Part shown: positions 1 through 64,000 of the stretch, piece after piece | Position numbering within the stretch: the stretch's first letter is position 1 | How the letters are laid out: every line of letters starts with the position of its first letter | Virus record (IMG/VR): IMGVR_UViG_3300025617_000006 | Source of the DNA: a virus | DNA: 64,000 bases | Reading direction: 5' to 3' (one strand) | Notes under the pieces: model-generated | The model's input: only the letters and a program-made list of their open reading frames with translations | Database searches by the model: none | Told to the model about the DNA's origin: nothing | Program-made: the position numbers and the translations under genes

Positions 1-131
1 GCATTGTCAATAAAAACCCACATAGTTTCAGGACCTTCATATACATGAGATCCTTCTAACTGCTCATTGTTGACCTGTCCTAAATACTCATCTGGTTTAG
101 GATAGTTAAATTGTTTTCTAATAATTGTCAT
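1..131 (-). CDS. 5' part of a tail-fibre assembly chaperone paralog (runs off the left edge; not in ORF track)
   Basis: ATG at 131 after GAGGTAAGGA. Translates MTIIRKQFNYPKPDEYLGQVNNEQLEGSHVYEGPETMWVFIDN..., which aligns with the N-terminus of 1629..2354 (FTYDVPDDYLAQTND...YNGPDKIWVFID). Confidence 0.8.
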   Translation of the reverse strand, partial: MTIIRKQFNYPKPDEYLGQVNNEQLEGSHVYEGPETMWVFIDN

Positions 132-146
132 TTTTATCCTTACCTC

Positions 147-869
147 TTAATAATACACAACGTAAACTAGTCCGCCAGCGCCGGGTGAACCGCAACAACA
201 ACCTTCACCGTATGCTTGTGCAGACATGCCGCCACCGCCTGGAAATAATCCAAAACCTTGCGATCCGCCCCATGCACAACATCCGTTTGGTCCGTTTCTA
301 AATCCGCCGCGTCCTGGAGGATCACCAATCATTTGGTTACCTCTATCATGACAGTATTGACTTAATTGTGCTGTACTTTGTGTTGCGCCAACTCCAAAGT
401 CCATTCCGCTAAAGCCGTGTACACAATAGCGCATTCTGCAACATGAATAACAAGTTCTGTACATGAAACATTCTGTACGTAAAACTCTACCACCACATGC
501 TCTTGCACACCAGTTACCTGATCTACATACGTATGAGTCACAACCTTGTTGACAGTTTCCTTTTTGTCTACAGCAAGTTGAACCCGCCGCACAAATTGTA
601 TACTGCTGTCCTGCCGAAACTTCTACTGCCCGTTGTCCATAACTTCCGCCTGTTGACGGATATCCCATTTGGCAACAGCACCCGCCGTCGCCTGCGGCTC
701 CACCGCCCCAAATTTCAAACGAAGCATATGCTACACCTGAAGGTACTGTCCATAAGCAACATCTTCCACCATTATTTGGAGAAGTAGTGCTTGTGTTATA
801 TACCGCAATCTCTCTAGGAATTGCTTTAGGATCGTCGTATCCGAATAAAAAATCTCTTAATGTTGACAT
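147..869 (-). CDS. Cys-rich glycine-rich protein (24 Cys/240 aa), putative fibre-tip/receptor-binding protein
   Basis: Motifs NGGRCCLWTVP, FEIWGGG, GGCCCQ, GGSY, FPGGGG, GAGGLVYVVY. This is the phage glycine-rich fibre-domain scaffold; paralog of 885..1625 and 2375..3106. Confidence 0.7.
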   Translation of the reverse strand: MSTLRDFLFGYDDPKAIPREIAVYNTSTTSPNNGGRCCLWTVPSGVAYASFEIWGGGAAGDGGCCCQMGYPSTGGSYGQRAVEVSAGQQYTICAAGSTCCRQKGNCQQGCDSYVCRSGNWCARACGGRVLRTECFMYRTCYSCCRMRYCVHGFSGMDFGVGATQSTAQLSQYCHDRGNQMIGDPPGRGGFRNGPNGCCAWGGSQGFGLFPGGGGMSAQAYGEGCCCGSPGAGGLVYVVYY

Positions 870-884
870 ACTACTATATTCTCC

Positions 885-1625
885 TTATGTTGCAGTGTAG
901 TAAACTGTTACTAATCCGCCCATTCCTTTTGCTCCACAATAACATGTTTCATTGTGTGTTACACCTGATGCGCCGCCGCCGCCTGGGAATACTCCGTGGT
1001 CTCCTTGGTCTTGTCCATGTGACTTATAACAACCCGAACGTGACATTCTAGTGCTTCCTGTAAACGGAGCACTAGGCATAAATTGGTGTGTGTCCGATGC
1101 ACAGTGAGCAGATCCATGTCCGCCGCCTGTTGTGCCGCACATTGCTAGTGTAGCACCGTTAACACATCCGCAGTTAAACATTTGACATCCACTATATGAA
1201 CAATTTTGTGAGTAAAAACATTTTGAAACGCCTTCACTGCCACCCGATGAACACATGCAAAATGAACTCGGTCCGCAAACAAAACTTGGAAACCCTCTAC
1301 AACTTACACAACGCGAGTGACAACAAGTTGAACCTGCCGCGCAAATTGTAAAATTTTGACCTGCATCAACTTCAATAATACGTCTACCATAAGATCCTGA
1401 TCCGCCGGACCAGCCTTGTTGACAACAACATACTCCTGCACCCGGTCCGCCGCCGCCCCAAACTTCAAATGCCGCCCATGATGCTCCTGCTGGAACTGTC
1501 CACTGACAGCATGTTCCACCATTGTTCTGTGTGGTAATGTTTGTATTATATACACGTAAACTTCTCAGCGGTGCTGAACCAGTTGAAGAAGTTCCGTACT
1601 GTAATAAGGATCTTAAACTTGACAT
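885..1625 (-). CDS. Cys-rich glycine-rich protein (23 Cys/246 aa)
   Basis: Same motif set (NGGTCCQWTVP, FEVWGGGG, GVCCCQ, FPGGGG, GMGGLVTVYY). Confidence 0.7.
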   Translation of the reverse strand: MSSLRSLLQYGTSSTGSAPLRSLRVYNTNITTQNNGGTCCQWTVPAGASWAAFEVWGGGGPGAGVCCCQQGWSGGSGSYGRRIIEVDAGQNFTICAAGSTCCHSRCVSCRGFPSFVCGPSSFCMCSSGGSEGVSKCFYSQNCSYSGCQMFNCGCVNGATLAMCGTTGGGHGSAHCASDTHQFMPSAPFTGSTRMSRSGCYKSHGQDQGDHGVFPGGGGASGVTHNETCYCGAKGMGGLVTVYYTAT

Positions 1626-1628
1626 TTA

Positions 1629-2354
1629 TTATTCTCCGTCTTCTTCGATAATATTAACCATTGCTTGATCAGCACCTGGTTCTACTGGAAAGTTAACCAT
1701 GTATGCCGGAAGTTCATCATCAGTACCATGACCAAACAATGCTGGTAAATCACGTAATTCTTGTCTGTAATCTAACCATACTTGCTTAGTTGCCGCAGGC
1801 ATGTCGTCTGCAATTTTACTGTCTGACGCTGTTAACATATTGTTTCTAACAATAATTAATTGATCCCATGATGTCCAAGGCTGTTTCCACTGCATTGTCC
1901 ATGTGCCGCCTGTATATGAATCTCCTGCATCGTTAGCAGTGCCATCCATATTATACTGGCATTCATCTAATTCGTAAGTGTGATCAACATCAGTTGGTGT
2001 CGGTCTTTCGTAAGTTGTACCATCTGGTAGATCAATTACTAAGTTTGTTTGACCTTGTACTGTGTCCCATTCAACCTTTGCATCAAATAATGAGCAAAGT
2101 ACTGGGTCAGTACTACAATCAATTTTTACTTTATATTGATCATGTGGTACTGGATAGTTTTCACCATCCTCTTCTTCTGTCAAAACAAGTCTTGACGTAT
2201 CTGAACGTCCGGTATCCCTATCAATGAATACCCAAATTTTATCTGGCCCGTTATAATCCGCAGTTGCAGTATTAGCATCGTCGTTTGTTTGGGCGAGATA
2301 GTCATCAGGTACGTCATATGTAAACGTTGCTTGAATAATTGTATTACTTGGCAT
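1629..2354 (-). CDS. Tail-fibre assembly chaperone-domain protein
   Basis: C-terminal RNNMLTASD...DMP...WLDYRQELRDLP...FPVEP matches the phage tail assembly chaperone signature R-x-x-L-L-x-x-S-D...W-x-x-Y-R-Q-x-L-R-D-L-P. Confidence 0.8.
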   Translation of the reverse strand: MPSNTIIQATFTYDVPDDYLAQTNDDANTATADYNGPDKIWVFIDRDTGRSDTSRLVLTEEEDGENYPVPHDQYKVKIDCSTDPVLCSLFDAKVEWDTVQGQTNLVIDLPDGTTYERPTPTDVDHTYELDECQYNMDGTANDAGDSYTGGTWTMQWKQPWTSWDQLIIVRNNMLTASDSKIADDMPAATKQVWLDYRQELRDLPALFGHGTDDELPAYMVNFPVEPGADQAMVNIIEEDGE

Positions 2355-2374
2355 ATGTTTTCTCCATTTTCCTA

Positions 2375-3106
2375 TTAACTATAACTAACTTTAACTGCGC
2401 CGGCTTGTCCCCAGCCACCCCAGCAACACGGTTCTCCGCAAGCCGCGCCGCCGCCGCCGCCGCCTCCTGGAAATCCTGCTAAACAATGGAAACATGATCC
2501 AGTGTTGGTAAATTCACCCGCGCACCAGTCTCTCGATCTTCTTGCAACACTGAACATTCCTGAACCTGTTACAAAGTTCCACATTTGGTTGTGGCAATAT
2601 TGACTTCTTTTTGAACTTCCTGAAATTTGTGGAAGTCCCCAATCGCCTGTACCGCACTGCCATACAAATGATGGATCACAAGTATATGCATCAGTAAAGC
2701 AACACGCTTTACCTGCACAACCGCCAGGTGCACATGTTGTGGAAATTGACGAACCAGTTACAAAACTCGGATATCCGTTTCCTCCAATACAGCCAAAACA
2801 GCAACAAACTGTTGAACCGCCTGCACAGACTGTGTATTGACAGCCAGCCGTGGTTGAAACTGTACGAATAGCGTACGATCCGCCTGCCGCCGGTCTGTTC
2901 GGAAATTGGCAACAGCAACCGCCGTGGCCGCCACCGCCGCCACCCCATAATTCAAATGTAGCGTTAGCAGTATTTGCTGGTACAGTCCACAAACAACACT
3001 TACCACCGTTACCAATGTCTGTATTGTAGTTATAGACCCAAAACTGTCTCTGTACACCTGATTTTGCCGGTTCCACATCCGAAAGTAAACTTCTAAGTGA
3101 TGCCAT
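2375..3106 (-). CDS. Cys-rich glycine-rich protein (24 Cys/243 aa)
   Basis: NGGKCCLWTVP, FELWGGGGGG, GGCCCQ, FPGGGGGG, GQAGAVKVSY. Confidence 0.7.
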   Translation of the reverse strand: MASLRSLLSDVEPAKSGVQRQFWVYNYNTDIGNGGKCCLWTVPANTANATFELWGGGGGGHGGCCCQFPNRPAAGGSYAIRTVSTTAGCQYTVCAGGSTVCCCFGCIGGNGYPSFVTGSSISTTCAPGGCAGKACCFTDAYTCDPSFVWQCGTGDWGLPQISGSSKRSQYCHNQMWNFVTGSGMFSVARRSRDWCAGEFTNTGSCFHCLAGFPGGGGGGGAACGEPCCWGGWGQAGAVKVSYS

Positions 3107-3123
3107 AGTTTTGTTTTCCTATC

Positions 3124-3450
3124 TTATGTTCCGCTAATAATCCAACCATAAGTTGCACCTGTATATACAAGTGTAACTGCTACGTTGTCAATATCTAACG
3201 TTAAATCTTCTGTTCTATTCTGAATTTTTGCGCCATTACGTGCTACAGTAACGTTTGAGGAACTAAATGCTCCCGTTACGTCAATAATCTGTACAGTATC
3301 GTTTTCAAGTAGACTAGTGCTAATCGGAAGCGTAATAGTAATGCCTCCTGATGTACACAAAATTCTATCGTTGATCACAGCACTGTAAGAGGATCCTGTA
3401 GTTCTAAGTACAGTACCAGCGGTTCCAGTTGTAGTAATATATCTTCCCAT
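3124..3450 (-). CDS. Small virion structural/adaptor protein
   Basis: ITITLP...DTVQIIDVTGAFSSSNVTVARNGAKI...LVY...GW resembles the beta-domain common to T4 gp9/gp10-like and marine phage fibre proteins. Preceded by TAAATA and an RBS. Confidence 0.6.
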   Translation of the reverse strand: MGRYITTTGTAGTVLRTTGSSYSAVINDRILCTSGGITITLPISTSLLENDTVQIIDVTGAFSSSNVTVARNGAKIQNRTEDLTLDIDNVAVTLVYTGATYGWIISGT

Positions 3451-3471
3451 TGTTGTATCCTTCTATTGTAT

Positions 3472-3789
3472 TTATGCCGATGTCTCAATACCGAATAGTA
3501 CTGCACTGACATTACCTGAACTTGATCTTACAACCAGTTTCTTGCCAGCATCCATTACGATACCAGATCTTTCTAGTACACCGTGGGCTAACACTTCTGT
3601 TTCCCATTCAATGTATTCTGCTCCAGTTGGAGTATCTGCAGATGCTACTGCTACTTGAACTCCGACTGCTTGATTACCTCTATTACACACCGATAGTGTT
3701 ACAACTGCATAATTGTCAGTTGGCACAGTATATACGGTGGTATCAGTCGCCGCTAATAAATCGCTTGCTCCTAGTCTTCCTGATGCCAT
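3472..3789 (-). CDS. Small beta-rich virion protein (paralog family with 17516..17845 and 25167..25517)
   Basis: Shared pattern: YTVP/YEAP/LTVP, then L-S/V-x-C/A-N, then a terminal VSAVLFGIE / LDCVMSFVE / LSATVSYLE. AGGAG RBS. Confidence 0.6.
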   Translation of the reverse strand: MASGRLGASDLLAATDTTVYTVPTDNYAVVTLSVCNRGNQAVGVQVAVASADTPTGAEYIEWETEVLAHGVLERSGIVMDAGKKLVVRSSSGNVSAVLFGIETSA

Positions 3790-3801
3790 ATTATTTCTCC
3801 T

Positions 3802-6800
3802 TTATCCCATCAAAAACATATTTAGCGCCACAGGTGCTCCATCAACTCCGCCGCGGAAGTTAAATTGAGCGTCAACGTTAATTGGTACTACTGTAGTTGT
3901 AGTAATTTCCTGTCCGGAAATTTGTACAAGACCAGCAATAATTTGGTTAACGTTAAGAGTACTTGCACCACCACCAATCTGTGACGTAATATATGTTCTA
4001 ATTGCTCGTTGTGTTGGTACAATACTGTCGCTGTTTGCGGAGAATGTACCATCGGTGCTAAACTCGTTAATAGTTGCGCCTGTGTTACCAAGTGCAATAT
4101 CACCAAGTTGTAGTTCTTGCAACCCTGAAATATTAAATGCGTCAGCATTTAGTGTTGCAATACCAGTTGACTGTTCAACGTTGAACAATCCACCTACCCT
4201 AAAGTTACCATCTTGGTCAGTACTTGTGTAGAACACTCGTCCGCCACCACCTTCAACAGTTTCTGAATCTGGTTCTGGATCTTGTAATGGAATATTAGGA
4301 TAATTTGTATTTGTAAAGTTACCTGTTCCGATATCTAGGAAGTCGTGTCCTGTTAATCGTACCTGCGAATATCTAATTCTTACTTCAGCATCTTCATTAT
4401 GCTCAGGTGCAGTGTCAACTGGAAGGTCCGGAGATATTTGTAACTGTGCAGAGTATGGTCCTGTTCCTCTTAAATTAGTAATAGCAACTAACTTATAGAA
4501 TACATTATTTTGACCGGTAAACTCAATATTAGAACCTGCTCTTGGAATTTCTCTCATACCAGATACTTGGATATATTTTCCTGGTTGATATCTATCCATA
4601 AAGCCGCCGCCCCATCGTACCTTACCATTGGTACTGTATGTTGCTTCACTAGTAGTATCAATTGGAACAGATGTCAACGGGTCTTCGTAAAGTTCAAATG
4701 TATCAGCAGTTAAAACTTTAACATAAAAGTCTGACGGATCAAAGAACTTGATCATTCCAAGTACTTCACTGATATTAACTTTAGTGCCGTCTACTGTAAT
4801 TCCGTGACCCACTGCTGTAACAACTGCTGGGCTTGCTTGTGAAACTCCTGTAATAGTAATTTCGTTTTGTGTAGCACTAATGCTAGCCACTGCTGTTTCA
4901 AATCCTTGACCTCTGCCAAGATTTGATCCTGCCGCAAATGTTGGCTGTGCAAGAACGCCGTCGCCAATTCTAACCTCTAAAGGAGCATCAGTAGTATTAC
5001 TTGGATCTGTAATAGTAATTGCCGCTGTTTCGTCATACCCTTGTCCAGGTTCAATAATCTTAATTTCAGCAATTTTACCATCTGCAACTTTTGCTCTACC
5101 AATTGCTCGGATTGTTGTACTTGAGCCGTCTCCAGCCGGTGTACTAAATGTCACTCTTGGAGTAATATCATAAGTTGTTGTACTATCTAATAGTGTTAAA
5201 ATTGATTCTCCAATAATATGATCCCAACCAGGAGTATCATCGGAATATTTCTTTACTGTTGCTTGTTTAGTACCAGCATTGTACGTATCAATATAAGCAT
5301 ATTGTCCTGCACCTAATCCTGCTGTAATCCAAATAGCCATTCCAACTAATGCACCTGATGCGTTAGTATCTGTATTCGAAATTGTAATACTTGTAGCATC
5401 ACCAATCTGCGCCGCGTTTGAAACTGTGACGTAATCTTCGCCGCCGTATTCTTCATCAGTATTAAGAAGTCTTACTTCCATAATACCCGCTGTTCTAGTT
5501 ACTGGAGTAACAGTACCAATACCAAATCCGTCGCCTGTAATAACAATGTTTGCATTACCGCCATCTAAGTCATAATCACGACCTGCGTTTGTATATTCTA
5601 ATGCAAGTACTCGATCACCATCAGTAATAATATTACCAACTACGGCTTGTTGTGCTTTGTTATCAGCATATGCTATAATTGGAACTTCAGTTGCATCAAC
5701 GCCTTCTGCAACTGTACCAAATGTACCATAAGATGAGTTACCGTTTGTAGCACGAATCTTACCACCATTCTCTGCTAGGTAACCGATATGTCCGTAGTAT
5801 GAGAATACTGAAACAAGTTCTGTTCTACCTAAGTTAGTACACCATACACCGATACCATCTGATAATACTTGTGTAAAGTCGTTTGCAACAATAGAATCAT
5901 TACCGCCAGCGTGTAAGTCGCCGTCAATTTTAAGTCCAACACATGCAGTACCAAAAGTTGTTACGTTTTGCACATAACATGATTTGTTTGTTACCCAAAC
6001 TGCTTTGTGCCCTGTTCCCCAACCCGGATCTAGCGATACATATGCACCTGCTGTTGGTCGTTTTGTACCGTACAAGTTATCTGCACCGAGCACACCTGAT
6101 AGTCCTGTAGTTGTACAGTTACGTAGCCCTGTGCCGTTTCTTACTAGGAACATATTTTCTAATAGCGAACCGTTAACAGCATTTACATATTGTTCAGCGG
6201 CTCGTAAGCCTTTGTAGTTCCCAGTGTATATAATGTCGTTTTGTACTGCTTCGATGTAACGTCTAACATCACGCTTGCATGATGCTTTTAGTGCGTCTGT
6301 GAAAGTGTAACTTGGAAAATCAATTTCAATCTTTTTAATTACATCTTCAACCATAAATTCTTTATTTTCTTCAATCCGCAATACTGAATCAGTATAGCCT
6401 GCTGAAGTAATTGGATCATTAACACCAGACATCGAAACATCTGAACCAATTGCATTAAGATCAAAATCAATCTTGTTCTTAATTGCAGTGACAACTGCCG
6501 CCGCCGCTGTGCCAGCCGCGCCCGAGCCTGCTGGTAGTGCTACGTCTTGATCTAGTGGGTTTCCAACTTGTTTTGTAATCGCTGTGTTTGTACAAATATC
6601 ATCAATAATACTAGCCAAGTGTACAAGTCCTGCAAGTGAATATTGTGTATCACTTGAATCAACTAAACTACTAGCCGGTGAAATTTTAGTAGAACGTAGT
6701 TCGTCACCAACTACTGCACAACTTTCTGGAATCACCATCGGAAGTACTTCGTTAAATTGGCCTGTTTTTACAAATAATGAATCATTAGCAATGATCTCGG

Positions 6801-8880
6801 CCGGTACATCATCAGTGCTATCAGCAAGTAATGCATTTCCAGCAATTGCTCTTAAATTATTTAAAATAGTTTGTGCTTCGGGCTCTTCAGTAATTGTACT
6901 ATCAGTAATTTGTAATGTTGGATTTGCAACACTACGTAATGTTTGATAGTCAGTCGCCGGAGTGTCCTGTGTAATAACATCGTCAATTAATGTAGTTACA
7001 AACTCTAAAGTTGCTTTAAATTCTGCTGTAATGCCATCATTAGATACATAATACTGATCAGCGGCGCTATCAAAATATGCTAAAGTTTCTAATCTTGTTC
7101 GCTTATTACCACCATGTGATAAATCCCAAACAAGTGCATCAATAAATGTGCCTAAATCTCTACGCCAATCTGCCGCAGTATACGTAAAGGATCCGGTAAA
7201 CGGTGAACTTGAATTAACAACTTGTGTGTCAACCCAACTTAAAACTTCGTCTTGAATAAATGCTTTGTTACGCTTTAATAACTGAGTAGCATACGGTTTC
7301 CTTGCGCCTTTTTCAATTTGTTGTAGCCCAAAATTAACTGTTTTAAATGGTTTGTCAAGAGTAACACCTGCCGCTGGAACATCTGAGTCAACACCATCGG
7401 GTGAAGTATAATATACCGCGTCTAATTGGCCGAAATATGCCCATTCCGGAGTATCACCAAGTTCATTAACTTTTAATACCTGTCCTGGTGCACCAACTGG
7501 AAGTCTTGTAGGTCCTGATCCACTGTAGTAAACAAGGTCACCTTGTGTAGTTAAGTTTCCTGCTTCAGCGCCGCCGGATAACAAATTCCAAAAGTTACCA
7601 TCAGTGTCTTGGTCTGGTCTGTTCTGTCCTGCACCAACTTCTTCAGATGTATGTGATGCAATACAAACATACGAGTTTACATCGTTAATGCCGCGTACAA
7701 CATCCCCTTTATCATAATAAACATCGTCTTCCCAAGGACCTTTCCAATATAGCCCTTCGTTTAGTTTGTCCCAGTAAACTGCATCTGGAGGTCTGTTACC
7801 TGTACCGTCTGCAAGTGCAATAAATGTCCAACCACCAAGCCTAACTACATCGCCAATTTTGTAAGCAAAATCATTGTCGTAATCGCCGCGGAAAGTAAAT
7901 CCTGTTGTAAATAAATCCCATTCGGTTGGATTATTAAACGGTACTTGTCCAAAATTGTTTGTGATTGAAATATACGAATAACCGCCGTATGTTACAACAT
8001 CGCCGGGCTGGTAGTTTACATTGTTTTGCCAACTATCTTCAAATTCTAATCCTGGTACAAAGATTGCCCAGTTATTTTCATCTGCCGCTAGTGTTGCACC
8101 CGATGTATGGTACGATGTACAAATCCAAATATCTGAACCATATTTTACAACATCGTTAATTTTATATCTTGTAGAAGTTGTCCAGTCTTGCTTGTATTCA
8201 ATACCCTTGTGAATATAATCCCACTTTGCTTGATCTGCTTCAAGACCTAATGTGTCAGTTAATGCCGCAGTGTGGCCTGTGTTACAAAAGTATAACTGTC
8301 CACCATAACGAACAACATCACCGGCTTTATAACGTGTAGTGGCTGTCCAAACGTTTTTCCATTCTTGTCCGTTTGCAAATGTATCCCATTTAGTACTATC
8401 TAATTCTAAACCGTCTGCGCCATCTGCCGCAGATGTGTGTTCTTCTGTACACAAATACATAACGCCGCCATAACGGACAACATCGTTAACTTTGTACCTA
8501 GTTTCAACACCCCAAGATCCTTGCCAATCAAAACCTTCTGAAAATAAATCCCATTTAGTTTGATCTAACTCAAGTCCGTCGCCTTCAGTTCCTGCTGACG
8601 TATGTCCTGTGTTACAAACGTATAACAATCCGCCGTATTTTACTACATCGTTTGGTTTGTATACTGTTGTTAGAGCCCATGTGCCCTTCCACTCAGTACC
8701 GTCTGCTAATAGGTCAAAATACCCAATATCAGTGTCAAATGAGTTTCCGCTGATGTGTCCTTGGTTAACGATATATGTACGTCCACCGTATCTGACAACA
8801 TCATCTTTATAATATTGTTTTGAAGATGTCCATGCACCTTTCCATATAAATCTAATTCTACCAAGTTTAAATTCAGCCAT
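3802..8880 (-). CDS. Large tail fibre/spike protein: N-terminal CBM5/12-like repeats plus predicted beta-helix (pectin-lyase-like) region
   Basis: 1692 aa. About 8 repeats of W-x5-Y-x2-(G/N)DVV-x-YGG-x2-Y-x-C-x3-HTS, then AVVGDELRST...MFLVRNGTGLRNCT and YTSTDQDGNFRVG motifs. Confidence 0.75.
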   Translation of the reverse strand: MAEFKLGRIRFIWKGAWTSSKQYYKDDVVRYGGRTYIVNQGHISGNSFDTDIGYFDLLADGTEWKGTWALTTVYKPNDVVKYGGLLYVCNTGHTSAGTEGDGLELDQTKWDLFSEGFDWQGSWGVETRYKVNDVVRYGGVMYLCTEEHTSAADGADGLELDSTKWDTFANGQEWKNVWTATTRYKAGDVVRYGGQLYFCNTGHTAALTDTLGLEADQAKWDYIHKGIEYKQDWTTSTRYKINDVVKYGSDIWICTSYHTSGATLAADENNWAIFVPGLEFEDSWQNNVNYQPGDVVTYGGYSYISITNNFGQVPFNNPTEWDLFTTGFTFRGDYDNDFAYKIGDVVRLGGWTFIALADGTGNRPPDAVYWDKLNEGLYWKGPWEDDVYYDKGDVVRGINDVNSYVCIASHTSEEVGAGQNRPDQDTDGNFWNLLSGGAEAGNLTTQGDLVYYSGSGPTRLPVGAPGQVLKVNELGDTPEWAYFGQLDAVYYTSPDGVDSDVPAAGVTLDKPFKTVNFGLQQIEKGARKPYATQLLKRNKAFIQDEVLSWVDTQVVNSSSPFTGSFTYTAADWRRDLGTFIDALVWDLSHGGNKRTRLETLAYFDSAADQYYVSNDGITAEFKATLEFVTTLIDDVITQDTPATDYQTLRSVANPTLQITDSTITEEPEAQTILNNLRAIAGNALLADSTDDVPAEIIANDSLFVKTGQFNEVLPMVIPESCAVVGDELRSTKISPASSLVDSSDTQYSLAGLVHLASIIDDICTNTAITKQVGNPLDQDVALPAGSGAAGTAAAAVVTAIKNKIDFDLNAIGSDVSMSGVNDPITSAGYTDSVLRIEENKEFMVEDVIKKIEIDFPSYTFTDALKASCKRDVRRYIEAVQNDIIYTGNYKGLRAAEQYVNAVNGSLLENMFLVRNGTGLRNCTTTGLSGVLGADNLYGTKRPTAGAYVSLDPGWGTGHKAVWVTNKSCYVQNVTTFGTACVGLKIDGDLHAGGNDSIVANDFTQVLSDGIGVWCTNLGRTELVSVFSYYGHIGYLAENGGKIRATNGNSSYGTFGTVAEGVDATEVPIIAYADNKAQQAVVGNIITDGDRVLALEYTNAGRDYDLDGGNANIVITGDGFGIGTVTPVTRTAGIMEVRLLNTDEEYGGEDYVTVSNAAQIGDATSITISNTDTNASGALVGMAIWITAGLGAGQYAYIDTYNAGTKQATVKKYSDDTPGWDHIIGESILTLLDSTTTYDITPRVTFSTPAGDGSSTTIRAIGRAKVADGKIAEIKIIEPGQGYDETAAITITDPSNTTDAPLEVRIGDGVLAQPTFAAGSNLGRGQGFETAVASISATQNEITITGVSQASPAVVTAVGHGITVDGTKVNISEVLGMIKFFDPSDFYVKVLTADTFELYEDPLTSVPIDTTSEATYSTNGKVRWGGGFMDRYQPGKYIQVSGMREIPRAGSNIEFTGQNNVFYKLVAITNLRGTGPYSAQLQISPDLPVDTAPEHNEDAEVRIRYSQVRLTGHDFLDIGTGNFTNTNYPNIPLQDPEPDSETVEGGGGRVFYTSTDQDGNFRVGGLFNVEQSTGIATLNADAFNISGLQELQLGDIALGNTGATINEFSTDGTFSANSDSIVPTQRAIRTYITSQIGGGASTLNVNQIIAGLVQISGQEITTTTVVPINVDAQFNFRGGVDGAPVALNMFLMG
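7590..8850 (-). repeat. Tandem ~50-aa carbohydrate-binding-like repeats within 3802..8880
   Basis: Repeated YKxNDVVKYGG...YxCxxGHTS...LELDxxKWD units in the translation; boundaries approximate. Confidence 0.75.
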
Positions 8881-8922
8881 TTTTGGTTCCTAACAATGTG
8901 TTAATACTATTTATCATAGTTG

Positions 8923-11900
8923 TTATTTCCCCGCTCCCATATCCTGTGGAGTAGTAGGGTCTCCTTCGTCTACAAGTCCAAAATTTGCAGATCCTGTAAA
9001 GAAAGCCATAGCAGCCATATCGCCATCTACAGGTTTCTTAAAATTCATCTGCGTATTAATATTAATTTTTCTATTTGCTTCTGAACTAATTCTTCTTCCT
9101 TGAATACGTACTTCACCAGCAATAACAGCGTTAACATTAACGTTTGTGCCGCCGCCACTAATTCTACTGTCTACGTATCCTGCAATTGCTTTTTGTGTAG
9201 GTATAATTTCATTAGAGTTTGCCGCAAACGTTGGATCTGTGCTAAATTCTCTAATAACAGCATTTGTTCCTCCGAGTGTAACTCCGCCTAAACGCAATTC
9301 GCTTAGTCCGTCTAATTCAAAATAACTTGCATTTAGTGATACAATACCAGTTGCCTGTTCAACTTTAAACAATTCACCAACTCTAAAGTTACCATCTTGA
9401 TCAGTACTTGTATAGAATACTCGTCCGCCGCCTGCATCATCAGTTTCTTGGAAGTCTCTAACATCGTATCCTTCAATTGGAGTTAGTAACGGATACTGTG
9501 AACTATACAAGTTACCTTTACCAATTTCTAAGAAGTCGTGTCCAGTTAGACGGACTTGCGAATACTTTTGTCTAATAATTAAATTAGTTTCATGTTCCGG
9601 AGATTCTGCCCTGTCTAATCCCGGACTAATTGTTAGTGTTGCTTGGAAATTACCTTCATCACCGGTAATCTCTGTTACACCTTGTACAGCATAAAAGCGA
9701 TCATTAATACCAGTAATATATAAGTTATCACCTGGTCCAGGTTCGCGTAGTAAGTTTTTAACTACTAACGATGTTCCTAACTGGAATAAGTCAGCATAAC
9801 CGTCACCTGAGAGTGTAACACCAATATTAATATATCCTGTACCTCTATTAAAGAATTCAATCTGTCCTACAGTTCCGTTACGCATTCGTATGTCAAAGTT
9901 TACTGCTTCAGTAGCATCAGGATCGATAATAGTCATTACTGGCGGTGTTGCACCGTAACCAGATCCTGCTTCTTGGATGATAAAATCAGTAATTCGGCCG
10001 CCGCCAATTACACACGTTGCTCTAGTTGTTGCCCCAGTTTGGATTCGTTCAACCGATGACACACTTTGATCTGTAAGTGGATAAAATACTGGACCGTCAT
10101 CATTAACACCAACAGCCATTGCTACAAACGTTCCACTTGCAGTGGTTTGATCTTGCCAATATATTCCGTCATCTGACTGAATAATATTTCCTGTTTCTGT
10201 TATTCCAAGGAATGTTCCTTGTGCATAGTTTATAAAAATGTTATCAGGAACATTAGTATCTTCGCCTGCAAGCCAAACTGTGTCGTTAGCATTAGTTGCT
10301 GTATCAGTGAAACTGTAGAAAAACTTATTGTTTACAGTTGATAAGTCGTTTGGTGAATCATAACATGATGCAAGGAATCGACCATTACCAAATGTAAAGT
10401 CGCAAATATCATACCGTATATCGCCAATGTTATTTCCAGAATTCCATGTTAGTCCGTCGTCAACACTTTCCCAAGTATCGCCTGCTTCGTTAACAATAAT
10501 CCATTTTTGATTACCAAAAGCAATCCAATCAGCATTACTAACTCCTGCATTAATTTGAGTCCAATTATTACCGCCGTCTGTTGATCTATAAATATTTTGT
10601 GTCGATCCTGCAATAGCAATGTTAACATGAGTTCCTTCATAATTAGTACCATATGCTACAGTTTTAAATGTTAATCCGTAACTTAGTAAATTATTAGTTG
10701 CATCTCCCCAACTATTGCCGTCAGTTGATAGTTTAATTCTACCATTACCGTCTATAACAATAAATCCATTTTGAGTGTGTGCTACGCTTACATAATTTAA
10801 ATCTGCATAACTATCTGCATCTTGGAAAGTTGCACCGTCTGTTGATCTTGCAATAACATTAGTTCCTACTAATACTGTAACATTAGTGTCACCGATGTAT
10901 TTGTAAGATGAATCTTTTACAGTACCTGAAGGAATTGAACTATTATTTTGAGAATACGGAGGGCTTGTAAATGTTAGCCTTGGTGTAATTTCATAACGTG
11001 TAGTTTCGTCTAACACTGTTGAAATAGGTTCTCCTGGAAGATAGTGTTGCCATCCTGGCTGACCGTCAACTGCTCGTTTAACTTGAATATCTTTAGTACC
11101 AGGTGTTACTGCAACTACTTCTACAATAATATTATTACCTGTATTTCCAACTTGTGTTGGAAGAATTGTAATAATGTCACCCTCTTGGTTTGCTTTACCT
11201 AACCCAGTAACTTCAATTGTAGTATCACCACTTCCGTTAATTGTAACGGTAAATGTAGGTTCGACTGCGTCAGTATTACTACTAATACCTTTAATGTCCG
11301 TATATACACCTTCTGTAAGTGTTGGATCTGTAGCACTATTAACTTGGGTACTTAAAACGCCGCCGTTTAACCAATCATAACTATCAATGTATGCATATTG
11401 TCCTCGGCCTTCGCCTTCAACAATAGTAATTTGCTTGTTAAGATAATATTCTTCATTATTAACATCTTGGTTAGCAATCCTAATTACAGTCCCGTCGCCT
11501 TGTTGTGCTCGGTTATTAGCATAGGTATAATTTGCACCGCCTGCTCTAGATGAATCGCCCGGATCAAGTATTCTAATTTCAGTAACCGACCCGTTTCTAA
11601 TTTCAGTTACCCTTCCAGATGCGCCTGCGCCTGAACCTGTTACTGTTACTTCAGCACCAGTATAATGGTTACCTGTGTTACTGTAACCTACAGCAAATAA
11701 TTTATTTTCGTCGTTATAAACTTTGCTAACTTCGGCTTCTTTAGAATAGTTGTCTACCTTAGCACTAATTGGTGTTTCGTTTTGATCAAATCCAATAGCA
11801 ACCGAACCATATTCTCCGTACGAGTTGTTACCGTTTGTTGCACGTACTTTACCACCGTTAGTACACAAGTAACCGATATAACAATAATATGTAAACACCG

Positions 11901-14900
11901 ATACAAGTTCTGACAGACCGTCTGCATTACACCAGTAACCGATACCATCTTGAATAATTTGTGTAAAGTCGTTAGCAACAATTGACTTGTTACCACCATT
12001 ATGTAAATCGCCATCGACTTTCATGCCTACGCACTTTTTACCAAATGTTGACACGTTTTGTACATATGTAGATTTAGTAGTAATCCAAACAGTTTCGTCG
12101 TCTGGTCCTAGTCCTGGATCTAATGCTACAAATGCATTGCCAGGAGTTACTCTTCTAAACAAATATTCGTCTGGATCAGTAAACTCGCCTTCAAGACCGC
12201 TTAATGTCATATTGCGCAAGCCACAGCCGTTTCTAACACGGAACATATCTTCATCTTTTGTGTCCGCTGTAGGCGATACAAACGTTGAACGCAACTCGTC
12301 ACCTACAATAGCAACATCTGACGGAATGCTAATTGGGCAAATTTCTTCATATCTACCTGTTGCTACTAAAATTGTTGCCGGTGCTCTAACACCCTCATCT
12401 TCAAAAATATAGTTACATGCAAATTTAATAGTTTTAAATGGCGATGACTTTGACAAGCCTCGTCCAGACCCTGCTTGGTCAATACCGTCAGGTGAAACAT
12501 AATAAACATTTTCTGATTGTTCAAGTGCTTCCCATGTTAAATCGTTATCTAATAACACTTTGAGGGTGTCACCAGGGTTTCCAATGTTTAAGTTAGTAGT
12601 GTCAGTATCGGAATACGTTCGTATATCTCCGCGATATTGTAGTACGTTTGTATTGCCGCCTTCGATTACAGTTTGCCAAAAATCTTCTTGTGTATAATCA
12701 ATATCTAAGTCTGGTCTTGTACCAGATTGCGATGCAACATGTCGTTTAATACAACGATATAATGTGCCTTCGTATGTTACAATGTCACCTAAGAAATAAT
12801 TATTTGCTGCCGGAGCCGCATTAACTAGTATAGTTTCAGCCCAGTTGCCTCTAAATCTATCACCGTCAATTAATACTTGCCAGTAATTGTTTGAATAAAT
12901 TGTAGTTAAAGTTCCAGCGCCATACATACCTGAGTGGTTAAAGCAAACGATGTAGTTAGCCTTATATGCATCTCTTGGTACAATATATTGCACATAACGT
13001 TCAGTTGCCGCGGCAAATCCTGAATCATATGCTGTTGCATCTGCAACCTGTACACCATCTAACCAATATGTTACACCATTGTCTAAATAATTATACTGTC
13101 CGCCATTGTGGTGTCCGTTTACCGAAGTACTCAGATACAATGCATGTGTAATATTCGAACTATCACTTTGATCAAATCTATATGTATTTCCTTCAACTAA
13201 TGTTAAATCGCCTGTTAAAACACCGTCTAAATAATAACGATTTCCGCTTCCTGGATCCCCAACTGTTACTGCAATAGTAGAAGTTGATTTTTGATCATCA
13301 GGTTCGCTTCCTTGACTATCACGCAGTGCATGGTACAAGTATCCGCCGAATCTAACAACGTCTCCAGTTCTATAATTTGTAAAAGTATCCCAGTATGATG
13401 CTTCTTCTTGCAAGTCTGGGTTTTCGTTAACCTGTCCGCCTAGTCGATAACCAGTAGTTAACAGTTCCCAATCTCCAGTGTCTTGTGTAATTCCGTTTTG
13501 ACTTGGTACACTACCAATATTGATTGTTAATGATGTATAACTGTAACCACCGTACTTAACAATATCACCCGGTTGGTAAATTTCTTCTTCGTTCCAAAGT
13601 AATTCATATTCGTATCCTGGAAGCCAGATTGTAAAGAAACTTTCAGCAAATGTACTTGATGCAAGGTGGCCTGTATCACAGTACCAAATTGTTGGTCCGT
13701 ATCTTAAAATGTCACCTTTTCTATATACTTGTCTTTTAGTAAGTGTTTGCGAACCTACTCCGCCGGTTGCTTGAATAGTATTAATCCCTGCAAGCGCATC
13801 AGTTTCTTTTATGTGTAACGCAATGTTGTTACCGTCAATTACTCTAACATAGTAATATGTGTCAGTAGTTAATCTATCCGCGTCAGTCTCGTCGCTAACA
13901 TATTGAACCATTTGTCCAGTTTCAAAAGGATGATTTGAAATTTCAAGATTGCCTTCGTCAACTAAATCAATAGCAATCACTGTTTCAGGAGTCCAATGAC
14001 CTTTATATTCAATTCCGCTTAATAAAACTTCCCAGTTGTCTTGGTCTTCTTCAAGTCCTAGTGCATCGTCATTTGCACTAACATGTCCGACTAAACAGCG
14101 ATACTCTATAGCCCCATATCGTACAATGTCATCTTTTCTATATCGTACTCTTGGCTTCCATATATCTAACCAGTTGTCCGATCTTAAAACAACACTCCAT
14201 TTAGTTAAATCAACTTCTAATCCAGAAATAGTTGTACTAGATGTGTGTTCTTCAGAACATTTGTATAAAATTCCGTTATATTTAACAACATCGTCAAGTC
14301 TATAAATTACTTGAGGTTGCCATTCATAGCGCCAGTTATTTCCAATGTTAACTAATTTCCAGTTACCAAAATCATTATCTCCGATTGTGCCTGGGGTTTC
14401 AATATTAAAGTATGACCCTTTATCAAGACTGTCTGGGGAGCGATCAAAGTAATAAATTTTATCAGGTGCGTCTGACGGAACTGTCCATCTAATCTCTCTA
14501 GAACTTGCGGCTTCAAATCCTGCAAAATAAGCAGAGTCAACTACTTCTTCGCCGTCTAAATAATATGTAAGTCCTTCATTATAATAGTCAACTAATGGAG
14601 TATCTGCGTTAACACCATCTTCGTAAATACTAAACGATAGTGGATGAATCTGTCCTCCAAACTCTATGTTAGTTGGATCAGTTTGATTGAATGCATATGT
14701 ATACCCTTTTCTTAGAGTGATAACATTTCTTTCAAAATTATTTAAGAAAATTGATCCAGTTGTACTTTCTTCGTACCCTGTTGTTGTATATCGTCCAGTG
14801 TCTCTGCCGATAGTTACTGCAACATTAACCGGGTTCTCAGGTATAATATTTTCTTGTGATAAGTGACCAACAATGGCTGAATATACTTGGCCGCCGTACT

Positions 14901-15156
14901 TAACAATGTCGTTTACTTTATAATAATAATCAGGTTGCCAATCTTGAACCCACTGATATCCATCAGTCATCTGTGTCCATTTGGGTATTTCTTGATTTAA
15001 GTAATCAATATAAAAATCTGGATCTGCTGTATGTCCGTTTAAACATACAAATGTTTTACCACCGTAACTTACGATATCGTCTTTAATATATTGCTTACTA
15101 GTCTGCCACGGACCGGTCCATCTAAATCGTATTCTGTCAATTTTAAATTCAGCCAT
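8923..15156 (-). CDS. Large tail fibre/spike protein, paralog of 3802..8880, with added cupredoxin-like and Asp-box (BNR) propeller domains
   Basis: 2077 aa. Same N-terminus (MAEFK..RIRF.W.G.W) and C-terminus (YSQVRLTGHDFL...GGRVFYTSTDQDGNFRVG). Asp-boxes RSTDGATF, LSTDGNSW, RSTDGGNNW, ESVDDGLTW, QSDDGIYW. Confidence 0.75.
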   Translation of the reverse strand: MAEFKIDRIRFRWTGPWQTSKQYIKDDIVSYGGKTFVCLNGHTADPDFYIDYLNQEIPKWTQMTDGYQWVQDWQPDYYYKVNDIVKYGGQVYSAIVGHLSQENIIPENPVNVAVTIGRDTGRYTTTGYEESTTGSIFLNNFERNVITLRKGYTYAFNQTDPTNIEFGGQIHPLSFSIYEDGVNADTPLVDYYNEGLTYYLDGEEVVDSAYFAGFEAASSREIRWTVPSDAPDKIYYFDRSPDSLDKGSYFNIETPGTIGDNDFGNWKLVNIGNNWRYEWQPQVIYRLDDVVKYNGILYKCSEEHTSSTTISGLEVDLTKWSVVLRSDNWLDIWKPRVRYRKDDIVRYGAIEYRCLVGHVSANDDALGLEEDQDNWEVLLSGIEYKGHWTPETVIAIDLVDEGNLEISNHPFETGQMVQYVSDETDADRLTTDTYYYVRVIDGNNIALHIKETDALAGINTIQATGGVGSQTLTKRQVYRKGDILRYGPTIWYCDTGHLASSTFAESFFTIWLPGYEYELLWNEEEIYQPGDIVKYGGYSYTSLTINIGSVPSQNGITQDTGDWELLTTGYRLGGQVNENPDLQEEASYWDTFTNYRTGDVVRFGGYLYHALRDSQGSEPDDQKSTSTIAVTVGDPGSGNRYYLDGVLTGDLTLVEGNTYRFDQSDSSNITHALYLSTSVNGHHNGGQYNYLDNGVTYWLDGVQVADATAYDSGFAAATERYVQYIVPRDAYKANYIVCFNHSGMYGAGTLTTIYSNNYWQVLIDGDRFRGNWAETILVNAAPAANNYFLGDIVTYEGTLYRCIKRHVASQSGTRPDLDIDYTQEDFWQTVIEGGNTNVLQYRGDIRTYSDTDTTNLNIGNPGDTLKVLLDNDLTWEALEQSENVYYVSPDGIDQAGSGRGLSKSSPFKTIKFACNYIFEDEGVRAPATILVATGRYEEICPISIPSDVAIVGDELRSTFVSPTADTKDEDMFRVRNGCGLRNMTLSGLEGEFTDPDEYLFRRVTPGNAFVALDPGLGPDDETVWITTKSTYVQNVSTFGKKCVGMKVDGDLHNGGNKSIVANDFTQIIQDGIGYWCNADGLSELVSVFTYYCYIGYLCTNGGKVRATNGNNSYGEYGSVAIGFDQNETPISAKVDNYSKEAEVSKVYNDENKLFAVGYSNTGNHYTGAEVTVTGSGAGASGRVTEIRNGSVTEIRILDPGDSSRAGGANYTYANNRAQQGDGTVIRIANQDVNNEEYYLNKQITIVEGEGRGQYAYIDSYDWLNGGVLSTQVNSATDPTLTEGVYTDIKGISSNTDAVEPTFTVTINGSGDTTIEVTGLGKANQEGDIITILPTQVGNTGNNIIVEVVAVTPGTKDIQVKRAVDGQPGWQHYLPGEPISTVLDETTRYEITPRLTFTSPPYSQNNSSIPSGTVKDSSYKYIGDTNVTVLVGTNVIARSTDGATFQDADSYADLNYVSVAHTQNGFIVIDGNGRIKLSTDGNSWGDATNNLLSYGLTFKTVAYGTNYEGTHVNIAIAGSTQNIYRSTDGGNNWTQINAGVSNADWIAFGNQKWIIVNEAGDTWESVDDGLTWNSGNNIGDIRYDICDFTFGNGRFLASCYDSPNDLSTVNNKFFYSFTDTATNANDTVWLAGEDTNVPDNIFINYAQGTFLGITETGNIIQSDDGIYWQDQTTASGTFVAMAVGVNDDGPVFYPLTDQSVSSVERIQTGATTRATCVIGGGRITDFIIQEAGSGYGATPPVMTIIDPDATEAVNFDIRMRNGTVGQIEFFNRGTGYINIGVTLSGDGYADLFQLGTSLVVKNLLREPGPGDNLYITGINDRFYAVQGVTEITGDEGNFQATLTISPGLDRAESPEHETNLIIRQKYSQVRLTGHDFLEIGKGNLYSSQYPLLTPIEGYDVRDFQETDDAGGGRVFYTSTDQDGNFRVGELFKVEQATGIVSLNASYFELDGLSELRLGGVTLGGTNAVIREFSTDPTFAANSNEIIPTQKAIAGYVDSRISGGGTNVNVNAVIAGEVRIQGRRISSEANRKININTQMNFKKPVDGDMAAMAFFTGSANFGLVDEGDPTTPQDMGAGK

Positions 15157-15195
15157 TTATCTCTTCCTAAACATATTCGTTGTTGTATTTAACCA

Positions 15196-15564
15196 TTATG
15201 GAGATACCCCATTTGGAAAATCAAATTCTTGATTGATTCTAATTACTAAGTTGCCCTCATCGTCAACGTAATATATTAAATTTCGATCATCCCACCTAAA
15301 CTGCTCATAACGTAAGTTGTCATATGAGGTATTATGTTCTTCATCTCTACCCTCAAAAAACTCAATGCCACGCTGAAAGTCTGGATAGTTTTCAGTTGGA
15401 TCTCCAGGCCTGTTCACTTGTACACCGTCGGAACTTTTCATTTGATCTGATTTTACTAGATACAAATCGCCATCCTCTGTGCGCCTTAATCCATAGAAAT
15501 ACCTACTGCCCTTAACTGTCTTAAGAACTGTTCCTACTTCTGTACCTTGATAAAAACTAGCCAT
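15196..15564 (-). CDS. Hypothetical virion protein, paralog of 17053..17514
   Basis: Shared RYFYGLRRT...EFFEGRD..HN..Y.NL.YEQFRWDD.NL.YYV..EG.LV.RINQ. Confidence 0.7.
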   Translation of the reverse strand: MASFYQGTEVGTVLKTVKGSRYFYGLRRTEDGDLYLVKSDQMKSSDGVQVNRPGDPTENYPDFQRGIEFFEGRDEEHNTSYDNLRYEQFRWDDRNLIYYVDDEGNLVIRINQEFDFPNGVSP

Positions 15565-15573
15565 TTATATTTC

Positions 15574-17034
15574 CTACGTTAAAATGTTTATAGTGTTGCC
15601 CATATTACTGTGTGCAGTACACTGATAATAAAGAGTTGACGGAGCATCCATCGGTACTGTGAACGTAATAACACCTGTTGAAGCATTGTTATTAACTGTT
15701 CCCGAATTATATGCCGCGCCGCCGTTTGATACTCTGATTTCAAATGGATGTCCGCCACCACTATTGTTTACAAAGTAATATGTCATACCTCTCATCAAAT
15801 ACAATACCGGGTCACTTGCTGTAGACGGAAAGCCTGGACCTGTAAATGTATAATCTGATGTTCCAGTAGAGCCAAGTGTCCATGTAATACTAGGCCCGTT
15901 AGCCATTGCAAAACTTGTGCCATTATACTGTGGGACACTACCTACTGCTACGTTTGCTGTTGATACATCTGATAACTCATTAAGTTCTGTTGCACCAGTA
16001 GTGCCGTTAAAACTAATAGTTAGTGTATCGTCTACAATTGATGTTGCAATATCAGTTCCGCCTGCTATAGTTAATGTATCAGTTAATCCGTCTGTAGTAG
16101 TTGATCCATCGTCACTTGCAAACGTTGCCCATAAATTTTGGTCTGTTGATTGATCAACAACAAATTCTAGTCCGTCTCCTGCACCGTTAACTTTAACAAA
16201 TCTGTTTGCGGCGCCTGTAAATGCACTCGGTGTATCTGTTAAGTTTAAAAATGCGCCTGCAAATAATGCTGGAGTGTTTGCAAAGTTGTCATAATCTAAA
16301 AAGTATGCACTATCAAATCCGTCTAGTGTATCTGCATCTAAACCGCTACCACCTGATGCAATATCAGCACCTGGTGCCCATTGGGTTCCGTCCCATTTAA
16401 GTACATCGCCTGTGCCTGGAGCCGATGCCGAAACGTTACTTAATGCGCTAACAGGAATAGTTGCTACTTCTGCCGCTGTAACAGCACTGCTAAATTCTAA
16501 TGCTGTAGCGCCACTGTTTACTCTTACAATTTTACCACCGGATGCTGTAAAGTTTGACGGAGTATCTGTTAATGCAGTAAATGCACTTGATCCACCTTCT
16601 GTTGCAACAGTTCCTGGAGCCCACTGACTATTTTCGTTATCCCATACTAATGCCTGTCCGTCAGTTGGAGAGTTTGGAGATACATTTCCGACATCAGCAA
16701 GATCGCTATTAGTATCAAGCATTTTACGCCATGCGTTATCGTGTGCATAATATACACACTCATCCGCAGTTACTTTTGCTAACATACCATCATATGTAGT
16801 TGGGTTTGGTAGATCACCGTAAACATCATACAAGAATGTAATCTTGTTACTTCCTGTTGAAGTTGGAGGGAAAGAGTTTAGTACATTATTAACAACAACC
16901 GATAATTGGTCACCGTCCCCTAATGCTGTATATAACTCTGTAAAGTTATTATTAATTTTAGTTGCGCCTGCTCTAAGATTGTCTCCTTGACCATCATTAG
17001 GTAATACGCCTACGTTTACTGTTTGTTTTGTCAT
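15574..17034 (-). CDS. Fibre protein with gp9/gp10-like N-terminal attachment motif and C-terminal cupredoxin-like domain
   Basis: N-terminal KQTVNVGVLPNDGQGDNLRAGATKINNNFTELY is the T4 gp9/gp10-type motif. Internal LxWDGxxWxPG and FxxLTDTPS repeats. C-terminal GHPF...FTVPMDAPSTLYYQCTAHSNMG. Confidence 0.7.
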   Translation of the reverse strand: MTKQTVNVGVLPNDGQGDNLRAGATKINNNFTELYTALGDGDQLSVVVNNVLNSFPPTSTGSNKITFLYDVYGDLPNPTTYDGMLAKVTADECVYYAHDNAWRKMLDTNSDLADVGNVSPNSPTDGQALVWDNENSQWAPGTVATEGGSSAFTALTDTPSNFTASGGKIVRVNSGATALEFSSAVTAAEVATIPVSALSNVSASAPGTGDVLKWDGTQWAPGADIASGGSGLDADTLDGFDSAYFLDYDNFANTPALFAGAFLNLTDTPSAFTGAANRFVKVNGAGDGLEFVVDQSTDQNLWATFASDDGSTTTDGLTDTLTIAGGTDIATSIVDDTLTISFNGTTGATELNELSDVSTANVAVGSVPQYNGTSFAMANGPSITWTLGSTGTSDYTFTGPGFPSTASDPVLYLMRGMTYYFVNNSGGGHPFEIRVSNGGAAYNSGTVNNNASTGVITFTVPMDAPSTLYYQCTAHSNMGNTINILT

Positions 17035-17052
17035 AACCTGCTCCTAACTCTC

Positions 17053-17514
17053 CTATGTTTGGTCATACGTTATAGTGTTGTTGTCCATCGTGTAACCGGT
17101 GTTATCCCATTCTCTATCACTGTCAATAATTTCAATTGTGTCGCCAGCGTATACTACTGCGCCATCATTTGGTCCTTGGTTAATTCTTACTACTAACTCG
17201 CCTTCTTCGTTGACGTAATAAAATAAATTTGCATCGTCCCATCTAAATTGTTCATAGTTTAAATTCTTGTATGTTAAATTATGTGCCGAATCTCTTCCTT
17301 CAAAAAACTCGCCGCCTTCATCAAACTCAGTATAGTTATCTACTGGGTCACCTTCTTTATTAATTGCAATAACGTCAGTAAGGTTTAACTGGTCAAGTTT
17401 ACCAAGGAACAGTTCTCCGGCATCTGTTCTACGCAACCCGTAAAAATATCTTTCACCGAGGTTGTCCTCAATAGTTTCTGTAATACTTTGACCTGCATAC
17501 CATTGATTTGACAT
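17053..17514 (-). CDS. Hypothetical virion protein, paralog of 15196..15564
   Basis: See paralog; lies in the structural operon. Confidence 0.7.
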   Translation of the reverse strand: MSNQWYAGQSITETIEDNLGERYFYGLRRTDAGELFLGKLDQLNLTDVIAINKEGDPVDNYTEFDEGGEFFEGRDSAHNLTYKNLNYEQFRWDDANLFYYVNEEGELVVRINQGPNDGAVVYAGDTIEIIDSDREWDNTGYTMDNNTITYDQT

Positions 17515-17515
17515 G

Positions 17516-17845
17516 TTATACTATCTCCACAAAACTCATTACACAGTCTAAACTGTCGTTAATATCTGACTCAACATATAAAATATTAGTCGAACCTAAA
17601 ATAATTTTTTCACCACCGTTTAATACTTTTAATGATGCATTAGGTGGAATCAATACATCTTTAAGATAAAACCCTACAACAGACGTGTCGTCTGCAATTA
17701 GAACACTAGCACTAACTACTGACGATGTCAAGTTTGCTAAACTAAGACCAATTATAGTTGATCTAGCACTTGGTGGTGCTTCGTAAATTGGTACTCTAAC
17801 TGTTCCTATATCTTTTACTACTTTATTTTTAAAAAACGTTGCCAT
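17516..17845 (-). CDS. Small beta-rich virion protein
   Basis: Similar to 3472..3789 and 25167..25517; tightly packed in the operon. Confidence 0.6.
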   Translation of the reverse strand: MATFFKNKVVKDIGTVRVPIYEAPPSARSTIIGLSLANLTSSVVSASVLIADDTSVVGFYLKDVLIPPNASLKVLNGGEKIILGSTNILYVESDINDSLDCVMSFVEIV

Positions 17846-17849
17846 CTAA

Positions 17850-20800
17850 TTATCCTATTGTAACTGCCATCTTAATTGCGATTTCTTCTGCATCCTGTGC
17901 TGACACAGCACCCGAACTACCTGCTACTGAGACCCATGTATTTGAAGGATCATAAATTTCAACCCTGTCATCGTCTGTATTAAAACGCATCATGCCCACT
18001 TCTGGAGTTGGGTGTCTGTTCAATAAGTCTCCAACTGGAATAACAAATCCGCCTGTACCGTCAATCTTAAAGTACCCTTCGCCAGTTTGAGCAAGGGTAG
18101 TAACTGCACCGTCAAGTGTGTTTTGAATTGAGTTAGCATTAAATCCAAAGTTTTCAATAAGAACTCGACCTGTTCCGTTGGCTCTTAAATTAAGATCAGC
18201 GTTAGTTGTTACAGTTCTTACAGTGTTACCTTCAATTTCAATGTCATCAACTGCTAGTTTATTAACATTAAATCTAGTAGTATTTACATCTGCAACAAGT
18301 GTGCCGTTAGCATAAAAAGAAATAGTATCATCGTCAGCGCCAGGTGTTGTTTCTGCTAAAATATATGTATCTTGATCAAGATCGCGAACACCATTTAATG
18401 CAATCCAGTTACCGTCATAACCTTCAAATACATCAGTGTCAGTGTTGTAACGTAGCATGCCTACTGTAGGTGTTCCAGGACGTTCTGCTGTAGTACCTCT
18501 CGGAAGAGTTAAACTGCCTGTTGAATCAATATCAACACGCTGACTGCCTGGGTCTAAAATAATAGTTTCGTCTGACGATATAACATTAGTTTTAAATGAT
18601 AAGTCGTCAATAACAATACTACCTGTACCGCTTGCACGTAATTCTAAATCTTGGTTTGTATTTGTAGTTTGGATAACATTAGTATTAATATTAATATCAT
18701 CAACTTGTACTTCACCAGCATATAAATTTGCCCAATTATTTGTTACAGTACCTAGTGTATATGTTCCGTCTTGTGACGGAACCAAGTTACTAGCAATGCC
18801 TGCTACAATTTGAATACTGTCACTTGCTTCGTCACCAATAGTAATGTCGCCGCCGATTGTAACATCGCCAGTTACATCTAAATCACCTGTAATGTTAACA
18901 TCGTCTTCAAAGTTAACAATACCATTTGACGAATCAATATTTAAATCGCCGCTTAAACTTTCAACAGTATTTCCGCTAAGTTTAATATCGCCTGTCTGAA
19001 TCTTGTCGCCATCAATAATTGTAGTTGATGCGCCTGAACTAAATCGCACTTCTTCAAGTGTGTCGATGTTAAAGTTTGCATTTGTAAAATTAACAGTACC
19101 GTCTTGTTGATTAACATGGAAAATATTACCGACTCTAAAATCACCTTTGTGGTCTACTGAACTATAATATACATTAGCACTGTTTAATTCAGTAACTTCT
19201 TGGCTTTGAATAACTGTTGTTGGATCATTGTCAACCGCTTTACCATTTCCAATATAAGCAAGGTTTTGCGAAATAAGATACATAACAACGCCGTTACCGT
19301 CGCCGTATATTCCATAATTACCATAAACACATGCACTACCAATTGAACGTAGTTCACAACCAAAGTCTGTAAAGTCTGTAAGTTCAATTCCAGTTGCATA
19401 CGCACCTCCGCCAAAACCAATTGACTGCAAAACAACAACTTCGTCAGTAAATACTGCCGAACTGTCAGTTCCATTAAATCTTAAAAGTAATACTGTACTA
19501 GCATCGTTTGCTACTTCGCCTAATGGTAATACATATGAACCAAGAGTGTATCTTGCTGTTGACGAAATTCTTACATCATCAATGTGTCCGTTAAAATTAT
19601 CTGCTGTACTGTCATATCTAGCACCAACTACAAGCGGCTTTGTAACACCCAAGTCTGCACTAAATGCATTATCACTGTCAACTCTTGTACCGTTAACATA
19701 TAAATTAATAGTAGTTCCTGATCTAGAAACAGCAACATGATGCCATGTTTCGACTGCTAAAGATACTGTGTCTGTTAGTAGTTCGCTTCCGTTATAATAA
19801 ACCTTTGTAACACCGTTATTAGTATACAAATACAATCCGTTATCGGAATCAGTACCTGCTCGGAAGTCAAAAATTCCTCTAAGTCCAGTAAACCCGCCAG
19901 TGTTGGCATAAATCCAACCTTCCATAGTAAGTTCATCTGTTCCAAATCCAAAGTCTTCGTCACTTACTGTACTTGCACTATCGCCAGTACCGTCAAGCAT
20001 TAAACTAGCAGTTCCGTATTTTTTAATTGTTGTATCGAGTTGAGCATTGCCATTTGCTAAGAAAGTTTTTCCGCCACGCTCGTATTTTGTTTCAAGTCCG
20101 GCTACATTATTATTTAGGTAAATGTAGTTCCCGTCAACCTCATTAACAGTAGCATTAATATCTACATCATTTGAATCTGTATAAACAAATGTTTCTCCGG
20201 CAGTTGGAGTACCAACTAAGCCGCTTACTTTAATTTTTGTGCGTCCGGTTCCTTTTAATCCAGTTGCTCCGTTTTCGCCAAGCATTGCTTTATCAGCAAA
20301 GTATACAAAAGAGTTGAGCCATTCTACTCTTGCACCGTTAGTTGCATACAGTCCAATTGCTCCCGGAGTAATAAAAGTTACACTATGGAACAACATGCTT
20401 GCTTCTTTAGAGTTTACAGTTGCTTGGCTACCGTCAATCTTTGCACCACGCCCTGCGTCACCTTGATCAAAGCCTCTGGGGTCACTTGCACTAGTTACAC
20501 TACCTTTTGTAATTACAGAAACATTTTTAATGTATGGTGAACGACTGGTTACTTCAAAATTTGAATCAAAACTAAATGCCCAGCCTGTATCATTAACACT
20601 GTTGTAGTAAAAATCAGCAACAGTTAAATTCATTACACTACTTTGGCCATTTAATACAAATGCATTTTCGTTATTTGTGCCTGCTGTTGGTATAACTTTA
20701 ACAGCACGAATACTTTCTCCTACTATTGTTACTCCTACAGGAACTGTTAATGGAAATTCTTCTTCGTATTCTCCTGGATAGATGTGAATTGTATCACCGT

Positions 20801-21572
20801 CTGTTGCTACGCTTAATGCTTGACTAATAGTTAAGTATGGATCTTGTGGATGTTCTCCTGAATGTGTATCGTCACCATTTTTAGCAACGTAAATTACATT
20901 GCCAGGAGTAAGAGTCAAGTCAAGATCGCCAATGACTAACCCTTGTGTTGTAATACTTGTTGCAGTTAGATCACTAAAGTAACCATGTGACCATTTTTTA
21001 TCTGCTGTACCTAACGTATAAGTGTCGGTTACATCAGGAATTAAGTCCGATGCAATGTCAGCATTAATAGTAACAGTGTCAGTATCATCGTCACCAATAG
21101 TAATGTCGCCGTCTGCTGAAATATTACCAGTAGCATGTAAGTTACCAGTAATGTTAGTGTCACCAATAAAGTTTACAGTACCGGTTCCGTTAGGTCTAAA
21201 TTCTAAATTTTGATTAGTTCCTAATGCACGTATAGTAGCATTATCAATTTCAATATCGTCAACAATTAATTTGTCTTGATAGATAACACTATCAGGTGTT
21301 GTAATTGTAAAGATTGGTTCTGATGTAGATATTGTATTAGTAGACCCGTTAAGAGTAAGATTACCAATTGGTAAAATTGTGTCTAAAATATCTAGTGAGT
21401 CAATTCTTGCTGTCCCGTTTACGTCTAGTGCGGTCGATGGCGTACTAGTTTTCACACCAATACGGCTATTGTTAACATCTAAGTATAGTAAATCCGTTTC
21501 AAACGCTAAATCCACCCCTTGACGAAGTAGGTTTGCCTTCAAAAGCGGACCCGAAATACGACCAACTGCCAC
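17850..21572 (-). CDS. Large fibre protein with beta-helix region and LamG/concanavalin-A-like lectin domain
   Basis: 1240 aa, GTG start with AGGAG RBS. LamG-like motifs TMEGWIY...WHHVAVSRSG...LYVNG...FNGHIDDVRIS; C-terminal RPxxPxVGMxRxNTD repeats. Confidence 0.75.
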   Translation of the reverse strand: MAVGRISGPLLKANLLRQGVDLAFETDLLYLDVNNSRIGVKTSTPSTALDVNGTARIDSLDILDTILPIGNLTLNGSTNTISTSEPIFTITTPDSVIYQDKLIVDDIEIDNATIRALGTNQNLEFRPNGTGTVNFIGDTNITGNLHATGNISADGDITIGDDDTDTVTINADIASDLIPDVTDTYTLGTADKKWSHGYFSDLTATSITTQGLVIGDLDLTLTPGNVIYVAKNGDDTHSGEHPQDPYLTISQALSVATDGDTIHIYPGEYEEEFPLTVPVGVTIVGESIRAVKVIPTAGTNNENAFVLNGQSSVMNLTVADFYYNSVNDTGWAFSFDSNFEVTSRSPYIKNVSVITKGSVTSASDPRGFDQGDAGRGAKIDGSQATVNSKEASMLFHSVTFITPGAIGLYATNGARVEWLNSFVYFADKAMLGENGATGLKGTGRTKIKVSGLVGTPTAGETFVYTDSNDVDINATVNEVDGNYIYLNNNVAGLETKYERGGKTFLANGNAQLDTTIKKYGTASLMLDGTGDSASTVSDEDFGFGTDELTMEGWIYANTGGFTGLRGIFDFRAGTDSDNGLYLYTNNGVTKVYYNGSELLTDTVSLAVETWHHVAVSRSGTTINLYVNGTRVDSDNAFSADLGVTKPLVVGARYDSTADNFNGHIDDVRISSTARYTLGSYVLPLGEVANDASTVLLLRFNGTDSSAVFTDEVVVLQSIGFGGGAYATGIELTDFTDFGCELRSIGSACVYGNYGIYGDGNGVVMYLISQNLAYIGNGKAVDNDPTTVIQSQEVTELNSANVYYSSVDHKGDFRVGNIFHVNQQDGTVNFTNANFNIDTLEEVRFSSGASTTIIDGDKIQTGDIKLSGNTVESLSGDLNIDSSNGIVNFEDDVNITGDLDVTGDVTIGGDITIGDEASDSIQIVAGIASNLVPSQDGTYTLGTVTNNWANLYAGEVQVDDININTNVIQTTNTNQDLELRASGTGSIVIDDLSFKTNVISSDETIILDPGSQRVDIDSTGSLTLPRGTTAERPGTPTVGMLRYNTDTDVFEGYDGNWIALNGVRDLDQDTYILAETTPGADDDTISFYANGTLVADVNTTRFNVNKLAVDDIEIEGNTVRTVTTNADLNLRANGTGRVLIENFGFNANSIQNTLDGAVTTLAQTGEGYFKIDGTGGFVIPVGDLLNRHPTPEVGMMRFNTDDDRVEIYDPSNTWVSVAGSSGAVSAQDAEEIAIKMAVTIG

Positions 21573-21694
21573 TTTATTCTCCTATAAACGGGGATCCTGT
21601 CCCTCTAACCAAATTTTCATCCCCGTAGGGCTCTTTGCCGGTTAACCACAGTAAGTCCTGCTACGGATTGGTCTTCCCTTTGTAGCATTAATAG
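21573..21694 (-). ncRNA. Candidate structured 5' leader (cis-regulatory RNA) of 17850..21572
   Basis: GC-rich non-coding stretch between an exact TATAAATA and the RBS. Stems UGCUAC/GUAGCA, CUGU/ACAG, UUAACCGG/UUGGUUAG, and a CCC-UACG-GGG UNCG tetraloop. Confidence 0.55.
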
Positions 21695-21702
21695 TATTTA
21701 TA
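21695..21702 (-). promoter_or_regulatory. T4-type late promoter TATAAATA
   Basis: Exact match to the T4 gp55 late promoter consensus, in an intergenic gap. Confidence 0.8.
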
Positions 21703-21714
21703 TGTTTTTAGATA

Positions 21715-24576
21715 TTACCCGAGGATAATGTTCCAAAGGAAGTTAACGTTTTCAGCAAACTCTTCAGTTACTGATTCACCGCCACCAGCGGCAAGTACCC
21801 ACTGGGTTCCGTTGTATGTTTCTAGGAAAAGTTTATCAGGTTCTGTGTTAAACCTTGTATGTCCTACTTCTGGATTTGTTGGTCTAGTTGAGTTATCACC
21901 ATATGGTACAACTAAGCCCTTTGTCTGATCAAACTTAAGAAAAGAATATATATCCGCTAGTTGAAATGTAAAAGGACTATCAAGTGTGTTAGTAATTGTA
22001 TTATCTTTAAATATGAGATCCTCTTGACCAATACTGCCTAATCCGTTAGATCTAAATTCAATATTAGCATCAAGTGTTGCACTTGAGATTGTATTACCGT
22101 CGATACTTAATGAATTTTGTGAATCAAATCTATTAGTTTCTAATATTAATCCTGTAAGAGTTGATGTACGCACTCCTCCAGTAACAAATCCAATTTGATT
22201 ATTACTTAGATCAAAGTATGTATCTCTGTCAGTATCGTACAACCCTGGAAAACTTACATTGCCTCCACTATAACCTTCAAAAATATTTAATTGTGTATTA
22301 TATCGTATATCACCAATATTGTCTTTACGCTGATTGCTTGTACCAACAGGCAATTTTAATCTTTCTGTTGCCGACATAGTAAGTATATCAGTGGGCTGTA
22401 TTGTTATATCAGAGGTATCATTTGAAATTACGCTATTTTTATATTTTAAATCGTCAAATTTTACATAACCAGTTGCATTTGCTCTCAATTCTAAGTTTTC
22501 GTTTGTATTATTAACTTGTATATAGTTTTCGTTAAATGTAAAACTATCAACAGTCATTTTACTTAGGTAAGAATTTTTCCATTTTTTGTATGACGTTCCT
22601 AAATCATATGTGTCTGTTTGATTAGGATACAAATCTTGATCAAACGGTGTATTAAAATCAACAGTATCTGTTGACTCATTGCCGATTGTTATTAAACTTC
22701 CGCCAAGTGTTAAGTTGCCGTTTAAACTTAACTTAGCCATTCGTGTATTTGTTAATAGGTTATGTACGTTTGACGGTGAAGCAAAGTTAATCGGGCCTGC
22801 AATTGACTTAATTGTATTAGGAGCAACAATGCGCAATGCTCCGGTTTCAATAGTTGTACCGTCAATGAACGTAGTTTCTTGATTCTTTGTTACACTTAAA
22901 CTAGAAAACCCAGAAGCACTAACTTGAGTAGCATCAATGCTAGTCGTACCATCAACTAGATTAACAAAGAAGTTATTACCAACTTTAAAATTACCTAACT
23001 GATCCTGTGATTGAAAGTACACATTACCATCATTTAATTCTACAACTTCGTTTTCTTCAATTCTGATAGTATTATCGTTTGTTACATCTTTGCCTACGCC
23101 AACATATGCAAAATTATGCGAAATAAGGTATCCTAAACATTCATCACCGTCTGCAACAATGCCGTAATTACCGTATACACTTGCAGAACCAATTGAACGA
23201 AGTTCTGCACCTTTAACTAAAGTACTGTCACTGCGCCAACGCCCTGCGCCATTTTGTAAATAAAACGATCGATTTGCAAAATATGTAAACGAATTTAGCC
23301 ATTCACACCTAACACCATTTTTAAGTATAACAGCATCTACTCCTGGAGTAATAAAAGTTACACTATGAAACAGTATACCTGCTTCATTTGTTTCATGATC
23401 GCAAACACTTCCGTCAAACAATCCGCCTTTACCTGCATCTGCCGAATCAAATCCTCTCGGATCACTTACGCTAGTTGCACTACCTTTTGTGATTACTGTT
23501 ACATTTTTAATATAAGGACTGCGACTAGTAACACGCATGTCTCCTGCAAAACGGAATGCATACCCTTTGTCATTAGTACCATCATAATAAAAGTCTTTAA
23601 TAGTAACATTTTCAACAGTTGATTCACCGTTTAGTAAAAAACAATCTTCGCTTTGATTATCAGTAGTAGGACGAATTCCTACATTACGAATATCTTGTCC
23701 TTTTACTGTAACACCTACTGGAACTACTAATGGAAATTCTTCTTCGTAATCTCCAGAGTTAATATAAACTGTGTCGCCGGATTGCGCTCGACTAAGAGCG
23801 TATTTAATAGTTCCTAACGGTCCTTGTGGACTTGTTCCTCGTCTATTATTATCACCGTTAACAGAAACATACCATATGTTACCTTGGGATAACGTAACTT
23901 CAATACCGTCGATGGTTACGTTTTCGGCACTAATAACATTATCAACTGCTATATTTGTTGAATTTAGATCAAATCTTTTTTCGCTTGTACCAATATCGTA
24001 TGTTGTAGTACTATCTGGTATTAAATCACCGTCAATGTCAGCGGCAAAACTTACATTATCTTCGTCACTGTCTCCGCCGATTAAAACATTGCCGTCAAAT
24101 GTAATATTTCCAGTAGCATGAACATTACCATCAACTTCAACAGTTTTGTTTGCTGTGATAATTTCATTTGTACCAACCCCGTTTGGAATAAAATTAATGT
24201 CGCCGTTTGTAACCCAAGAACCAACGTAGTTGTCATTTATTTCAATTGTAGCAGTTCTAATACCAGCAGTTGTTACATTATCGCCTGCATGGTTAATATT
24301 AATGTTGCCACTAAGTGTACTAATTCCGTTAGGCCCGAATGTTAAATTTCCTAATGTTAAGTCATTTCCAATTATAAGATCTCTTGGAGATTCGTTATTA
24401 TCAGTACGGGCTTTTAATACTCCGTTGATAGTTAAATCGCGAGGGCGTGTAACAGTGTTAACACCAATCTTACCATCGGAATGTCCGATATAAAGCAAGT
24501 CGGTTTCAACTGCTAAGTCTGTTTCACGTATTAAATTTTTGCTTAGTAGCGGTCCTGTAATTTTACCTAGAGACAT
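21715..24576 (-). CDS. Fibre protein, paralog of 17850..21572 lacking the LamG domain
   Basis: Collinear similarity: G(R/K)I(S/T)GPLL..NL.R, YEEEFPL.VPVGVT, VTSRSPYIKNV.VITKGS, LFHSVTFITPG, ELRSIGSA.VYGNYGI. Confidence 0.75.
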   Translation of the reverse strand: MSLGKITGPLLSKNLIRETDLAVETDLLYIGHSDGKIGVNTVTRPRDLTINGVLKARTDNNESPRDLIIGNDLTLGNLTFGPNGISTLSGNININHAGDNVTTAGIRTATIEINDNYVGSWVTNGDINFIPNGVGTNEIITANKTVEVDGNVHATGNITFDGNVLIGGDSDEDNVSFAADIDGDLIPDSTTTYDIGTSEKRFDLNSTNIAVDNVISAENVTIDGIEVTLSQGNIWYVSVNGDNNRRGTSPQGPLGTIKYALSRAQSGDTVYINSGDYEEEFPLVVPVGVTVKGQDIRNVGIRPTTDNQSEDCFLLNGESTVENVTIKDFYYDGTNDKGYAFRFAGDMRVTSRSPYIKNVTVITKGSATSVSDPRGFDSADAGKGGLFDGSVCDHETNEAGILFHSVTFITPGVDAVILKNGVRCEWLNSFTYFANRSFYLQNGAGRWRSDSTLVKGAELRSIGSASVYGNYGIVADGDECLGYLISHNFAYVGVGKDVTNDNTIRIEENEVVELNDGNVYFQSQDQLGNFKVGNNFFVNLVDGTTSIDATQVSASGFSSLSVTKNQETTFIDGTTIETGALRIVAPNTIKSIAGPINFASPSNVHNLLTNTRMAKLSLNGNLTLGGSLITIGNESTDTVDFNTPFDQDLYPNQTDTYDLGTSYKKWKNSYLSKMTVDSFTFNENYIQVNNTNENLELRANATGYVKFDDLKYKNSVISNDTSDITIQPTDILTMSATERLKLPVGTSNQRKDNIGDIRYNTQLNIFEGYSGGNVSFPGLYDTDRDTYFDLSNNQIGFVTGGVRTSTLTGLILETNRFDSQNSLSIDGNTISSATLDANIEFRSNGLGSIGQEDLIFKDNTITNTLDSPFTFQLADIYSFLKFDQTKGLVVPYGDNSTRPTNPEVGHTRFNTEPDKLFLETYNGTQWVLAAGGGESVTEEFAENVNFLWNIILG

Positions 24577-24606
24577 TGGTACCCTCCATGTAAGTATTTA
24601 TTGGAT

Positions 24607-25167
24607 TTACTTATCGAAGTTATGTAGGACTGTTACTTTTTTGCCGGATGGTACTTCTGAAAGGAATTTAATATAGTAACCATCTGCATACGGACTATTC
24701 GGACCTGCAAGGTTACCACTTGAACTTTGTTCTAATGTATAGTTTGTTGTACTAATTTGAAGAACGTTTTCAACTAGCACTAATACACTCTGTGCTGTTG
24801 CTGGTACTGGATAAGATGTGTCATTAGCATTAAGAGGACCGAATACTGTTTCAAAACCGTCGCCGGTTCCTAAATCTTGTTGGTAAATTGGAGTTGGTTC
24901 TTTAAGTCTAATTTCTTTCCAAACACCATTATCATAAAATTCAACACTATTAGTATCAGTATTAAATCTCATCATTCCAAGTTGAGGAGAAACTGGTCTT
25001 TGATTCAATGCTGAACCTGCAGGTTCTGTAGCATCTCCTGTTCCAAATGGAACTTGCATTGCACTATTTGAACGTAATTCAAAAACACCAGTACTGTGAT
25101 TATAAAACATACCAACACCGTGTGTAAATGTTCTTCTACTAGATGTTTGGGACTTTAAAAATTTCAT
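24607..25167 (-). CDS. Virion structural protein
   Basis: Contains the QRPVSPQLGMMRFNTD..VEFYDNGVW repeat shared with the two neighbouring fibre proteins. Confidence 0.6.
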   Translation of the reverse strand: MKFLKSQTSSRRTFTHGVGMFYNHSTGVFELRSNSAMQVPFGTGDATEPAGSALNQRPVSPQLGMMRFNTDTNSVEFYDNGVWKEIRLKEPTPIYQQDLGTGDGFETVFGPLNANDTSYPVPATAQSVLVLVENVLQISTTNYTLEQSSSGNLAGPNSPYADGYYIKFLSEVPSGKKVTVLHNFDK

Positions 25168-25517
25168 TACACTTCCAAATAACTTACTGTTGCAGACAAA
25201 TTATATGGTGCCGCACCGCCTTCAAGAATAATTCTATCACCACTGCCTAATACCATTTTTTCTGTATCAAACGTAAACGTATCTGCGCCTGCTACATTAA
25301 CAGCATTTGCAATTTTAGTTTGCGAACCTATTGTAATTGCACCGTTTGCAACGTCCGAAGGTACAAAATATAAATTAAATGTTGAATCGTTTGCACCAGT
25401 GTTATCTGCCGCGGCATGATTACACACAACTAAAGTTAATACTGCATACTGTTTATCATTTGGAACAGTTAAGATTGTTTGTGCGCTTCCGTCTATTAGT
25501 ATATTTGATATTGCCAT
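25167..25517 (-). CDS. Small beta-rich virion protein (probably leaderless)
   Basis: Paralog family with 3472..3789. TAAATA lies 5 nt before the ATG; TAATG overlap with the next gene. Confidence 0.6.
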   Translation of the reverse strand: MAISNILIDGSAQTILTVPNDKQYAVLTLVVCNHAAADNTGANDSTFNLYFVPSDVANGAITIGSQTKIANAVNVAGADTFTFDTEKMVLGSGDRIILEGGAAPYNLSATVSYLEV

Positions 25518-25531
25518 AATAATATTTATCC

Positions 25532-26518
25532 TTACAATAGATACCCATAAACAAGGGCTCTATTTTTACTTATCAATTCGTCGGTTGTGTTATTTGTATT
25601 TACAAAGTATAACCCAGTATTGCCGCCGCCTTCTGACTTTGCATACAACTTAATTCCGTCTGTAGGTGCTACAGGATCTAAAATTGGATCGTCAGTGCCT
25701 GGTGTTTCTGAAATTTGTAATACATCGTTAATTCTAACTGTTCCTGTACCTGGTGCATCTAAAATAACATCTGCATTACTAACTGTACCTGATATAGTTT
25801 GTCCAGAAATACGAAGATCGTTTAATTCAATTCTGTCTGGAAAGAATGTTGAAACAATTGAACTATCCATCATAAAGTCTACCCGACTTTCTAATGATCC
25901 GTCTATTGCATCAGCGACTTCAACAACAGTATTTCCATTATTAATTCTACTAATTTGTAAGTCTCGAAGTGTTCCGTCAATTACCGAATCAACATAGTAT
26001 TTGTGTACCAATGCCTCGTCATGACCGCCATCTTCTTGAATACTATTAAAATAATCTTCAGGACTACCAATTACAACAATTCTGTTTCCGTTAGTATCGA
26101 TATACAGTTGTCCGCCTGCAGAATCAATACTCGGTGCTCTAATGCCAATGTATCCGCCGTCGGTACGTTGGAATGTAAACGTTCCAAATACTTCAGTAGC
26201 CGGATCATTAGGGTTTACATGAGATAATGTCTCATCGAATAAAATCTGTGCATCACCGTCGGAAGCAACTCCTCTGTCAATTCTAATACCAGCAGTACCT
26301 TCACCAACTCCGGAGCCTGTTTCGCCCCTGTTTAATAGAATGATGTTATCTTCAATCTCTAGGTTAGTTGAATTTACAGTAACAGTTTCACCTTCAACAA
26401 AAAGGTCACCAGTAACTCGTACTTCGCCTTGTGCAGGACCAGTATCAAGTCTGATAGTTCCGTTAGGTTGAGTTTTTACTGTAAAGTCACCATTTGGTAC
26501 TGTTATAAATTTTGACAT
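25532..26518 (-). CDS. Virion structural/fibre-associated protein
   Basis: VTGDLFVEGETVTVNSTNLEIEDNIILLN.G....G.....AGI.IDRG is a motif typical of marine T4-like structural proteins. Confidence 0.6.
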   Translation of the reverse strand: MSKFITVPNGDFTVKTQPNGTIRLDTGPAQGEVRVTGDLFVEGETVTVNSTNLEIEDNIILLNRGETGSGVGEGTAGIRIDRGVASDGDAQILFDETLSHVNPNDPATEVFGTFTFQRTDGGYIGIRAPSIDSAGGQLYIDTNGNRIVVIGSPEDYFNSIQEDGGHDEALVHKYYVDSVIDGTLRDLQISRINNGNTVVEVADAIDGSLESRVDFMMDSSIVSTFFPDRIELNDLRISGQTISGTVSNADVILDAPGTGTVRINDVLQISETPGTDDPILDPVAPTDGIKLYAKSEGGGNTGLYFVNTNNTTDELISKNRALVYGYLL

Positions 26519-26530
26519 TTAAAATTCCTT

Positions 26531-26560
26531 AAAAGTGAGTAGGGGATTGCTCCCCTACTC
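26531..26560 (-). terminator. Hairpin, probable weak intrinsic terminator or mRNA stabiliser after 26572..27006
   Basis: GAGTAGGGGA-GCAA-TCCCCTACTC (10-bp stem, GNRA loop) followed by ACTTTT. Confidence 0.65.
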
Positions 26561-26571
26561 TATACTCTGTC

Positions 26572-27006
26572 TTAGTCTTCTGGATCGTCTGACTCAAAGT
26601 CATCTGCGTCTGGATCGCCGTCAACATTATCAATAGTATCGTCTTCACCTGCTTCTTCCATTTCAACTGCATCATCATCTGTTGCATCGCTGAAGTTCCA
26701 AGCAATTGACTCGCCTGTATCAAGTGTTACTTTGCGTCCTGCAATTTTTGTAACTTGCTTTGCATTACCTGCATCGTCTTTTACTGTAATTGTCATTTCG
26801 CCATCAGTATCAATGTCACCAGTTACTTTGTCTACTAAGAAACAATCTGCTGTAGTTGTGCCATCAGTTACACGAAACTTTTTAGATCCTAATTGCTTTA
26901 CAATCCATCCGTTTACTGATGCAGATCCGTCCCAAAATTGCACTTTAATTTCGTCGCCGCCTGCTGTTGGTGGTCCAAAAAATCTTTTGTTTAGTGGTCT
27001 TCCCAT
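26572..27006 (-). CDS. Hypothetical structural protein with acidic tail
   Basis: 144 aa (MGRPLNKRFFG...GWIVKQLGSKKFRVTD). Own late promoter, structured leader, AGGAG RBS and 3' hairpin. Confidence 0.7.
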   Translation of the reverse strand: MGRPLNKRFFGPPTAGGDEIKVQFWDGSASVNGWIVKQLGSKKFRVTDGTTTADCFLVDKVTGDIDTDGEMTITVKDDAGNAKQVTKIAGRKVTLDTGESIAWNFSDATDDDAVEMEEAGEDDTIDNVDGDPDADDFESDDPED

Positions 27007-27102
27007 TTGTTTTCTCCTATATAAAGTAGTCCTATCCGGGTTCTATCCGGTACGCTGTGGGTACAGCATAAGTCCGCCTTGCGGCACACTATTTGACATA
27101 TG
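27007..27102 (-). ncRNA. Candidate multi-hairpin 5' leader RNA of 26572..27006
   Basis: GCC-GCAA-GGC, AUGCUGU-ACCC-ACAGCGU and CCGG-AUAGAAC-CCGG hairpins closed by UAGU/ACUA, between TAAATA (27103-27108) and the RBS. Confidence 0.55.
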
Positions 27103-27105
27103 TAT

Positions 27106-27525
27106 TTATCTAATTGCAGTAATTGGTGAATTATTCTTTCTTACACTTAGATTTATAAAATCTCGTATAAAATCAAACTGTGTTGCTAACATACCAAACA
27201 GTTCGGCGTTAAGTCCTTGTTGCACAAGTGTATAAGAACTTTTTCCTATATCTGAATAGTATCTTACACTTATACCATATTCTGGAAATACACTTGTAAC
27301 AAACAAACAACAGTCGCCTAATTCTTTTGCTGTATAACGGTAAGGAGTCTTTAACTTAAGATATGACTGTGCGAATGTTTCTTCTGGAAGGAAGTTTGGT
27401 TTATCAAGTTTATCTGCAAGTAACATCACTATATAGGATTCTATATCTACAGGAAGTTCGTATCCTGTAGCAGACTGTGTTTCTTGAACAAGGTCATAAA
27501 AGACCGTTGTGTACTCGTCTCTCAT
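27106..27525 (-). CDS. Hypothetical protein (probably leaderless)
   Basis: 139-aa ORF that fills the gap; TAAATA 5 nt before the ATG. Confidence 0.65.
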   Translation of the reverse strand: MRDEYTTVFYDLVQETQSATGYELPVDIESYIVMLLADKLDKPNFLPEETFAQSYLKLKTPYRYTAKELGDCCLFVTSVFPEYGISVRYYSDIGKSSYTLVQQGLNAELFGMLATQFDFIRDFINLSVRKNNSPITAIR

Positions 27526-27542
27526 ATTAATATTTAGTTAAG

Positions 27543-27565
27543 AAAAAGCCCGCACAGTGGCGGGC
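27543..27565 (-). terminator. Intrinsic terminator downstream of pqqA
   Basis: GCCCGC-CACTGT-GCGGGC followed by TTTTTCT. Confidence 0.8.
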
Positions 27566-27630
27566 CTTTGTTTATTCACAATCTAATGTTTCTATTAGTT
27601 TGCTTATATCTATTTTTGGTTCTTCATCTA

Positions 27631-27702
27631 CTACTTGTTCATTACATACATCGTTACTTCGAATCCGAATCTCATCTCTGTTGCTGTCGGTGTTGTCCAC
27701 AT
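27631..27702 (-). CDS. pqqA: Coenzyme PQQ precursor peptide PqqA (23 aa; not in ORF track)
   Basis: Translates MWTTPTATEMRFGFEVTMYVMNK*. Has the W-x-x-P...R-x-G-F-E-V-T-x-Y PqqA signature with the E-x-x-x-Y residues that form PQQ. AAGGAG RBS at 27709-27714; tandem TAG TAG stop. Confidence 0.93.
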   Translation of the reverse strand: MWTTPTATEMRFGFEVTMYVMNK

Positions 27703-27745
27703 AGTGTACTCCTTAAATTAAGTTAATAAAATTGTACTGCAATAC

Positions 27746-27751
27746 TATTTA
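27746..27751 (-). promoter_or_regulatory. Late-type promoter TAAATA upstream of pqqA
   Basis: TTTAAATAGTATT, the same motif seen in the other intergenic gaps. Confidence 0.6.
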
Positions 27752-27805
27752 AACATATCTAGAAGCAAAAGTCATACGTATAATCATTAAAAGAAAGTAA
27801 AACTG

Positions 27806-27952
27806 TTACTTACCCTGGCCTTTATATTTTTTGTAACTACGTCTTTTGCTTTTATTCATCATACATTTAGAGTGTTTTCCTCCACCTATTGATGTTTTCT
27901 TTTTCGTAGTTTCGTGTGCTTCTATATTCGGGTTAAATTTAACACGAGCCAT
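27806..27952 (-). CDS. Small highly basic protein (48 aa; not in ORF track)
   Basis: MARVKFNPNIEAHETTKKKTSIGGGKHSKCMMNKSKRRSYKKYKGQGK*, with an AAAGG RBS. The KKTSIG...NK.KRRSYK.Y.GQG pattern is one I recognise from small aquatic-phage proteins. Confidence 0.75.
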   Translation of the reverse strand: MARVKFNPNIEAHETTKKKTSIGGGKHSKCMMNKSKRRSYKKYKGQGK

Positions 27953-27981
27953 AAAACCTTTCGGTTAGTTTTTTAGTCATT

Positions 27982-28012
27982 AAAAAAGGGCGAAACTAAG
28001 TTCCGCCCTTTA
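27982..28012 (-). terminator. Intrinsic terminator after the major capsid gene
   Basis: AAAGGGCGGAAC-TTA-GTTTCGCCCTTT followed by a T-tract, directly after the gp23 stop. Confidence 0.85.
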
Positions 28013-28032
28013 ATTTTTATGTTAACAATCCC

Positions 28033-29196
28033 TTACGAGAATGTTACACCTGCTACTGACACACGTGCCAAGTAGTCTGCCGCATTACCAAGAGATGATG
28101 CAGTGTTGTTTAACTCTACATAACCGTATCTTGTCATGAACGATACTACTGGTTCGAATGTTGCCGGATCAAGTACAACACCTGAAGACATAAGCGGGAT
28201 GTATGGGCAATAGAATGCCGCCGCATCTGACTCTGATGTGCCTTTGTAACCAACAAGTACGTCTGTTGTGTCGGCTGCATATGCGTCTACGTATACTTTC
28301 ATTGCTCCGTTAAGAGTACCTACTAACTTAGTGTTAGTTGGTGCATCAAAAGTACCTTCAGTTGTTCTTGCGAACGCTGAAGTTGTAGCAGACTGTAGTA
28401 CAGTTAACGTATGCGGTGATACCACTGCAAAGTTACCTGCGCCACGGCGTGTACGCTGTGCAATTTTGTTAGCCGCTCTGTTGATCATTACTGCAAGTGC
28501 CGCATGTTCGTCACCGACGAATGTAGCAGTACCTGATACAGCAGTTTGATCATATTGAACGTCTGACTCAGCCGCTCCAGCCAAGTTGCGTAGTGAAGAA
28601 AGAACTTCTTGGTCGATTTCAGCAGTAATTTCTTGTGCTAATGCCGCCATGATTTCCGCTTCCACGTCAATGCCTTGTTGTGCTTGTGCGTCTTGTGCAG
28701 ACTCAAAAGTCCAACGTGCTGACAATTTACGTGTCTTCGCTTCGACTGTTTGCTTTAAGATCTGAATTGACAAACGCTTACCTGCTTCACCTTCAAGTGC
28801 CGCAGTTGCTGATGCCTTATCAGTTGCTCCACCACCGGAATAGCCTAAGCCAATCTTAAATGGTGATAGTGCTTCCTCACCTGCGGTTACGTCATCAAGT
28901 GTGTCTGAATAACGTACACGTAAAGTGTGGATTTGGCCGACTGGGCCAGTCATTGGTTGTACACCAACGATTTCGTTTGCGATGACTGTTGGCATCACAC
29001 GTCTGATTACTGGTAGGATAACTCTGTTTAAAGTTGCAACATTACCTGCAGAAGTGGCACCTGCTGTCGCGCTCTCATTCAAATACCTTTTAGTATTCTC
29101 TAGAGTTGCGGACATTACAGATTTTTTCGTGCCTTGTAGGCCTTCAAGTAATGCGCTTTTAGTTTCCTGCCAGCGTCCTTCTAATAGTTCTGACAT
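28033..29196 (-). CDS. gp23: Major capsid protein (T4 gp23-like)
   Basis: ILPVIRRVMPTVIANEIVGVQPMTGPVGQI, TVEAKTRKLSARWTFE.AQD, EITAEID, RTRRGAGNF, AAAFYCPYIPL, FMTRYG. Confidence 0.96.
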   Translation of the reverse strand: MSELLEGRWQETKSALLEGLQGTKKSVMSATLENTKRYLNESATAGATSAGNVATLNRVILPVIRRVMPTVIANEIVGVQPMTGPVGQIHTLRVRYSDTLDDVTAGEEALSPFKIGLGYSGGGATDKASATAALEGEAGKRLSIQILKQTVEAKTRKLSARWTFESAQDAQAQQGIDVEAEIMAALAQEITAEIDQEVLSSLRNLAGAAESDVQYDQTAVSGTATFVGDEHAALAVMINRAANKIAQRTRRGAGNFAVVSPHTLTVLQSATTSAFARTTEGTFDAPTNTKLVGTLNGAMKVYVDAYAADTTDVLVGYKGTSESDAAAFYCPYIPLMSSGVVLDPATFEPVVSFMTRYGYVELNNTASSLGNAADYLARVSVAGVTFS

Positions 29197-29208
29197 TATT
29201 TTCTCCTT

Positions 29209-30312
29209 TTAATTTAATCCTGCAAGTCGTCTAATGTCTACAACATTATCTGTTGTTGCAGAATTGCTTGCGCTACTAACGTTAGATTCTTCTTTATTGC
29301 CTGTTACTTCTTTAGCCTCTTTTAATGTCGCCTTCTTCCTAGCAGGAGTGTTACCGTCAATAACTGATGGTAAGTACTTGTCAAACTGTTTTTGGATATT
29401 AGCAGTTTGTACAGACTCCAGTAAGTCTAACATTATTTCTTTCTGATCTGTACTCAACGGAGCAGTTAATTCAGAAATAATTTCTTTTCTTTGTGCAGTT
29501 GCATATGCACGTTTAATTTGTGCATCTTTTGATTCAACTAATTTTGCTTTCTCGTCAGCAATTTTCTTAGCCTCTGCAAGTTGCTTGTCTTTCAACCCAA
29601 CTACCTGTAACAATTTTGCAGTTTCAGACTTCTCATTTAAATGTGAATTCTGATACTCGTCTGCAAATGTTTCAAACAGTTTACGTCCAAAGTCATTCTT
29701 ACGTGCTACATCAATATCTTCTTTAAGAGATTTGATCTCTTTATTAAGTGTCTTTGTAACAGTATTCTCTACAACTTTAGCACCTTTCTTAATGAAAGAT
29801 TCTTTTACAGTTTGTAAGTGCTTCTTAGCCTCTCTAATTAGTCGAACTTTTGTTTCTGCAAGGTCCTTCTTATCTTCATGGAACTCTGCAATTTCCTTCG
29901 CCAAAGCCTCTACAACAAATTCTTCCAACTTGCCAAACTTAGTTGACATAGCCTTTTGATCTTCGTGTAGTTCCGAAACTTCTTTACCAAGTTGCTGAAC
30001 AACAAAGTTTTTAAGTAGGTCTGCGTTTTCGCGCATTGCTACGTGGTACTTTGCTCTTGCTTCAGCAAGTTTCTGTCTATCTTCTGCAAATTCAGTGATC
30101 TCTTCATGTAGTCTGTCGTCAAGCATTTTTTCAACTGCTTCAACCATTACAGATTTATCATGCTCATATTTTTGAGCAAATTCTTCACGAAGTTCTGCTG
30201 TTACTTGCATACGATTTTCAGTAATCTTGGTATCCCAAGCCTCTTGGATGTCGGCTTTAACTTCTTCCGAAACTGCATTGCTCTCTAATAGTGATTTCAG
30301 TGCGTCCAACAT
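29209..30312 (-). CDS. gp22: Prohead core scaffold protein (gp22-like)
   Basis: Coiled-coil, E/K-rich 367 aa lying between gp21 and gp23; FGRKLFETF motif. Confidence 0.8.
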   Translation of the reverse strand: MLDALKSLLESNAVSEEVKADIQEAWDTKITENRMQVTAELREEFAQKYEHDKSVMVEAVEKMLDDRLHEEITEFAEDRQKLAEARAKYHVAMRENADLLKNFVVQQLGKEVSELHEDQKAMSTKFGKLEEFVVEALAKEIAEFHEDKKDLAETKVRLIREAKKHLQTVKESFIKKGAKVVENTVTKTLNKEIKSLKEDIDVARKNDFGRKLFETFADEYQNSHLNEKSETAKLLQVVGLKDKQLAEAKKIADEKAKLVESKDAQIKRAYATAQRKEIISELTAPLSTDQKEIMLDLLESVQTANIQKQFDKYLPSVIDGNTPARKKATLKEAKEVTGNKEESNVSSASNSATTDNVVDIRRLAGLN

Positions 30313-30322
30313 CTTGTTCTCC

Positions 30323-30949
30323 TTATTTTAATCCTTTGATGATGTTTACTAAGGATTCTTTTAAATACTTCTGTGCCTTTTTATCATTTTTAACTTCGTG
30401 AGCCGTTGTTAGTGCCTGATACCCACCGCGGGTATTCATCAAATGCTCGTAAATTGGTGTTGGATATGCACCAGGAGCAGATGGTTGAGCAACAATATCG
30501 ACTGTGATAATTTCAAAGTCACTTACATTGTTGTCTTCGTTAACGTTACCTGAACCACGCGATGAAACACCTAGTTTAACTCCGCTTTCAAGCATTGTTT
30601 TAACTAAGGTGCCCATCGGTGTTGGTAAAATTTTCATTTTTCCATAACCGTTTGGTCCATCCATCCACATTTCTGTCATCATATGGCTTACACGGTCAAG
30701 ATTGATATTAAGTCCTTCTGGATGATCAACTTCGCCAAGAACACTGTATCCTCCCGAGATTTGATCGTTAAGAGTGTTGACAGCCCTACTAATTTCGCTT
30801 ACAGGATACACACGCTGGTTTGCGTTGCGTACACCACCTTGGATGCAAATACCTTTCAAATGAAGGTTTTTACTACCATCTTCTAGATTAGTAGTCTCCA
30901 GGACGATCTGCGCCTGGTCGAATGTCAAGTTCTCACGTAAGTTTAACAT
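30323..30949 (-). CDS. gp21: Prohead protease (gp21-like)
   Basis: GICIQ...NANQRVYP, LGEVDHP, INLDRVSH, TPMG, GVSSRGSG, TVDIVAQPSAPGAY. Confidence 0.95.
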   Translation of the reverse strand: MLNLRENLTFDQAQIVLETTNLEDGSKNLHLKGICIQGGVRNANQRVYPVSEISRAVNTLNDQISGGYSVLGEVDHPEGLNINLDRVSHMMTEMWMDGPNGYGKMKILPTPMGTLVKTMLESGVKLGVSSRGSGNVNEDNNVSDFEIITVDIVAQPSAPGAYPTPIYEHLMNTRGGYQALTTAHEVKNDKKAQKYLKESLVNIIKGLK

Positions 30950-30966
30950 CTAATAAGTTCCTAATA

Positions 30967-31899
30967 TTAAGAGCCGATGATTGATTTATCATCCACTCCA
31001 GTTTCGCCTGTGCCTTTTTTCTCAGCACCGTGGCCTTTGGCATTAGACATTGACTTTGAAGCCTTTGCGCCTGGAACATTTACGTTACCTGCATTGTCTT
31101 CTTTAGGAGCACTAGCACCAGTTCCGCCTTTTTCTTCTGCTGAACCTTTTGCAATATTTGCAGTAGTACCGCCCATGTCATTTTTACCTGCTACTGGTGA
31201 TTTCGCTTTGTTATCTTCGCCTTTTGGCTCAGAAACTTTTTCTACGTACTCACGCATTTGTTCTGCTTGAGTTTTTTCACCTTCATATGCAGGCTGTGTG
31301 TCTACACCAAGATCTGAAGCATCAAATGCTTCATCTTCTTGCTCTTCATCACCTTCGTCGTCGCCCATGTCCATTTCAGCATCGTCGCCTTCATCGTCCA
31401 TGTCGCCTTCGTCACCGTCCATCATTTTTTCAAATTCTGCTTTAAGGTCATCAAGTGCATCTTCTAGGTCTACAACGCGGTCTTCTAATTCTTCTTCACC
31501 TTCGTCGTCACCTTCGTCGTCACCACCTTCAATATCAGCCATCATGTCATCGGTTGGATCACCGCCCATGTCGTCTTCTGCTTCAGGGGTAAATTCTGTA
31601 AAGTTTTCATCAACTTCTTCATCAGTTGCTTCATCAACTTCTTCGTCATCGTCGTCGTCATCATCTTCATCTTTTGATTCGTCGACTTCTTCGTCAGTTG
31701 TTTCATCAACTTCTTCATCTGATGCTTCATCAACTTCTTCGTCGTCTGACTCATCAACTTCTAGATCTGTTTCTAAAAGATTTTCATAAATTGTTCTTGA
31801 TTTTTCAACTACAATCTCGTGGAATAATTCTTCCGCCGCTTTGCGATCTTCGTTGACTAATTTTTCGAGCATTTCCTCGAACTTGTTACGATCTGCCAT
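30967..31899 (-). CDS. Highly acidic prohead core protein (gp67-like position)
   Basis: Extremely D/E-rich with DEEVDE repeats; sits between portal and protease. Confidence 0.65.
   Translation of the reverse strand: MADRNKFEEMLEKLVNEDRKAAEELFHEIVVEKSRTIYENLLETDLEVDESDDEEVDEASDEEVDETTDEEVDESKDEDDDDDDDEEVDEATDEEVDENFTEFTPEAEDDMGGDPTDDMMADIEGGDDEGDDEGEEELEDRVVDLEDALDDLKAEFEKMMDGDEGDMDDEGDDAEMDMGDDEGDEEQEDEAFDASDLGVDTQPAYEGEKTQAEQMREYVEKVSEPKGEDNKAKSPVAGKNDMGGTTANIAKGSAEEKGGTGASAPKEDNAGNVNVPGAKASKSMSNAKGHGAEKKGTGETGVDDKSIIGS
31606..31761 (-). repeat. Imperfect 24-nt tandem repeat encoding (x)xDEEVDE
   Basis: tcatcaacttcttc recurs on the + strand; protein reads DEEVDEASDEEVDETTDEEVDE...DEEVDEATDEEVDE. 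Confidence 0.75.
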
Positions 31900-32014
31900 T
31901 TTTTGTCCTCCTATAAGAATGTTTACGGTAAGGCTGTCAATTGTATTTACAGTTTAATAGAAATATACGTGGAAAATGGTGTCAAAATGCGCAATTTTGA
32001 AACCTTAATGTGAT

Positions 32015-32626
32015 TTACTTAAATCTTTCTAAAAATTCGTCAACTGTTATATGTGACAAATTTGAAAAAGACTTTAATCCTTTAGGTATAAAGACATCAT
32101 TGTCTTGTACTACTCTTATATATCTCTTTTTTCCATTTCTCTGTAAAATAATACCAGTTTGACGCTCCCAATTACCGAAGTATGTTGCAGGGTCTGTTTT
32201 ACGCTTGTAATTGTATGTTCCTGCATACAGATTGTTTACTCTATCTGATTTATCGCCTCTTCCAGTGGTGCCTTTATAATCAAAGCCTAAAATATAGATG
32301 TTTTCGTGCCCGTGTTCTGTTGCTAAATCTAATGCTGTTGGTCCAGAACTCCAGCCTTTACTTGGATTTAAAATGTTCAATTTGGCGATATCTTTGAAGT
32401 TTTTATTATGGTTAGTGTATACATTGTGCTTTAGTTGCCAGTTTGATTTTGCTATTTCTAGAACCATTTTGGCATCTACAGCAACCAAATGATCTGGTTC
32501 AAACTCTCTATATAAAGCATTACAGCCGTATACTACACCGTAATTTTTTAAGTTATCTAAGGGAATTGAGGCTCGACTTGTTCCGTTACCTAGCACAAAT
32601 GCTGTAGACATATACTTCTGCTCCAC
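32015..32626 (-). CDS. Glycosyltransferase-like protein (sialyltransferase/Maf-DUF115-type Rossmann fold)
   Basis: AFVLGNGTSR...YGCNALYR...LVAVD...SSGPTAL...IYILGFDY. The true start may be the second Met (MSTAFV). Confidence 0.6.
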   Translation of the reverse strand: MEQKYMSTAFVLGNGTSRASIPLDNLKNYGVVYGCNALYREFEPDHLVAVDAKMVLEIAKSNWQLKHNVYTNHNKNFKDIAKLNILNPSKGWSSGPTALDLATEHGHENIYILGFDYKGTTGRGDKSDRVNNLYAGTYNYKRKTDPATYFGNWERQTGIILQRNGKKRYIRVVQDNDVFIPKGLKSFSNLSHITVDEFLERFK

Positions 32627-32631
32627 ATATC

Positions 32632-32871
32632 TTAAACTTCAGGTTGTGATGAAATTCCGTACATTTGTCTTACAAAGTGCAATTCTTTTTGTTGCTCTTC
32701 GTTGTGGTACTCAGATGCTCTACGTGCTTTGTTAATCTGTCGTAACGTTAATCTAGTCTTGCGAGTATCGTCTTTTTGAACAATTGATTCGTCATCAATT
32801 GGATCATAAGATTTATCTTCGGTTGGTTCAATCATTTGTTTGTCAAAGTAAAAAAATTCACGTACTATCAT
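32632..32871 (-). CDS. Conserved small hypothetical protein (probably leaderless)
   Basis: 79 aa (DTRKTRLTLRQINKARR...VRQMYG). TAAATA overlaps the portal stop and lies 5 nt before the ATG. Confidence 0.7.
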   Translation of the reverse strand: MIVREFFYFDKQMIEPTEDKSYDPIDDESIVQKDDTRKTRLTLRQINKARRASEYHNEEQQKELHFVRQMYGISSQPEV

Positions 32872-32879
32872 AAAAGTAT

Positions 32880-34637
32880 TTATCCTTCTACCGGCGGAGC
32901 CGCGCCGCCTGCATCTACACCTGTTGTAGTATCTGGTGGTGTGTCAACACCTCCGTCAGTTGGTGCTGGCTCTGCACTAGGATCAATATCCTCTGCGCCG
33001 CCCATATCTGCACTAAGTCCTGCACCACTAATACCAACGTCTCGCATTTCTGCACTTGCATCTGTTGGTAACGGTGTTAGATTTTCATCATTTTCTTCAC
33101 GCCACATACGTTCGTTTTCTGCAACTTCTTCATCGTTCATTCCTAAGAATCGCTTCATAGCAAATCTGTTTGACAAAAACGGTACTGCTTGAATTTGTGT
33201 AAAAGTTGGAATTCTTACGTTATCAAGTTCGCTTTGTCTATAACTTGCAAAATTCATTGGTTCTTGGAATTGCAAATCAAACATTGAAATATCAATGTTC
33301 ATGCCTTTTTCTAGCAAGTAACGTTTAAATTCTTCGTTAAACTGATCAATAACAAGACTTTGTAATCTTTCACAATATTTGTTAAAACGTAATTCTTGAA
33401 TATATGCTGTGCCTACTCTGCCGTCATTGTGTTGACTCTGTCCTTCATCCTGTGCCGCTGTTGGCAAATAAGAACTTGGAATGCGTAAGCCTCTAATAAG
33501 TTTATTAGTAAAGTACTTTAAGTCGTCAATTTCACCTAAGTTAGTACCACCTGGTAATGTTTCAACTTTAGATCCTCTACCTTCTGCTGTTTGCGGGAAG
33601 AAATAATCTTCGTTAGTTGATAGCGGATTATATGCACTATCAACAACACTAGTTGATCCACCTGTTGCACTTGGAATGCGTCTTTGATGTATTTCTGTCT
33701 TAACACGTTCAACAAACTGCATTGCTAAGTGACTTGGCATATTACCTACGTCAATGTAAAATACTCGACGCTCTGGTGCTCTTTGTGTTCTGTAAATAAT
33801 GATAGCATCTTCAAGTAATTCTTTTTGTTTATAAACTTTAAAAATACTTTCAAGTAATGAATTACCAAAAGGAAAGTTATTGTCTAACCCTTCTGACAAA
33901 CTTAAATGTATAACGTGCTCTGCATCAATTGCATATTCGCCATCACCTGTTTGAAATCTTGACCCAGACTGAGAAGTTCCAGAATTGCCTGTCATTCCTT
34001 GCGAGCCACCTGATTGATAACCTGTAGCCGGTTGTGATGCACCGCCGCCTGTAATATTACCTGATGTTACATAAGGATCTGTTGCAATTTGATCTCTAAA
34101 ATTAAAGTTAATATCTTTAATAATATATTGTTCAGGACGCTTGCCTTCGCTTTCGTTTACAATAATACGTGAAACTTTTGCAGGATCAATGTGATACCAT
34201 TTTTTAGTTTCTGGATCTCTAATAAAAAATGCATCGCCCATTTTAAAAATGTTACGCAACACACGAAACATTTTCGTGTCAAACTTTTGCATTTTACTCC
34301 ATTGCAACAAATACTGTTGCAATACTTTAATCTCTGTAGTAGTTCCGGTTTTGTTAAACTTTAACGTAAAGTTTGTTCCGTTAGTTGGGTTTTGGTGTGA
34401 ACAAAATTCTGCTAGGATATCTAAAGCGGCATTTACTTCACTGTCATTATCCATAACATTATATTGACCATACCGTTCTACTCTATTCGGTGATCCGACA
34501 TATACATCCGGAAGATACGATGAATAATTTGAACGTGCTGGGCCAACATCGCTACCGCCGCGATTATTAAATGGACTCATTGAACCGTTACTGTTATTCC
34601 CAGTCGGTACGTTTGTAAAGTATCTTTTCCAACTCAT
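32880..34637 (-). CDS. gp20: Portal vertex protein (gp20-like)
   Basis: LLEDAIIIYRTQRAPERRVFYIDVGNMP, EDYFFP...GRGSKVETLPGGTNLGEIDDLKYF, LRIPSSYL, ELRFNKYCERLQ. Confidence 0.96.
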   Translation of the reverse strand: MSWKRYFTNVPTGNNSNGSMSPFNNRGGSDVGPARSNYSSYLPDVYVGSPNRVERYGQYNVMDNDSEVNAALDILAEFCSHQNPTNGTNFTLKFNKTGTTTEIKVLQQYLLQWSKMQKFDTKMFRVLRNIFKMGDAFFIRDPETKKWYHIDPAKVSRIIVNESEGKRPEQYIIKDINFNFRDQIATDPYVTSGNITGGGASQPATGYQSGGSQGMTGNSGTSQSGSRFQTGDGEYAIDAEHVIHLSLSEGLDNNFPFGNSLLESIFKVYKQKELLEDAIIIYRTQRAPERRVFYIDVGNMPSHLAMQFVERVKTEIHQRRIPSATGGSTSVVDSAYNPLSTNEDYFFPQTAEGRGSKVETLPGGTNLGEIDDLKYFTNKLIRGLRIPSSYLPTAAQDEGQSQHNDGRVGTAYIQELRFNKYCERLQSLVIDQFNEEFKRYLLEKGMNIDISMFDLQFQEPMNFASYRQSELDNVRIPTFTQIQAVPFLSNRFAMKRFLGMNDEEVAENERMWREENDENLTPLPTDASAEMRDVGISGAGLSADMGGAEDIDPSAEPAPTDGGVDTPPDTTTGVDAGGAAPPVEG

Positions 34638-34654
34638 ATTTTTTTCCTATGCCC

Positions 34655-36898
34655 TTATGCTCTTAATAAATTGCCCTGTAATGCTCTAGTTGCAGAAATT
34701 TGTGTTTTTAGTAATTTATTCTGCTCCTGTAACAATGCAATTAATTGGGCATTGCTTGCACTATCACTTGTATTTAACGCCGGATTCGCATTTGCTGCCG
34801 GCAATGTGGTTGGAAGTGTTGGCATTGTTGCCGGATCAACTTTTGCAACATTATTGTCAGGGGCTGGCGATTGTACCGGCTTTGGTTGTTTTGTTGGTTT
34901 AATTGCTTTAGCAGGATCGGCTTTTGGATCTGATTCTTCCTCATCATCTCCTCCCCACTGCCACCAACTTTTCTTTCGCTTGCCTTCATCTTTTAATTCT
35001 TCAGGTTCTTCGTCACCAACTAGCCACGATGGTAACCATCCTGTTAATTTGTCCCATAGTCCGCTAAAGAATCCTCCAATTGCCGCAAACGCATCAAATA
35101 CGCCGCCAAAGAAACTTTTAATATATTCCCAACCAAATATTGCTACAAGAGCGGCACCAATTGCTAGGAACGGTGCGGCAATTGGTGCAAATATCATTGT
35201 AAGTATGCCTGCGCCAAGACCAATAAGAATTGTATCAAGGTTGCTTACAATAGCATTCCAAATTCCTTCACCAATTGTTCCCATTAATGAACTAAATGCA
35301 CTTCCGATTGCTGGACTAATTTTTTCAGACCATACAATACCAACAAAGTTCATAATCTTATCTACCATTCCGTCACCTGCTTCGGCAGCACCCCACGATT
35401 CTTTAAGATAAGCAACAGTACCACTAACCCACTCAACTAGTCCTGTTGTAAACTCTTCAAGCATTGACATTTCGCCAGGGGCGCTCGTTGTAAAGTATTT
35501 TAAAAATTCACCAACAGCGTCAGTTGCCATTTTAAATATCCCAGACTCGACAAACCCTTCCATAAGTTTGCCTCTAGCATTTGCGATACTACTTTCAAAA
35601 TTAGCAAGTCCTGTAGTTCCTTTATCTCTGGCTTTTTGTTCAGCGGCAATTTGTGCTTCGGAATACCCTGCATACTTTGCTGTCATTTTACTATAATCGC
35701 TAATTCCGCCTAGTAACCCGTCAAAACCTTCTTTGCCCATTAACGCTTGGATCTGTGCTGGACTCATTTCTTTTAGCATTGCATCCATTTGAGGTCCAAA
35801 CGCCGCCATCTTCTTAATGTATTCTTCTTGACTAATGTTACCTTTGCCCATCTGCGTTTGTAGATCTTGGAATCCAGGTATAGTTGCCGCAAGTTTTTGT
35901 GCTAAAGGAGTTTGTGCTACACCGTCAGCCATGTCTTTAATAGCATCGCCGAATCCTGGTAATTCTGAATCAACAAATGCTATACTATTTTCAAAGTTTT
36001 TAAGTTCATCGCCTTGTAGTCTTAACTTCATAGCAAGTACGTTTGCTTCTGCATTTTGTTGTTTTAATAATGCTTCTGCTTCTTTTCGTGACTTACCTGT
36101 AACTTTTGCAAGTCTGTCGATTTGCATTAAATATTCTTCTGAGCCTGCACGTAGTTGCGCATCACTCATATTTTGCAATCGTCCTTGACGTGCTTGCATC
36201 TCCATATATTCAGCAGTGTGTTCTCCAAGAGCCTCCATGGTAAATCCCATGCCCATGAAATCTCTTCCACTGTCTCGAATATCTTTTTGGAGTTTTCCAA
36301 ATCTCATTGCGCCTTCGGTAACTGATCCTCCTAAGAGTTGCATACGTTCGGCGTTGTTACCAATTAGTTCAGCGTATTCTTTTAATCCTAAACCGGCTTG
36401 TGCGGCGGCCATGTTCATCTGTGTAATGTCGTTACCAAAACTAGCACCAACTTCGCTTAGTTCTCTAAAAGTATCAACGTTTCCTTCAAACACTCCAACA
36501 ACGGCTGATAATGTACTACCAACTAACGGAATATGCTGTGTAAAGTCACTCATCCTGTTGCCGCCGGATAGGAGTTCCATTCCAAGATCCATTGCACTGC
36601 CAGCAAGACCTGTTATTGCGCTACCGAGTAAGCCAGTTACTGATTTTACACCTTTGCCAAAGTCTTGTAATAATGTAGTCGAATTGGAAACTTCTTCGCC
36701 CATATCTCCTAGTTTACTACCAAGACCGCTAATGATTCCGCTTGGTCCGCCAGCACCACCGCCGCCAGCACCACCACCCGAACCGGTGCCACCGCCGCCA
36801 CTCTTAAGTGCTCTTAATATTTCCTTAAGAGTTGCATCTTCAGCCGCATTTTGGGCTATTACGTTACCAACTCCTGGAATATCAACTGTTACTGCCAT
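34655..36898 (-). CDS. Probable tape measure protein
   Basis: 747 aa, helical and A/G/M-rich, with a hydrophobic segment (ILIGLGAGILTMIFAPIAAPFLAIGAALVAIFGW) and W/F periodicity; adjacent to gp26/gp51. Confidence 0.65.
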   Translation of the reverse strand: MAVTVDIPGVGNVIAQNAAEDATLKEILRALKSGGGGTGSGGGAGGGGAGGPSGIISGLGSKLGDMGEEVSNSTTLLQDFGKGVKSVTGLLGSAITGLAGSAMDLGMELLSGGNRMSDFTQHIPLVGSTLSAVVGVFEGNVDTFRELSEVGASFGNDITQMNMAAAQAGLGLKEYAELIGNNAERMQLLGGSVTEGAMRFGKLQKDIRDSGRDFMGMGFTMEALGEHTAEYMEMQARQGRLQNMSDAQLRAGSEEYLMQIDRLAKVTGKSRKEAEALLKQQNAEANVLAMKLRLQGDELKNFENSIAFVDSELPGFGDAIKDMADGVAQTPLAQKLAATIPGFQDLQTQMGKGNISQEEYIKKMAAFGPQMDAMLKEMSPAQIQALMGKEGFDGLLGGISDYSKMTAKYAGYSEAQIAAEQKARDKGTTGLANFESSIANARGKLMEGFVESGIFKMATDAVGEFLKYFTTSAPGEMSMLEEFTTGLVEWVSGTVAYLKESWGAAEAGDGMVDKIMNFVGIVWSEKISPAIGSAFSSLMGTIGEGIWNAIVSNLDTILIGLGAGILTMIFAPIAAPFLAIGAALVAIFGWEYIKSFFGGVFDAFAAIGGFFSGLWDKLTGWLPSWLVGDEEPEELKDEGKRKKSWWQWGGDDEEESDPKADPAKAIKPTKQPKPVQSPAPDNNVAKVDPATMPTLPTTLPAANANPALNTSDSASNAQLIALLQEQNKLLKTQISATRALQGNLLRA

Positions 36899-36926
36899 TA
36901 TTATATACTCACTTTATACGATGCAA

Positions 36927-36952
36927 TAAATACTTTTGCTATATACTATTTA
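36927..36952. promoter_or_regulatory. Two opposed late promoters: TAAATA + (36927-36932) and TAAATA - (36947-36952)
   Basis: Both motifs lie in the 67-nt gap between divergently oriented genes. Confidence 0.65.
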
Positions 36953-36965
36953 GCAGGAGAACAAA

Positions 36966-37880
36966 ATGGCGGAAAATAATATGTTTAACAACGGTATGCA
37001 AGGAAGTATTCCTATGCAACCTACACCAGTGAACCCGTTACAAAAGCATTTTAGACAGCCTAAAATTTATATCAGATTACCTTCAGGTGGAAAATATTGG
37101 CCTGCTGGTTCTATTGAAATGCCGGAGAACGGAGAGTTACCGGTATATCCAATGACTGCTAAGGACGAACTAGTCCTTAAAACACCTGATGCTTTAATGA
37201 ATGGTGAATCAACTACTCAAATGATGAAAAGTTGTGTACCCAATATTAAAGATGCATCAGTTTGTCCAAGCATTGATCTAGATGCAATTTTAGTTGCTAT
37301 TAGAATTGCAACCTACGGGGAAACAATGACAGTAAAAGGAACCATTCCAAATACTGAAATTGAGAGAGACTATGATATTAATCTAGTTGAACTACTAGAC
37401 CGATTACAGCAAAATCAATATCCAGAAACTTTTAAAATTGGAGAGTTCACGTTTAGTATGCGACCAACTGCATATAAAACATTTACAGATTTGTCGTTGT
37501 TGAGATTTGAAGAAGAAAGAAAACTTCGTCAAATTAATGACAATACTAAAATGAACGATAAAGATAAATTAAAAGTGTTTAACGAGTCTTTTCAAAAGTT
37601 AACACAACTTACTCTACAAACAGTAGTAAGCCATGTTACAAGTGTTCAGTATCTTAACGAGGATCCAGTTACTGATCCAAATCACATTACTGAATTTTTT
37701 GAAAACGTCGATAGTGAATTATTTGAAAAACTACAAAAGTATATCGAAGAACTTAAAGTAGCATTTAGTATTCCAGAGTTTGATGCTGTTGCATCACAAG
37801 AAGAAATAGAGGCAGGCGCACCTGAAACTTACAAAGTTCCAGTAATGTTTGATCAATCAAATTTTTTCGCTCGTCGATAA
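36966..37880 (+). CDS. gp26: Baseplate hub assembly protein (gp26-like)
   Basis: PKIYIRLPS.G, VYPMTAKDELVL, DLDAILVAIRIATYGE. Confidence 0.75.
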   Translation: MAENNMFNNGMQGSIPMQPTPVNPLQKHFRQPKIYIRLPSGGKYWPAGSIEMPENGELPVYPMTAKDELVLKTPDALMNGESTTQMMKSCVPNIKDASVCPSIDLDAILVAIRIATYGETMTVKGTIPNTEIERDYDINLVELLDRLQQNQYPETFKIGEFTFSMRPTAYKTFTDLSLLRFEEERKLRQINDNTKMNDKDKLKVFNESFQKLTQLTLQTVVSHVTSVQYLNEDPVTDPNHITEFFENVDSELFEKLQKYIEELKVAFSIPEFDAVASQEEIEAGAPETYKVPVMFDQSNFFARR

Positions 37881-38098
37881 TGCACATGCCTCTTGACGAA
37901 ATTATTGCGTTAAGTAAAACTCTCGAACAACAATGTAAAAAAATTAAATACGATTTAATGAAAGTTGTATGGTATATGAGAGGTGGTGTGTCATTATCGG
38001 AAGCATACGACTTTGGTCCTGAGGACCGAGAAATTGTCAATAAGATAATTGAGGAAAACTTAGAAACTACTCAAAAAACTAAGATGCCGTTCTTTTAA
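37880..38098 (+). CDS. Baseplate hub assembly catalyst (gp51-like)
   Basis: Small ORF coupled to gp26 by a TAATG overlap; WYMRGGVSLSEAYDFGPEDREIV resembles the gp51 pattern. Confidence 0.55.
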   Translation: MHMPLDEIIALSKTLEQQCKKIKYDLMKVVWYMRGGVSLSEAYDFGPEDREIVNKIIEENLETTQKTKMPFF

Positions 38099-40158
38099 AC
38101 GTTTTTCTGAAAACGTTGATCAGGTCTTGGATTTTTTGCTGGTGTACTACCTGCACTTGCCGCTTTCTTACTAGTCATTGTTTTTGTTACAGCCGCTTGT
38201 TGTGCTTGTTTAGTTCCACCCTGAATACCAGGAGAAGTTAATTGACCTTTTACAAGTTTGGCAATATTTGCTTTTTGAATTTGTTTTGCAAGTTCTTCTA
38301 GGTCTGGACGTCCTAGTCCTTGTGTATCAGCACTTACTGATTTACCAGTAGCCATATCAACCCAACTAGCACCTAACCAAATATGATCTTGGTTATTTGC
38401 CTGTCTAACCAAACCAATATTTCTGCCATCTCTAGTTGCTTCAATATCTCCGTCTGCGGCTGGATTTTTAGGATCAACTAATCCTGCATCTTTTTTAATC
38501 CACTTGGCAATTTCGTCTTTAGTAGCACGTCTTTCGCCACTTGCTGATGTTTGTGTAGCACTATCTCCGGAACCGTCTGCTGTAGCATCTGCATCTTTAC
38601 CACCGCTTGTTGACGCTTGTGTTGCGTCTGTAGCACCATCTGCATTTTTAGCATCGCCAAGATCGATTTCTTGTTCTTGTCCAATTGCTTTAATATCTTC
38701 TGGGGACATGCCTGCATCTTGTAAAATAAATGCAATAGTTCCTGCATCTGTTGGCTCGCCCATTTCTTTCCATTTTTTGTTTAATTTGTTTGCAGTTACT
38801 TTGTTACCTAGATCTTTACCAACTTGTTTAACGCCTGCGGCTACTTTGCTTGCGGCTTTGCCTAAACCACGTTTCATTTTGGCGCCTAGCGTATTAGGAT
38901 TATCTAATGGTAGTTCGCCTTGTTCTGGATCTGCTTCTGCAATAAACTCGTTAAGCATATATCTATATGCAGTTTCGTAGTCAACTGATTCTGTATTTTT
39001 TGTTCCGCTACCACCTTGAAGATCTAATTCACCTTGTACTGGTTCACCACCTACTTTAACATCTTTAGCATCAATCTTTCCTGATACTGTACCTTGTGCT
39101 AATGCTGATATACCGCTATTGATTGCTGTCATATTTTGTAAGAATGCATCATTCTCAGCCGCAATCGCTTGAGCAATATCATTTGCAATTTTATTACTAT
39201 CAAGCCACCATTGTGCGTCAAATGTATCTACAAAATCGCTCATCTCAGAAAACGCATCTAGAGCCGCAGAATTACTTGTTGCTCCGCTTGCTGTTGCTTC
39301 TTTCATCGTGTTAAGAAGATCTGTAAATCTACCTACTTCGCTTTCTGGAATGACCATACTGCCGATTGTTTCTTTCATTGTAAACCCTGGTCCTGAAAAT
39401 GTTTCAGTAAAGTTTACATCAAATTGTACAAGTCCTGGTGCTTTTTCATATGGTACAGCATCGTATCTTAATCCTTCAAACCAATCTCCAATGCCATTTA
39501 ATGCCCAGCCTGCAATAGCACCATAGGCCGCTGTCTTAATTGACTTACCAACTGCACTTGAAAGTTTTTCGCCTTGTAGTAACTCTTTAGTTGAACGTAG
39601 AATTAAACCTGCGGCCGCACCTCCTACAGGCCCGCCTGCGAAAGCCGCAATAGCAGTTAAAATACCAACTGCTAAACTTGCCTTGCCTGGGTTCTCTTTT
39701 GCCCAGTCACTAACTTTTTGAATACCTTGTACAATTTTGCTATCACCGTTTTTAGCAGTAATGTCTTTCTTTAACTGTTCAAACTTAGCATCTGCATTTT
39801 TAACAGGACCTGCGTTTTGTGCCATCTTACCAAGTTCGTTAATTTTAGCATCAACTTTCTTTGCCATATCAACTGGAAGTTTAGCCGCTGCCGCTACACC
39901 TGAACCTACTTTGCCTGCAATAGTTTTATTGTCGCCGCTGTCCATAGCACGTTGCTCAGCACCTTTAAAAATATCTTGAATTTGATCAGGTGTTAGTGTT
40001 GCTTCTGCTAGTCTAGTATATTCTTCCAGCAAGGGCCATAATTCTTTTTCCCAGCGATTAAGATAAATTTTTTGTGTTTCAGTTAGTGTTTGATAAGAAC
40101 TTTCAGTTAGGATCTGTGCTGTTCTGTTGTTTGGTTTGTTAAGTTCATATAAATTCAT
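38095..40158 (-). CDS. Hypothetical, probable internal head/ejection protein
   Basis: 687 aa. N-terminal MNLYEL...ILTE...LTE motifs, a hydrophobic hairpin (ASLAVGILTAIAAFAGGPVGGAAAGLIL) and low-complexity A/K/D tracts. Confidence 0.5.
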   Translation of the reverse strand: MNLYELNKPNNRTAQILTESSYQTLTETQKIYLNRWEKELWPLLEEYTRLAEATLTPDQIQDIFKGAEQRAMDSGDNKTIAGKVGSGVAAAAKLPVDMAKKVDAKINELGKMAQNAGPVKNADAKFEQLKKDITAKNGDSKIVQGIQKVSDWAKENPGKASLAVGILTAIAAFAGGPVGGAAAGLILRSTKELLQGEKLSSAVGKSIKTAAYGAIAGWALNGIGDWFEGLRYDAVPYEKAPGLVQFDVNFTETFSGPGFTMKETIGSMVIPESEVGRFTDLLNTMKEATASGATSNSAALDAFSEMSDFVDTFDAQWWLDSNKIANDIAQAIAAENDAFLQNMTAINSGISALAQGTVSGKIDAKDVKVGGEPVQGELDLQGGSGTKNTESVDYETAYRYMLNEFIAEADPEQGELPLDNPNTLGAKMKRGLGKAASKVAAGVKQVGKDLGNKVTANKLNKKWKEMGEPTDAGTIAFILQDAGMSPEDIKAIGQEQEIDLGDAKNADGATDATQASTSGGKDADATADGSGDSATQTSASGERRATKDEIAKWIKKDAGLVDPKNPAADGDIEATRDGRNIGLVRQANNQDHIWLGASWVDMATGKSVSADTQGLGRPDLEELAKQIQKANIAKLVKGQLTSPGIQGGTKQAQQAAVTKTMTSKKAASAGSTPAKNPRPDQRFQKNV

Positions 40159-40802
40159 TATATCATGCTCGCTAATCGTTTTTTATCTGCACTATTAAGT
40201 AAATCTAATTGTGCTTGAATATTTGCAGGAATCGACTCTGCAGGACCTGCCGCACTTCCGTTACCTGTTGGTGGTGCTTCACCTTTGTTATCACCAGATA
40301 CTGGAGCAATTGGTTGTCCAGTTTTATCATCTTTGCCATCTTTGTTTGCATCAACTTGCGGAGTTGCACTTGCATCTTTTGCACCAGCAGTTGCGTCTTT
40401 TGTACTATCGTCAGCAGTTGCCGTGCCAGCCGCACCTTTAATTTTTTTAGAAGCCTGTACAACTTTTAATAGAATTGAATCAAGCATTTTTTTATTAATA
40501 ACACCTGACGGTGGAATAAGTCCGCCGTCTGTTGGATACTTTTTGCTTTTTAACCAATTAGATAAATCTGCAGGATCAATTGCACTCATGCTTTGCCCGC
40601 TTTGACCAATGTAATTTTGATATTCACTGCGTAATTTGTTTGCTTCATCACCGGTATCTATTTCCCCGGCCATGCCCATAGCAGTGTCCTTAGCACCAAC
40701 TTTTGCTAATGCTTTAGCACCGAATTTCTTTAAACCCTGCTTAATTGCACCCACAGGTGCTTCATCTACACGGGATTCAGCAATTAGTTCATGAATTTTC
40801 AT
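40158..40802 (-). CDS. Hypothetical, probable internal head protein
   Basis: N-terminus MKIHELIAESRVDEA with I/V-x-E sites; upstream TAAATA at 40830-40835. Confidence 0.5.
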   Translation of the reverse strand: MKIHELIAESRVDEAPVGAIKQGLKKFGAKALAKVGAKDTAMGMAGEIDTGDEANKLRSEYQNYIGQSGQSMSAIDPADLSNWLKSKKYPTDGGLIPPSGVINKKMLDSILLKVVQASKKIKGAAGTATADDSTKDATAGAKDASATPQVDANKDGKDDKTGQPIAPVSGDNKGEAPPTGNGSAAGPAESIPANIQAQLDLLNSADKKRLASMI

Positions 40803-40865
40803 CGTAATATCCTATTCGTTATCTACATGTATTTATTTCTTTGTAACATAATTAAATATTCAACG

Positions 40866-41054
40866 ATGAGATATACATATACCATAACTGATTCAAATAA
40901 CAACATTGTTGAAGATAACCTAAACAGTTATCAAGATGCAACTGATTATTTGTTATTAATGCAAAGTCAAGGAATACCTGCAAATACGTTTTTTATTGTT
41001 AAGATTGAGCATTATACAGTTACAGGATTAGGAAGAGATCCAGATTTACACTAA
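40866..41054 (+). CDS. Small hypothetical protein (62 aa, MRYTYTITD...GLGRDPDLH)
   Basis: Start reassigned from 40791 (which overlaps the opposite gene) to the ATG at 40866, 7 nt after TAAATA (40853-40858). Confidence 0.6.
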   Translation: MRYTYTITDSNNNIVEDNLNSYQDATDYLLLMQSQGIPANTFFIVKIEHYTVTGLGRDPDLH

Positions 41055-41140
41055 TATTCCATATCAGTTTGATGATCCATGTGACGATATCACCAGTCTG
41101 TGTGACTATTGGGAACAATGGATTGGATAACACTATTATG

Positions 41141-41232
41141 ATTTGTTACTGCGTAACAAATTGTTTTCGCTATCGCTCAAACAGTATATCTTAAGATTAA
41201 TTAAGATGAATATTATTAATTGCGAAGCAATT
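41141..41232. other. AT-rich cluster of short hairpins with GNA/GNNA loops
   Basis: ATTTGTTAC-GCA-GTAACAAAT (-, 41141-41161); TGTTTGAGC-GATA-GCGAAAACA (-, 41162-41183); ATCTTAA...TTAAGAT (41188-41207); AATTGC-GAA-GCAATT (+, 41218-41232). Confidence 0.6.
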
Positions 41233-41234
41233 TT

Positions 41235-41660
41235 AGCATCATGTAGATTGTTTCAGTCAGACGGAACCTGTTACGGTCCCATCTAATCTCAAAATTGTGC
41301 TTCATGTGAGTTCGCCACAGCCGAGACATTGGAAGTAGGTAATTGTTTATACACAAAGTACAATGGGCTCTGACCTTTCCCAACCTACGTCGACATCATT
41401 TACGCTACGCCGTATATTCTTAAAATATACGCTACACCGTAAACTACCTCTCGCTTCGTTCCTATTGCTAAAGAGTTTTTATGTACTGTGTTTGTGTTTT
41501 TCGACAGCCAACATGCTATCTCCGTCAACCTGTGAGCCCAATTTGTTTGATGGCTTCCTACCTCTGGGTAGTCGATCAACGTGTTACGTGTGTTCCGATC
41601 AAGGATACTTTTTCCACAGCGGTATTTCTAAACTGGCCCGCCAACCTTATGTGTTGGATT
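41235..41660 (-). ncRNA. Candidate large structured non-coding RNA (~420 nt), family not recognised
   Basis: Largest gap without a credible gene in the window. Many helices; G-U pairs are possible only on the minus strand; crossing long-range pairings (see findings). Confidence 0.55.
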
Positions 41661-42096
41661 GTTTTGCCTTGATGTGATGTTCTAGCAATGCCTGTCGTAA
41701 CTTGTCTGAGCCGCCAACTCTAACATTAATAATTCCGTTGTAATACTCGTCGCTCTCTAATACACGGCGGTCAAACTGTTCTCTTGCCTCTATGTAGGAC
41801 ATTTCGCCCCTACCTTTACATAGGTATAGTATTTCTCTTGTAAACTTGTCTTCGCCTAGTGCGGCAACATCTGCGTTTAGTCTATCACTGGAACCCCAGT
41901 AAGTTTTCCAATCGCTTTCTTTAGTGCCGCGTCTTTTGTTTTTCTTGCCTTTGAGTGGTGGCTTAGTTGTTTTAAACTTTGCTAGTTTTTTGCCTATGTA
42001 TTTTTGGCCTGTAGTGGTGTTGGTAATGAGATATACAAAACCTTCATACTCATCTGGTATTGTGTTTACTTTTTTGCCTTGATAAGTCCACTCCAT
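41647..42096 (-). CDS. GIY-YIG family endonuclease (stand-alone catalytic domain)
   Basis: GFVYLITN...KYIGKK, YWGSS, FTREIL, E in SYIEAREQ, YYNG. Basic insert KFKTTKPPLKGKKNKRRG. Confidence 0.8.
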   Translation of the reverse strand: MEWTYQGKKVNTIPDEYEGFVYLITNTTTGQKYIGKKLAKFKTTKPPLKGKKNKRRGTKESDWKTYWGSSDRLNADVAALGEDKFTREILYLCKGRGEMSYIEAREQFDRRVLESDEYYNGIINVRVGGSDKLRQALLEHHIKAKQSNT

Positions 42097-42114
42097 GTGT
42101 GTACTTAACGTAGT

Positions 42115-42318
42115 CTATTTTTTATCTGCCTCTTTCCTGGCATCATACGTAGATCTAATTTCGCTCATGCGTATTTTAGCCAGTGATCTTATTTCTCTAA
42201 GCCATTTTCGGCTTGACTCCATTGTTCGCTTACCTTTGTAGGTTTCAAACTTTTCGTTCTCTTTAAAATACTCAAGATACGCTTTGGTCAATTTATCATG
42301 TGTATCGTCTTCTATCAT
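42115..42318 (-). CDS. Small hypothetical protein
   Basis: 67 aa, helical and basic; ATGA overlap with the gp46 stop. Confidence 0.65.
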   Translation of the reverse strand: MIEDDTHDKLTKAYLEYFKENEKFETYKGKRTMESSRKWLREIRSLAKIRMSEIRSTYDARKEADKK

Positions 42319-44087
42319 TCTACAATATCAACGTCATTTGCATAACTTGTAAAGCCGTTTTCTTTTACAACTTTAAGTACATTTTGCACACGCCCAACAA
42401 GTTCGTCTTTGTGTGAAATTAAATAAATGTTTTTCTTGCGCTCTCTGCCCATCTTTTTAAGGATAGCAAGACTACTTTCTACACCTGCTGTGTCCATACC
42501 ACTGTCAATCAGTTCGTCAATAAACAACAAGTTGATATTTTGATACAGACTTTCCCAAACATCACGGAATGCAAAACTTAATCCTAAGATAAGTCTGTTG
42601 CGTTCGCCTCTCGACAGATTATCAAAGTCTAAGTCTTGTCCTAGTTGTGTAATTTCAACATTCAAATCATTTTGGAACACAACTTGATGTGGCAACCCAA
42701 TCTTGTCAAGGTAATATGTAAGTCTGTTGTTTAGGTATGCAAGATTTTGATCAATAATTTTCTTACGAATAAAACTATCTTTGTTTGTAAGAAGTTTGTA
42801 CAAGAAGTCTTGGTGATCTTTAAGAGCAGTAAGATCGTTAATTGTATCCCATGATACTTCTTGTATTGCAGTATTTTCAAGATCGGTAATTTGATCAACA
42901 TACGGATCGTTTTCTGTTTCTTTTGACTTCAATGCTTGCTTTAAATTTTCAACATTTCCGCGATGCTCGTATGCTTCTTTTGCAGTTTCATAAAATGTAT
43001 TAGGCTTTGCATCTAAGTCGCCTAATTCTGCAAGTTTTTCTTGAACTCGTTTATGCTTAGTATCAACTTCTAACAAATACGTCATTGTTTCGCCGTACTC
43101 GCCTTGGAGTTGCTTTTCAATTTCGTGTTTCTTTTCTTCATGCAACTCTTGGCCACAACTATGACATTTAGCATCAACTAAATTTTCTAAGTCTTTAGTG
43201 TATTTTGTTATCTGCCGATCAGTTTGAATCAATGCACTATCAAGTGTAGCACGTTCTTTTTCTAAATTTCTTTTTTGCTGATTGTTTTCTGTCCACGTAG
43301 AAAGTTTTTCATGTGCATCAAGTTCTGCATCGATGTCTAAATGTTCAAGTTCATCAATGCCACCTTGTAAGCGGTCGCAATCTTTTGCGTTTTGTTGCTT
43401 CCATGCACTAGATTTAACTTTAAGACTATCAATTGTTTCAGAAATCTTTTCATTACTGTTTTGTACTGCACTAATACGTGCAGTTTCTTCGGTAATTGCG
43501 TCTCGAACTGCTTTTTGTTTAATTTTAAGTTCTTCGGCTTTTTCAGTAAGTATGGTAATACCTAATAACTGTTCAATAATTGCACGTTGATCGTTGGTGC
43601 GCATACTTAAAAAAGGTTCGCTATATGTATTAAGTGCAACAACATGTTTAAACATGTCATGACTCATGTGCAAAATACTAGCAATTTCGTCTTGTGTTCG
43701 ACGACTGTCGCCTTGTGACTCGTCTGACTCAGTTTGTTCGTTATTGTCAACATAAAACTTTAACAAGTTAGGAGAGCGTCCTCGCTCAATTCGATATTGT
43801 TTTCCGTCTTTTTCAAACTCAAGAGTTACTAACATGCCTTTTGAGTTAGTTTTATTAATTAGGTTGTTTAGTTTGATATTAGTCAGTGCTTGCCCATACA
43901 ATGCATAACTTAGTGCATTGGCAATAGTAGTTTTACCAGTACCGTTACGTGATCCACTGTCGTCTCCGCCTTGGTCTAGGTTTTCGCCTAATACAAGTGT
44001 TAGTTGCCTATTGCTAAAGTCAACACCCTGTGTCTGGTTGCCCACACTCATAAAGTTTTTTACAGTTAAATCTTTTAGTAATATCAT
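42315..44087 (-). CDS. gp46: Recombination endonuclease ATPase subunit (gp46, Rad50/SbcC-like)
   Basis: KNFMSVGN, Walker A GTGKTT, zinc hook CHSCGQ, signature LSRGE, Walker B LLFIDE, ISHK. Confidence 0.95.
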   Translation of the reverse strand: MILLKDLTVKNFMSVGNQTQGVDFSNRQLTLVLGENLDQGGDDSGSRNGTGKTTIANALSYALYGQALTNIKLNNLINKTNSKGMLVTLEFEKDGKQYRIERGRSPNLLKFYVDNNEQTESDESQGDSRRTQDEIASILHMSHDMFKHVVALNTYSEPFLSMRTNDQRAIIEQLLGITILTEKAEELKIKQKAVRDAITEETARISAVQNSNEKISETIDSLKVKSSAWKQQNAKDCDRLQGGIDELEHLDIDAELDAHEKLSTWTENNQQKRNLEKERATLDSALIQTDRQITKYTKDLENLVDAKCHSCGQELHEEKKHEIEKQLQGEYGETMTYLLEVDTKHKRVQEKLAELGDLDAKPNTFYETAKEAYEHRGNVENLKQALKSKETENDPYVDQITDLENTAIQEVSWDTINDLTALKDHQDFLYKLLTNKDSFIRKKIIDQNLAYLNNRLTYYLDKIGLPHQVVFQNDLNVEITQLGQDLDFDNLSRGERNRLILGLSFAFRDVWESLYQNINLLFIDELIDSGMDTAGVESSLAILKKMGRERKKNIYLISHKDELVGRVQNVLKVVKENGFTSYANDVDIVE

Positions 44088-44088
44088 T

Positions 44089-45093
44089 TTATAACTCGTT
44101 GTAAATGTTCAGCAGTTTTTGCTTGTTATAGTTTTCACTGTCAATAGCCTCAATTTCTTGTGCTACAATTTGATCGATACTTTCAAACTTTGTGATATCG
44201 ATATCTGTATTAATTTCGTCATCTTGAGTACTCGGAATTAATGTAATTTCACGACAGTTGTATGCTTTAATAAATTCCTCTTTAATAAAACTTGCTTCTT
44301 CGTAACTAATCGGAATATCAAGTGCTACTCTCAAATACATGTTTGGCTTGATCAATTTGTCTTTTTCATCAATAAGTCTTGATAGTTTAACTGTTCGATA
44401 CTTAGGACAATTAGGCCAGTTAATATACTCTGGCTCTCCGCCGTGTTCAAGAATCATCATTCCTCTAGCATCGTCCCACGCATCTGCGTAGTTGTGCGGA
44501 AATGCATTACCGATATATGTAATGTTACCTAGTGTTTGTCTTTTGTGAAAGTGTCCACTAAACACATACTCTTGTTTTTTAAAATGCTCTGCCTGGAGTT
44601 CACCAGTTTCAGGCATCTTTACCATTGCATTCATATAAAAATTAGGCAACTCAAAGTGACCAAAAATATATTTGCTTGTAAGTTTAGGAATCTTTTTCCA
44701 TTCATCGCCTACCAACCACGGAACAAGTGTACTATCTCCGATAGTAGTCATTTTGTTAATAACAGTTATACCGTCGATGTGATTTGCAAATTCTACAGAG
44801 TGGATATCGCGCTTGTCTTTGTAGTACAAATCGTGATTACCTGGAAAATAATAAAACTGATCAAACGCTTTTCCTAGTTTTTCTAGACTGCGGATAGAAT
44901 GATCCATTGTAATAATATTTAGACTGTTACGATTATGGTGCCAATCGCCCATAAAAATGCCTGTTTCGCATCCTTGCTCTTTGGCCTTAGCAATATACCA
45001 ATCAACAAAATCTTCACAATCTTCGTTGTGAAGGCGTGAGTTAGACTTTAGACCAAAATGTATGTCTGTAAATACAGCGGCTTTTTTAAACAA
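44089..45093 (-). CDS. gp47: Recombination endonuclease nuclease subunit (gp47, Mre11/SbcD-like)
   Basis: Metallophosphoesterase motifs DIHFG, GDWHH, GNHD, GHFE, SGHFH; TTG start with GAGG RBS. Confidence 0.95.
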   Translation of the reverse strand: MFKKAAVFTDIHFGLKSNSRLHNEDCEDFVDWYIAKAKEQGCETGIFMGDWHHNRNSLNIITMDHSIRSLEKLGKAFDQFYYFPGNHDLYYKDKRDIHSVEFANHIDGITVINKMTTIGDSTLVPWLVGDEWKKIPKLTSKYIFGHFELPNFYMNAMVKMPETGELQAEHFKKQEYVFSGHFHKRQTLGNITYIGNAFPHNYADAWDDARGMMILEHGGEPEYINWPNCPKYRTVKLSRLIDEKDKLIKPNMYLRVALDIPISYEEASFIKEEFIKAYNCREITLIPSTQDDEINTDIDITKFESIDQIVAQEIEAIDSENYNKQKLLNIYNEL

Positions 45094-45118
45094 AGTAGTA
45101 TTCCTCTAGTTTATATTA

Positions 45119-45147
45119 ATAGTACAGCATTGTAGTGTAAAAGTCAA
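45119..45147 (-). promoter_or_regulatory. Sigma70-type promoter for gp47-gp46
   Basis: TTGACT-17 nt-TACTAT. Confidence 0.7.
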
Positions 45148-45150
45148 CCG

Positions 45151-45990
45151 TTATTTGCTTTGTTCTTCTTTGAGTGCTTTTTGTGCCTGTTCCGCTTGCC
45201 GTTCAAACTCTCCTTGCATCTGTCTAGTATATGAAGGTGTCATATCATTCATTTCTAAGATGTCATCTCGAATATTTTGATTGCGTTTTTCAATGTTAAT
45301 AACACGAACAAAACTGTTTGTTACAGCCGCAGTATAATAAGCAAATGGATTTTGTGATTTTGACTCGTCAAATTGTAGTCCAATCTGTGCAAGTTGCAGG
45401 ATTGCTTGACCGCGCATTTCGTCATTGTAAGTGTAACCACGTACATTGCCTCTTGTTGCGTATCGGTCACATAACTTCATCCACATTCTTGCAAGTTTTT
45501 CGGTTGCCTTACCACCCGACAGTGTAAAGTTACCATTAGACATTCCGCCCTCCCAATGACTTTTACCTACACATTGTAACTCTCCGTTATCGTCAAACTT
45601 AAAATGCTGATATGGAGGAAAGTTTAATTTTACTTTTGTGTCTGCTATAGTCTTTGGATTCTTTTTGCGTCCTTTTTCTTCCGGAATATGGTCAAACGTC
45701 ATGACTCGAAAGATTAGTTCTTCTTTTGTAATTTTTTTATAGTCAACTTCACACTCGGCTTGCTTAACTTTTTCACCAGCCATTTTTCGTGATTGGTATT
45801 CAGCATCACCAAGGCGTTTTGCTTTATTACGTTTTGCTTCTGCAATTGTTCTAATGTTAATTTTATCAACACTAGGCAAAATTATGTCAAATTGTGCATA
45901 ATCACTGTCAGTAAAACTTGAAAATGATGACTTTGACTTGTGAATTTCCTTCAACAAGTCCTTATTGTTTAAATAGTTTACTTTTCTCAA
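45151..45990 (-). CDS. gp55: Late-transcription sigma factor (gp55-like)
   Basis: NYLNNKDLL, NVRGYTYNDEM, FDESKSQNPFAYYT...NSF...IEKR; TTG start. Confidence 0.88.
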   Translation of the reverse strand: MRKVNYLNNKDLLKEIHKSKSSFSSFTDSDYAQFDIILPSVDKINIRTIAEAKRNKAKRLGDAEYQSRKMAGEKVKQAECEVDYKKITKEELIFRVMTFDHIPEEKGRKKNPKTIADTKVKLNFPPYQHFKFDDNGELQCVGKSHWEGGMSNGNFTLSGGKATEKLARMWMKLCDRYATRGNVRGYTYNDEMRGQAILQLAQIGLQFDESKSQNPFAYYTAAVTNSFVRVINIEKRNQNIRDDILEMNDMTPSYTRQMQGEFERQAEQAQKALKEEQSK

Positions 45991-46035
45991 TTTATTTCTC
46001 CGGATTTACTAGAGAAATCTCTAGTATTAAGTCTT

Positions 46036-46064
46036 ATTATAATATACTCTGATAATTTTGTCAA
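46036..46064 (-). promoter_or_regulatory. Perfect sigma70 consensus promoter for gp55
   Basis: TTGACA (46064-46059)-17 nt-TATAAT (46041-46036). Confidence 0.85.
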
Positions 46065-46070
46065 TAAATA
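46065..46070 (+). promoter_or_regulatory. Late promoter TAAATA for the baseplate operon
   Basis: AATAAATACA, upstream of the GAGG RBS of 46093. Confidence 0.7.
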
Positions 46071-46092
46071 CATGTAACGAGGATTACCAATT

Positions 46093-46950
46093 ATGACACC
46101 ATTTGACGAATTTAAGATACCAGAAGCAGGTACAATTATTAACGGCGCTTCCCGTTTAATAAACGAAGGAATTGCTGATTTTAAAGCAGGGGCTAAAGGC
46201 TTTATGAAGTCAATTAGGTCCAGGCTTATTCCTGGAGACGGTGAACCGGCTAGTGCGGCATTAGCAGAAGCAAGTTGGGCTTCAGGGCCTGCCGACAAAG
46301 ATTGGCGAGTTAAATTAAGTATTCCAAATATTGATTCTTTCAACAATAGTGTCCTAATTGGCCAATTACAAAAAACTGGCGGTTTGTGTTTTCCTTATAC
46401 TCCGACTATTATTATGAGTCATCAAGCATCGTATAATGCGTTACAACCTGTACATAGTAATTATCCTTTCTTTGCTTACGAAAACTCCAGTGTGGATGCA
46501 ATGACATTAACTGGACAATTTTATGCACAAAACTCACTAGAAGGAGCATACTGGTTAGGAACACTACATTACCTAAGAAGTATTACAAAAATGTTTTACG
46601 GTAGAGGTTCTAATCAAGGTGCACCACCTCCTGTTGTAAAACTTAACGGATATGGTGATTATGTTTTTAAAAACGTACCTGTTATTATTACTAACTTTAC
46701 AATTGACATGCCAACTGATGTAGACTACATTGCTGTTAATCTAGCAACGTTAGAAGATAATTTAAAACGCCTTCCAACAGAAACAAAAACACAACCGCAA
46801 GAACAAGGCCAAATTGCTTATGTTCCGGTAGAGAGTCAAGTGACGATTACACTTCAACCAATCTATAGTAGATCCGAAGTTGAAAAATTTAGTTTAGACG
46901 GATTTGTTAAAGGCCAATATGTTGGACCAAATGGAAAAGGATTTATCTAA
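46093..46950 (+). CDS. Tail tube initiator/baseplate-tube junction-like protein (gp48/gp54 position)
   Basis: FPYTPTI...HSNYPF...GAPPPVVKLNGYG..VF.NVPVIITNFTIDMP is a tube-fold pattern; first gene of the baseplate operon. Confidence 0.55.
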   Translation: MTPFDEFKIPEAGTIINGASRLINEGIADFKAGAKGFMKSIRSRLIPGDGEPASAALAEASWASGPADKDWRVKLSIPNIDSFNNSVLIGQLQKTGGLCFPYTPTIIMSHQASYNALQPVHSNYPFFAYENSSVDAMTLTGQFYAQNSLEGAYWLGTLHYLRSITKMFYGRGSNQGAPPPVVKLNGYGDYVFKNVPVIITNFTIDMPTDVDYIAVNLATLEDNLKRLPTETKTQPQEQGQIAYVPVESQVTITLQPIYSRSEVEKFSLDGFVKGQYVGPNGKGFI

Positions 46951-47243
46951 TGGCATCAGAATCACCGTGGAGTAAAACAAAAATTAATGCCGCAGGGTAT
47001 TTAGATATTCTTAACATTCGCACAGTGCCGGCAGACAACGACGATGTATTATACGAGATTGAATCGCAATATCATCAGCGTCCTGATCTTTTAGCCTACG
47101 ACATGTACGGCACACCTAAACTATGGTGGGTGTATACACAGCGCAACATGGACACACTTAAAGATCCTGTTTATGATTTTCGAACAGGAGTTTCTATCTA
47201 CATTCCAAAAGGAAGTAGACTTAGAACATTGCTAGGAATTTAA
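46950..47243 (+). CDS. gp53: Baseplate wedge protein (gp53/LysM-like)
   Basis: RPDLLAYDMYGTPKLWWV...N...DP. Confidence 0.8.
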   Translation: MASESPWSKTKINAAGYLDILNIRTVPADNDDVLYEIESQYHQRPDLLAYDMYGTPKLWWVYTQRNMDTLKDPVYDFRTGVSIYIPKGSRLRTLLGI

Positions 47244-47244
47244 T

Positions 47245-49929
47245 ATGGCTGAGAGAAAATTGTATCCCTGGCAAACACCAGAAGGCAAAGCAGAGTACAA
47301 TAACACAGACGGACTGGAGGTTTACGGAGACGATTACAGTAAAGCAGAACCAGTTGGAAATACAAGTTACCCTTATCCTAAACCAGTTATAACTCAGGAT
47401 ACTACCCCCTCAACAAAAATTAATACCAATGCCGATCCTAACAGTGTAGGAGAAAAAGAAAGTAAGGCAAACGACGGTGTTGATGAAATTGAAAAAATAG
47501 TTAACGAAGCCCTTGAAAGGGTTGAAACTTTATATACACCCGACGGCAGAGCATTAACACTACCTTTATCAAACTCTCTAATGGGATATGCAAGTTTTAA
47601 CTACAGAATTGGACTGTATGCGTTATCTGATTCAGAACTTAACGATCCTGATACTTCATATAGAATTAGAGATCCTGAAATTGCAGTACTACGAAGCGGC
47701 GGCGGACTTGGTGACAACAAAGTTACAACCGCTTACGAAGTTAACGGTAAAAAAGTAGAATTCTTTATTAATAACTTAGAAGTTGAAACAGTTATTGCTC
47801 CTACAGCAAATAAAGGAGCAACAAATGCAGTTGGATTTAGATTTGAAATAATTGAGCCTTATAGTATGGGATTGTTTTTACAAGCCCTGCAACTTGCGGC
47901 ATTACAAGCCGGACACAAGAATTATACCGAAGCACCGTTTTTAATCAAAATTGATTTTATTGGTTGGGACCAAAATGGAAACCCTTACATTGTTCCAGAC
48001 GCAAAAAAATTATTACCGTTTAAACTAGTTGGTAGTTCGTTAGAACTTACAGGCGGCGGCAGTATGTATGCTGTTGAAGGAGTTGCATACAATGATGTTG
48101 TACTAACTGACCAGGTTCAGCGCATTCCGGTTGATGTTGAAATTAGGGGAAGAACACTTGAAAAAATGCTTGAAAGTAGTGCCGGTAGTTTAACAACAGC
48201 ACTCAACAAACACATGTCTAAAAAGGCAGTAGACGGTAAAGTAAAAACAGCCGATCAATTCTTTGTTGTATTTCCAAAAAATCGTGCATCAGCCAGCAAC
48301 AAGATAACAGTAACAGAACTAGAACCAGTTGGCGCAAATACACAAAGCGAAGTCGGAACTGATACAAATGTTACATCTGGTCAACGTACCAAAGAAGAGT
48401 ATGAAGCATTATGGAAAGCGATTAGTACTAAAGAAGAATCGGAGTTAACCGAAGAACAATATGCTTATCTTGACAAACAACTTAAATTGGTTTCACAAAC
48501 AGCACTAGGCGAAGAAATAGTTCAAACTCAAACCGGCGAAGCCAATTCAAACAGCCTTGGTAACTCAATAGTATTTGATCCTTCGACTTATGGAGAAACA
48601 CAACAGCCATATGGGCTTGCTGACTTTACATGGGATAAAGAAAAAGGAGTGTGGAACAGAAATAGTGGACAGTTACAAATTGATCCAAGTCTTGGTGTAA
48701 TTAAATTTACTAAAGGCACACGGATACAAGACATTATTACTGAAATGGTTCTTGTTTCAGATTACGGTAAAGACCTTGCCGGAGGACAAGCAGACGATCT
48801 TGGATTTAAAAATTGGTTTAGGATTGATACACAGGTAATGCAAATTTCAGATAACGATGTAGAAGATCAGATCGGCCGCAAACCTAGGATTTACATTTAC
48901 CGTGTAGTTCCGTATAAAGTACACGAATCTAGATTAATTGCTCCTACTAAAAATTCATCTGGAATTGATAAACTTAAAAAGCAAGTGTGCAAGCGTTATG
49001 ATTATATCTACAGCGGACGAAATGACGATATCTTAGATCTTAGTCTTAACATGGACAATACATTCTTTAAAAGTATTTCACCTGGAAACTTCAACAAAAC
49101 CAGCGGCGCCGATGCGGCAAAAAGTGAACAAGAAAAGAAAGAAACTGTCCAAACTAAACCTGGTAATAAAGAAGTGTTAGGTGCAAACTCAGGATCATTA
49201 AACGATTCAGATATGCAAAACACTAAACCTATTTCATCGGGTGCAGTTAGTGCCGACGATGCAAAGATTGATGTTGCACGTAGGTTTAACGAAGCCATTG
49301 TAGGTTCCGACGTTGACATGATTTCAATTGAAATGACAATTATGGGCGATCCGTATTATATTGCAGACAGCGGAGTTGGAAATTATAATTCAGATAATTC
49401 TCAGTTTATCAACCTTAGTGCTGACGGAACAGTTGATTATCAAAACGGTGAAGTTGATGTAGAACTAAACTTTAAAACACCAATTGATTACAGAGATGAC
49501 GGCATTATGGGCTTCCCAAGTGATCAAATCAGTGTTAACCAGTTCAGCGGACTATATCAGGTAATTACAGTATTAAACACATTTTCAGATGGACAATTTA
49601 AACAAGTGCTAGAATTAGTTAGACGAAGTAACCAAACTCCTAACGCTGTAACTGATCAAAGCGATAAGTCAGCAACTGAAGTAGTTGCTGATGACAAAAA
49701 ACTGACTCCTGATCAGACCTCAAAACCAACTGATCAAGAAACACAAATAGCGGCTGGACAAAGTGCGCAAGGAAGGCCCTTTGGAGCAGGACAAGAGAAC
49801 ACTGTGAGAACATCTAAAAAAATAGATAACGGAGTTACTAGAACTACTGTAGAAGTTACTGAAGGCGGCACAGTTGTTCAAAAGAAATCCATAACGCAAA
49901 TTGACGGCAGAGTAGTAGGTGGTTTATAG
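47245..49929 (+). CDS. Probable baseplate hub protein (gp27-like)
   Basis: 894 aa lying between gp53 and gp5; C-terminal IEMTIMGDP...FSGLYQVITVLNTFSDGQFKQVLELVR is typical of hub proteins. Confidence 0.6.
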   Translation: MAERKLYPWQTPEGKAEYNNTDGLEVYGDDYSKAEPVGNTSYPYPKPVITQDTTPSTKINTNADPNSVGEKESKANDGVDEIEKIVNEALERVETLYTPDGRALTLPLSNSLMGYASFNYRIGLYALSDSELNDPDTSYRIRDPEIAVLRSGGGLGDNKVTTAYEVNGKKVEFFINNLEVETVIAPTANKGATNAVGFRFEIIEPYSMGLFLQALQLAALQAGHKNYTEAPFLIKIDFIGWDQNGNPYIVPDAKKLLPFKLVGSSLELTGGGSMYAVEGVAYNDVVLTDQVQRIPVDVEIRGRTLEKMLESSAGSLTTALNKHMSKKAVDGKVKTADQFFVVFPKNRASASNKITVTELEPVGANTQSEVGTDTNVTSGQRTKEEYEALWKAISTKEESELTEEQYAYLDKQLKLVSQTALGEEIVQTQTGEANSNSLGNSIVFDPSTYGETQQPYGLADFTWDKEKGVWNRNSGQLQIDPSLGVIKFTKGTRIQDIITEMVLVSDYGKDLAGGQADDLGFKNWFRIDTQVMQISDNDVEDQIGRKPRIYIYRVVPYKVHESRLIAPTKNSSGIDKLKKQVCKRYDYIYSGRNDDILDLSLNMDNTFFKSISPGNFNKTSGADAAKSEQEKKETVQTKPGNKEVLGANSGSLNDSDMQNTKPISSGAVSADDAKIDVARRFNEAIVGSDVDMISIEMTIMGDPYYIADSGVGNYNSDNSQFINLSADGTVDYQNGEVDVELNFKTPIDYRDDGIMGFPSDQISVNQFSGLYQVITVLNTFSDGQFKQVLELVRRSNQTPNAVTDQSDKSATEVVADDKKLTPDQTSKPTDQETQIAAGQSAQGRPFGAGQENTVRTSKKIDNGVTRTTVEVTEGGTVVQKKSITQIDGRVVGGL

Positions 49930-51423
49930 ATGGCACAAATAACACGCACAGCAGGAACTAACAGTAATTTATATGCTGGACCATATGTTGCTAGGGTAGT
50001 AAGTCACCTTGATCCTAATTATATGGGCGGCCTTGAAGTTGAACTTTTAAAACAAACCGGTAGTTCAAATGATACCGCCGGAGATGGTCAAACATTTAAA
50101 GTTAGATTTTCAAGTCCGTTTTACGGACAAACACCGTATACTGGTGTATCTAAAAATGAAGACTATTCGTATACACAACAGTCATATGGCATGTGGGCAA
50201 TTCCACCCGATGTTGGTTCTAGGGTACTAGTTATCTTTGTTGAAGGACAACCTAACTTAGGTTATTGGATTGGTTGTATTCCAGATAATTACACAAACTT
50301 TACAATTCCTGACAGGGGAGTAGCAACTAGTTACTATAGCGGTACTCCAACAAGGGACGAGCAAGAGGCAATTAACCGAACAGGTAAAGTTGTTGTTGGC
50401 GAAATCAACAAGCAAAATGGTCCAGATAATAAAGGCATTGATCCTACTAAATTTAAAAAACCTATTAACCACGACTGGATGGCAATGCTAGAGAGAGCCG
50501 GACTTTCAATTGACGGCACAAGGGGCCTAACATCGTCTAGTGCAAGAAGAGGCGTGCCTAGTATGGTTACTGGTATTAGCACTCCGGGACCTTACGATAA
50601 ACGCCGAGGTAAGCCAAAAGTAAAATACGGAACTGCCGACGGTGGAACACAAATTCCGTTTAGCCGATTAGGCGGCACAAGTTTAGTATTCGATGACGGC
50701 GACGAAAACTACCTTCGTACCGGACCAGCAACAACGCATCCAAGTGAATACAAAGATGTTGGCATGGGTGAAAAGGGCGGAGATGTTACACGCCCTCACA
50801 ATGAACTAACTAGACTGCGTACTAGAACTGGCCATCAAATATTAATGCACAATACAGAAGATTTAATCTATATTAATCACGGTAGCGGCAATAGTTGGAT
50901 TGAATTAAGTGCAAACGGAAAAATTGATATCTATGCAAAAGATAGCATTAGTGTTCATACCCAAAATGATTTAAACATTACTGCGGATCGAGATATTAAT
51001 ATGCAAGCAGGTAGAAACTTTAACGTTCTTTCCGGCTCAGATGCACAGATAGAAACTGGCGGCTCGTTATCAACGCTTGCCGCAAGCGATACAAAAATTA
51101 CTACCGGTGGGCAAAGTAATATTAGTACAGGTGGCGACCATGTAGAAACAGCAACTAATATTCATATGAATGGTCCTCTTGCTACAGCCGCAACTGGTTT
51201 AAGCACTCATTCGGTACCTGGTGCAGGCGGTTCGCTATCTAAAAGAATGCCTCAGCATGAGCCGTGGCTAAATCACGAAAATGTTGATCCACAGTCGTAT
51301 ACTCCGGTTAATACAGATCGAACTAGCGCAGGCCAAGTACCATTAAAAGGCGATGTTGACACAGTGCCTGACACATTTCAGAAGCGTAATATTTTTGAAA
51401 AACGCACATCTAGTAACGGATAA
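49930..51423 (+). CDS. gp5: Baseplate central spike (gp5/VgrG-like), no lysozyme domain evident
   Basis: OB-fold DPNYMGGLEV...PPDVGSRVLVIF...YWIG; RTRTGHQILM; GNSWIEL..NGKIDIY; beta-helix repeats near the C-terminus. Confidence 0.8.
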   Translation: MAQITRTAGTNSNLYAGPYVARVVSHLDPNYMGGLEVELLKQTGSSNDTAGDGQTFKVRFSSPFYGQTPYTGVSKNEDYSYTQQSYGMWAIPPDVGSRVLVIFVEGQPNLGYWIGCIPDNYTNFTIPDRGVATSYYSGTPTRDEQEAINRTGKVVVGEINKQNGPDNKGIDPTKFKKPINHDWMAMLERAGLSIDGTRGLTSSSARRGVPSMVTGISTPGPYDKRRGKPKVKYGTADGGTQIPFSRLGGTSLVFDDGDENYLRTGPATTHPSEYKDVGMGEKGGDVTRPHNELTRLRTRTGHQILMHNTEDLIYINHGSGNSWIELSANGKIDIYAKDSISVHTQNDLNITADRDINMQAGRNFNVLSGSDAQIETGGSLSTLAASDTKITTGGQSNISTGGDHVETATNIHMNGPLATAATGLSTHSVPGAGGSLSKRMPQHEPWLNHENVDPQSYTPVNTDRTSAGQVPLKGDVDTVPDTFQKRNIFEKRTSSNG

Positions 51424-51431
51424 ATACTGAT

Positions 51432-51878
51432 ATGAGCACGTTAGAGAAAAACACAGTCCAAACAGTTAGGGTCAAAAGCAACTCAACACAGTCAAAACCT
51501 GTAAAGCAATCGGCTTACAGAGGACTTAGTACGGTTAATCCTAGCAACCAACAGTACACTCTGTATGATATTGGATTAATCAAGCAAGACTTGTTAAATC
51601 ACTTCCATATTAGACAGGGCGAAAAACTTGAGAATCCGGAGTTTGGAACAATTATTTGGGACATTTTATTTGAACCAATGACTGAAACTCTTAAAGAAGC
51701 CATTGTAGAAGATGTAACACGAATTATTAATAGTGATCCCCGTATAAATGCTACAAATGTTATTGTAGATCAGTACGAAAGTGGTATTCAAATTGAATGT
51801 GAACTTGCATATCTTCCATATAATATATCGGAACAACTAAAATTAGAATTTGACCAAAGTTCAAGTTTTAACGGTTAA
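51432..51878 (+). CDS. gp25: Baseplate wedge subunit (gp25-like)
   Basis: IKQDLLNHF.IRQGEKLENPEFGTIIWDILFEP...DPR. Confidence 0.88.
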   Translation: MSTLEKNTVQTVRVKSNSTQSKPVKQSAYRGLSTVNPSNQQYTLYDIGLIKQDLLNHFHIRQGEKLENPEFGTIIWDILFEPMTETLKEAIVEDVTRIINSDPRINATNVIVDQYESGIQIECELAYLPYNISEQLKLEFDQSSSFNG

Positions 51879-51935
51879 GGAATTAAGTACCTGGTTTACT
51901 CAATCAAATAAATACTTATAACGAGGAACACATAG

Positions 51936-54900
51936 ATGTCGACAACGGATAGACAAAATAGATTACTACTTTCAGAAGACTGGAAGCGAGTGTATCAAAC
52001 ATTTAGAAACGCAGATTTTAAGTCGTATGACTTTGATAGTCTTCGTAGAACAATGATTGCTTACCTGCGTGAAAACTATCCGGAAGATTTTAACGACTAC
52101 ATTGAATCATCAGAGTATCTTGCACTAATTGATCTTATTGCGTATCTTGGACAAAACCTAGCATTTAGGGTTGATCTTAACTCACGTGAAAACTTCTTAG
52201 AATTAGCCGAACGTCGTGAAAGCGTATTGCGTTTGGCAAGATTACTTTCTTATAATCCAAAGCGTAATCAAGCGTCAAACGGATTGCTTAAATTTGACTC
52301 AGTTAGTACTTCAGAAGATATTGTTGATGCCAATGGTGTTAACCTAGCAGGACAAACAGTATCATGGAACGATCCATCGAATCCGGACTGGGCTGAGCAG
52401 TTTAGAAAAATTTTAAATTCGTCATTGCCTCAAAACGGCATTATTGGACGACCTGTAAAAAAAGCAAACATTGCCGGAATTACAACAGAGCAGTATCGAT
52501 TTAATGCTTCAAACTCAAACATTCCAGTTTACAGTTTTAACAAAAATGTAGGCGAAAAAAATATTGTGTTTGAAGTAACTTCGTCAACCATTGATGAATC
52601 AACTATCTACGAAGAAACACCATTACCAGGTAACAGTTTAGCATTTTTATATAGAGAAGATGGCAAAGGTGCAGGCAGTTCAAATACTGGATACTTTGCA
52701 CACTTTAGACAAGGTGTACTAGATAACGGAAACTTTTCAATTGACAGTCCGATTGAAAATCAGACAGTTGCAATTGATACAGAAAATGTAAACAACTCTG
52801 ATGTGTGGTTATACAAATTAGATTCAAACGGAAATGAAAGCCAGTTGTGGACTAAAGTTGATGCTGTTGAAGGCAACAATATTATCTACAATAGTTTAAA
52901 CAAAAACGAACGTAATGTGTATGCTGTATTAAGTAGAATCGGCGACAGAATTAGTTTAAAGTTTTCCGATGGCACGTTTGGTGCATTGCCTAAAGGTAAC
53001 TTCAGAGTATATTATAGAAAAAGTTTAGGAAGTAAATTTACTGTTACTCCAGACAGCATGACTAATATTAGTGTAAGTGTACCATACATTAGCCGCTCAG
53101 GTACCAATGAAGTTCTTACTGTTAATATGTCTTTAAAATATACTGTTGACAATTCAAGTGCTACTGAAACAACAAGAAGCATCAAACAAAATGCACCGGC
53201 AACATACTATACACAGAATAGAATGGTCACTGGTGAAGATTACAATGTTGCTCCGTTAGCAATTAGTCAAGAAGTTGTAAAAGTTAAAAGTGTTAATAGA
53301 ACAGCAAGTGGTATTTCAAGATACTTTGATTTAATTGATTCAACAGGAAAATATTCAAGTACTAATATCTACGGTAATGATGGTGCAATTTACAAAGAAC
53401 TATCTGATAAAAAGATTTCTTTTTCGTTTAACACCCGTACTGATGTTTCAGGGCGTATTGAAAATGTAATTCAACCGTTGCTAACTAGCCAAGATATAAG
53501 AAACTTTTACTTAGGAGAGTTTCCAAAAATTTCTACAGGCGATCTATCTGCAAGTTGGGTACAACTATCTAATCAAACAAATAATTCAAGTGGATACTTA
53601 ATTGACTCACTTGGTGTAAAATACACTGTTGGTACATTCACAGGAAGTACTTTAAAGTATTTAGAACCAAACTCGATTGTTAAATTTGTTTCACCAACAG
53701 GGTTTTATTTTGATACTAAGAATGATAATAAACTTGTACAAGGTGCGGCAACTGCCCAAGGTGCTGTTACATATATTTGGACTAAAGTAATTAGAGTAAA
53801 CGGTGACGGTACAGAAAATTATGCAGACAACACCGGACCGATTATCTTCAACGACATTATTCCTACAGACGCAATCTTAAACGAAGTTAAACCTAAGTTT
53901 GCAACTAATATTACACCTGATGTTGAAGCACAATTAGCAGATCAAATTTTTGCTTATAAAACTTTTGGATTGCGTTATAGTGTAATTGACAGAGAATGGA
54001 GAATTATTTTTAATAATAATCTTAATATTGGTAATGATTTCAATATGGGTAAAACAGGCGACATCTCTAATCAGAATTTAGATTCTAGTTGGTTGTTACT
54101 TTTTGAAACCGATGGCGAAAAATATACGGTTACATATCGCAGTGTAAGATATGTATTTGAAAGCGATAAAGAAGTTAAATTTTATTATGATGAAACTGAT
54201 AGAATTTATGATAGCCGTACAGGAAAAGTAATTAGAGACAAGGTTAATTTATTATCTATTAACGTAGCACCGGATAGTCCGGAAGCATTAACAGTTGACT
54301 TTCCGTGGCAAATTACTAAAGAATTTAGAGACAGTGAAGGTTACGTAAACAGTAAAAAAGTTGAATTAGGATTTTTTGATTCAGACGACGATGGTGTTAT
54401 TGATAATCCTGAATCGTTTTTACAGTTTGTTGATCCTGCAGAAAATCCAGAAAACAAATTAGTATTTTTAAAAGAACTTATTAGTAATAATAAATCAACT
54501 AATTACGACTACTGCGGCTCAGAAGGTATAACAGTTAGGGCATCTGAAACAGCGATCGGTCCGTTATCAAGTTATGACGATCAAGAAATTTTTTACTTCT
54601 TAGACTCAAACGTGTTTAAGCAATACAATGCAACAACTGCTTCGTTAACATTGCTTACAAACTATAAAGCATACGTTGGTAGAGATAACCTTAAATTCCA
54701 ATATGTTCACAGCGCAGACGAAAACAACAGACTAGATCCTAGTAGTACAAATATTATTGACTCGTATTTGTTAACAAAAACATACGATTCAAGTTTTAGA
54801 AAATACCTAGCAGGAGATGCAAGCACACGGCCTTTGCCTCCTAGTTCAGATGAATTATTCCAAAACTTTGGTAGTGAGATTAACAAAATTAAATCAATTA

Positions 54901-55376
54901 GCGATGAAGTAATTTACCATCCTGTTAAGTATAAAGTACTGTTTGGCAACAAAGCAGACAGTGATTTACAAGCAACATTTAAGATCGTTAAAAATCCAGA
55001 TGTAGTTACAAACGACAATGATATTAAATTACAGGTTATTACGGCTATCAACACTTTCTTTAGTTTAGAATTTTGGGACTTTGGTGATAAGTTTAGTTTT
55101 TCAGAACTATCAACATATATTATGAATACACTTGCACCCAATGTAAGCACAGTAGTACTAGTTCCAAATCAAACTGATAAAGCGTTTGGTAGTTTATATG
55201 AGATTACAACTGAAAGTGACGAGATATTTATTTCGGGGGCAACAGTTGACGATGTAGAAATTATTGATAGTTTAACTGCATCAAGGTTAAAGGCGGCAGG
55301 GTCAGTTGTAACAACAGCAACTACTCAAAACGCCGGAATACAGTCCAGCACAAGTAACGGAGGAAGTACTTACTAA
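51936..55376 (+). CDS. gp6: Baseplate wedge subunit (gp6-like)
   Basis: YDFDSLR, LIDLIAY, ENFLELAERRESVLRLARLLSYNPKR, FSDGTFG, IKQNAP..YYTQNRMVTGEDY. Confidence 0.88.
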   Translation: MSTTDRQNRLLLSEDWKRVYQTFRNADFKSYDFDSLRRTMIAYLRENYPEDFNDYIESSEYLALIDLIAYLGQNLAFRVDLNSRENFLELAERRESVLRLARLLSYNPKRNQASNGLLKFDSVSTSEDIVDANGVNLAGQTVSWNDPSNPDWAEQFRKILNSSLPQNGIIGRPVKKANIAGITTEQYRFNASNSNIPVYSFNKNVGEKNIVFEVTSSTIDESTIYEETPLPGNSLAFLYREDGKGAGSSNTGYFAHFRQGVLDNGNFSIDSPIENQTVAIDTENVNNSDVWLYKLDSNGNESQLWTKVDAVEGNNIIYNSLNKNERNVYAVLSRIGDRISLKFSDGTFGALPKGNFRVYYRKSLGSKFTVTPDSMTNISVSVPYISRSGTNEVLTVNMSLKYTVDNSSATETTRSIKQNAPATYYTQNRMVTGEDYNVAPLAISQEVVKVKSVNRTASGISRYFDLIDSTGKYSSTNIYGNDGAIYKELSDKKISFSFNTRTDVSGRIENVIQPLLTSQDIRNFYLGEFPKISTGDLSASWVQLSNQTNNSSGYLIDSLGVKYTVGTFTGSTLKYLEPNSIVKFVSPTGFYFDTKNDNKLVQGAATAQGAVTYIWTKVIRVNGDGTENYADNTGPIIFNDIIPTDAILNEVKPKFATNITPDVEAQLADQIFAYKTFGLRYSVIDREWRIIFNNNLNIGNDFNMGKTGDISNQNLDSSWLLLFETDGEKYTVTYRSVRYVFESDKEVKFYYDETDRIYDSRTGKVIRDKVNLLSINVAPDSPEALTVDFPWQITKEFRDSEGYVNSKKVELGFFDSDDDGVIDNPESFLQFVDPAENPENKLVFLKELISNNKSTNYDYCGSEGITVRASETAIGPLSSYDDQEIFYFLDSNVFKQYNATTASLTLLTNYKAYVGRDNLKFQYVHSADENNRLDPSSTNIIDSYLLTKTYDSSFRKYLAGDASTRPLPPSSDELFQNFGSEINKIKSISDEVIYHPVKYKVLFGNKADSDLQATFKIVKNPDVVTNDNDIKLQVITAINTFFSLEFWDFGDKFSFSELSTYIMNTLAPNVSTVVLVPNQTDKAFGSLYEITTESDEIFISGATVDDVEIIDSLTASRLKAAGSVVTTATTQNAGIQSSTSNGGSTY

Positions 55377-58300
55377 TGGCTTTTGAAAATGACCAGAATG
55401 AATTTCCAATTCAGCCCAATGGTGAAAATGGCAAACGTACTAGCGTACAACACTTACCTCGTTATTTTAGAACACCAGCAAATAAAAAGTTTTTATCTAG
55501 TACATTAGATCAACTAATCCAACCAGGCGAAGTTGAAAAAGTTAGTTCGTACTTTGGTAGAAATGATGCTAAGGCACGTACAGCAGACGATTCCTACATT
55601 AGTGATGTAAGTTCTGACAGACAAAACTATCAATTAGAACCTGCATTAGTTATTAAAGATGACTTTGATAATGTTTCCTTTTACAAAGATTATAATGATT
55701 ATATTAACCAGTTACGAGCATTTGGTAATACCAATCCTAATCACTCGTTGATTAATGCTCAAGAATATTATTCATGGAACCCGCACATTGATTGGGACAA
55801 GTTTGTAAATTTCCGTGAATATTATTGGCTTCCAGCAGGTCCGCAAGTTTTACCAATTTACGGCCAGACTAAGGAAGTATCTTCGACTTTTAAAGTATCA
55901 ATAGAGGAGAATGACGACAATGTAGCATATAAATTTACGCCAACAGGTTTAACACAAAATCCTACTTTAAAACTCTATAAAGGTCAAACATATATATTTG
56001 AAGTAGACACCCCAGGATATCCTATTGCATTTTCAACTAATAGGTCTTTTACTCCTGGTCAGGCTATTGTTACTGAAACAGTAGAAGGTGTTATTGCTCC
56101 AGGTCAGTTTGAAGCAGAACTATACGATTTCGATGGTTACGATACCGGTGAATACATAGTACAACCAGTTGAAGGCGGCATTGAAGGATTCACAGAAGGA
56201 GATAATATTTCAACACTTTATACTGATGGTGTTGAAGCATCAACTGTATGGGTTGAAAAAGGAACAATCAAATTTACTGTTCCGTTAGATGCCCCAAACA
56301 GACTTTTTTATATCAGTAAAGATGATGTTAATACAAGCGGATTGATTAACATTTACAATATTCTAGAAAATACAGAAATCAATGTAGAAGAAGAAATTTT
56401 ACAAAAGAAAACATACCAAACAAGAAATGATGTTGAGTTATCAAACGGTATGCTAGTAGAATTTTTAGGAGATGTAACTCCTGCAAAATATGCACAAGGA
56501 ACTTGGTATGTTGAAGGAGTTGGCGACTCGATTGAGTTAATTGCTAAATCCGATCTAGAAATTACTGGCACATACAGTGAAAGTAAATTTGTTCCGTTTG
56601 ATAGTGAAAATTTTGACAGAGTACCATTTGGACAAGCACTAAACTTTCCAAGAGACAAAGACTACATTACAATTAACAGATCAGCAATTGACGGTAACCC
56701 TTGGACACGCCATAACAGGTGGTTTCACAAAGACGTTATTGAAAAGGTTGCTAAGGCAAATGATTCACCAGTTAACCTTGATCAAACAGCAAGAGCGTCT
56801 AGGCCTATTATTGAGTTTGAAGGCGGACTTCGCCTTTACAACTTTGGATCTAAATTTAAATCAAACGTTGATCTAGTTGACGATAAAACTACTGATGTCT
56901 TTTCGAACATTGAAGGATCGGTAGGATACAATGTTGATGGAATAAATCTAACAGACGGGTTGCGTGTATTATTTACAGCAGATCCGGACGAGCGTGTGAA
57001 TGGAAGAATTTACAAAGTTAAATTCATTGACCATAACGGTTCTAGACAAATTGCATTACAAGACGAAGACGATACTAACCCAACGCTAAATGAAACTGTA
57101 TTAGTCAAAGCCGGCGAGGAAAACACTGGAAAAATTTATTGGTACAACGGTACTACATGGATAAAGGCGCAAGAAAAAGTTAGTGCAAATCAACCACCAT
57201 ACTTTAACTTGTACGATGCCGATGATGAGTCTTTTGATTCGTATCAGTCAACTTCGTTTACTGGTACTAAATTATTTTCTTATAAAGAAGGCACTGGCTC
57301 GGTTGATAGTGTCTTAGGATTTCCATTAACATATAGAAACATTCAAAATAGTGGAGATATTGTTTTTGATTTTAACCTACTAAATGATGTAATTACATAT
57401 CAAGAAGGTCAAGTATCATATACTAAAAAATCAGATACTGCTACATTAAGAAAGTATACAGACCTTGATACTTACGAAAACGAAAGCGGTTGGAAAAAAG
57501 CATTTCAAGAAAGTACACAAAAAGTTGTACGCCAGTATATTGTTTCAGGACAAAAAAATAATTTTGCAGTAGACGTATACAATCGAAGCGGAGACTTAAA
57601 TGAACTCAACGTTACTCTAACAGTAAATAACGAAAGAAGATCAGACTGGGAAATTAATAGAGAAAACGGTATAGCATATATTAGATTTGATAATGATCTA
57701 AACAATGACGATATTGTTGTAATGTTATGTACTAGCGAAGCGAATAAAAACGAAAACGGAAAATATGAATTTCCGATTAACTTACAAAACAATCCGTTAA
57801 ATGAAAATATTGTTGACTTTACTTATGGTGAAGTAAACGATCACGTAAACTCTATTATTGATAATCTTAACACATTTACAGGAAAGTTTCCAGGCTCTAG
57901 TAATTTAAGAGACTTAGGTTCTCTTACAGAATACGGAACTAAATTTGTTCAGCACAGTGGTGCAATTCCTTTAGCAATGTATCACATTACTAATAAAGAT
58001 TTCAACTTAATTAAATCAATGCGATATGCTAGAAAAGAATATGCAAAGTTTAAGCGATCGTTTGTTAGTATTTCTTCAGAACTAGGTATTGACGGAAGTC
58101 CAAGATATGTTGTAGATAAAATTATCGAAGAATGGCAACGTGATAAGTCTAAACAGAGTGCGTTTTATTGGACTGATATGATCGGCTCTGGTGCTAATAA
58201 AACTAGAGAGTTTACAATTGTTGATACAGGAAACAAGTTTTATAGTTTAACATCGCCGTTTAATTTAAGTGACATTTCTGCAAAAGCAGTTTATATCTAC

Positions 58301-61300
58301 TTAAATGATAGTCAGTTATTACACAATAAAGACTATGTGTTTACGGCTGAAGGATTTATACGTCTAGATGATGAGTTAGAATTAGCAGTTAACGACGCTA
58401 TCACAATTTACGAGTATGAATCAACTGATGCATCGTTTATTCCACCAACACCGAGTAAGTTGGGAATGTGGCCTTTATACCGTCCTACAAAATATGTAGA
58501 TTCTTCATATAGAAATCCTATGGAAGTTATTCAAGGACATGACGGTAGTATTATCCGAGCATACGGTGATTACCGTGATGACCTTATTTTAGAACTTGAA
58601 AACAGAATTTACAACAATGTTAAAATACAGTACGATAGTAATATTTTAGACGTAGACAGTTTTGTTGGTCATGCATCACGTGATACAGGATTTACTCCAG
58701 ATGTGATCGATGACGTAGTTATTACTGATTTCATTGAGTGGCTTGCAGTAGCAGGCGATCCAGATTATACTGACAATAGTTTTTATGATAGAACAGATTC
58801 GTTTACTTGGAACTATTCTAAGATGACAGATCCGTACAATAACCCGCTACAAGGATTTTGGCGTGCTATTTACAATAACTATTTAAGTACTGATACTCCG
58901 CACACTACACCGTGGAAAATTTTAGGATTTGTCGAAAAGCCAGATTGGTGGCAAGAAGTATATGGTCCAGCACCATACACTAAAGAAAACTTAATTTTGT
59001 GGGACGATTTAGAAAACGGGCGTGTCAGAGAACCAAACAAACCTATTAGATATCGTTCAAACTATATTCGTAAAGAATTAACAAAGTATATTCCGGTTGA
59101 CGCTCAAGGTAATTTAGTAAGTCCATATGAAAGCGGATATGCTAGAGGACTAATTGCTCCTAGTACAAATGAACAGTTTATATTTGGAGATCAAGCGCCG
59201 GTTGAATCGGCGTGGCGTAAAAGTTCCGAATATCCTTTTGCTTTACTTACTGCGTGGTTGATTAACCAACCAACAAAGGTAATGTCTACAGGATTTGATA
59301 GAGCAAGACTTGTGCGTAATACTGCTGGACAAATTGTTTATAGCGCAACCGACAAACGATTAACCCCTAAAGATGTTGTATTTCCTAACACTTCGGAGAA
59401 TGCAGAACGAGTTACGACTGCTGGACTTATTAACTATATGTTCAATTATATCAATGCAGATGTAACAAAACTAAATGAAGAATACAGTGAGCAAGTTTTA
59501 AACATTAATGTACAACTTGGATTTAAAATGGGAGGATTTAGTACTCCTGACAAATTTAAATTGTTACTTGATTCAAGAACCCCAAGCAATGAAGGCAATG
59601 TATTCATTCCTGAAGAAAATTATAAAATATTCTTTAATGTGAGTACACCAGTTGACACGGTATCATACAGTGGAGTTATTATTGAGAAAAGTGAAAGCGG
59701 TTGGATTGTTAAAGGATATGACAGAAGCAGACCATATTTTGTGTACAATAAACCTCTTGAACGTGCAAGTGACCCTGTTGTAAATATTGGTGGAGTAAGT
59801 GAAAACTTCTTAGAGTTTGTAAACGGATCACAGTATCGAGTTGGACAAATTATTCGAAACGGAGACTTGTTTTATAGAGTAAAGGTAACACACACTGCGG
59901 TAGGATTCCAAACTGAAAACTTTACTAAGTTAGCACAACTACCAATTGATGGCGGCGTTGAAGGAACTATTAGACGATCGTTTGAACAAGGCACATCTAA
60001 ACTAAGATACGGTACATTACTGCGTTCAAATCAAGACGTGATTGATTTCTTATTAGGTTACGGAACTTACTTAGAATCGCAAGGCTTTGATTTTAATAAC
60101 TTTAATAAAGAAATTGAGTCTATTGAAAACTGGGAATTGAGTGCGAGGGAGTTCTTGTTCTGGACTACTCAAAATTGGAGTCCGGGAACATTGCTTACAC
60201 TATCTCCTAGTGCCAGTGCATTAATGTTTGCTAGAGATAATGCAGTTGTAGATAACATTTTTGATAACTTTTATGATTATACATTATTAAAAGCAGACGG
60301 CGCAAAACTAAAAGAAGAATTTGCAAACACAATTAGATCAAATCAAAACGAATTTGGATTGCGTTTAAAAAATACTCAAGATGGAATTTACTTCTTAAAA
60401 ATTCCTCTAGTGCAAAAAGAACATGTAGTATTGATTGACAACAAGACAGTATTCAACGATGTAATTTATAATCCGGCACCGGGTTATCGTCAGGCTCGAA
60501 TTAAAGGTATTGGATATCGCACAACAAATTGGAACGGCGGATTTGATATTCCTGGGTTTACATATGATAATGTTAAGGTTACTAATTGGGAACCAAACAC
60601 TGATTATGCAATTAGTGATGTTGTACAATACAAAACGTTTTTCTACAGTGCAAAAAGTAAAGTTGTAGGAACAACAGAGTTTAATGACTCTGACTGGTAC
60701 CGACTACCTGAAAGACCTAAGGCTGAACTTACACCAAACTTTGATTACAAAGCAAATCAGTTTTCAGACTTTTATGATTTAGATAGTGACAACTTTGATA
60801 CTGAACAGCAACGTTTGGCTCAGCACTTAATTGGTTATCAAAAGCGTAACTACTTAGAAAATATTATTACTGATAGCGTGTCTCAGTATAAATTCTATCA
60901 AGGATTTATTCAAGATAAAGGCACACGAAATAGTTTAACTAAACTTTTTGATGCACTTTCAAATACAGAAAATTCAAGTTTAGAGTTTTTTGAAGAGTGG
61001 GCATTTAAAGTTGGTCAGTATGGAGCCAGCGGTGGCTTTGACGAAGTTGAATATCTTTTAGACGAATCGAAAATACGACTCCAGCCTCAGCCATTCCAGT
61101 TAGTACGAAACATTAATCCTTTGTCAACAGACTTAGTTTATAGATATGCATTAAATGATGTATATTCAAAACCAAGCGATTACAACCATGCTCCGTTCCC
61201 TACTAAAGATTTAACAGAAACTTATATTAGAACAGCAGGGTATGTTGCAGAAGAAGATATTGATTACAAGTTTACTAACTATGACGACTTGTTAGATTTT

Positions 61301-64000
61301 GATGTTAATTTAGTATCAGTAGGGCAGTATATTTGGGTTGCAAAGAGAGATCAATCATGGGATGTTCTTAGACAAACCGAAACTATCTTAAAAGTTAAAA
61401 GTATTTTAAACAGTAGCACAGGCGAAGTAGAAATTACATTTAATAAAGTTCCAGAGTTTAATAAAGATGATATTATTGGAGTATTAGGCACAACTCCTGA
61501 AACTAACAAATTTTATAAAGTAAATAGAATCAGTCTTAACATTGCTTATGTAACAGCAAGCGGCGAAGTCCCTGATGTACCAGATACAAACGGGTTCCTT
61601 GTTAAATTAGAATCAGTAAGAGTTGCAACACTAAGTGATGTTAATCCTAAAATTACTAGAGACAATTACACAGCCGGCGAAAAGATTTGGGTAGACAGTG
61701 ACGAAACTAATAACTGGACTGTTCTTGAAAACAACAACACTTATACTTTAGGAAAGAAAAGTTACAATGCAACACTCGAAGGCGCTGGCACAATTGTCAA
61801 CGGAGAGCGTGTATACGACATTAGAAATTTTGGCTCGAGTCTTTCAGCAAACGACTTAAACACTGTATTAGTTGTTGGTGCACCATCTCCTACGTCCGAA
61901 AAGCGTGGTAGAATTGATATACACTTTAGAGCGGCTGAAAACTTAAATCTTATTCAAGGCCAGGTTATTGATTGCCCTGATGGATTGTTTGATGGTGATA
62001 ATAGTTTTGGAGAATCAACAGCACTTAGTTCAGATGGCAGATTCCTGTTTGTTGGTGCACCGTATGCATCTAATGTTAAAACAAATTACAGGGGTATATT
62101 TGACCCAGCAAACACATACCAAGAAAATGAAATTGTACAATACACAAATCAATTTTGGAAAGCAAAAACAGTTGTATTCCCGAGTGATGATAGTTTAGCC
62201 TATCCTAGTTTTTCATCGCATATTCAAGAACTTATTAAAACATATGAAAACACCGTTTATGATAACTTATGGTTAGTTCTACGAGGTAACTTTACATTCC
62301 AAGAAGAATCAACCGACCACGTATTAATTAAAGCCCAGTCAGTGCAATATGCAGGTACTGAAGCCGGCGACAAACTGCAACTGTTATGGAATACTAAAAA
62401 CACTAGATATCCATCGGGTGTAAATCCGTTTAATGACACTCCTGAATTAAGTAGCGATTTCTTTAATGGCGAGCATGTAATTCAAGAAAAGATTGACGAT
62501 ATCTTATTAGTAGATAATACACAAGCAATTCCAGATGTAGGGGAAGTTATTAATAGTGATATTGCGTTAGGCGTGGTTGCATATACATATACAACAGGCG
62601 ATAACCGAACGTTGATTTATGTTAAAGATGCTAATGGTAACTTTGCAGACGAAGGAACACTAGAGTTAGGCGATATTACAATCGGGTTGTACGAACGTGC
62701 AGTTCAACAACCGAGCGACGACTTTGAAGGTTGGTGGAAAATTGGTGTTGGTTCAACTTTTAATTCAACAGCAACAATAGAAACAAAGCCATATCTAGTT
62801 GTACAGGATATTATTAAACAGTCGGTATCAAGAACTGTAAACTATTTTGAAAACATTCTTAATATTGTAGATGACACTTCACCAGGAGTTCCGTCATATA
62901 TTGAAACATTGACAGCAAACGGTGATTCAGGATTTGAAATATCTGACAAGTGGGTATTTAGACTTCCGATTACACTTGAATCTGACGTTAGTATTGGCGA
63001 CACATTTAACTTTTGGTTTAATGAATACCGAACACCTGAAGGTATATTACAGTCACCGACAGTGATTGCTCCTGAATTAACACATGAGTATCTTAACACA
63101 ACATTACACACTGTTCAAGACAAATGGAATGGTTGGATTAATGTTAACTTAACAAACTTTGATAACAGTGGTTCTCCTACAATAGGCGATGCTGATTATA
63201 ATCCTAACTACGGTAATCCTTATATACCGGTAGTTGGTGATATTATACAAGACAATGATACTGGCGCTACAGCAGAAGTAACATATGTTGAAAAATTATT
63301 TAATGATTTACGACTTTGGATTAAAAATGTAAACATAACTGAAGGTCCTTGGAAATTAGGATCTGAATTTAGAAATATTTCAAGTATAAGCATTGTTGAA
63401 GGATCACAAGGCGAGGGTGTTATCAGACTTGTCGGAACTACTAAAAGTGTTTTCCTTGACGGTGAGACAATTGGGTCAATTATCGTTGTAGATCGCGGTG
63501 AAAACTTAACACCAGGAAGCACTAGAACACTACAGAATTTTGAATATTGGGTTTACAAAACCCAAGTATTGCAGGGAATTGCGCGAGATGCAAACCCACC
63601 AAGTTCAGTAAATAACGACTGGCAAAGAATTTATAATATTCCAGTTGAAAATAGTGGAACACAAAGTGGATATAATCGCCAAGGTGCCTATGCAGTATAT
63701 GAAAGAAATACAAGTAACTTCTACGAACTAGTTAATTTTTATACTATGCCTGACAGTAATAACTTTAGGCACCTGGGAGCGTCGATTGATTTAATCAAAC
63801 GCCCAGATGGCGGGTATTCTGCATATATTTCAAGTAAGGGTAATGGTACATTTGAACAACCAGGAAGAATTAACATTATTAATTACTCCGAAGATAACGG
63901 TTGGGTACTTGGCGCCGATACTGATTATAGAGGAGAGTTTGTTGAAACAGTTGCATATTACGAAGGCGAGTTTGTTAAGTATGCTGGTCAAATATATTCA
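55376..64000 (+). CDS. Giant baseplate-associated structural protein (gp7-like position), >2875 aa, truncated by the window; missing from ORF track
   Basis: ATG overlaps the gp6 stop (TAATG). Starts MAFENDQNEFP...HLPRYFRTPANKKFLSSTLDQL; the same frame reads ...YEGEFVKYAGQIYS at 64000. The ORF track shows no competing long ORF. Contains CBM-like repeats and FG-GAP-like motifs (FGESTALSSDGRFLFVGAP). Confidence 0.85.
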   Translation, partial: MAFENDQNEFPIQPNGENGKRTSVQHLPRYFRTPANKKFLSSTLDQLIQPGEVEKVSSYFGRNDAKARTADDSYISDVSSDRQNYQLEPALVIKDDFDNVSFYKDYNDYINQLRAFGNTNPNHSLINAQEYYSWNPHIDWDKFVNFREYYWLPAGPQVLPIYGQTKEVSSTFKVSIEENDDNVAYKFTPTGLTQNPTLKLYKGQTYIFEVDTPGYPIAFSTNRSFTPGQAIVTETVEGVIAPGQFEAELYDFDGYDTGEYIVQPVEGGIEGFTEGDNISTLYTDGVEASTVWVEKGTIKFTVPLDAPNRLFYISKDDVNTSGLINIYNILENTEINVEEEILQKKTYQTRNDVELSNGMLVEFLGDVTPAKYAQGTWYVEGVGDSIELIAKSDLEITGTYSESKFVPFDSENFDRVPFGQALNFPRDKDYITINRSAIDGNPWTRHNRWFHKDVIEKVAKANDSPVNLDQTARASRPIIEFEGGLRLYNFGSKFKSNVDLVDDKTTDVFSNIEGSVGYNVDGINLTDGLRVLFTADPDERVNGRIYKVKFIDHNGSRQIALQDEDDTNPTLNETVLVKAGEENTGKIYWYNGTTWIKAQEKVSANQPPYFNLYDADDESFDSYQSTSFTGTKLFSYKEGTGSVDSVLGFPLTYRNIQNSGDIVFDFNLLNDVITYQEGQVSYTKKSDTATLRKYTDLDTYENESGWKKAFQESTQKVVRQYIVSGQKNNFAVDVYNRSGDLNELNVTLTVNNERRSDWEINRENGIAYIRFDNDLNNDDIVVMLCTSEANKNENGKYEFPINLQNNPLNENIVDFTYGEVNDHVNSIIDNLNTFTGKFPGSSNLRDLGSLTEYGTKFVQHSGAIPLAMYHITNKDFNLIKSMRYARKEYAKFKRSFVSISSELGIDGSPRYVVDKIIEEWQRDKSKQSAFYWTDMIGSGANKTREFTIVDTGNKFYSLTSPFNLSDISAKAVYIYLNDSQLLHNKDYVFTAEGFIRLDDELELAVNDAITIYEYESTDASFIPPTPSKLGMWPLYRPTKYVDSSYRNPMEVIQGHDGSIIRAYGDYRDDLILELENRIYNNVKIQYDSNILDVDSFVGHASRDTGFTPDVIDDVVITDFIEWLAVAGDPDYTDNSFYDRTDSFTWNYSKMTDPYNNPLQGFWRAIYNNYLSTDTPHTTPWKILGFVEKPDWWQEVYGPAPYTKENLILWDDLENGRVREPNKPIRYRSNYIRKELTKYIPVDAQGNLVSPYESGYARGLIAPSTNEQFIFGDQAPVESAWRKSSEYPFALLTAWLINQPTKVMSTGFDRARLVRNTAGQIVYSATDKRLTPKDVVFPNTSENAERVTTAGLINYMFNYINADVTKLNEEYSEQVLNINVQLGFKMGGFSTPDKFKLLLDSRTPSNEGNVFIPEENYKIFFNVSTPVDTVSYSGVIIEKSESGWIVKGYDRSRPYFVYNKPLERASDPVVNIGGVSENFLEFVNGSQYRVGQIIRNGDLFYRVKVTHTAVGFQTENFTKLAQLPIDGGVEGTIRRSFEQGTSKLRYGTLLRSNQDVIDFLLGYGTYLESQGFDFNNFNKEIESIENWELSAREFLFWTTQNWSPGTLLTLSPSASALMFARDNAVVDNIFDNFYDYTLLKADGAKLKEEFANTIRSNQNEFGLRLKNTQDGIYFLKIPLVQKEHVVLIDNKTVFNDVIYNPAPGYRQARIKGIGYRTTNWNGGFDIPGFTYDNVKVTNWEPNTDYAISDVVQYKTFFYSAKSKVVGTTEFNDSDWYRLPERPKAELTPNFDYKANQFSDFYDLDSDNFDTEQQRLAQHLIGYQKRNYLENIITDSVSQYKFYQGFIQDKGTRNSLTKLFDALSNTENSSLEFFEEWAFKVGQYGASGGFDEVEYLLDESKIRLQPQPFQLVRNINPLSTDLVYRYALNDVYSKPSDYNHAPFPTKDLTETYIRTAGYVAEEDIDYKFTNYDDLLDFDVNLVSVGQYIWVAKRDQSWDVLRQTETILKVKSILNSSTGEVEITFNKVPEFNKDDIIGVLGTTPETNKFYKVNRISLNIAYVTASGEVPDVPDTNGFLVKLESVRVATLSDVNPKITRDNYTAGEKIWVDSDETNNWTVLENNNTYTLGKKSYNATLEGAGTIVNGERVYDIRNFGSSLSANDLNTVLVVGAPSPTSEKRGRIDIHFRAAENLNLIQGQVIDCPDGLFDGDNSFGESTALSSDGRFLFVGAPYASNVKTNYRGIFDPANTYQENEIVQYTNQFWKAKTVVFPSDDSLAYPSFSSHIQELIKTYENTVYDNLWLVLRGNFTFQEESTDHVLIKAQSVQYAGTEAGDKLQLLWNTKNTRYPSGVNPFNDTPELSSDFFNGEHVIQEKIDDILLVDNTQAIPDVGEVINSDIALGVVAYTYTTGDNRTLIYVKDANGNFADEGTLELGDITIGLYERAVQQPSDDFEGWWKIGVGSTFNSTATIETKPYLVVQDIIKQSVSRTVNYFENILNIVDDTSPGVPSYIETLTANGDSGFEISDKWVFRLPITLESDVSIGDTFNFWFNEYRTPEGILQSPTVIAPELTHEYLNTTLHTVQDKWNGWINVNLTNFDNSGSPTIGDADYNPNYGNPYIPVVGDIIQDNDTGATAEVTYVEKLFNDLRLWIKNVNITEGPWKLGSEFRNISSISIVEGSQGEGVIRLVGTTKSVFLDGETIGSIIVVDRGENLTPGSTRTLQNFEYWVYKTQVLQGIARDANPPSSVNNDWQRIYNIPVENSGTQSGYNRQGAYAVYERNTSNFYELVNFYTMPDSNNFRHLGASIDLIKRPDGGYSAYISSKGNGTFEQPGRINIINYSEDNGWVLGADTDYRGEFVETVAYYEGEFVKYAGQIYS

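Follow-up and report, generated by a model that had tools for sequence, protein, structure and literature searches.

The synthesis of PQQ uses up one PqqA peptide per PQQ molecule formed. PqqA peptides comprise about 22–39 residues with an N-terminal W-x-x-P motif and carry the hallmark E-x-x-x-Y, the Glu and Tyr of which provide the atoms turned into PQQ. Methylotrophic bacteria hold several pqqA copies, some of them orphan and highly expressed, with five orphan copies in Hyphomicrobium (PMC9851590); several copies are also reported for Methylovorus MP688 (Ge et al. 2015, as cited in PMC9851590). Viral PqqA has been published for T4-like phages of Lake Baikal with predicted Methylophilaceae hosts (population VP_266; Coutinho et al. 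2020, Microbiome 8:163, PMC7678222); the suspicion in the initial annotation of the present DNA that phage pqqA might already be known was thus justified.

The pqqA locus described here is located in a viral DNA stretch of 64,000 nucleotides (the window, i.e., the whole stretch analysed). It shares with the Baikal VP_266 phages (PMC7678222) the phage-borne pqqA, the T4-like background, a G+C content of ~35 % and the proposed boost of PQQ for methanol oxidation. However, the VP_266 phages also carried methanol dehydrogenase, which was found neither here nor in five large relatives, and neither an overlapping frame nor a promoter box nor mobility of the cassette features in PMC7678222. Phage pqqA itself is therefore already known; new is the combination of a host-type box, a candidate late-type promoter and a putatively overprinted second frame.

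Cultured Methylophilales phages (P19250A, Venkman, MEP301, MEP401/402, Melnitz) likewise hold an intact, orphan and moron-like pqqA with its own ribosome-binding site, mostly its own terminator and often an antisense orientation. The six cultured-phage copies examined differ in that the +2 reading frame across pqqA is closed and no tail follows (see below), and cultured-phage pqqA resides in early/recombination regions or near tRNAs rather than after the capsid gene. A tblastn search against 50,697 phage records yielded 12 with a pqqA match, 10 of them methylotroph-linked: P19250A (96 % identity), Venkman and MEP301 (91 %), MEP401/402 (83 %), four Melnitz isolates (73 %) and one spring-water podovirus; the other two were weak matches in Acinetobacter phage records. 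A near-identical pqqA is present in every cultured Methylophilales phage matched, phages of OM43 and LD28 included, and is mostly unannotated: none of the six GenBank records inspected (five cultured Methylophilales phages, one uncultured podovirus) annotates pqqA on the correct strand, and no cultured methylophage record examined lists the gene. In P19250A (L001; the other records inspected are L002–L006) the unannotated pqqA lies at 2501–2569, rendering incorrect the statement in PMC7678222 that such genes are missing from this phage. In the records of Melnitz and MW202481, pqqA is covered by a spurious CDS annotated on the opposite strand. The gene goes unmentioned in the papers describing Melnitz, MEP301 and MEP401. 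Since 23-codon genes escape annotation, phage pqqA is far commoner than the literature suggests. Many mutually unrelated methylotroph phages retain the gene.

The features of the window on which the analysis is based are the following:

28033–29196, minus strand: gp23-type major capsid gene (Pfam Gp23, 326 bits; phrog_138).
27980–28010, minus strand: intrinsic terminator of the capsid gene, hairpin plus U6 (-20.4 kcal/mol, z = -3.3), the hairpin being conserved in relatives.
27806–27952, minus strand: very basic 48-codon ORF (phrog_17967, E = 3e-8) between the capsid terminator and pqqA.
27771–27790, minus strand: host-type pqqA upstream box TTAATGATTATACGTATGAC, matching ATGAWWWT[ACT][AC].
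27743–27755, minus strand: candidate promoter element TGTTTAAATAGTA, with a T4-late-type TAAATA at 27746–27751, also readable as an extended -10.
27709–27714, minus strand: Shine-Dalgarno AAGGAG, read from the sequence, 6 nt before the ATG and 8 nt before the GTG.
27631–27702, minus strand: pqqA, 23 codons plus TAG, with a second in-frame TAG at 27628–27630.
27572–27700, minus strand: overlapping +2 ORF of 42 codons, with a GTG start inside ATG-TGG and the tail ...LIETLDCE.
27537–27568, minus strand: cassette terminator, 9-bp G+C-rich hairpin plus UUUUUCUU (-17.3 kcal/mol, z = -3.1).
45151–45990, minus strand: gp55-like late sigma factor (phrog_12791, E = 7e-79; phrog_234, E = 2e-22).

The 72-nt ORF proposed as pqqA in the initial annotation matches PF08042 (Pfam; 38.5 bits vs a cut-off of 21.1, E = 1e-9) and TIGR02107 (NCBIfam; 37.6 bits vs a cut-off of 20) over its full length, in both cases well above the curated cut-offs. 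Its 23-residue product contains the leader residues W2 and P5 (W-x-x-P) as well as the previously proposed E-x-x-x-Y pair (E15-V-T-M-Y19), and the ORF is a genuine, intact pqqA whose peptide nearly equals that of the host. TAAATA, AAGGAG, the double stop and an own terminator, all listed in the initial annotation, are likewise present at this minus-strand cassette. A spacer of ~60 nt separates the pqqA stops from the terminator hairpin, which was also picked up by a separate terminator scan. An Rfam search of the cassette returned nothing above threshold. Compared with 114 viral copies, the window pqqA differs on average at 9.6 codons synonymously and at 2.0 non-synonymously, a synonymous excess that is partly built in, because the search pattern fixed 11 of the 23 codons.

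A back-translated DNA pattern for the core EMRFGFEVTMY was scanned in a species-genome collection and in IMG/VR. The core matched at least 120 loci in species genomes, and the named ones among the matches listed are almost all Methylophilaceae (Methylotenera, Methylophilus, Methylopumilus, Methylobacillus, Methylovorus, OM43), with a few labelled otherwise (Rhodocyclaceae, Pseudomonadales, 'Acidovorax' MAGs); the pattern was built on a Methylophilaceae-type sequence, and the matches listed do not establish exclusivity to the family. Apart from A6T, the peptide of the window equals the bacterial variant met most often (52 of 120 loci among the matches listed), in agreement with the near-identity to Methylophilaceae PqqA stated in the initial annotation. 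IMG/VR contributed at least 120 viral loci. Peptide and upstream box together suggest that the phage most likely infects Methylophilaceae, plausibly marine OM43. Hence the methylotroph part of the OM43/Methylopumilus host initially proposed is upheld at the level of Methylophilaceae, and the data are equally compatible with either of the two names.

As initially noted, pqqB-E are absent from the window: tblastn with PqqB, PqqC, PqqD and PqqE of a Methylotenera pqqABCDE operon, verified beforehand, gave nothing across the 64 kb. In contigs of five large relatives (100–160 kb), used as proxy for the rest of the phage genome beyond the window, neither PqqD nor a PQQ alcohol dehydrogenase was found and nothing reached the cut-off for PqqE; the radical-SAM matches were weak and generic (14–31 bits vs a cut-off of 381). 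Among the loci listed, pqqB-E are found near pqqA in 17–27 of 120 bacterial, none of 120 viral and none of six cultured-phage cases. The lack of pqqB-E is not disqualifying, since pqqB is missing downstream in about half of the assessable bacterial pqqA copies as well. The processing partners must come from the host. The present gene resembles the orphan pqqA of Methylophilaceae in its stand-alone 23 codons, own promoter, (near-)identical peptide and upstream box, and differs from bacterial copies in several respects: the +2 frame is closed in 115 of 119 of them and no tail is present, the box lies ~120 nt before the ATG (~85 nt in the phage cassette), and the element TTTAAATA is lacking in all but one of 119.

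The window represents a phage structural block encoding capsid, prohead protease, T4-type portal and baseplate hub proteins, together with SbcCD-like nucleases and a SegE-like GIY-YIG endonuclease; no tRNA genes were found in it. The capsid DNA is nearest to that of Rak2/121Q-like jumbo phages, and as contigs of relatives with 100–160 kb were rated 28–44 % complete, a genome of roughly 360 kb is estimated. The cassette does lie next to the capsid gene as initially described, with the 48-codon ORF and the capsid terminator in between. This terminator is predicted to set the downstream units apart from the capsid gene. The 48-codon ORF has no obvious promoter of its own and occurs only in some relatives (L343, L349), being missing in most others.

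In the closest relative (L247, 96 % capsid identity), the region is collinear on both sides and the slot is occupied by a different, non-coding filling of 307 nt. Of the best 80 capsid relatives, two carry pqqA near the capsid gene, where it is inverted (e.g., L223). Another T4-like group (L359) holds the same cassette between a structural gene and gp32/UvsX/UvsY, and in Venkman, MEP301 and MW202481 pqqA is antisense to its neighbours. From these arrangements, the pqqA cassette appears to be a self-contained, mobile moron, i.e., a phage auxiliary metabolic gene in a variable slot just downstream of the capsid gene.

Several further elements were observed in the vicinity of the slot. The filling of L247 (3720–4030; ~300 nt) is G+C-richer, contains no ORF and has no Rfam match above threshold; it is possibly a structured RNA not yet catalogued. 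About 500 nt downstream of the window cassette, a 'freshwater-2' RNA (Rfam RF02980; 27004–27088, minus strand; 70.7 bits, gathering score 49.9) lies between late genes of 139 and 144 codons; it recurs at the same place in L247 (4481–4566, plus strand; 73.8 bits). A conserved stretch absent from the window is present just past the pqqA terminator in L206, L329, L338, L343 and L353, and after pqqA in L246. It reads ...aaata, a few bases, t[at]tacgttca[tg]cc..., followed in L206 and L246 by ...gggacggaagtagcat...gcgaaggaacgcac; it might represent either a small structured RNA or a leader belonging to the gene that follows.

Upstream of pqqA, the box ATGAWWWT[ACT][AC], which the initial annotation does not list, occurs in 84 of 117 bacterial regions (mostly at -106 to -140) versus 3 of 124 controls, and it is present in all 26 distinct phage cassettes bearing the tail. 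It forms one half of the palindrome CTCATGAAAATCATGAG (consensus of bacterial loci L007–L126), probably the operator of a regulator of PQQ precursor supply. The phage form of the box includes the 13-mer ATGATTTTACGTA; an OM43 single-cell genome and one Methylotenera MAG carry it unchanged in front of pqqA. Homology of the whole promoter to the OM43 pqqA promoter was considered and rejected, as blastn-short gave no significant similarity beyond the box; the claim is therefore restricted to the box. By this match, the phage cassettes seem to retain a host regulator site.

Downstream of the box follows the TAAATA element. The motif TAAATA[CG] occurs 32 times in the window, 12 times within the 2580 non-coding bases (4 % of the window), and 13 sites (9 of them non-coding) lie at most 100 nt upstream of, and facing, a same-strand gene. 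The sequence TTTAAATAG of the cassette fits the enriched [A/T]TAAATA[C/G] motif of the window and is one position off the T4 late consensus TATAAATA; the extended -10 reading also fits. In tail-bearing cassettes, TTTAAATA is kept in 24 of 26, including inverted or relocated ones. The gp55-like factor encoded in the window is likely to read TAAATA promoters in trans. The leader of the window cassette folds no better than shuffled sequences (z = +1.0). In L359 (7090–7135, minus strand), a stable hairpin with a T-run, resembling an attenuator, is situated between the promoter element and the ribosome-binding site. This 5'-UTR hairpin is conserved in the L359-type cassettes; the window leader has no such fold.

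A second reading frame, not mentioned in the initial annotation, overlaps pqqA over its whole length. Scanning IMG/VR with the back-translated pattern L-[L/I]-E-T-x-D-C-E-stop for its tail yielded 53 loci where chance would give a few; at 51 of these the tail immediately follows a pqqA, and in all 24 distinct variants the tail lies in the +2 frame relative to pqqA. The spacers in between have eight different lengths (8 to 41 nt), all 2 mod 3, with growth by GAAGTA units; read in the pqqA frame, the spacer contains numerous stops. The GAAGTA units translate to Glu-Val repeats in the +2 frame, giving forms of 41 to 47 residues (L327, L331, L369, L375 and similar) and thus a small, expanding acidic linker in the second protein. 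The cassette terminator begins a few bases past the +2 stop.

Counted over distinct sequences, 24 of 25 tail-bearing copies and also the window itself keep the +2 frame open across pqqA, the single closed one being the degenerate L373; the tail-bearing counts are not independent and hence inflated, since these cassettes all share one promoter architecture and probably one ancestor. By comparison, the frame is open in 6 of 232 other copies (4 of 119 bacterial, 2 of 107 other viral, none of six from cultured phages), and one of the two open viral copies carries a divergent tail. The +2 stops are avoided in the tail-bearing set at codon junctions 3/4, 5/6, 8/9, 14/15 and 22/23, whereas 219 other copies contain 46 stops at junction 3/4, 20 at 5/6 and 100 at 8/9. 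The first +2 start is the GTG located 8 nt after AAGGAG, and most variants lack an in-frame start upstream of it. Predicted products comprise 36–47 residues and are mostly acidic. Gene callers predict the second protein in 11 unnamed clusters, which does not in itself speak for translation; searches of the protein atlas, PHROGs and Pfam and a search for longer homologs retrieved no family or longer homolog, and the AlphaFold model is a weak two-helix structure (pLDDT 60).

Two other interpretations of open frames in the cassette were discarded. An independent 11-codon micro-ORF for the tail was rejected, because the ATG at its nominal start is missing in about half of the variants, the residues ahead of it are maintained through synonymous changes, and its frame never varies relative to pqqA. 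Since PqqA contains no Leu or TCA-Ser codons, ORFs on the opposite strand of the cassette are necessarily open, and they were dismissed as genes; CTA and TTA codons of the tail close the antisense partner of the +2 frame.

On these sequence properties, the second frame behaves like an overprinted coding gene: it appears to be kept open by selection, possesses a start with ribosome-binding site and changes by coding-type substitutions. In this sub-lineage, a 42-residue acidic second product is probably made from the same mRNA. We tend, by a modest degree, towards a dual-coding gene born in phages, in which one ribosome-binding site would serve an ATG and a GTG 2 nt apart and an acidic protein of 36–47 residues ending in [K/R]L[I/L]ET[L/Q]DCE would be overprinted on a captured host gene; this protein would be functional in infection and may act on the PQQ pathway or be the substrate of a phage radical-SAM enzyme. 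The arrangement resembles overprinted viral genes (reviewed in PMC8227390) in that a new frame is placed on an older, conserved gene and specifies a short, probably poorly structured product. It is unlike them in that the underlying gene, of 23 codons, encodes a cofactor precursor and derives from a host, and the two starts are 2 nt apart behind one ribosome-binding site. A literature search found no paper pairing pqqA with an overlapping gene.

Alternatively, the second frame might be untranslated, the stretch after pqqA representing a 3' untranslated RNA or a DNA element and the open frame being inherited within one cassette lineage. The common promoter architecture of the tail-bearing cassettes would agree with this, as would the lack of an ATG at the head of about half of the tails, the unusual position of a GTG two bases past a strong ATG, the weak AlphaFold model and the failure to find a family or longer homolog. 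We nevertheless regard it as rather unlikely, in view of the pattern of substitutions. T is common at the third position of the non-critical codons 5, 11, 12, 13 and 19 (7–18 of 24) but occurs in only 0–1 of 24 at each stop-creating position, and plentiful synonymous turnover without closure (bar L373) argues against mere inertia. F14 is encoded by TTC in 23 of 24 tail-bearing copies vs 50 of 219 others (p about 1e-12), against the codon preference of the phage (TTT 290, TTC 65); at the frame-neutral F12, 13 TTT face 10 TTC in the tail-bearing set. Moreover, Arg and Leu codons of the tail vary by multi-base synonymous changes (CGT/AGA, CTT/TTG/CTA), the eight spacer lengths with GAAGTA growth all preserve the frame, and stops fill the spacer in the pqqA frame. 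A programmed -1 frameshift near the end of pqqA, adding the tail to PqqA as a C-terminally extended precursor, would explain why tails are so tightly linked to pqqA, why they are always -1 (= +2) relative to it and why the linker preserves the frame. Yet such a late shift would not need the avoidance of +2 stops from the 5' end (junctions 3/4, 5/6 and 8/9), which favours separate initiation, and no conserved slippery heptamer precedes the pqqA stop; this mechanism is accordingly judged improbable.

For transcription, the cassette could be read from a host sigma-70 promoter under the host pqqA regulator, early or throughout infection, rather than from a phage late promoter. In this case, one would expect the host-type box at a fixed place, as found in all 26 cassettes, and the succession ATGACT, 17 nt, TG-n-TTAAAT indeed has the layout of an extended -10 promoter; small phages with no gp55 homolog in view also appear to express pqqA from their own signals. 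On the other hand, bacterial (1/119) and other viral pqqA copies are hardly ever preceded by TTTAAATA, the element matches the motif preceding the phage's own structural genes, and the phage encodes a late sigma factor; exclusive reading from a host promoter is considered the less probable case. The late promoter initially claimed is supported by the enrichment of TAAATA[C/G] upstream of genes and by the gp55-like gene, although the same element also reads as an extended -10 sigma-70 promoter; a phage late promoter is plausible, and the two readings are compatible, not exclusive. Least credible of all is that the peptide acts as a decoy blocking host PQQ synthesis or that the DNA is a recombination or attachment site matching the host pqqA. 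Near-identity to the host gene and the location of pqqA adjoining recombinase genes in several small cultured phages would suit such roles; however, all processing residues are kept, so the peptide should be a substrate and not an inhibitor, and the many synonymous differences from host copies along with an own ribosome-binding site, promoter and terminator fit a translated gene rather than an identical attachment core. Large lytic T4-like phages, too, carry pqqA.

Taken together, the locus is with good confidence best explained as a stand-alone pqqA of a jumbo T4-like phage feeding the PQQ pathway of the host, with a probable second product. The cassette, in the order host-type box, TAAATA element, ribosome-binding site, 23-codon pqqA and terminator, would act as a self-contained unit. 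During infection, probably mainly late and via the gp55-like sigma factor, the phage would make extra PqqA; expression may also answer the host regulator through the retained box. PqqD, PqqE, PqqB and PqqC of the host would convert the phage peptide, one per PQQ, and the extra PQQ would keep PQQ-dependent methanol dehydrogenase and the energy supply going while host transcription fails. PQQ is a stable cofactor, which counts against this helper-gene reading. The HMM identity, the host-like peptide and the orphan position in a phage late block support the auxiliary metabolic gene initially proposed, and from them we infer its metabolic role.

Phage pqqA represents a clear case of a virus carrying just the consumable substrate of a host cofactor pathway, and it ties infection to the turnover of methanol by the abundant OM43 and LD28 methylotrophs. 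The box kept by the phages offers a handle for tracing the regulator of PQQ synthesis in Methylophilaceae. If the second frame is indeed translated, its product would be a protein overprinted on one of the shortest known genes, and the cassette would illustrate, in compact natural form, how a gene can be born and how one ribosome-binding site can serve two starts.

What the first reader, a model, noticed from the sequence alone, without database searches (positions are those of the whole stretch)
41235..42107. GIY-YIG nuclease co-transcribed with a ~420-nt ornate structured RNA: candidate new ribonucleoprotein system
Seen: right after the nuclease stop, with no terminator, lies the largest non-genic stretch of the window. 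Minus-strand helices: CCAAC/GUUGG across the stop codon; UGGCGG/CCGCUG (41643-38/41622-17); CUACC-CAGA-GGUAG (41558-41571); a long hairpin UUUACG..CGUAUAUU/AAUAUACG..CGUAAA (41399-41443); GUAGGU/ACCUAC (41383-88/41335-40); and AGAUGGGACC-GUAACA-GGUUCCGUCU (41259-41284). The last has two G-U pairs that would be A-C mismatches on the + strand, fixing the orientation. Two long-range crossing pairings leave the GUAGGU/ACCUAC loop: UGGGCUC/GAGCCCA (41534-40/41364-70) and AGUACA/UGUACU (41482-87/41357-62), i.e. pseudoknots. ACAUGA(A/U)GC and GCUGUGG each occur twice. The nuclease is a bare catalytic domain with a K/R-rich insert and no C-terminal DNA-binding domain. I see no hallmarks of group I/II introns, RNase P or tmRNA. 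Established: large phage ncRNAs (GOLLD, ROOL) and nuclease-associated RNAs (HEARO/omega RNA with IscB) exist. Inference: either the RNA supplies specificity or scaffolding to the nuclease, or it is an independent large ncRNA. Caveat: similar short GIY-YIG genes are widespread in T4-like phages, so adjacency alone does not prove partnership.
Basis: partly seen in the sequence, partly recalled or inferred. Interest (0 to 1): 0.85.

Follow-up and report, generated by a model that had tools for sequence, protein, structure and literature searches.

The report
Twin-box phage RNA beside nuclease
The gene-free stretch after a small DNA-cutting enzyme gene of this uncultured marine phage encodes a real, roughly 430-base, doubly knotted RNA that matches no catalogued family, carries one short word twice, and is probably not the enzyme's guide.

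Summary
Window 41661-41233 (minus strand) is a conserved, non-coding, highly structured RNA. On 102 distinct relatives from IMG/VR, 14 helices (76 pairs, two pseudoknots) are 95% paired, against 35-40% in slid controls, and 46 pairs show compensatory changes. CCAAC over the stop codon pairs with a hairpin loop 145 nt downstream, not with the adjacent GUUGG. UGGGCUC/GAGCCCA is not general. Rfam 15, ARAGORN, 185,579 prokaryote genomes and 50,697 isolate phage records gave no match.

The nuclease-partner reading is not supported:
- The RNA occurs without any SegE-type GIY-YIG gene in a second lineage of small phages.
- The nuclease occurs without the RNA in phage Melnitz.
- An extra ORF sometimes separates the two.
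- RNA classes are interspersed on the nuclease tree.
- There is no guide-like segment.

The oddest feature is a pair of identical single-stranded words (ACAUGAA) that flank a stable hairpin and change in step, with no complement inside the RNA.

Best reading: an autonomous phage non-coding RNA whose twin boxes engage an outside nucleic acid or act as strand-transfer repeats. Its function is unproven.

This scan found the same family earlier on other genomes.

The parts
41647..42096 (-). SegE-type GIY-YIG nuclease gene (149 aa), upstream neighbour of the RNA. Its last four codons overlap the RNA's 5' pseudoknot strand.
   Evidence: Pfam PF19835 E 1.2e-35. phrog_447 E 1.3e-39. AF2 model pLDDT 82, best PDB match I-TevI catalytic domain, prob 0.90.
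41233..41661 (-). Twin-box RNA, conserved structured body (about 430 nt). The true ends are not mapped.
   Evidence: Conserved in more than 100 IMG/VR contigs. 76 pairs 95.1% paired, 0/500 shuffles reach any measure.
41653..41657 (-). PK1 5' strand CCAAC
   Evidence: 100% paired with 41508-41512. CG/AU/GC, CG/UA and AU/GC variants.
41503..41520 (-). Hairpin H5 (GAUAG/CUGUC). Its loop GUUGG 41512-41508 is the PK1 3' strand.
41618..41642 (-). Hairpin H1 (GGCGG/CCGCU)
   Evidence: 98.6% paired, 4 of 5 pairs compensatory.
41588..41617 (-). H2: outer GUG/CAC plus inner variable hairpin
   Evidence: UA/AU/GC and GC/CG/UA variants.
41523..41581 (-). H3 (CGUUGAUC/GGUUGACG), enclosing H4 (CUACC-CAGA-GGUAG, 41558-41571) and a subfamily-specific insert
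   Evidence: 6 of 8 pairs compensatory. H4 has 4 of 5.
41482..41493 (-). Long-range helix X, 5' strand
   Evidence: Pairs with 41351-41362. GUACA/UGUAC, ACACA/UGUGU, GUUCA/UGAAC, GUGCA/UGCAC.
41351..41362 (-). Long-range helix X, 3' strand
   Evidence: As above.
41448..41475 (-). Helix Y (CUCUU/GAGAG) closing a loop that holds the nearly invariant GGAACGAAGC
   Evidence: All 5 pairs compensatory. GGAACGA invariant.
41396..41446 (-). Hairpin Z, variable in length (tetraloop-capped stub to more than 100 nt)
41361..41394 (-). Nearly invariant core GUCGACGUAGGUUGGGAAAGGUCAGAGCCCAUUG. Includes the S 5' strand 41383-41388.
   Evidence: Invariant columns. 21-mer found in more than 119 viral contigs and in 0 prokaryote genomes.
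41335..41340 (-). S 3' strand ACCUAC. It pairs across helix X with 41383-41388 (second pseudoknot).
   Evidence: 98.9% paired, UA/GC/CG variants.
41286..41327 (-). Helix W (GUCUC/GAGAU), enclosing box 1
   Evidence: 81% paired, 4 of 6 pairs compensatory. The alignment is weaker here.
41299..41310 (-). Twin box 1, CUCACAUGAAGC
   Evidence: Changes in step with box 2.
41259..41284 (-). Hairpin V (10 bp) between the boxes
   Evidence: 97.4% paired, many G-U pairs fix the strand.
41236..41247 (-). Twin box 2, UCUACAUGAUGC
   Evidence: In this window it differs from box 1 at one position of the core.
41218..41232 (-). Variable 3' hairpin after box 2 (possible terminator or 3' protection)
   Evidence: A hairpin of changing sequence stands at this place in relatives. 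Not called by the terminator scan.
41163..41182 (-). Conserved hairpin GUUU-GA-GC(GNNA)GC-GA-AAAC with tandem G-A pairs. Possibly part of the same transcript.
   Evidence: Present 45-114 nt after V in 129 of 190 loci, in both RNA classes. AGUUU/AAACU changes to ACUUU/AAAGU.

Best explanation
An autonomous structured non-coding RNA gene of marine phages ('twin-box RNA'). Here it lies at the 3' end of the gp46-orf67-GIY-YIG gene string and is probably transcribed with it.

Shown: a ~430-nt RNA with at least 14 helices and two pseudoknots, conserved far beyond its neighbours.

Inferred: the large knotted body, with its 34-nt near-invariant core, is a scaffold. The working end is a module of two identical, unpaired 7-8-nt words (core ACAUGAA) on either side of a stable hairpin. 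Because the two words must stay identical, and nothing inside the RNA is complementary to them, they most likely meet the same outside sequence twice by base pairing. Alternatively they let a nascent complementary strand move from one box to the other.

The nuclease is a neighbour, not an obligate partner.

My odds:
- Real, independent structured RNA: about 0.9.
- Acts through the twin boxes on an external nucleic acid: about 0.35-0.4.
For: Structure:
- 95.1% of 7217 cells are paired, against 35-40% when partners are slid.
- 46 pairs show changes on both sides, against 16-23 in the slid controls.
- 0 of 500 shuffles reach any measure.

Novelty:
- No Rfam 15 match at gathering score in the window.
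- None better than noise at E<=10 around the locus, or at E<=1 in 8 relatives.
- No tRNA or tmRNA.
- The core 21-mer is absent from the 185,579-genome collection.
- In isolate phages only the nuclease part finds a match.

Independence from the nuclease:
- The L107/L113/L198-L200 lineage has the RNA next to terS/terL and no SegE GIY-YIG.
- The Melnitz nuclease has no RNA behind it.
- An ORF is inserted between the two in seven contigs.
- RNA classes are interspersed on the nuclease tree; class B needs at least 3 changes.

Twin boxes:
- 22 aligned sequences, plus 3 misaligned ones, carry departures that are identical in both boxes: CGUGAA, CAUAAU, CAUGAU, CAUGAG, UAUGAA, CAUAAA, ACAGAAAG, AUCAUCAAGU.
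- Only 2 sequences differ between boxes.
- A>G arose in both boxes in at least 3 backgrounds with no third column changing.
- No internal complement exists.
- A second, different RNA body (class B) at the same locus keeps the same boxes and hairpin layout.

Expression: RNA-library contigs of 4 studies hold the RNA, and some bridge the nuclease stop codon.
Against: - No outside target was found. Complements of the boxes in the 64-kb window occur at chance level.
- Transcript ends, strand and abundance are unknown, because only assembled contigs could be laid.
- Part of the in-step variation follows clades, so the number of independent events is small.
- The boxes could be constrained at the DNA level.
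- In every gp46-locus contig with room, the nuclease is present upstream of an RNA. A looser functional tie within this phage group is therefore not excluded.
Confidence: 0.5

Rival explanations
1. Nuclease-RNA ribonucleoprotein: the RNA guides or scaffolds the domain-only GIY-YIG nuclease.
For: - Adjacency is constant in the T4-like group. All RNA-selected contigs with upstream DNA, and all 40 gp46-selected contigs with room, have the nuclease upstream of an RNA.
- No terminator lies between them.
- RNA-library contigs bridge the junction.
- The protein has a conserved K/R-rich beta-hairpin insert and no DNA-binding tail.
Against: - RNA without the nuclease.
- Nuclease without the RNA.
- An ORF sits between them in 7 contigs.
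- RNA classes are swapped relative to the nuclease tree.
- No hypervariable guide-like segment.
- About 148 aa is the family's usual size.
Confidence: 0.1
2. The adjacency is a homing arrangement. A free-standing Seg-like endonuclease gene sits beside a highly conserved RNA gene whose invariant DNA it cuts in nuclease-less relatives, as Seg and Mob genes do in T4. The RNA's own job is unrelated.
For: - SegE-type family.
- The homologue in Melnitz lies in another context, after nrdB.
- Other genes are inserted between gp46 and the nuclease in some contigs.
- The 34-nt invariant stretch would make a good recognition site.
- That Seg and Mob genes home next to conserved genes is established knowledge of T4 (from memory).
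Against: - No presence/absence polymorphism: the nuclease is in all 40 gp46-locus contigs with room.
- It is conserved at 64-94% aa with intact motifs.
- No DNA-binding domain.
- No nuclease-less allele of this locus was found.
Confidence: 0.12
3. Template RNA with terminal repeats: a polymerase copies the box-to-box unit (51-67 nt). The nascent strand then jumps from box 1 back to box 2, giving tandem repeats, as in DRT2 with its ACA-1/ACA-2 words or in telomerase-like DRT10.
For: - Selection for identity of two direct words that bracket a stem-loop, with no cis complement, is what strand transfer requires.
- DRT2 precedent: 10.1101/2024.05.08.593200.
Against: - No RVT_1 gene in five large related contigs.
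- Unit lengths are not multiples of 3, and a concatemer has stops in all frames in 68 of 100 sequences, so there is no Neo-like gene.
- No back-joints at the boxes among the laid contigs (weak, contigs only).
Confidence: 0.1
4. Self-processing or processed RNA: the conserved core is a ribozyme, or a host RNase acts. The transcript is cut at both boxes to release, or circularise, the ~55-nt hairpin RNA.
For: - Long invariant junction strands typical of catalytic cores.
- Identical words at both borders of a hairpin.
Against: - No match to any Rfam ribozyme or intron model.
- No guide strand covaries with the boxes.
- No ends could be mapped.
Confidence: 0.1
5. A cis-acting 3' UTR or DNA-level element (mRNA stabiliser, termination control, or origin/iteron region) rather than a trans-acting RNA.
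For: - Sits at the end of an operon and is followed by hairpins and an AT-rich tract.
- Direct repeats could be protein sites on DNA.
Against: - About 430 nt with 14 covarying helices, G-U pairs and two pseudoknots is far more than a stabiliser needs.
- It moves between unrelated gene contexts.
- The box words change too freely for a protein site.
Confidence: 0.08

Closest known systems
GOLLD and ROOL RNAs (large ornate non-coding RNAs, often phage-borne; in Rfam)
   Same: Several hundred nucleotides, many covarying helices and pseudoknots, carried by phages, found through metagenomes, function unknown.
   Different: No sequence or structure match by Infernal. Smaller. Marine T4-like and small phages. 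Has the twin-box module. Oligomer formation was not tested.
HEARO/omega RNA with IscB and other nuclease-guide RNAs
   Same: A structured RNA encoded directly beside a nuclease gene.
   Different: RNA and nuclease are separable both ways. The RNA has no variable guide end. The nuclease is GIY-YIG, not HNH/RuvC. No Rfam HEARO match.
Free-standing Seg/Mob homing endonuclease genes of T4-like phages (e.g. SegB in the tRNA gene cluster; from memory)
   Same: A small GIY-YIG gene of the SegE Pfam family beside a conserved RNA gene. Different context in Melnitz.
   Different: No DNA-binding tail. No sporadic distribution in this phage group. Cleavage target unknown.
DRT2 non-coding RNA with ACA-1/ACA-2 template-jump words (10.1101/2024.05.08.593200)
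   Same: A pseudoknotted ncRNA in which two identical short words bracket a stem-loop-bounded unit and must stay identical.
   Different: No reverse transcriptase nearby. Phage-encoded, not a host defence. Words of 7-8 nt rather than 3. No stop-free concatemer frame.
Group I introns carrying GIY-YIG genes (I-TevI type)
   Same: A GIY-YIG gene next to a knotted RNA whose topology (long-range helix crossed by a second helix) recalls P3/P7.
   Different: No RF00028 hit even at E<=10. No flanking exons: homology ends at the RNA and the downstream DNA varies. The junction lengths do not fit.

Membership tests
Any Rfam 15 family (incl. GOLLD, ROOL, HEARO, Intron_gpI, RNase P, tmRNA, Polynucleobacter-1) | Covariance-model match at or near the gathering score | tested here: not met
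   Window at gathering score: only freshwater-2, elsewhere. Locus at E<=10: only noise, 17-21 bits. Eight relatives of all classes at E<=1: nothing at the RNA.
Group I intron | Interrupts a gene, so conserved exons lie on both sides | tested here: not met
   Upstream ORFs end at the RNA's 5' end, and these ORFs differ between contigs (nuclease, extra small ORF, 71-aa ORF). Downstream homology stops at about 41231.
Two-piece tmRNA (known in Melnitz; PMC9004378) | tRNA-like domain and tag reading frame detectable by ARAGORN or Rfam | tested here: not met
   ARAGORN found 0 genes and Rfam found none. The Melnitz ssrA lies at another locus.
Guide RNA of an RNA-guided nuclease (OMEGA-like) | Obligate co-occurrence of RNA and nuclease gene | tested here: not met
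   RNA without the nuclease in 5 contigs, one 85% complete. Nuclease without the RNA in Melnitz.
Guide RNA of an RNA-guided nuclease (OMEGA-like) | Hypervariable single-stranded guide segment beside a conserved scaffold | tested here: not met
   Variable parts are stems and loops of hairpins (H1 loop, H2, H4, Z). The unpaired strands are the most conserved.
GIY-YIG nuclease superfamily (the protein) | Family profile match and GIY-YIG fold | tested here: met
   PF19835 at 122.9 bits, cut-off 25. Best PDB fold match is the I-TevI catalytic domain, weak (E 0.16, prob 0.90). The GFVY...KYIG motif, R55/R56, E103 and N120 are invariant in 21 homologues.
Seg-type free-standing homing endonuclease | Sporadic presence among close relatives | tested here: not met
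   Present in all 40 gp46-selected contigs with at least 1500 nt of room.
Seg-type free-standing homing endonuclease | C-terminal DNA-binding domain | tested here: not met
   149 aa, with the catalytic domain over residues 3-123. The family profile is 148 long.
DRT2-like template ncRNA | Reverse transcriptase encoded alongside | tested here: not met
   No RVT_1 in five contigs of 25-236 kb. These are incomplete genomes, so absence is not proven.
DRT2-like template ncRNA | Identical words at both ends of the template unit | tested here: met
   Twin boxes are identical and change in step. This is a likeness in layout only.
DRT2-like template ncRNA | Stop-free frame through the concatenated unit | tested here: not met
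   Closed in 68 of 100 sequences. Unit lengths are 51-67 nt with no preference for multiples of 3.

The most novel reading that the evidence does not exclude
The twin boxes make this a phage-encoded programmable RNA. Either it is a template whose identical end-words drive repeated strand transfer (tandem-repeat DNA or RNA synthesis by a host or phage polymerase). Or it is a two-headed reader that clamps two copies of one outside sequence, possibly delivering it to the neighbouring GIY-YIG nuclease in the T4-like lineage.
Probability: 0.15. Interest if true: 0.92.

Novelty: new variant of a known kind. Interest (0 to 1): 0.72.

Why it matters
Large, intricately folded RNAs with no known function are rare, and they have repeatedly led to new biochemistry (ribozymes, riboswitches, guide RNAs, RNA cages, template RNAs). 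This one is abundant in marine and estuarine viromes. It occurs in at least two unrelated phage types and comes in at least two body forms. It has a simple, testable signature: two words that must stay identical. That gives a direct experiment (change one box, or both). It also gives a direct sequencing test (look for box-to-box junctions or for RNAs or DNAs bound to the boxes). The work also corrects a tempting over-reading: a nuclease gene next to an ornate RNA is not by itself an RNA-guided nuclease.

Tried and rejected
- Decayed C-terminal domain or hidden ORF in the gap: rejected. ORFs are not conserved (median longest 26 aa on the RNA strand, 55 on the other). Indels are not in threes.
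- tmRNA as in Melnitz: rejected.
- Group I intron, RNase P and Polynucleobacter-1 likeness: no model match.
- Twin boxes pairing with each other or with an internal strand: no complement, and no third covarying column. The CAUAAU variant would not self-pair.
- Twin boxes as start codons of a small ORF: the frame is not conserved, and some box variants have no AUG or GUG.
- Neo-like concatemer gene: rejected.
- Box complements elsewhere in the window: chance level. One pair of 7-mers at 441-467 lies inside coding sequence.
- Own-genome search: no genome is held for this window.
- Read laying gave only assembled contigs. It gave no strand, ends or level. Parts without cover and the absence of box-to-box joints carry no weight.
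- Folding energy of the single sequence is not significant.
- Fold search of the nuclease against the PDB gave only a weak I-TevI match. The sequence search of the PDB gave nothing useful.
- A covariance model was not built. A model of the whole RNA would exceed the tool's stated size and calibration-time limits, and the pair counts already answered the question.

Full report
**Setting.** The window comes from an uncultured T4-like marine or estuarine myophage. On the minus strand the order is:
- a gp46-like SbcC/Rad50 ATPase, 44087..42315 (AAA_23/SMC_N);
- a 67-aa ORF;
- a 149-aa SegE-type GIY-YIG protein, 42096..41647 (PF19835, E 1.2e-35; phrog_447);
- a gene-free stretch;
- an AT-rich tract and a 214-aa ORF.

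Related IMG/VR contigs of 120-236 kb are rated only 33-66% complete, so these are probably very large phages. The nearest isolate match for the nuclease is Methylophilales phage Melnitz (70% aa). There the gene lies after nrdB and is followed by an ordinary 148-nt spacer.

**Is the RNA real?**
- Folding energy of the single sequence says little (z -1.45 and +0.13).
- Comparison says a lot. Eighty contigs chosen by the nuclease and more than 119 chosen by a 21-nt core word share the block at 72-92% identity. Homology ends sharply at window 41231-41239.
- I aligned 102 distinct copies (A1). I found pairings by mutual information and by eye, then had a 76-pair, 14-helix structure counted.
- 95.1% of cells are paired, against 35-40% with slid partners.
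- 46 pairs have changes on both sides, against 16-23 in the slid controls. That is 684 such cells, against 31-113.
- None of 500 shuffles reaches the observed value on any of the five measures.
- Abundant G-U pairs fix the minus strand.
- ORFs in the stretch are not conserved.

**Anatomy (minus strand).**
- PK1: CCAAC 41657-41653, inside the last codons of the nuclease gene, pairs with the loop of hairpin H5 (41512-41508). This pairing is 100% kept through CUAAC/GUUAG and ACAGC/GCUGU changes.
- Then come H1, H2, and H3 enclosing H4, then H5.
- The long-range helix X (41493-41482 with 41362-41351) shows four pair types.
- Helix Y closes a loop with the invariant GGAACGA.
- Hairpin Z varies in length.
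- A 34-nt near-invariant strand follows (41394-41361).
- Helix S (41388-41383 with 41340-41335) crosses X and forms a second pseudoknot.
- Last come helix W, hairpin V and a variable 3' hairpin.

**Is it known?**
- Rfam 15 gives nothing at gathering score.
- It gives only noise at E<=10 around the locus, and nothing at E<=1 in eight relatives of every class.
- ARAGORN finds no tRNA or tmRNA. The Melnitz tmRNA is at another locus (PMC9004378).
- The core word is absent from the collection of 185,579 prokaryote genomes.
- The stretch with the RNA matches no isolate phage apart from the nuclease part.
- Full-text searches found no description.
- This scan has met the same family before on other genomes, and follow-up agents reached similar verdicts. 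I checked the points I reuse.

**Relation to the nuclease.**

For a link:
- In the T4-like group the nuclease is always upstream of an RNA.
- There is no terminator between them.
- RNA-library contigs from four studies cover both, and some bridge the stop codon. These are contigs only, so transcription, strand and ends are not shown.

Against an obligate link:
1. A second lineage (L107, L113, L198-L200) carries a ~390-nt version next to terS/terL. It has no SegE-type gene anywhere on its contigs, one of which is 85% complete at 25.6 kb.
2. Melnitz has the nuclease without the RNA. Homologues are in 789 isolate phage records, but the stretch with the RNA matched isolates only over the nuclease gene, in the four Melnitz records.
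3. In seven contigs a further small ORF separates nuclease and RNA, and the RNA's 5' end then overlaps that ORF's stop instead.
4. Among gp46-selected contigs, six have the same 3' domain with a different 5' domain. Eight have a different ~370-nt structured RNA ('class B'), which has its own compensatory changes.
5. On a nuclease tree these classes are interspersed; class B needs at least three changes (a quick tree with few columns).
6. The variable parts of the RNA are stems and hairpin loops, not a guide-like strand.

The protein models as a GIY-YIG core most like the I-TevI catalytic domain, with a conserved K/R-rich beta-hairpin. About 148 aa is the family norm.

**The twin boxes.**
- CUCACAUGAAGC (41310-41299) and UCUACAUGAUGC (41247-41236) bracket helix W's 3' strand and hairpin V.
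- Across the family the core CAUGAA changes in step: CGUGAA (4), CAUAAU (9), CAUGAU (5), CAUGAG (2), UAUGAA (1) and CAUAAA (1).
- In the second lineage the words are ACAGAAAG and AUCAUCAAGU, again the same in both boxes.
- Only this window and one other sequence differ between boxes.
- The A>G change occurred in both boxes in at least three backgrounds with no other column changing.
- No complement exists in the RNA or, above chance, in the window.
- Class B keeps the same boxes around a different hairpin.

Identity as such therefore seems to be selected. That fits two copies of one outside partner, or transfer of a nascent complementary strand between the boxes, as with ACA-1/ACA-2 in DRT2. 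Against a DRT2-like gene-building role:
- the unit is 51-67 nt with no preference for multiples of three;
- concatemers are closed in 68 of 100 sequences;
- no reverse transcriptase is found on five large contigs.

**Verdict.** The ribonucleoprotein reading is not supported. The function is unknown, and I commit, at modest odds, to action through the twin boxes on an external nucleic acid.

**Downstream element.** A further conserved hairpin with tandem G-A pairs and a GNNA loop lies at 41182-41163. It occurs in 129 of 190 loci, with one compensatory change. It may belong to the same transcript.

Noticed in passing
L202:3049-3503, L203, L204, L206, L220, L236, L262, L269: A second, different ~370-nt structured RNA ('class B') sits behind the same nuclease gene. 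It has its own compensatory changes and shares only a 5' hairpin, the twin boxes ACAUGAUG and the 3' hairpin with the window's RNA.
   Followed up: partly
L240, L242, L253, L258, L265, L270 (downstream of the nuclease): Variant of the window's RNA with the same 3' domain (helix X as GCUAC/GUAGC) but a shorter, different 5' domain. This implies modular exchange of RNA domains.
   Followed up: partly
L098:4397-4660 and the same place in L136, L145, L109, L122, L091, L095: An extra small ORF lies between nuclease and RNA, with a G-K-x-x-G-K-x-L-S-x-L...Y-L-x-W motif. From memory it resembles DUF3820; this was not tested.
   Followed up: no
window 41163-41182 (-) and 41141-41162 (-): Conserved hairpin GUUU-GA-GC(GNNA)GC-GA-AAAC, followed by a variable hairpin. 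It lies 45-114 nt after hairpin V in 129 of 190 loci and in both RNA classes. The tandem G-A pairs would be T-C mismatches on the other strand.
   Followed up: partly
L113:1362-1752 (-), L107:6684-7073, L198-L200: The RNA family also occurs in a small phage type (one contig of 25.6 kb rated 85% complete), upstream of a 99-aa ORF, terS and terL. In L113 it is preceded by a TTGACA-17-TATAAT promoter-like site and a 71-aa ORF.
   Followed up: partly
IMG/VR contigs behind L008, L022, L031, L035, L044, L046, L056, L065, L077 and others: Many assemblies end inside the RNA, at about window 41575, 41500 and 41450. These are the borders of its variable hairpins, so this is probably strain microdiversity breaking the assembly graphs.
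   Followed up: no
window 27004-27088 (-): Rfam freshwater-2 RNA motif (RF02980): 70.7 bits against a gathering score of 49.9.
   Followed up: no
window 41641-41657 (+): Terminator-like site on the plus strand (CCAACCTTATGTGTTGG followed by a T-rich run). The number of such sites in the region equals chance expectation.
   Followed up: no
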